A stretch of DNA of 22,444 nt from Myxococcota bacterium (GTDB taxonomy: Bacteria > Myxococcota > JACRCW01), in contig JBFMGU010000177.1 of NCBI GenBank assembly GCA_040752415.1, forward strand, positions 1-22,444, in the 5' to 3' direction. Positions 1-22,444 of this stretch are shown here, piece by piece. Numbering within the stretch: position 1 is the stretch's first letter; each line of letters starts with the position of its first letter. The position numbers were made by a program, and so were the translations under genes. Below the pieces are notes generated by a model that worked only from the letters and a program-made list of their open reading frames with translations, had not been told where the DNA came from and did no database searches.

Positions 1-161
1 CGCCCCTGTTCCTGTTCTCCAGCCTGCTCAATGGCGGAAACCACACTCGTTTCCACTACTTGCATCTCGGTGCGCACCACCTCAGTTTTGACCGCCAGTT
101 TCCTAAACTGTAGGCCACGTGTTCGAACCAGAAGCCGCACGAGCCGCTGGCGCGGTAACCC

Positions 162-1409
162 TCACCCCAGCCCCAGCGGCAACCTCACCGTGAAACACGC
201 CCCCTGCCCCGGCGCGCTCTCGACGGTGATGGCGCCCCCGTGCGCCTCCACGATGTGTCGCGCCACGTACAGCCCCAGCCCCAATCCGCGGTAGCTGGTG
301 ACGTCGGTGGCGCGCTCGAAGCGGCCGAAGATGCGCTCCTGATCCTGCGGCGCAATGCCGGGACCGTGGTCGCGCACGGTGATGACGGCGTGCTCACCTG
401 TGCGCGTGCTGGCCACCTCCACCGGGTGCCCCGCGCCAAACTTGGCCGCGTTGTCGACGAGGTTCCGCACCACCTGCCCCAGCCGCACCGGGTCCCACGC
501 CCCGCGGATGCCCGGCTCCGTGCTGACCTCCACCGGCGTGACGTGGTTGGCCCGCACCTGCGCCACCGCCAGCAGCACCAGCTCCGAGAGGTCCACGTCC
601 TCCTCGGGTTTCACCGTGAGTCGCCCCAGGCGGATGCGTGAGGCGTCCAGCATGTCCTCGGCCAGGCGCCCCAGCCCCGCCAGCTGTCGCTGCGAGACGT
701 CCAGGTAACGCACCAGCGCGTCCTCCTGCGGGTGCCCGCGGAACGCCCCCGACGACACCAGCTTGCGCAGCACGTGCATCTGCAGCGTCAGCGGCGTGAC
801 CGGCGTGCGCAGCTCGTGGGCGGCCATGGCAATGAACTCGTCGCGCAGGGCCAGCTGGCGTTGCAGCTCGTCGCGCGCGGCGCGCGTCTCGTCCAGGGAG
901 CTCTTGAGACTCTGCAGCAGCTGCACGTTCTGCAGGGCCACCGCGGTGCTGTGCGCCAGGGATTGCAGCAGCTTCACCTCGTGCGGCTGGGCGCGGTGGT
1001 GGCTGGCCCAGTAGTTCCCGATGGCGCCAATGGGCTGCTCGGTGCGGATGGGCACCATCACCAGGCTCTTGACGAACGTGGGGCGGTACGCGTCGGCGGG
1101 AATGCGCGGGTCCTGGTAGATGTCCTCCAGCGCCACGGGCTGCGCGTTCAGCATGGCCCAACCGCTGATGCAGGAGGTGATGGGGAAACGCTTGCCGCGC
1201 CACAGCGGGCCAATGGCGTCCTCCTCCACGTAGTGGCACAGGTCGCCCTCGCGCAGCACGAAGGTGGCTCCGTCGGCGCCGGTGAGCCTGCGCGCCGCCT
1301 TCCGCACCACGTCCACCACCGTGTCCAGGTCGGGCGCCAGGGAGAGCTGCTGCACCACCTCCACCAGGTGCTCCATGCCCTGCGCGTACGCCTCCGAGTC
1401 CGAGGTCAC
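162..1409 (-). CDS. GAF-domain sensor histidine kinase (GAF-HisKA-HATPase), about 415 aa
   Basis: GAF region (GADGATFVLREGDLCHYVEEDAIGPLWRG...SLVMVPIR), H-box MAAHELRTP, N-box NLVDNAAKF, G1 DHGPGI, G2 GLGLGL. Start reassigned to GTG 1409, overlapping the upstream TGA (GTGA 1406-1409); the track's longer N-terminus is an off-frame read of the receiver gene. Confidence 0.93.
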   Translation of the reverse strand: MTSDSEAYAQGMEHLVEVVQQLSLAPDLDTVVDVVRKAARRLTGADGATFVLREGDLCHYVEEDAIGPLWRGKRFPITSCISGWAMLNAQPVALEDIYQDPRIPADAYRPTFVKSLVMVPIRTEQPIGAIGNYWASHHRAQPHEVKLLQSLAHSTAVALQNVQLLQSLKSSLDETRAARDELQRQLALRDEFIAMAAHELRTPVTPLTLQMHVLRKLVSSGAFRGHPQEDALVRYLDVSQRQLAGLGRLAEDMLDASRIRLGRLTVKPEEDVDLSELVLLAVAQVRANHVTPVEVSTEPGIRGAWDPVRLGQVVRNLVDNAAKFGAGHPVEVASTRTGEHAVITVRDHGPGIAPQDQERIFGRFERATDVTSYRGLGLGLYVARHIVEAHGGAITVESAPGQGACFTVRLPLGLG

Positions 1410-1792
1410 CGGGCCCCTCGCTGCGCGAGCCGGTGCACCACGCGGAAGAGCGCCTCCGGGTCCACCGGCTTCTCCATCACCACGTCGGCGCCCAGCCCGC
1501 CGGCGCGGTCGGCAAACGCGGTCAGCACCACCACCGGGATGCCCTGGCGCTCGGCGTCGGCGCGCAGCGCGGCCAGGAACTCCCCGCCGTTCATCACCGG
1601 CATCATCAGGTCCAGCAGGATCACCGCCGGCCGGGGCGCGCTGGTCAGGGTGGTCCACGCGGCGCGGCCGTTCTCCGCGGTCAGCACCTGGAATCCCTCC
1701 AGCTCCAGCACGCTGCGCAGCGACTCGCGGATGTCCTCCTCGTCGTCAACCACCAACACGCGCGGCGCGCCCACCGCCCCCGTCGTGCGCAT
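1406..1792 (-). CDS. Single-domain response regulator (CheY-like receiver)
   Basis: VLVVDDE, phosphoacceptor ILLDLMMPVMNG, VVVLTA, EKPVD; no output domain. Start uncertain (ATG 1792 or 1828). Confidence 0.92.
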   Translation of the reverse strand: MRTTGAVGAPRVLVVDDEEDIRESLRSVLELEGFQVLTAENGRAAWTTLTSAPRPAVILLDLMMPVMNGGEFLAALRADAERQGIPVVVLTAFADRAGGLGADVVMEKPVDPEALFRVVHRLAQRGAR

Positions 1793-1973
1793 CCCCGTGG
1801 TCTGCTCCGCGCCCGGAGGGTGCAACATCACGTCCGCCGATGAAGCCCCCGCGCGCCTTGGCACCACCTCCCCCCACACACTCCCCGTACCCAGCTTTGC
1901 CACGACGGAAATCTCCTTGGCTCCCCCGGAAACCCCAACGAGCCACCGACGACGTTGCAGCCCAGCTCCGCAC

Positions 1974-2594
1974 TCACAGCGGGTTCCGGCCGGTCACCGC
2001 GGGCTGGACCACCTTCAACAGGCCGGAGGAGATGTCATAGACCCAACCGTGGATGCGCGGCAGTTCCACGTCCCTCTCCCACGCCTCACGCACCATGCTG
2101 AGGTGGCAGAGATGCTTGACCTGGAGCTTCACGTTCTCCTCGACCACCAGCTTGAGGAACTCCTCGCGCGGGAGCTTGTCCTTCTCGGGCCCCAGCCGCT
2201 GGTCCACCCAACGCCGGGCCCAGGCGGTGATCATGAGCCAGTCGCCGATGTAGCCGGTCTTCATCTTCTCGGCGCATGCCGCGGCCACGCCGCCGCACTG
2301 GTAGTGGCCGCACACCACGATGTCCTGCACCTTCAACGCCTCGACGGCGTACTGCACCACCGCGGCGATGTTGATGTCGTTGTAGGCCACCACGTTGGCC
2401 ACGTTGCGGTGGATGAACAGCTCCCCGGGCCCACAGTGCAGGATCTGCTCGGCGGGAACCCGGCTGTCCGAGCACCCGATCCACAGGAGCCGCGGCTTCT
2501 GCCCGTCGATGTGGCGGGTGAAATACTCCGGGTCCACGGCCACCTTCTCGGCCGCCCAGCGTCGGTTCTTCTCCAGCAGGTCATCCAGGTACAT
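1974..2594 (-). CDS. can: Beta-class carbonic anhydrase, 206 aa
   Basis: WIGCSDSRVP, GELFIHRNVAN, VCGHYQCGG zinc-ligand motifs and IHGWVYDISSG. ATG 2594 follows GGGAGG; the track's extension to 3122 is not protein-like. Confidence 0.95.
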   Translation of the reverse strand: MYLDDLLEKNRRWAAEKVAVDPEYFTRHIDGQKPRLLWIGCSDSRVPAEQILHCGPGELFIHRNVANVVAYNDINIAAVVQYAVEALKVQDIVVCGHYQCGGVAAACAEKMKTGYIGDWLMITAWARRWVDQRLGPEKDKLPREEFLKLVVEENVKLQVKHLCHLSMVREAWERDVELPRIHGWVYDISSGLLKVVQPAVTGRNPL

Positions 2595-3047
2595 GGGGCC
2601 CTCCCAAGCGCGCGAAGTGCTGTGCCAAATCCGCACCCGGCGCGTCAACGCCTTATTTGCGCCCCCACCTGGAGCAGGAGGGGAAGCTCCTGGGGTGAGC
2701 CCGGGGGCGGCCACCTGGTCAAACGGCATCTGCGGCGGGAACGCGCCACCTGCTTGCAGAGCCACCCGCCGAAACCCCAGCGGCAGCGCCAAAACGGCCC
2801 CGGGAAGGGCGCCAGCGGCTGCATTCCGTCCGGGGAGGGCTCCGCGCGCGCCGGGCGTGGAGGTCCGGGCCCAGCGCGCCCAACCCTTCCGGCCGACCAC
2901 GCGCCAGCGCCATCTTCCCGGAGATGCACACGGGACGCCGCCACCTTTCCCCAACGGGATCATTCCCTCTCGCCCATGCGCATGGTGGGCGCGGCAGGCT
3001 GCCTGTGCCGTGGCGTGACCGCCACAACGTCGCTGCCGTGCACTCAC

Positions 3048-3115
3048 GGCTGACCCGCCCTCCTTCGGCTTGGAGCCACATAGGACCAGATAGACACAGA
3101 TAGGCTGACCCGCCC
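3048..3115. repeat. 13-bp direct repeat enclosing three 10-bp-periodic heptamers
   Basis: GGCTGACCCGCCC at 3048-3060 and 3103-3115; CACATAG 3077, CAGATAG 3087, CAGATAG 3097. Confidence 0.6.
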
Positions 3116-3239
3116 ACCGCATCCGCTCGGCTCATCGTGACCGCGCCATCACGCTCCTGCACAATCCCGCTGCTCTCCACCTGCCCGAAGCCAGCGCGCT
3201 AACACCGCGCACTCCCGAAGAGCATGCACTGTTCCGGGC

Positions 3240-3870
3240 TTGTTGCTGGGGGACTCGCTGGCGTGTCCAGCCCATCCGACGCGGGCCCACCTGATCCACA
3301 CCGTCCTCCAGACGCGGCAGCCCACGGTGATGGGCAGCGTGACGAGGGAGTACCTGGCGTCACGGGCGCAGAGCCCGGAGCACCTGGAGCTGCTGCTGGC
3401 CGCGGACATCCATTCCCTGATGGCGGTTCCGCTGACCCGGGGCCGCTTCCTGGGCGTGATGCTGCTGGCGTCCTCCCAGCCATCGCGTCGCTACGGTCCC
3501 GAGGACTTGCGTCTCGCGGAGGAATTGGCCAGCCGCGCCGCGCACGCCCTGGAGTACGCGCGCCTCTACCGCGCCGCGCACGAAGCCATTACCGCGCGTG
3601 ACAACGTGCTGGCGATCGTCTCCCATGACCTGAAGACGCCGCTCTGCGCCATCCAGCGGAGCACACACCTGCTGATGCGCAACGACGCCCACGGCAAGGA
3701 CCTGGCGTCCCTGAAACATGTCCGGGCAATCTGATCGTCGAGCACACGCATGCAGCAGCTCATCGACGGTCTGCGCGACGCAGGAATGATCGAGGCGGGT
3801 CAGTTCACCGTCGACCCGGCGCGGGCGGAGGTGCGTGACCTGCTGGAAGCGGTGGTGCAGGATTGCCTCC
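3240..3870 (+). pseudogene. Decayed GAF-HisKA histidine kinase fragment
   Basis: Partial GAF (SLMAVPLTRGRFLGVMLL...DLRLAEELASRAAHALE), H-box IVSHDLKTPL, in-frame TGA at 3732-3734, then same-frame HisKA continuation (RMQQLIDGLRDAGMIEAGQF...VRDLLEAVV). No HATPase motifs follow. Ends approximate. Confidence 0.8.
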
Positions 3871-4036
3871 TGACGGTGTCACCGTTCACGACGACGAGGG
3901 AACCATCACCTGTGCGTCTTCGAGTGCGCGGGACAATCACCGAGCACCTGCACGGACGAGAAACTGCGAGCAACATCCCGGTAGGCGCGCCGTCTCATCG
4001 CGGTCTGCCCGGCGCGCTGGTGACCGCGCGCAACCT

Positions 4037-5599
4037 TCAGGGGCAATGTTGCGGTTGCGCGCCATTGCCCTCATCCACCAGGTACCAACCCTCCACCACG
4101 TGGCCGAGCAGCAGGTGCTCCTCGCACGAGCTCGTCGGCGCAAGGTCGGTGAAGTCATCCTCCCGCACGAAGAGCCACGCAAAGAGCGGCGTGCGTGCAT
4201 AGCCCAGCGCGCATTGCATGTTCCCCGCGCTGATGGGCCCGCCCGGCATGGAGCCGGAACACTGCGGCGCGTTGACGCCCACGCCAATCACGCTGTCCGG
4301 ACTGCCGCACGGGTCGTTGTCCGCCAGGAACCCGATGCGCACGCGCTGCACCAGCCCGTTGGTGGGATTGGGAGCGTTGTTCACGCCTTCGCGGTTGCAG
4401 TTCGCCTGGAGCCGCGGGTCGGGCACCAATGCTTCCCAGGCGGCGCGCCCCGCACTGGTGGCGACGAGCTGCCCGCCCGCAAGCGCCACCGCCAACGACG
4501 AGGCGGCACCGGGCCAGGCCAGCGGCGACACCAGGACTCCCGGATGCACGCGGTCGGGCAGCACCTCCGTCTCCAACCGGATCTGCGCCGCCGGGATGTC
4601 GTGGAAGGACGCCAGCAGCGCTTCCTGGTGGTCCCGGTCGGCGGCCTGGGGCTGGTGGGTGGTACCTGCCGTCCAGAGCTGCGAGTTGTATCCGAAGGTC
4701 AGTTCCTCACCATCCACCTTCAGCGCCAACGTCCACCCGCCCCCGTCCGACGTCATGTCACAGTACGCCGAGAACGGCGCGCTGCCTTCCGGTCCGTCGA
4801 CGTCCAGCACGTACACGCCCGGAGTCTGCTCCCCCGCCGAATTCAGCAGCATGGCGCAGCTCCGGTTGGAATACACCAGGACCGGCACATCCACGTCGAC
4901 ACGCAACCCGGTGGCGTCGGTGGCCATCAAGCGGAAGGCATCCGGTCCCACGAAGGAACCGGTGGCAGCGTAACGGAGCGTGAATCCCCCGGCCACGTCG
5001 CCCAACACCGCCGCCACGCCGTGCGCGGGCTGCTCCGTTACGTTCACCTGCCGCAGGTCTCCGTCGGGATCGGTGACGGTCAGGGAGACCTCCACGGTGT
5101 CGTCCATGGGCACCTTCACGCGGAACGGAGCCACGTCGGGCGGACTGCCGGGCGCACCCGCGTCGCCACCGGTGGAAGAAGCGGTGGATGACGACGTGCC
5201 CGAAGTGACCGCGGACGAAGCTGCGGACGCCGCGCTGGACCCCGACGAGGAGGACGCCGTGGAGGACGCTCCCCCGCTGTCCGCCGACGTCGACGACGAT
5301 GAGGATGACGGTGATGATGTGGACAACGACGCGCCTCCGTCCGGCGCCGCGCCCGACGTTGACGACGCGCTGGTGGCAGTGGCCCGACACAGGCTGCCCA
5401 CACACACTTCGCCGCCCTCGCACTCGCCGGAATCGTCGCAGACGCGGTGGCACACGTCGTCTTCCGCGCAGCCGAACCCCGGTGCGCAGTCGCTGCCGTC
5501 CTCGCAGTTGTAGGTGCCCGCCAGCCGGCATGCGACGCCCGACGCGCCGAGCAGCGCCGCCATCATCACGCCCGCCAGGACTGGCCGCATGGGCGCCAT
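4037..5599 (-). CDS. Secreted/lipoprotein: 8-Cys module, Ser-rich linker, Ig-like domain, fibrinogen-like YCDxxxxGGGW domain
   Basis: Signal MAPMRPVLAGVMMAALLGASGVAC (imperfect lipobox), Cys module, poly-Ser linker, TDPDGD...QPAHG...FVGPDAF Ig-like pattern, SC...GVYVLDVDG...AYCDMTSDGGGWTL. Start ATG 5599 or 5590. Confidence 0.82.
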   Translation of the reverse strand: MAPMRPVLAGVMMAALLGASGVACRLAGTYNCEDGSDCAPGFGCAEDDVCHRVCDDSGECEGGEVCVGSLCRATATSASSTSGAAPDGGASLSTSSPSSSSSSTSADSGGASSTASSSSGSSAASAASSAVTSGTSSSTASSTGGDAGAPGSPPDVAPFRVKVPMDDTVEVSLTVTDPDGDLRQVNVTEQPAHGVAAVLGDVAGGFTLRYAATGSFVGPDAFRLMATDATGLRVDVDVPVLVYSNRSCAMLLNSAGEQTPGVYVLDVDGPEGSAPFSAYCDMTSDGGGWTLALKVDGEELTFGYNSQLWTAGTTHQPQAADRDHQEALLASFHDIPAAQIRLETEVLPDRVHPGVLVSPLAWPGAASSLAVALAGGQLVATSAGRAAWEALVPDPRLQANCNREGVNNAPNPTNGLVQRVRIGFLADNDPCGSPDSVIGVGVNAPQCSGSMPGGPISAGNMQCALGYARTPLFAWLFVREDDFTDLAPTSSCEEHLLLGHVVEGWYLVDEGNGAQPQHCP

Positions 5600-5741
5600 G
5601 TTAGCGCCCGGCAGCACGCAAGTGGGAGGGTAACGCCTGGGGCACCCATGACTTCGCGCCGGCCGTGTCCCTGGTGAAGGCTGCTGGCGGGATGTGCGCG
5701 GCCTGAACACGTCGACGAGTTGATCGGCGATGGCGAGGCCA

Positions 5742-8033
5742 TCAGTTGGCGCGCTCCACGCGGAGTGACAGCGGCGCCTCGGAGGTGGGAGCGAGCTGAG
5801 CGGCCACGTGCTCGAACGGCATCTCCGACGGGAAGACGTGGCCGCCGTCGGTGACCAACTCGGCGGGCACGGCGCTGAAATCCATGGGCAGGGCCAGCGC
5901 GGCCTCGGGAGGGGCGCGGGCGGGAATCTGGGGCGGTGCGCCGCGCGTGAGGAGGAGCTCCACCCGTCGGATGCCAAGGCCGTAGGCCACGCCCAACGCG
6001 CGAGCCACCCGCTGCCAGGACACGCGACGGTCCACCATCACCAGCAGCTGCACCCCGTCGGGGAGCGGAGCCTCCGCGCGCGCCAGGCGGTGGGAGAGGT
6101 CCAGCCCCAGCGCACCCAGACCCTCCGTCGACGACAGCGACGCGGTCAGCCCCACCCGCTGCGAGTCCAGCGCCACCACGTCGCGCCCCACGCGCAGGGA
6201 CGGCGCGAGGTGCGGCGACGGGAGCCCGGCGCGTGCCACCGGCGGATCGAGGTGGGCGAACAGCTCGAACATGGGAGTCAACGCCGCGCGCACCTCACTG
6301 CGACGCGTGGTCATCTGGCTGCGGATGGCCAGGTCGGTGGCGATCCACAGCAGCATCGTCGTCGCGAGCAGCGCCGTGCCGCGGTCGGGTTGCCACACGC
6401 TGCGGCCCACGCGCCGGAGGCGGAGCGCGGAGAAGGCCAGCGTGGTGAGGAGGGCCAGCGTGGAGAGCGTGGTGGTGGCGGTCATCTCCGCGTTGGCGGC
6501 AAGCATCTCGAGCACGCGCGCGGCCCGGGTGTCCTGCCAGGACCAGAGCACGGCCTCCCGCGCCTCCACGCGCGCATGCGCGGCCACCGCGGCCATTCCC
6601 ACCACGAGCAACCGGTGCAACGCGAAGGGCAGCTCCTCCCGCACCGACCGGCTCGTCGACGACACCAGCACGTGCGCGAGCGCCGCCAGGCCCATCACCA
6701 GCGCGCCGGAGGGAGCGCCCAGGAGGACCGCACAGAGCGCGAGCACGCCGAGCACCGCGGCCACCCAGCGTCCTTCCCGGCGCGCCGTGTGATCCACCGG
6801 CCCCGACGCGGTCACCAGCGCGGCCAGCAGCAATCCCGACGAGAGACCGAATCCCACGAAGCGGTTCACGCTGGCCTCGCCCAGTCCCTCGTTGAACACC
6901 TCGAAATGTCGCGCGGGGTCCAGCTCCGGCAGCTTGCTCACGATGGCGAGGTAGCCGGTCCACGTCCCGGTAGCGCCGAGCGCGGCGGGCATGAGCGCGG
7001 AGACGGGAACCGAGGTCTGCCTCCGACGAGCCAGGTGCACCGCCCCGACGAGGAACGCCATCACCGTGGGCCAGAACGCGTACCCGGCGAGGTGGGCCCA
7101 CAACCGCGGGTCGTGCGAACCGGCGTGCCCCGCGGCCAGCAGCGCCAACGGCGCCACCGCCGCCATCCCCAAGCGGGTCAGCACCGGCGCGGCGGGCGCG
7201 GCCACCGTGACCCCGAGCGCGGCGTCCACGGCTTCCATCCACATCGCCACCGAGGGGAACCGCGCCGCGGGGTCCTTGGCCAAGCCACGCGCCAGCACGC
7301 CTTCCAGCGCGTCGTCCACATCGACACCAAGCGAGCGCAGCGACGGCGGCACCGCGGAGAGATGAGCCTGCATCACCGCCACGTAGGCGTCTCCGTCGAA
7401 GGGCGGGCGCCCGGCGAGCATCTCGAAGAAGACGGCGGTGAGCGCGTACTGGTCGCTGGCGGGCCCCACGTCCCTGTTCCACCACTGCTCGGGCGGCATG
7501 TAGTGCGGGGTGCCCAGCGGAATTCCCGTGCTGGTGAGCCGCTCCGCGGGCGCGTGGGTGCGGGCCAGGCCGAAGTCGAGCAGCCGCGGCGCGTCGCTCT
7601 CGTCGAGGAAGATGTTCTCCGGCTTGATGTCGCGGTGGATGACGCCGGCCTGGTGCACGGTGGAAAGCGCCAGCGCCACCGGTCGCAAGAGCTGCCAGGC
7701 GCGTTGCGGTGGAAGCGGACGGGCCAGCTCCGCGCGCAGGTTGCGACCCTTCAACAGCGGCATGACGTAGAACGGCCGCCCGTCGGGGAAGGTGCCCACG
7801 TCCAGCACCTGCACCAGGTTGGGATGACGCAGGGTGCGCAGCGTCTCCGCTTCCCGCTGGAACCGCGCGGCGGCCTGCGGCTCGTCGACGAGACCGGAGC
7901 GCAGCACCTTGAGCGCCACGTCCATCCCGTCGCTCTCCCGCGTGGCGGCGAAGACGGTTCCCACTCCGCCCTCCCCCACCGGCTCCCGCAGCCGATAACC
8001 GCGCACCACCTCGGGGAGCGTGGCGGTGCTCAT
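5742..8033 (-). CDS. Membrane Ser/Thr protein kinase with multi-TM region and ExbB-like/ExbD-like C-terminal half, 763 aa
   Basis: GEGGVG, VALK, HRDIKPEN, DFG, GTPHYMPPE; several hydrophobic helices after about aa 285. ATGA overlap with upstream gene (8030-8033). Kinase call is firm; ExbB/ExbD call is by-eye inference. Confidence 0.92.
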   Translation of the reverse strand: MSTATLPEVVRGYRLREPVGEGGVGTVFAATRESDGMDVALKVLRSGLVDEPQAAARFQREAETLRTLRHPNLVQVLDVGTFPDGRPFYVMPLLKGRNLRAELARPLPPQRAWQLLRPVALALSTVHQAGVIHRDIKPENIFLDESDAPRLLDFGLARTHAPAERLTSTGIPLGTPHYMPPEQWWNRDVGPASDQYALTAVFFEMLAGRPPFDGDAYVAVMQAHLSAVPPSLRSLGVDVDDALEGVLARGLAKDPAARFPSVAMWMEAVDAALGVTVAAPAAPVLTRLGMAAVAPLALLAAGHAGSHDPRLWAHLAGYAFWPTVMAFLVGAVHLARRRQTSVPVSALMPAALGATGTWTGYLAIVSKLPELDPARHFEVFNEGLGEASVNRFVGFGLSSGLLLAALVTASGPVDHTARREGRWVAAVLGVLALCAVLLGAPSGALVMGLAALAHVLVSSTSRSVREELPFALHRLLVVGMAAVAAHARVEAREAVLWSWQDTRAARVLEMLAANAEMTATTTLSTLALLTTLAFSALRLRRVGRSVWQPDRGTALLATTMLLWIATDLAIRSQMTTRRSEVRAALTPMFELFAHLDPPVARAGLPSPHLAPSLRVGRDVVALDSQRVGLTASLSSTEGLGALGLDLSHRLARAEAPLPDGVQLLVMVDRRVSWQRVARALGVAYGLGIRRVELLLTRGAPPQIPARAPPEAALALPMDFSAVPAELVTDGGHVFPSEMPFEHVAAQLAPTSEAPLSLRVERAN

Positions 8034-9547
8034 GCGCCTTTTCCGCGTCCCAATCCGTGCGCGCGCAACAGCTCATGGAGGTGGGAGCGTGCCAGCCCGA
8101 TGCGTCGCCCGGTCTCGCTGACGTTGCCACCACACGCCTGCAGCGCCTCCTGCAGGAACCGCTTCTGGAAAGCGCGCAGCGCGTCCTGGTAGCTCGTGGG
8201 TGTCTCGGGTGTCGTCGTGGCGGGAGCGTCGGGGAAAAGGTGGCGGACCTCCAACACGTCGCTGCCCTCGCTGAGCGCAAAGGCCACGCCGCGCTGGATG
8301 GTGGAGGTGAGCTGCCGGACGTTGCCGGGCCATTCCGCGTGCATGAGCGCGGAGCGGGCCGCCCAGGAGGGCGTCATGCGTCTTCCGTGCGACGCGCTGG
8401 CCGCCGCGGCCAGGTGCTCAGCGAGCAGCGGGATGTCGTCGGCACGCTCGCGCAGCGAGGGAGCGCGGATGGTGAGCACGTTGAGCCGGTAGAACACGTC
8501 CTCACGGAAGCGCTTCTCCGCCACCGCCTGTGCCAGGTCCACGTTGGTGGCGGCAATGATGCGGACATCCGCTTCCACCGGCACATCCGCGCCCAGGCGC
8601 CAGTATCGCCGCGACTGCAGGAACTGCAGCAGCTTGGGCTGGCAGGACAGCGGGAGCTCGCCAATCTCATCGAGGAACAGTGTTCCCCCGTCGGCGGCGG
8701 CGATCTTTCCGGGGATGCGACGCGTGGCGGTGGAATGCGCGCCCTTCTCCGCGCCAAACAGCTCGGCCTCCAGCAGCGTCTCCGGGATGGCCGCGCAGTT
8801 CAGCTCGACAAAAGGCCCCGCGGCACGACGCGAGCTCTGGTGGATGGCCCGCGCCATCTCGGTCTTGCCGGTGCCGCTCTCGCCGGTGAGGAGCACGGTG
8901 ACGTCGACGGAAGCGGCCACCACCATCTGCCGGAACGCCTCCGCCAGCGCGCGGGAACGCCCCACCAGTCCCTCGGCCTTCAGTCGCGCGCGTGACTCCG
9001 CGGTGTGGTCCACCGTCGTGGCGGCGGCGCGTCCTTCGCGCAACAGGCGCTCCACGTAGGGCGCAATGCGCAGCGCGACCAACTCGAGGAGCTTCTGCGC
9101 GTCGGCGGGGAACGGGCCGGGTGCGGTGCGACCCTGCAGGTACAACACGCCGAGCGGAGAGCTTCCCCCAATGGGCGCGCACAACACCGCCTGGATGCGA
9201 TGGGCCTGGACACTCTGCTGGGTCTTGAAGCGCGGGTCGTCGAGCGCACTGGCGGTGGACACGGTGCGACCGGTCTTGAGCGCCTCCGCGATGATGCCGG
9301 TGCTGAGCTGGCCGCGGATGTTCCGCAGGTCCTCCTCGCTGCACGCGTGGCTGACGTGCAGGACGGGCGGGGCCTCCGGTTTAGGCCTCAGCTCCAGGTA
9401 GCCCTGACGTGCGCCGGTGATGTCCACCACCATGCCCAATGCGTCGTCGAGGAAGGCGGGGAGCTCGTCGTGGGAGCCCAGGTCCAGCAAACGGCGGTAG
9501 AGGTCGCGCTCGGCGCGCAGCTGCTCCAGGTCACCGGCGTTGTCCAT
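8030..9547 (-). CDS. GAF-AAA+-Fis HTH sigma-54-type enhancer-binding protein (GAFTGA loop reads GAHSTA)
   Basis: N-terminal GAF, Walker A GESGTGKT, FVELNCAAIPETLLEAELFG, Walker B LFLDEIGE, REDVFYRLNV, WPGNVRQL, HTH GNVSETGRRIGLARSHL. Confidence 0.95.
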   Translation of the reverse strand: MDNAGDLEQLRAERDLYRRLLDLGSHDELPAFLDDALGMVVDITGARQGYLELRPKPEAPPVLHVSHACSEEDLRNIRGQLSTGIIAEALKTGRTVSTASALDDPRFKTQQSVQAHRIQAVLCAPIGGSSPLGVLYLQGRTAPGPFPADAQKLLELVALRIAPYVERLLREGRAAATTVDHTAESRARLKAEGLVGRSRALAEAFRQMVVAASVDVTVLLTGESGTGKTEMARAIHQSSRRAAGPFVELNCAAIPETLLEAELFGAEKGAHSTATRRIPGKIAAADGGTLFLDEIGELPLSCQPKLLQFLQSRRYWRLGADVPVEADVRIIAATNVDLAQAVAEKRFREDVFYRLNVLTIRAPSLRERADDIPLLAEHLAAAASASHGRRMTPSWAARSALMHAEWPGNVRQLTSTIQRGVAFALSEGSDVLEVRHLFPDAPATTTPETPTSYQDALRAFQKRFLQEALQACGGNVSETGRRIGLARSHLHELLRAHGLGRGKGA

Positions 9548-9650
9548 GGGCCGCGTCCTCTCGTCGGGTCACCGTAGGGCGCCCGTGCGGGAATTGACAA
9601 CCCGCGCCGTCAAAGGTTGCGCTGACGCCACCGACGCGCGCCTCAGGGGT

Positions 9651-9957
9651 TGCTCATGTCGGCGGGGCCGGCGAACAGCCACCTCCCACGTTCATGCCGT
9701 TGCGCCCGCCCGCCCCGATGCGCAACAGCCCTCGTTCCGACGAGAAGACGTCTCGACACCTCTTGCGTGCCCCCCTTCCCCTCAACGGTTGACGACGGCG
9801 GAGCGGGTGTGGGGAAGGGGGGCGAGCGAGCGCAACGGCATGAACGTGGGGGGTTAGGTGTTCGAGGGCATCGGACCGAATTGGCCAACTTGTTCTGACG
9901 CAGCCCCCTAGGTGTTCGCCCGCCTCACGACATGAACAGTTCATTCTGACGCAGCCC
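9651..9957. repeat. Intergenic nested inverted/direct repeat element (REP/MITE-like or structured RNA)
   Basis: 36-bp inverted repeat 9681-9716 / 9819-9854 (33/36); 12-bp IR 9770-9781 / 9811-9822; imperfect IR 9651-9677 / 9913-9938; direct repeats TAGGTGTTCG (9855, 9909) and TTCTGACGCAGCCC (9893, 9944). Confidence 0.8.
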
Positions 9958-9968
9958 TCACGCGCCTC

Positions 9969-11129
9969 CTACGCCGCCTTCCGGCGTCCCTCACACAACG
10001 CGCGCACCCGTCGCGTCACGTTCTCGCGCGCCCTGGCGTACTCGCTCGCCTCCAGGTCCCGGCCGGGAATCCCGTAGACCTCCCACGCTCCCGTCGCCGC
10101 CGCGTCCGGAAGCCCGCTGTTCACCTCGTCGGGCAGCGCGGGCAGCGCCCCCAGCAGCGCATCCCTCACCGGCTGACCACCCTCCGCCACGCACCACTCC
10201 ACGACGTCCCAACCATGCGCCGCGTGGCGGCCTTCATCGGCGGCAATCTCCTTGAGCACCGCGCGGATGGCGGGCACCTGGCACCGGCTCACCAGCTTGG
10301 CCACCACGCGCGCGGACACGCCTTCATGCAGCGCTCCGTCGACGAGCGAGTCGACCGCGAGCTGCGCCAGCTTCATCGTCCGCGTTCCCCGGAGCGGAGA
10401 GGCGGTGCTGGTTTCCGGGAACGGACCAGGCCCCTCCGCACGTCCATCCAGGCCACGCGCAAGCGTGAAGCACAGCTGCGTGTGTCGGATCTCGTCGAGC
10501 GAGTCGCGGTTGGCGGCGGCAACCAGCGTCGGCGGCGCGCCCAGCGCCATGAGGTCCAACGTGAGCTTCGCGAACGCGCCCACCGACGCGTGCTCGGTGC
10601 GACCGTTCTCCCGCCACTGCGCGGCCAGTCCCGGCGCCACCTCCTTCGCCACGTCCAGCGCATCACCCTTCTCCACCCACGTTGCGCCCTCGCGCGAGAC
10701 GCGTGGCAACAGGACCTCGTGTCCCCGACGGAGCTGTCGCCCACGACGGAACCCATAGGTCGCCATCAGCGTGAAGAGGGCCCCCATTCCCGCCAGCATC
10801 ACGCTCGGCGCCGACAACGTGGCAACCAGGACGGCCAGCCCGCGGCGACCGTTCCGCCACAAGCGCACCGCCCTTTTCGTGACCCACGCCGCGAACGCCA
10901 GCGCGCAGATCGTGACGAGCGCGCCCACGGCAAATCCTTCGGGAGACTCCACGTCCGCCACCGCGACGAAGACACCCGAAGCGAAGCTCAACACCGCTAC
11001 CGCGATCCAGATCCACGAGAGACGTCGCGGCGGTTGCGCACGGGGTGCTTGTTCCGTGGGCATGGCAGCCGACGGCGTGGAAGGAGCCTGGAAGGCGGGT
11101 GCGTCTTGAAGTCGGGCGTTGACGAGCAT
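9969..11129 (-). CDS. Membrane-anchored ferritin-like (putative diiron) protein, 386 aa
   Basis: About three N-terminal TM helices, then W...EHASVGAF, LGAP, DEIRH, HEGVSA, IAADEGRHAAHGW: two ExxH motifs plus extra Glu as in four-helix carboxylate-bridged dimetal proteins. RBS AGGAGG (11143-11138) 8 nt before ATG. Confidence 0.85.
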   Translation of the reverse strand: MLVNARLQDAPAFQAPSTPSAAMPTEQAPRAQPPRRLSWIWIAVAVLSFASGVFVAVADVESPEGFAVGALVTICALAFAAWVTKRAVRLWRNGRRGLAVLVATLSAPSVMLAGMGALFTLMATYGFRRGRQLRRGHEVLLPRVSREGATWVEKGDALDVAKEVAPGLAAQWRENGRTEHASVGAFAKLTLDLMALGAPPTLVAAANRDSLDEIRHTQLCFTLARGLDGRAEGPGPFPETSTASPLRGTRTMKLAQLAVDSLVDGALHEGVSARVVAKLVSRCQVPAIRAVLKEIAADEGRHAAHGWDVVEWCVAEGGQPVRDALLGALPALPDEVNSGLPDAAATGAWEVYGIPGRDLEASEYARARENVTRRVRALCEGRRKAA

Positions 11130-11168
11130 GCGCGTTTCCTCCTGTTCCCTGGTTCAACAAGTGACATC

Positions 11169-11183
11169 GCAAATCCCGCGCCG
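11169..11183 (-). promoter_or_regulatory. Putative sigma-54 (-24/-12) promoter of the ferritin-like gene
   Basis: Minus strand CGGCGCGGGATTTGC: GG-N10-GC with TTGC, close to consensus TGGCACG-N4-TTGC, about 40 nt upstream of ATG 11129. Confidence 0.6.
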
Positions 11184-11470
11184 CGTTCCGGAACGGGTGG
11201 TCTCCTCCGGGAATTCACCAGCAAGATCCGAGGGATACCCACCCGGCACGCCCAAGCTCCGCGCGTTGCCCGCGGTGTCCGTCATGTTCATCCGCTGCTC
11301 AGATGAGGCACCCGGCGCACACGCTGCCCCACCCTTCGCTCGTGCTGCCTGCGTGCTTCCCGTCACGGCCGCGACGCGCGTCACGTCGGGCGCCCGCGGT
11401 CACGTGTTAGCGTGCGCGCCCACTGGCCCATCATCGGGTGGCCAGGGCTTCGTGAAAGGCAGGCGTGTCC

Positions 11471-14400
11471 ATGGGTTGGCGTGCTCTTCCAATGTTGGCG
11501 CTGTTCACTCTCGTCGCCGGTTGTCCTCCTTCCGCCAGCACCGGCAGTCAGACGCGCGCCACCATCTCCGGCCGCGTGGTGCTCGTCGATAAACCGGGTC
11601 TCAATGACATGAGCCGCGTGCGCGTGGACCTGGGACGCGGTGAGGGCGGCGTGGCCCCGGATGAGCAGGGCAACTTCGAGTTCTCCGACGTGGAGCCGGA
11701 CGTCTACACGCTGGTGGTGACCTTCTCCGGCGGGCTCACGCTGGATGCCACCGGCTCGGCGTACCGTCGTCATGAGACGCGCGTGGTGGCGCGGGCGGGC
11801 GGCTCGGTGGTGCTGGGTGAGCTGCGCCCGGCGCTGGGCGACGGAGCGGTCCACGGCACCATCACACACGTGGATGGCACTCCCGGCGACGGCACCAACG
11901 TGGACCTCGTCCTCGACGACGGCGGCGTGCTCTCCACCACCGCCGTTGGCGGCCAGTACAGCTTCTCCAAGGTTCCCGTGGGACGACACCGCGTCGCCGC
12001 GCGCCAGGATGGCTACGCCGTCAGCTCACAGGGCGTGGGCGTGGCCGCCGTGATCGACCGCTGCGGTGCCGGCGTCACGGTGGGCGTGGGCGACGAGGAT
12101 GCTCCCGCACCCACCATGGGCCTGGTGCGCGCGGAGGCGTCGTTCCTTCCCGGCGCGGACCAGACGTTCTCCGTGGAGGGCAACACCTGGTACCTCAACA
12201 CCGACAGCCCCACCGTGCGCGTGGTGAGCGGCTACGCGGTGACCGCCAGCACCTGGCTCAACGACGACGAGCCACCCCTGCCCAGCGCGTTCAACGCCGA
12301 CGGCTACGTGGTGCAGGGACTGCCCGCGGGTGTCACCGAGTGGCACGTGGAGCTCAGCGACGGTTGCGGCTACACCTCACGTCCCTACACCGTGCGACTC
12401 GTGCGTGACGTCGAGGCGCCTCTCCTGGACCTGGTGCAGCTCAACCACGGCGCCACCATCACCGCCAGCCCCTCCGCCGTCGCCACGCTGCTTGCCACCG
12501 ACGTCCTGTCTCCGGAGCTGGAGATGCGTTGGGTGCTCTGCTCCGTCGACGCGAGCGGCACGGAGAGCTGCGCCCTGGACCTCGATGAGCAGACCTTCAC
12601 GTCGCTGCAGCGCGAGTTCCCGGTGAACCTCGACGCGGACGGACGCCTGCGTCTCAAGGTGGAGGTGCGTGACGCCTCGGGCAACGTTGCCACGGGGAGC
12701 GCGGAGATCGTCCTGGACACCGAGCCGCCCGCCGACGTGACGGTGACCATCGCGGGTGGCGCCGACGAGGTGCGCCAACCCACGGTCATGGTTTCCATCC
12801 GCGCCACCGGCGCCACGCTCATGCAGGTGGGCACCGCCTCCGGCCTGGCCGGGGTGCCGTGGGAGCCCTTTGCCGCGGAGCGCCAGATGACCCTTGGTGG
12901 TGGCGACGGAGAAAAGAAGGTCTTCCTCCGCCTTCGTGATGACGCGGGCAACTCCAGCGACGAGGTCTACGACACCATCATCCTCGACACCACCGGGCCG
13001 CTGGCCGGCACCCTCTCGCTTGCCAACGGTGCGGAGCACGTGCAGGACCCGGACGTGGCCTTCCGTGTGACCGGCGGTGCCGAAGGCGACTTCGTGGTCC
13101 TTTATGGTGACCTAAGCGCCGGCGTCCTGGGGCCCTTTGCGTGGGGAAGCGTGCCAGCGCGCCTCGACCTTGAGCCGGGGGAGGGACCCAAGCTGGTCTG
13201 GGCCATCCTGCGTGACCCCGCTGGAAACGAGTCGGCCGCGTTCTTTGACAGCGTCACCGTCGACGCCACCGCGCCGCTCGATCCCGAGGTCACCATCAAC
13301 AGCGGGGCCGAGCTGACGCGATCCGTGTCCGTGGTGGTGGAGGTGCGACGCGACGAGGAGAGCAGCCCGCTGGACGCAATGCGCGTGGCCTGCGACGACA
13401 ACATTGCCGCGGCCCCCCGCGTTCCCTTCACCACCTTCACCACCTGCCTGCTCCCGCCCGGCGACGGAGAAAAGCTGGTGGCGGTGCAGCTGGAGGACGC
13501 GGCGGGGAACGCCTCCGCCGTCCGGCGCGTGGCCATCACGCTGGACCAGACCGCGCCCACGTTGCCGGTGCTGCAGGAGCTGAACCCGGTGCTGGCGCCG
13601 GAGGGCCCCGAATACAACGTCGAGATCACCCTGGCCGCGCCCAGCACCGACGACCACTTCGATCACCACGAGGCCATTGGCGCCAACCTGCTCGAGTGGA
13701 CCGTCTTCGACGGCACCACGCTCACCGTGCAGCTCCTGGACGAGGGTAGCGCGGTGGTGCGCGTGCGCGGCGTGGACAGCGCGGGCAACGTCAGCGCGGA
13801 GAGCGCCGTGACCCTGACCCGCGACACCACCGCTCCCACGGCCCCGTGTGTCGAGACGGGCTGCGGTGTTGCTTCGCCCCGCTTCATCAATGAGCCCAGC
13901 TACACCGTGCAGCTTGCGCACAACGGTTCCGACGAGCACCTGGCCGGCTATGACACCTGCGTCCTCAGCGCCACGCGCGCCCTGGACTGCGCCAGCAACT
14001 GCAACGAGGCCGCGCTCAACCCCGGTCCCATCACGTCCTCGTTCGCGGTGGCCCTGACCAGCAACGCCAGCAACGTGTTCTGCGTGCGCTCCCGCGACGC
14101 GGCAGGCAACACCAGCGCGTGGGATTCCCTGGAGCTTGTCCACGACGACCAACCGCCGCCCGCGCCCATCCTGGCCGACCCGCCGGGCGTGGTCACCGGC
14201 CCCACCGTGGACCTGTTCTTCCTGGCCACCTCCGCGGTGCTGGACCTCTCGCACTACGAGGTGCTGGGCGGCGCATGGATGGACGCGGAGAGCTACTGCA
14301 AGACCGCGCAACCGCCGTTCTGCATTCCGCCGCGCAACCTCGGCAGCTTCCTTGTCGACGAGCAGGGCCTGGAGGTGGCGCTGCGCATCCCCATCCTGCG

Positions 14401-16603
14401 GGACCGGGTCAACACCATCTCGGTGCGCGCGGTGGACAAGGCGGGCAACCGCAGCGCCGCGGCGCAGGTGGAGGTGCGGGAGGGCTCGGGGCGCCTCATT
14501 GGAACTTCGCCGGATTTCGTCTTTGATGTGCAGCTTAGCGGAGAGCTGGTGACCTACGCGGCCGACCCCACCGGCGCGCTCGTGCGTGACCCGGGCCAGG
14601 ACCTCCGTTCCGGGACCAGCGACGACATCGAGATCGTCCTCTCCGGCACCCTCCTCGGCCCCGGCAGCCCGGACCGTTCCAGGCGGCTGGCACTGGCGCC
14701 CGGCATGGTGGCCCGCGTGGATACCGCGTACGACGTTCCCGGCGTCGTGGACGGCACCGTCGTGCTCCGCACCACCGGGGACAACGGCTACTTTGACGAC
14801 CTGGATGACATCGATGTCCGTGTGACCCCGCTGCCTGGCGCGTGCGGCTCGCAGCTGGCCTTCCGCAATCCCTCCATCTCCAACGGCCGCATCCTCGTCG
14901 GGTGCTCCGCCACATCCACCAACCGCGACGTGGTCCTGGTCACCCCGGGTCCCAACGGCGTCTTCGAGGACACGGCGGCGCCCGGGCGCGACGACGTGGT
15001 CATTCCCATTGCCGCCACCGCGGCGGTGGAAACCTCCGGGGTGCTCTCGCACGAGACCGCCGCGTTCCTGATGCAGAACGGCGCCGCCTGGGACCTCCAG
15101 GTCCGCCTGCCCGGTCCCGACGGCATCCTCGGCTCCGGCGGAGACGACACCACCGCCACGCTGGATACCGACGTGGTGGAGATGCCGCCCGCGCTGGTCA
15201 TGCCCACCGACCCCGGGATCCCCAGCTGCCAGAAAGGCGTGGCGTACCTCAAGGGCGGCCGGCTCATGCTGCGCAACGTGGGCAGCGACGGCGTGCTGGC
15301 CAGCTCCGACGACGAGACCATCGTGCTGCGCGACTTTGGGTTCACCGTGCTGTACGGGCCGCTGCGCGTGGACATGAGCCCGGGCCTGGTGTTCGCCCGG
15401 CCGTACATCTCGGACGAGGACGTGGTGATTGCCGCGGGACCGGATGGCTGCTTCCAGGCCCATGACGTGTTGGGTCGCGACGACGAGATCACCGTCCTGC
15501 GCACCGGATCCAACGTGGACGTCGCGCTGGGTCGCAACGCGTGGCTGCAGGTGCGCCGCGACGACAACTCCGGCAACGCACTGGTGCTGCATGACACGCT
15601 GGTGCGTCGGCCGCTGTACTGGAAGGTGCCCACCGACCAGGTGGAGTTTGGCCTGGCGCGCGGAGACGGATTCGCCGTGCTGCCCTCCTCCAGCACCATC
15701 CTCGTCGACCGCGACAACGTGGTGCACCGCCGCTACGACCCGAGCCTCTACGCGCGCTGGTTCGTGGGTGGTCGCCGGAAGTTCGCCTCGCTGGCGGAAG
15801 GCGCGGACCGGCTCTCCGTCACCGAGGCGGGCAGCGACGGACGCTTCTTCACCGCCGACGACGTGGTGACCGTGGTGGCGCAGGATGGGCCGGGAGTGGA
15901 CGTGCTTGGACCGGCTCCGCACGGCGTGGCGCTTTCGGACGACGCGCTGGCGTGGATCGATACCTCGCAGGGCGTGGACTACTACGACCGCGACGTCATG
16001 CTGCGCTACGCCGGCACCAACGGCATCTTCGAGGGCGACACCGACGCCACCGAGTGCACCGTGGCCTTGACCTCCGACGACGCGTTCCGCGAGTACCTCA
16101 CCCTCAGCGGCCCCAACGCGGCGTGGGAGCGCCTCCCCAACACCGTGCAGGTCCATGAGTCGGGCGCGGACCGTTGCGCCGTTGGCACCATCACCACGCT
16201 GCCCATGGCCGGCCGACTCAAGCGGCCCTTCCTCCTCGGGAACCAGGTGGTCGCGGTGGAGACCAACGGCCTCGGCTACCCGGTGGGCGTGGTCGCGCTG
16301 CGTGCGCGGGGGACGTTCGCCAACGGTGTGGACGTGGTGCCCTCGTGCCGGATTCCCCCGGGGTGGTCGTTGTTCGCCGGCGGCGGCAACTCGCTCGTGG
16401 TGGACGCGCTCCTGGATGACGCCATGGTGCTGATCCTCGCGCGCGGCGCGGAGCGGAGGACGGTGGCGTGCCATCTCGCCGACGGGGTGCTGCGCAGCCT
16501 GGACCAGGACCTGCCACTCCCGGAGAACCTGGCCAGCTACGGTTCCGGCCTGCTCATCCAGACGCCCACCACCGGCGGCGTCATGGAGGTCAGCACGCGT
16601 TGA
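11471..16603 (+). CDS. Giant surface lipoprotein (1710 aa): beta-sandwich N-terminus, tandem Ig-like repeats, C-terminal acidic repeat region
   Basis: MGWRALPMLALFTLVAGC lipobox; DEQGNFEFSDVEPDVYTL (carboxypeptidase-regulatory-like); seven DxxGN...D-x-x-(A/G/P/E)-P Ig-like repeats; about eight G-x-(D/N)-G...DD repeats; consistent high third-position GC in this frame. Confidence 0.88.
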   Translation: MGWRALPMLALFTLVAGCPPSASTGSQTRATISGRVVLVDKPGLNDMSRVRVDLGRGEGGVAPDEQGNFEFSDVEPDVYTLVVTFSGGLTLDATGSAYRRHETRVVARAGGSVVLGELRPALGDGAVHGTITHVDGTPGDGTNVDLVLDDGGVLSTTAVGGQYSFSKVPVGRHRVAARQDGYAVSSQGVGVAAVIDRCGAGVTVGVGDEDAPAPTMGLVRAEASFLPGADQTFSVEGNTWYLNTDSPTVRVVSGYAVTASTWLNDDEPPLPSAFNADGYVVQGLPAGVTEWHVELSDGCGYTSRPYTVRLVRDVEAPLLDLVQLNHGATITASPSAVATLLATDVLSPELEMRWVLCSVDASGTESCALDLDEQTFTSLQREFPVNLDADGRLRLKVEVRDASGNVATGSAEIVLDTEPPADVTVTIAGGADEVRQPTVMVSIRATGATLMQVGTASGLAGVPWEPFAAERQMTLGGGDGEKKVFLRLRDDAGNSSDEVYDTIILDTTGPLAGTLSLANGAEHVQDPDVAFRVTGGAEGDFVVLYGDLSAGVLGPFAWGSVPARLDLEPGEGPKLVWAILRDPAGNESAAFFDSVTVDATAPLDPEVTINSGAELTRSVSVVVEVRRDEESSPLDAMRVACDDNIAAAPRVPFTTFTTCLLPPGDGEKLVAVQLEDAAGNASAVRRVAITLDQTAPTLPVLQELNPVLAPEGPEYNVEITLAAPSTDDHFDHHEAIGANLLEWTVFDGTTLTVQLLDEGSAVVRVRGVDSAGNVSAESAVTLTRDTTAPTAPCVETGCGVASPRFINEPSYTVQLAHNGSDEHLAGYDTCVLSATRALDCASNCNEAALNPGPITSSFAVALTSNASNVFCVRSRDAAGNTSAWDSLELVHDDQPPPAPILADPPGVVTGPTVDLFFLATSAVLDLSHYEVLGGAWMDAESYCKTAQPPFCIPPRNLGSFLVDEQGLEVALRIPILRDRVNTISVRAVDKAGNRSAAAQVEVREGSGRLIGTSPDFVFDVQLSGELVTYAADPTGALVRDPGQDLRSGTSDDIEIVLSGTLLGPGSPDRSRRLALAPGMVARVDTAYDVPGVVDGTVVLRTTGDNGYFDDLDDIDVRVTPLPGACGSQLAFRNPSISNGRILVGCSATSTNRDVVLVTPGPNGVFEDTAAPGRDDVVIPIAATAAVETSGVLSHETAAFLMQNGAAWDLQVRLPGPDGILGSGGDDTTATLDTDVVEMPPALVMPTDPGIPSCQKGVAYLKGGRLMLRNVGSDGVLASSDDETIVLRDFGFTVLYGPLRVDMSPGLVFARPYISDEDVVIAAGPDGCFQAHDVLGRDDEITVLRTGSNVDVALGRNAWLQVRRDDNSGNALVLHDTLVRRPLYWKVPTDQVEFGLARGDGFAVLPSSSTILVDRDNVVHRRYDPSLYARWFVGGRRKFASLAEGADRLSVTEAGSDGRFFTADDVVTVVAQDGPGVDVLGPAPHGVALSDDALAWIDTSQGVDYYDRDVMLRYAGTNGIFEGDTDATECTVALTSDDAFREYLTLSGPNAAWERLPNTVQVHESGADRCAVGTITTLPMAGRLKRPFLLGNQVVAVETNGLGYPVGVVALRARGTFANGVDVVPSCRIPPGWSLFAGGGNSLVVDALLDDAMVLILARGAERRTVACHLADGVLRSLDQDLPLPENLASYGSGLLIQTPTTGGVMEVSTR

Positions 16604-16672
16604 CGTGAGCGCGGTCGTCGTGGCCACGCGCGGGTTTCCACCCTGCAACCCGCGTGATACGCCGCTGCGTGC

Positions 16673-17956
16673 ATGGCCAACCTCATCATCACCAACGCCT
16701 GCAACCTGAGCTGTCCGTTCTGCTTCGCCTCCGAGTACCTGGCGGATGGCGACGGCGTTCCGGCCGAGCGCATGTCGTTGGAGGAGGTGGCCGAGCACCT
16801 GGAGTTCATTGGCGAGGGACCGGTCCGCTTCTGCGGCGGTGAGCCCACCACCCACCCCGACTTCACCCGCATGCTGGACCTGGCGCTGGAGCATCCCCGT
16901 CGCCAGGTCTTCATGATGACCAACGCGGTCTGGCCCGCCTCCGTGCGGGAGCACGTGCGCCGGCTGTCCACCGCCGACCGCGTGCGGCTGCGCTACCTCG
17001 TCAACATCCTGGAGCCCGCGCTGTACACCGACGCGCAGTGGAGCCAGCTCGTCGAGACGCTTGCGGTGATGCACCCGCTGGCGGTCACGCTGGGCATCAC
17101 GCTGTACCGCGCGCCCATGAGCTACGCGCACGTGCTGGAGCTGGCGGAGTGCAACGGCATCCAGCGCATCCGCTTCAGCGTGGCCTCGCCCAACACCACC
17201 GACCCGCGCTCGTGGAACCTGGAGCCGCAGCGGGACTTCCCCATCCTCGCGCCACTGGTGCACGCGCTGGTGATGGATGCGCGTTCACGCGGGCTGCTGG
17301 TGCACTCCGACTGCGGCTACATCCCGCCGTGCTTCTTCACCGCGCAGCAGATCCGTGACCTCCGCGACGCCACCGGCCATCCGCCCGCCGTGGAGTTCCG
17401 CTGCGAGGGCCCGGTGGACCTGGGTCCCGGCGGGGAGGCGTGGCGGTGTTATGGCCTGTTCTCGTCGCTGCGCGCGCGCACGCACGAGTTCGAGAACGCC
17501 GCCGAGCTGGGGGACTACTTCGAACGCCAGACCGCGCTGTTCCACGACCGCTTCATGTTCGACGCGTGCCGCGACTGCGACTGGCGCGCCCGCGGGGAAT
17601 GCGCCGGTGGCTGCTACGCGTACCGGGCCACGCGCGACATGAAGCGCCGCGCCGCCTCTGGGCTGGTGCAGATTGGCGAGGACCGACGGGTGATGGACGC
17701 GGTGCCGAGCATCAATGAGCAGAACCTGCACGGCCGCCTGGGAACGTGGATGGTGCGTGAGCAGGACACCTGGGTTCCGCTGCACACCTCCGCGGTGGAA
17801 GCCCACGTTCTCCGCGCCTGCGACGGCGCGCGCACCGTCCGTGACGTCGTCACCGAGCTGGAGCGGAACGGCGTGCTGCGCCAGGGAGTCCCCGCGGTGA
17901 CCCGCGCGGTGCGCAAGCTGTTCGAGCAGGGCGCCATCACGCTTTCCCCCGCGTGA
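16673..17956 (+). CDS. Radical SAM/SPASM-domain protein with C-terminal PqqD/RRE-like domain, 427 aa
   Basis: CNLSCPFC (CX3CX2C), GGEPTTHPDF, MTNA; SPASM-like FRC...GEAWRC...CRDCDWRARGECAGGC; C-terminal VLRACDGARTVRDVVTEL...VRKLFEQGAI. Confidence 0.92.
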   Translation: MANLIITNACNLSCPFCFASEYLADGDGVPAERMSLEEVAEHLEFIGEGPVRFCGGEPTTHPDFTRMLDLALEHPRRQVFMMTNAVWPASVREHVRRLSTADRVRLRYLVNILEPALYTDAQWSQLVETLAVMHPLAVTLGITLYRAPMSYAHVLELAECNGIQRIRFSVASPNTTDPRSWNLEPQRDFPILAPLVHALVMDARSRGLLVHSDCGYIPPCFFTAQQIRDLRDATGHPPAVEFRCEGPVDLGPGGEAWRCYGLFSSLRARTHEFENAAELGDYFERQTALFHDRFMFDACRDCDWRARGECAGGCYAYRATRDMKRRAASGLVQIGEDRRVMDAVPSINEQNLHGRLGTWMVREQDTWVPLHTSAVEAHVLRACDGARTVRDVVTELERNGVLRQGVPAVTRAVRKLFEQGAITLSPA

Positions 17957-18052
17957 GCCACCCGCGACGCACCCACCGCACACCCTTCCCGACATGGGCC
18001 GCGAACGCGCTGCGCCCTCAAGCGGTGCGCGGAATGTGCCGTTGGGCGGGAC

Positions 18053-18964
18053 ATGACCCTCACCTCGGAACGGGCCCCCCTGATCCGGCGTCCCACGCGG
18101 ACGCACGAGATCACGCTCACCGACCCCTCGGACCTGAGCGACGTGGAGGACATGCTGCGTGACCACGTCACGCGGGGCACGCTGGAGCTCCCTCCCCTAC
18201 CGGGAACCGCCGCGGAGCTGCACCGCCTGGCCTCCGACCCGCGCGCCACCCTGGACGACGTGGGCAAGCTGGTGGAACGGGAAGCCAACCTGGCCTCCCG
18301 CGTCATGCGCGTGGCCAACTCCCCCGTGCTGCGCGGGACCAGCCCGGTCACCGATCTCCGACGGGCCATCACCCGCCTGGGCATTGCCGGCGTGCGCGAC
18401 CTGGCCATGGCCGTCTCCATGGGCCGGGTGCTGCGGAGCGGGCCGCTGCTCAAGGAGACGCAGCGCGTGGTCACGCATTCCTTCGCCGTGGCGTGCGGCG
18501 TGCAGTGGGTGTGCAAGCAGCTCCAGCTTGACGCGCAATACGGGTTCCTGTGCGGCCTGATGCATGACATCGGCAGCATTGCGTTGCTCTCGGTGCTTGC
18601 GCCCATGGCGGAACGTGACCCGCGCCTGCGCAACGTTTCCGCCGTCGGAAAGCTGGTGGACGGGCTGCACGCGGAGACCGGCGGGCTGGTGCTGCAACAC
18701 TGGCGGATGCCGTCGCTGGTGGCGGACGTGGCGCGGTGGCATCACCGTCCCCACCAGGCCGGCGCGGCCATGCCCATGACGCTGGTGGTGGCGGCGGTGA
18801 ACGACGCGGCCCGGCCCGAGGTGAGCGGAGCGCAGCGGGTGGCGCGCCTGGCGCAGACTCCCGGTGTGTACCAGGCCGGCCTCACCCCGGCGCATTTCCC
18901 CATGCTGGCCCGCCTGCTCGACGACGCGCTCTCCGACGAGATGGTCCAGTCGCTCGCGGCGTGA
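18053..18964 (+). CDS. HDOD domain signalling protein, 303 aa
   Basis: LPPLP, LASRVMRVANSP, AITRLG, HSFAVA, GLMHDIG, HAETGGLVLQHWRMP...VARWHH. Confidence 0.92.
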   Translation: MTLTSERAPLIRRPTRTHEITLTDPSDLSDVEDMLRDHVTRGTLELPPLPGTAAELHRLASDPRATLDDVGKLVEREANLASRVMRVANSPVLRGTSPVTDLRRAITRLGIAGVRDLAMAVSMGRVLRSGPLLKETQRVVTHSFAVACGVQWVCKQLQLDAQYGFLCGLMHDIGSIALLSVLAPMAERDPRLRNVSAVGKLVDGLHAETGGLVLQHWRMPSLVADVARWHHRPHQAGAAMPMTLVVAAVNDAARPEVSGAQRVARLAQTPGVYQAGLTPAHFPMLARLLDDALSDEMVQSLAA

Positions 18965-19032
18965 TCGACCCGGGTTGGGTCCGTCACAACGCGTATGCAG
19001 CATGCTCCCGTTCAGCTCGTGCGGTGACCGGG

Positions 19033-20853
19033 TCAGGAGCAGTTCCCGGTCGACGCGGGTGAGATGACGGTGGGGCTCATCACGCACGCACCAGCGGCAT
19101 CAAGACGGATGACGCCCGCGCCACCACCACCACCTCCGCCGCCGTCATTGTTGGGAGAGGCATTGGCGGGTGAGGTGGGCGTGACGTTGTCCGTGCCGCC
19201 GTCGCCACCGTCTTCGGCGCTGCCACCGCCGGTGCCGCCATTTGCCGCGTTGGCGTCGTCGGGGTGGCCGTCGGCGCCGCTCAGTCCGTCGGTGGGATCC
19301 CCGTTTCCGCCGCCCCCGCCGCCGCCGTTGGCGGTGATGCTCCCGGTGACCTGCAGGACGTCCGCCTGCACCAGGATTCCTCCGCCACTGCCACCGCCCC
19401 CGCCGCCACCATGGTCGGACGTTCCACCGCCGCCACCGCCACCGGCCGCGGTGATGCCTCCCGCCACCACCAGCCTCCCGCTCACGGAAAGCTGCAGCGC
19501 TCCGCCACCGCCTCCGCCGGCGGCGTATCCCCCGTTGGGCGTGTCGCCCGGTCCGCCACGTCCACCACGACACCCGCCGCGCAGGGGCTCGAGACCGAGG
19601 TCGGCGCTCTGCCCGCCACCGTTGCCTCCGGCGCCATTGCCCTCGTCACCATCGCCACCGTCGGCACCGTCCTGCCCAAAGCCACCACCGCCGCCCCCAC
19701 CGCTACCGCCACCCCGACGGTCCGCACCGTTCTGCGGCAGGATGCATCCCCGGTCCGCCCCCGGTCCGCCCTGGTTGCCTTGCGCCGACGCCGTGATGAA
19801 GGTGCCCGGCACAATCTCCGCGTCTCCATAGACGGCCAGGATGGCCGGCCGGCTCCCGCGCACCGCGATGGAGCCCGTGGCGACGCGCAGTCCGCTCATG
19901 ATCACCACCAGCGCGTCGGAACCGTCGCTCAACGTGATGGTCTCCGCCCGCGGCGTGGGGCCGCACCATGTCGGGAAGTTCTGCGGCCCGTCGGTGTCGA
20001 TGCGCGCGTCGCAGGTGATGGTGACCAGTGGTTCATTGGCGCCGTTCCAGGTCGCGGGGTCGAAGTTTGCCGGCGGATAGCCGAACACGCCACCCGACGA
20101 GGAGGAGCTCGACGAGGAGGAGCTCGACGAGGATGAGCTCGACGAGGATGAGCTCGACGAGGAGGACGATGAAGATGAACTGCTCGAAGCGCTCGAGCTG
20201 GATGAGGTGGATGAGAGGCTCGAAGAGCTCGTGCTGGAGGAGGTGGATGAGACGCTCGAGGAGCTCGTGCTCGACGAGGCGGATGAGGCGGTGGAGCTGG
20301 TCGAGCTGGCCGAGACCGGGGAGCTGCTGGACGTGGTGCCGCCAGATGACGACGACGACGAGGCGCTGCTCGACGCCGTTCCCGTGGAGCCCGTGCTCGA
20401 CGTCGACGTGGTGCCTCCGGACGCGGAGCTTCCCGTGGACGAGGCAACGCTTCCACTGGAGCTGCTCGTCACCGAAGACGAAGACCCGTTGCTCGACGAG
20501 ACGGAGCCACTTCCCGACGAGCTGGAGCCCGTGGAGGAGGAGACCGACGCCGCCGTGCTGGAAGATGCGGACGCGCTGGCCGTGCTGGACGCGCCGGAGC
20601 TGGTGGACGCGCCAACACTGGCGGAAGCGGAGCTGCCCTCGGATCCCGACGTCGCCACGCACACACCGTCCTGGCAGGACTCACCGGACTGGCACCCGGA
20701 CGCGCAGGTGCGACGACAGATGCCTTCGCTGCACGCATAGCCCAGTGCGCAGTCCGAGCTTTCCACACACGTGTACGTCGCCTCGGTGGTGACGCCCGGG
20801 CAAGCGGTGAGCAGCAATGCCTGCAGAACAAGCGGCCCGGCCATGCGCCCCAT
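19033..20853 (-). CDS. Lipoprotein: 8-Cys module, long Ser/Thr-rich linker, glycine-rich C-terminal domain
   Basis: LLLTAC lipobox, CVESSDCALGYACSEGICRRTCASGCQSGESCQDGVC, poly-Ser, then repeated poly-Gly runs alternating with beta strands (GGGGGGALQLSV, GGGGGSGGGILVQA, GGGGGAGVIRL). Start could be 20883, 20853 or 20844. Confidence 0.85.
   Translation of the reverse strand: MGRMAGPLVLQALLLTACPGVTTEATYTCVESSDCALGYACSEGICRRTCASGCQSGESCQDGVCVATSGSEGSSASASVGASTSSGASSTASASASSSTAASVSSSTGSSSSGSGSVSSSNGSSSSVTSSSSGSVASSTGSSASGGTTSTSSTGSTGTASSSASSSSSSGGTTSSSSPVSASSTSSTASSASSSTSSSSVSSTSSSTSSSSLSSTSSSSSASSSSSSSSSSSSSSSSSSSSSSSSSSSSSSSGGVFGYPPANFDPATWNGANEPLVTITCDARIDTDGPQNFPTWCGPTPRAETITLSDGSDALVVIMSGLRVATGSIAVRGSRPAILAVYGDAEIVPGTFITASAQGNQGGPGADRGCILPQNGADRRGGGSGGGGGGGFGQDGADGGDGDEGNGAGGNGGGQSADLGLEPLRGGCRGGRGGPGDTPNGGYAAGGGGGGALQLSVSGRLVVAGGITAAGGGGGGGTSDHGGGGGGGSGGGILVQADVLQVTGSITANGGGGGGGNGDPTDGLSGADGHPDDANAANGGTGGGSAEDGGDGGTDNVTPTSPANASPNNDGGGGGGGGAGVIRLDAAGACVMSPTVISPASTGNCS
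20095..20166. repeat. 15-bp tandem repeat (nearly 5 copies) encoding poly-Ser
   Basis: CGACGAGGA(G/T)GAGCT units starting 20095, 20110, 20125, 20140 and partial 20155. Confidence 0.9.
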
Positions 20854-20949
20854 CACGGACGATCCGCGAAACTCCGTCGCCATGGTTGACAATGCTACCA
20901 GCCCCTGTCCCACTCACAAGCCCGAGGCGCGCCTGACGGGGTCGTCGCT

Positions 20950-22029
20950 TCAACCATCGACGTCATCCAGCAGCGCTTCGGACAGCAGGCCGGTATTCAT
21001 CCCGGTCCCGGTCAGCTCGTCCAGCTCCAGGGTGGCCTCCTCGTCGTCGGAGAGCAGCTCGGAGAGGCGGACGCGCTCGGGGTCGGTGTGCGGCGGAAAG
21101 AGCGCGTTCATGAATGCTCCCACGTCGGGCGCGCGTCCCTCACCGCTGCCGTTCAGCCATGCCAGCAGCGCCGCGCGCATCTCCTCCGCGGCCTGCCACC
21201 GACGTGATGGCTCCTTCTCCAACGCCTTGAGACAGATGCGCTCCAGCTCGGGCGGGGCCTTGGGGTTGAGCTCACGGGGCGGCGCCGGCTCGCGTTCCAG
21301 GACGGATTCCAGCACCTCCAGGTCGCTCTCACCGCGGAAGGGGCGCGACAGCGTCAGCAGCTCGTAGAGGATCACCCCCACGGAGAAGAGGTCGGAGCGC
21401 GCATCCAGCGGCTTGGCGTCAATTCCCTCGGGTGCCACGTAGCGCGCCTTGCCGCGCAGGATCCCCGCCGCGGTGTGGCCCGCGCCAAACGCCGCGTGGC
21501 GCGCCTTGGCAATCCCGAAGTCCACCAGCTTCACCTCGCCGCCGTAGGTGATGAGGATGTTCTCCGGGCTCATGTCGCGGTGGATGAGTCCCAGCGGTCT
21601 CCCGTCGGGGCCGCACAGGTTGTGCACGTAGCCCAGTCCCGCGAGCACATCCGCGAGCACCCGCGCCACCACGCCGGAGTGCGGGTAGCGTCGTCGTTGC
21701 TGGCAGGCAATGGCCACCTGCTTGAGGTTCCGCCCCTCCACGAACTCGATGATGAGCGCGTGACCACCGCGCCCGGTGGCCAGGTCCAACACCTTCACAA
21801 TGCGCTCGTGGGAGAACGTCCGCGCCAGCGCCGCCTCGCGCAGGAACATCCGTCGGGATTCCGCGTCGTTGCTCAGCTCCGCGCGCAGGCGCTTGATCAC
21901 CGCGGGTTGCGCGCCCCGGTCCTCGCGTCGGGCCAGGTACACCTCCGCCATCCCGCCCCGCCCCAACAACCCCAGGACGCGATATCCCGCGAAGGTGGTT
22001 CCCGCCTGCAGCTCCCCCGTTTGCTCCAT
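20950..22029 (-). CDS. Cytoplasmic Ser/Thr protein kinase, about 359 aa
   Basis: GRGGMAEVY, AVIK, HRDMSPEN, DFGIAK, GKARYVAPE, DARSDLFSVG; short acidic tail, no TM. Start ATG 22029 or GTG 22053. Confidence 0.94.
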   Translation of the reverse strand: MEQTGELQAGTTFAGYRVLGLLGRGGMAEVYLARREDRGAQPAVIKRLRAELSNDAESRRMFLREAALARTFSHERIVKVLDLATGRGGHALIIEFVEGRNLKQVAIACQQRRRYPHSGVVARVLADVLAGLGYVHNLCGPDGRPLGLIHRDMSPENILITYGGEVKLVDFGIAKARHAAFGAGHTAAGILRGKARYVAPEGIDAKPLDARSDLFSVGVILYELLTLSRPFRGESDLEVLESVLEREPAPPRELNPKAPPELERICLKALEKEPSRRWQAAEEMRAALLAWLNGSGEGRAPDVGAFMNALFPPHTDPERVRLSELLSDDEEATLELDELTGTGMNTGLLSEALLDDVDG

Positions 22030-22444
22030 GGGAGCGGATGGTGACCGCGTCACACGCGGAGGGCAAGACCACTCCGTCGGCGCGCGGGAATCACGCCGCC
22101 TTGGCCGCGGGAGTGAACCCCGACTGGCTGCCCTTCTGCATCAGCTGGGTCTCATCCCCGGGTTCGATGCACGGCGCGGTGGAGGAAGTACATGAGGCCC
22201 ATGGTGATCAGCATGGCCGCCGACACCGTCGATGCGACGCAGTCGGATTTTGGGTGCGGCTCTTTTGAAACGACGCTTGGCCGCAGCCGTAAGCACGTCC
22301 GCAGGTGGCCGGCAATGGTCAGCCCGGTGCCGCGCCGTCATGACGACGGAAAACGGCACGCGATGCGACCGGACCGACCGATTCAGCGCGCTGGAGAACC
22401 GGCCTGCAATGTAGGGGCTGCCCGTTGCCGGTAACGCGTGAACG

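Follow-up and report, generated by a model that had tools for sequence, protein, structure and literature searches.

A receptor-type Ser/Thr protein kinase of a Myxococcota bacterium with a membrane half probably descended from ExbB/TolQ-type and ExbD/TolR-type subunits

Domain organisation and conservation of the kinase

In the current analysis we have considered a gene for a Hanks-type Ser/Thr protein kinase encoded in a stretch of 22,444 nucleotides from a Myxococcota bacterium, referred to here as the window. The open reading frame is uninterrupted, begins with ATG and encodes a product of 763 amino acids, the parts of which are listed in Table 1 together with the gene upstream. The segments on which a fusion with ion-channel subunits had originally been predicted were found at the places given for them, with AGYAFWPTV at residues 316-324 (bases 7062-7088), PAALGATGTWTGY to GLGEASVNRFVGF at residues 349-395 (6849-6989) and LDPP to RRVEL at residues 595-693 (5955-6251).

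Table 1. Features of the kinase gene and of the adjacent gene in the window
Feature	Position	Strand	Residues and remarks
Whole gene	5742..8033	minus	763 aa and stop; codes for the kinase domain, nine predicted membrane helices and a periplasmic domain
Hanks-type Ser/Thr kinase domain	7194..7997	minus	13-280; K42, E61, HRD 133-135, N140 and DFG 153-155 present
Helix 1	7131..7178	minus	286-301; joins cytoplasmic kinase to the outside (basis: AF2 helix and loop charges)
ExbB/TolQ/MotA-like three-helix unit	6804..7130	minus	302-410; helices 2-4 (basis: profile, hhalign, fold)
Helices 5-8 and conserved outward helical hairpin	6399..6803	minus	411-545; W497, R503, invariant R506
Helix 9	6318..6383	minus	551-572; D567; stands where ExbD/TolR would have its membrane helix
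Linker helix and conserved F..F..LDPP motif	6201..6317	minus	573-611
ExbD/TolR-like periplasmic domain	5943..6200	minus	612-697; invariant D668 and G687
C-terminal tail	5745..5942	minus	698-763; P708, E710, invariant D718
Upstream gene, GAF / sigma-54 AAA+ / HTH_8 activator	8030..9547	minus	stop overlaps the kinase start (ATGA)

The Pfam family Pkinase (PF00069) has been assigned to residues 13-222 (E 1.4e-39, 136.5 bits, family cut-off 31.7), in agreement with the earlier view that the kinase domain is intact. K42, E61, H133-R134-D135, N140 and D153-F-G155 are each conserved in at least 90% of the alignment rows, and the best NCBIfam match of the domain is NF033483. Receptor Hanks kinases such as PknB, PrkC and StkP carry extracytoplasmic PASTA repeats and a single membrane helix. 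The present kinase follows the same plan, with the catalytic domain N-terminal in the cytoplasm, a passage through the membrane and, facing outward, a putative sensor domain plausibly tied to the envelope. It differs from them in that the single helix and the PASTA repeats are replaced by nine helices, a probable motor-derived module and a paired sigma-54 activator.

The orientation of the chain in the membrane is suggested by the net charge of its loops. The loops predicted inside have values of +2.8, +1.7 and +4.3, and the loops on the predicted outer side range from -0.2 to +0.3. This bias places the C-terminal domain outside the cytoplasm, as the originally proposed fusion requires, and the parity of the loop charges agrees with the way in which ExbB and ExbD are known to lie in the membrane. 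The C-terminal tail is poorly modelled and its structural neighbours are a lead only.

At E<=1e-3 the family counts at least 172 cluster representatives, and at E<=1e-30 it counts 119; the Pkinase domain is present in 60 of the 62 members scanned. All conservation counts given here refer to 71 relatives that cover the whole module. G317 is conserved in 70 of them, T357 in 52, G383 and E386 in 69 each, and D668 and G687 in all 71; the motifs likened to ExbB and ExbD are therefore conserved in the family and are not chance strings. Outside these parts R506 and D718 are found in 71/71, and W497 and R503 are invariant or nearly so. Genome scans detected the family in one of 401 genomes of the own-phylum sample (three first-look candidates scored per genome), in one of four genomes of the class of the window and in five of 301 genomes of the class to which genome G401 belongs (five candidates scored per genome). 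A search for related loci with the family alignment gave one metagenome locus and three genome loci; with the single protein as query no locus was found.

The membrane half and its likeness to stator subunits

A profile of residues 285-440 was compared with all the 73,296 six-frame open reading frames of the own genome. The protein itself and a 107-residue paralog (1.4e-10) were followed by three of the seven ExbB/TolQ paralogs (E 3.5e-8, 8e-6 and 1.9e-4), the next match being at 0.033. The alignment to the ExbB of the own genome is in two segments, one on ExbB helix 1 and one on the hairpin of helices 2-3, between which about 85 ExbB residues are skipped; the corresponding loop here averages 18 residues. 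Profile-profile comparison by hhalign with ExbB gave P of 2.6e-4 to 5.8e-4 in the register originally proposed, with a probability of only 14-42%.

The model of the ExbB-like unit (pLDDT 93.2) was compared with 48,161 solved chains. The first rank is taken by ZorA (8vvn_C, Z 10.0, rmsd 2.3 over 104 aa), followed at ranks 2-5 by ExbB (6ye4_A, Z 9.7), type II ZorAB (8vvi_F, 8.9), ZorA (8qyh_A, 8.4) and MotA (8gqy_A, 8.1), Z values that fall within the reach of unrelated helical bundles. Further matches to MotA, PomA and TolQ stand at ranks 10, 22, 24 and 33. Foldseek returned nothing at E<=1e-3 for this unit, its list being headed by ZorAB (8vvi_C) and MotA at E 1.3. The Pfam family MotA_ExbB (PF01618, cut-off 22.9 bits) has no match to this protein at E<=1, a scan of the whole own genome with it did not find this contig, and it is absent from the families listed for the 62 family members. 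The profile search, the profile-profile alignment and the fold nevertheless agree in assigning residues of about 302-410 to the ExbB/MotA type, as had been proposed.

The characteristic residues of the unit are G317 in the start motif, T357 in GT.TG, and E386 and R391 in G..EA...RF.G. At the position 14 residues past the Glu, which we take to be the equivalent of Pro190 of ExbB, Gly or Ala is found and no Pro. The Thr of the GT motif and the Glu are retained, and the later Thr is replaced by Arg in 55 of the 71 relatives, in line with the residues noted earlier; unlike ExbB, the unit thus has Arg for the conserved Thr181 and no equivalent of Pro190 (residue names as in a figure legend of PMC12215075).

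Helix 9 carries an acidic residue at position 567 (IATDLAI), Asp in 52/71 and Glu in 6/71. It had earlier been noted that no Asp motif was visible; this does not stand, since the conserved D567 sits in helix 9 and the position is acidic in 58 of the 71 relatives. The loop charges fit an ExbD-type helix with its N-terminus inside, but helix 9 alone has no sequence match in the own-genome profile search or by hhalign.

The periplasmic domain that follows matches ExbD by hhalign with a probability of 93% (P 2.7e-7), and in the own-genome profile search ExbD paralogs make up eight of the top ten non-self matches, the best at E 2.2e-7. In the fold comparison E. coli TolR (5by4_A) is rank 1 of 48,161 chains (Z 8.4, rmsd 3.1, 80 aa), with lower matches to 2jwk (Z 6.5) and 2pfu (Z 5.8); these Z scores, too, are to be read with the caveat that middling structural scores arise easily. 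By Foldseek the ExbD-like model has nothing at E<=1e-3, and TolR and ExbD appear only at E of about 0.4 (prob 0.96 and 0.99). Pfam ExbD (PF02472, cut-off 25.4 bits) has no match to this protein at E<=1 and a whole scan of the own genome with it did not find this contig; weak matches are seen in 9 of the 62 family members (best E 1.2e-4). A sequence-profile search of the PDB with the module alignment gave three weak unrelated matches and no ExbB, ExbD or TolR chain. The original assignment to ExbD/TolR is upheld, for residues of about 604-697, by the profile search, the Pfam matches in the 9/62 members and the fold.

In the own-genome search no match below E 0.03 was obtained with helices 5-8, with helix 9 alone or with the tail. 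Alignment of each by hhalign with ExbB, ExbD and helices 2-4 gave no match beyond the overlap of the cuts. A second degenerate ExbB repeat was considered and, as neither profile nor hhalign matched, was rejected.

The module shares with ExbB-ExbD, TolQ-TolR, MotA-MotB and ZorA-ZorB the three-helix core, the GG start motif, the helix-2 Thr and the helix-3 Glu, as well as the TolR/ExbD fold of the periplasmic alpha/beta domain and the membrane orientation of both parts; helix 9, with an Asp that would be buried, may correspond to the single helix that precedes this domain. The module departs from the 5:2 stators in that the two parts belong to the same chain, at 1:1, are separated by four extra helices and are fused to a kinase. 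Unlike ExbB, it is missing the cytoplasmic domain between the ExbB-like helices 1 and 2. A linker longer by 25 residues and a 66-residue tail are further differences, and the curated family models do not detect the protein. In the literature searched, no description was found of a kinase with an ExbB/TolQ-like plus ExbD/TolR-like sensing half.

The single-chain fusion of kinase, ExbB/TolQ-like and ExbD/TolR-like parts is thus borne out by profile, profile-profile, fold and loop-charge evidence. Both units of the original prediction stand, with the corrections that an Asp exists in helix 9, that there is no ExbB cytoplasmic domain and that four helices intervene. We put at about 0.85-0.9 the probability that the protein is a receptor-type Hanks Ser/Thr kinase whose membrane half has descended from one ExbB/TolQ-type and one ExbD/TolR-type subunit in a single chain with four extra helices between. 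With the same confidence the kinase is placed in the cytoplasm, helix 1 is taken to lead outward, helices 2-4 to be ExbB-like, and helix 9 with the periplasmic domain to be ExbD-like.

Covariation of Arg391 and Asp567, and the gene neighbourhood

Arg391 and an acidic residue at position 567 occur together in 54 of the 71 members, with Arg only in one, the acid only in four and neither in 12. Among 96,014 long-range column pairs 391-567 is the top pair after APC correction, and both residues have been lost jointly at three separate places on the family tree. Positions 492 and 516 covary with both, so part of this signal may be derived from clade structure. We propose that the Arg found in most members at the second pore-Thr position forms a pair with the helix-9 Asp, and this pairing would give a fixed 1:1 contact between the two units instead of a turning motor.

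A GAF/sigma-54 activator is encoded directly upstream of the kinase gene in five of the eight assessable loci and is absent in the other three. A free copy of the ExbB-like unit, referred to here as mini-ExbB, is found downstream in 3/7 loci, and none is near the gene in 4/7. In the present genome the mini-ExbB gene is unlinked to the window, being found on a different contig (C331). Mini-ExbB is conserved, with 12 relatives of 47-68% identity. The NCBIfam search with mini-ExbB gave no match, and the reverse search with its profile did not find the kinase and reached ExbB only at E 0.31.

A sigma-54-type sequence, TGGCAC-N5-T[TGC]GCA, is located 63-69 nt before the mini-ExbB start in three of four cases. 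No other match occurs in the loci L030 (20 kb) and L032 (10.5 kb), and the 11-Mb genome has 16 matches in all, of which it is one. The window itself has five matches to the sigma-54 consensus at up to two mismatches, against 11.3 expected.

Possible role of the module and alternative explanations

Units of the ExbB/ExbD type are force-generating motors in the Ton, Tol, flagellar, gliding and Zorya systems. We infer that in the present protein the motor-derived module acts as the sensor of the kinase. A change at the buried charge pair, by protonation or membrane potential, would switch the kinase through a shift of the helices, probably within a dimer; alternatively, the trigger could be the sensing of the cell wall or of a partner protein by the periplasmic domain, as for TolR and ExbD. 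The next step would be action of the kinase on the product of the adjacent upstream gene, the GAF/sigma-54 activator, whose targets would include the sigma-54-type promoter before mini-ExbB. To this explanation as a whole, a stator-derived kinase module with a 1:1 charge-pair contact that signals to the activator and mini-ExbB, we give about an even chance.

A likeness to ExbB and ExbD that is convergent or compositional, the membrane half being an unrelated multi-pass domain, might account for the failure of the curated Pfam and NCBIfam models in this half and of the PDB sequence-profile search to find an ExbB, ExbD or TolR chain, and helical membrane segments do reach middling structural scores easily. 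This is a very faint possibility, as separate tests (profile, profile-profile, fold and Pfam ExbD in 9/62 members) converge on the same two families in the correct order and orientation, ExbB and ExbD paralogs head the own-genome search well before other membrane proteins, and the language-model and structure neighbours, as leads, point the same way. It is rather doubtful that the motor-derived part is a relic serving for membrane anchoring and dimerisation, with the signal entering elsewhere, for example at the helix 7-8 hairpin, the C-terminal tail or a partner protein. Such a role would suit the conservation of R506, W497, R503 and D718 outside the ExbB/ExbD-like parts, in regions with no known relative, and the periplasmic domains of TolR and ExbD are dimeric in solved entries (by the titles of 5by4 and 8pek); a mere anchor, however, needs no conserved Glu386, no coupling of Arg391 to Asp567, no D668 and no G687.

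The module could also still be a working or nearly working assembly of the 5:2 type, in which two kinase chains contribute two axle helices of the ExbD type and two ExbB-like units, mini-ExbB subunits complete the ring, and the kinase reports on, or is driven by, the ion flow through it. The acid of helix 9 (58/71), Thr357 (52/71) and Glu386 (69/71) are retained, the free paralog corresponds to exactly the ExbB-like unit and is conserved and co-located in 3/7 loci, and a short type of ExbB is represented by TIGR02805, a model of 138 positions, so that motor function may be compatible with the lack of the large cytoplasmic domain. We regard such an assembly as unlikely, since the Arg at the Thr181-equivalent position (55/71) would block the proton relay, the equivalent of Pro190 is missing, the four extra helices of each chain need room, and mini-ExbB is unlinked here and not near the gene in 4/7 loci.

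The stator-derived sensor could be extended to a self-referential circuit, in which the kinase reads the 1:1 contact (proton-motive force or envelope strain) and the activator makes mini-ExbB, which joins or titrates the sensor, for example in a ring of two fused and three free units of the ExbB type about a pair of ExbD-like helices, with the 5:2 ratio regained. We consider this extension distinctly improbable. If true, a rotary motor would have evolved into a signalling device in which the supply of subunits provides the feedback.

If the reading of the module as stator-derived holds, the two motor subunits have become one polypeptide, in which they form the input module of a Ser/Thr kinase; most of the key polar residues are retained, and one pore Thr is changed to an Arg with which the axle Asp covaries. 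Such a natural 1:1 stator contact would be useful for studying the docking of the Asp-bearing helix on the ExbB-type subunit. For the Myxococcota, the kinase would be a candidate for sensing how far the membrane is energised or what state the envelope is in. It would also connect Hanks kinases with sigma-54 activators, for which a defined gene is the candidate target. The family may show a route by which the parts of a motor became a signalling device.

Kinase domain and family

The kinase gene encodes a protein whose residues 13-222 form a protein kinase domain (Pfam, E 1.4e-39); beyond the kinase, no family of note is assigned to it by Pfam, and in NCBIfam it is matched best by the kinase portion of PASTA kinases. 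The catalytic residues K42, E61, HRD (133-135), N140 and DFG (153-155) are present and are retained in at least 90% of the relatives, in agreement with the original prediction of an intact kinase, the peptides cited in which are found where it had placed them. The module that follows (residues 285-763) comprises nine long helices in an AlphaFold2 model and a C-terminal domain, of which helices 2-4 are ExbB-like and the domain, probably together with helix 9, is ExbD-like. To this architecture, a kinase joined to ExbB-like and ExbD-like parts, we assign a probability of about 0.85-0.9.

With residues 285-763 as query, word-indexed searching found six relatives, and a profile of them (A2) identified 172 proteins among 1.84 billion cluster representatives at E<=1e-3 (143 at <=1e-10, 119 at <=1e-30). 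Among the family proteins examined, 71 span profile positions <=25 to >=455, the whole module. In 66 of these it begins no earlier than residue 225 and is preceded by a region of kinase size. Pkinase is assigned by Pfam in 60 of 62 scanned family members. Named family records are labelled Polyangiales, Sandaracinaceae, Myxococcales, Polyangia or Myxococcota. The family is sparse: of 401 sampled genomes of the window's phylum 1 encodes it, as do 1 of 4 in the class of the window and, for the class to which genome G401 belongs, 5 of 301. These counts may be low, the two large scans having scored no more than 3 to 5 first-look candidates in each genome. In a further genome, G402, the homologous kinase gene lies in two pieces at contig ends (L019/L025 at the end of contig C53; L023/L035 on contig C715), an arrangement that suggests a break in the assembly more than a gene that is truly split.

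Features of the kinase locus, of its neighbourhood and of the free ExbB-like copy (window positions unless stated)
Feature	Position	Strand	Remarks
GAF-HisKA-HATPase histidine kinase	162-1658	-	
164-aa ORF	3240-3734	+	C-terminal part of GAF and only the first 30 HisKA positions
Ser-rich protein	4037-5600	-	Big_9 and fibrinogen-C-like matches; adjoins kinase gene downstream
Kinase gene	5742..8033	-	open reading frame, 763 residues
Tail of kinase protein	5745-5942	-	residues 698-763
Helix 7-8 hairpin	6480-6575	-	residues ~487-518, outward
Activator (GAF / sigma-54 AAA+ / HTH_8)	8030..9547		stop overlaps kinase start in ATGA
HDOD protein	18053-18964	+	
Second Hanks kinase	20950-22053	-	without membrane module
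Mini-ExbB	contig C331 of the same genome, 6205-6525	-	locus L021; 107-108-aa three-helix protein

ExbD-like and ExbB-like parts of the module

An ExbD/TolR-like soluble domain had been predicted, and both profile and structure comparisons back it. Family residues 590-720 align in hhalign with the genome's own 13 ExbD paralogs at 93% probability (P 2.7e-7), the conserved Asp and Gly of ExbD falling on the invariant D668 and G687. When a profile of this region was compared with every six-frame ORF of at least 80 residues in the genome (n=73,296), 8 of the 10 matches following self were ExbD paralogs, the best with E values of 2.2e-7, 1.3e-3 and 3.1e-3. Of 62 members, 9 give hits to Pfam ExbD, the best at E 1.2e-4, and it is the sole non-kinase family recurring among them; the 763-residue protein itself is undetected by that model. 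In a comparison with 48,161 solved chains, the AlphaFold2 model of residues 285-763 (pLDDT 76.6, pTM 0.76) is matched best by TolR of E. coli (5by4_A; Z 8.4, rmsd 3.1 A over 80 residues), aligned to model positions 320-413, that is, residues 604-697; H. influenzae TolR (2jwk, Z 6.5) and ExbD (2pfu, Z 5.8) are also matched. In the ESM Atlas, the structure neighbours found for residues 545-763 belong to ExbD clusters, and neighbours of the ExbB-like part include MotA_ExbB clusters, both taken as leads only.

The predicted ExbB/MotA-like helices are likewise supported in sequence and in fold. The profile of residues 285-440 retrieves from the same ORFs itself (1.2e-40), a small ORF on contig C331 (1.4e-10) and then 3 of 7 ExbB paralogs (3.5e-8, 8e-6 and 1.9e-4), followed by a gap to 0.033 and values >1. 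The alignment is in two pieces, between which ~85 cytoplasmic ExbB residues are skipped: helix 2 matches ExbB helix 1 including its GG..MYPI start, and helices 3-4 match the helix 2-3 hairpin, LLGTVTG ... GISEA. The register in hhalign is identical, at a probability of only 14-42% (P 2.6e-4 to 2e-3). A model of residues 285-440 built with 74 rows (pLDDT 93.2) ranks first among the 48,161 chains ZorA 8vvn_C (Z 10.0, rmsd 2.3, 104 aa), then ExbB 6ye4_A (Z 9.7, though at an rmsd of 19.1 over 135), a type II ZorAB chain (8vvi_F, 8.9), ZorA 8qyh_A (8.4) and MotA 8gqy_A (8.1), with MotA, PomA and TolQ again at ranks 10, 22, 24 and 33, although unrelated helical bundles can reach such Z values. Foldseek puts ZorAB chain 8vvi_C and MotA at the head of its list, without significance (E 1.3). 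The case therefore rests on sequence and fold agreeing. The protein is undetected by the Pfam MotA_ExbB model, and a PDB sequence-profile search of the module recovered neither the ExbB nor the ExbD family.

Neither the genome-wide search nor hhalign finds a relative for helices 5-8 (residues 408-550), for helix 9 alone or for the tail; W497, R503, R506, P708, E710 and D718 within these regions are invariant or nearly so. The poorly modelled tail, with the conserved pattern TRG..P..P..APPEA..LP.DF, has D718 in 71/71 members and also conserves P708 and E710; Atlas structure neighbours suggest that long ExbD-family proteins of Bacteroidota share it.

Key residues and topology

T357, which falls on the GT-motif Thr of ExbB, is retained in 52/71 members and E386, aligned with the helix-3 Glu (which we take to be E176 of ExbB), in 69/71, as originally predicted. 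The ExbB paralogs of the genome carry a Thr five residues past this Glu, which we putatively equate with Thr181. A figure legend of PMC12215075 names Thr181 as conserved, along with Thr148, Pro141 and Pro190 and with the Asp that is essential in the ExbD helix. The equivalent position 391 is Arg in 55/71 members, the replacement foreseen in the original prediction. That prediction had seen no clear Asp motif, which is to be corrected, since position 567 in helix 9 is acidic in 58/71 members (Asp 52, Glu 6).

Arg391 and the acid occur together in 54 members, Arg alone in 1, the acid alone in 4 and neither in 12 (Fisher 1.7e-9, kinship ignored), and, of 96,014 column pairs separated by over 20 residues, this one ranks first in APC-corrected mutual information. 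A tree from which these columns were left out shows joint loss in two clades, one of 6 members and one of 5, and in one singleton. The covariation may partly be a clade effect, because positions 492 and 516 also covary with both. These two, R492 and E516, lie in the hairpin between helices 7 and 8, which also bears W497, R503 and the invariant R506.

Net charges across the 71 members are +2.8, +1.7 and +4.3 for the loops after helices 2, 4 and 8, and near neutral (-0.2 to +0.3) after helices 1, 3, 5 and 7. With the kinase inside, these charges and the model helices suggest that the ExbB-like helices run out-in, in-out and out-in and helix 9 in-out, and would place the C-terminal domain outside rather than in the cytoplasm. 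Such orientations are those known for ExbB and ExbD.

Gene context and possible role

Of the 8 loci that extend far enough upstream, 5 have a close relative of the activator as the gene immediately before that of the kinase (the window, L018, L030, L032 and L034, the last being the same place as L020), and not in L017, L019 and L031; L033 is outside this count. Mini-ExbB, the nearest paralog of kinase helices 2-4 in the genome, has 12 relatives (47-68% identity); it is ~290 bp from its contig end and unlinked to the window. Of 7 assessable loci, 3 carry such a relative downstream of the kinase gene, at a distance of 187 bp in L032, 153 bp in L034 and 3.3 kb in L030, and none was seen near it in the window, L031, L033 and L035. 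The sigma-54-type pattern TGGCAC-N5-T[TGC]GCA precedes the mini-ExbB start codon by 63 nt on C331 (TGGCACGCGCGTGGCA, ahead of ATG), 69 nt in L030 and 68 nt in L032; it is the sole match in each of the latter two and 1 of 16 in the 11-Mb genome, and L034 has a poorer version only.

In the window, the position held elsewhere by mini-ExbB is occupied by the Ser-rich gene, whose product has an apparent signal peptide, MAPMRPVLAGVMMAALLGASGVAC. The 164-aa ORF could represent a histidine kinase gene that is broken or was misassembled.

Full-text searches of openly available literature yielded no description of a fusion between a kinase and parts resembling ExbB or ExbD. Of two evolutionary surveys of these motors, PMC12204202 uses the word kinase zero times and PMC12505986 only for a laboratory enzyme, and looking up terms in the two gave no kinase fusion.

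We regard the architecture, the homology of the ExbB-like and ExbD-like parts and the conserved pairing of kinase and activator genes as shown, and likeness to ExbB and ExbD arising without homology is very improbable given the profile matches to paralogs of the same genome. The motor-derived part could be a relic anchor with sensing elsewhere, which is unlikely; a true hetero-oligomeric motor completed by mini-ExbB, found downstream of the kinase gene in some loci and unlinked to it here, is slightly less probable still. For a sensory role of the fused module, the chain as a whole stands at about even odds in its general form, and any single step deserves less confidence than that. The ExbB-like and ExbD-like units would make a 1:1 contact in cis, fixed by Arg391-Asp567, and protonation, the membrane potential or an event involving the periplasmic domain would switch the kinase. 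It may then phosphorylate the activator, and the output would be sigma-54-dependent expression of mini-ExbB.
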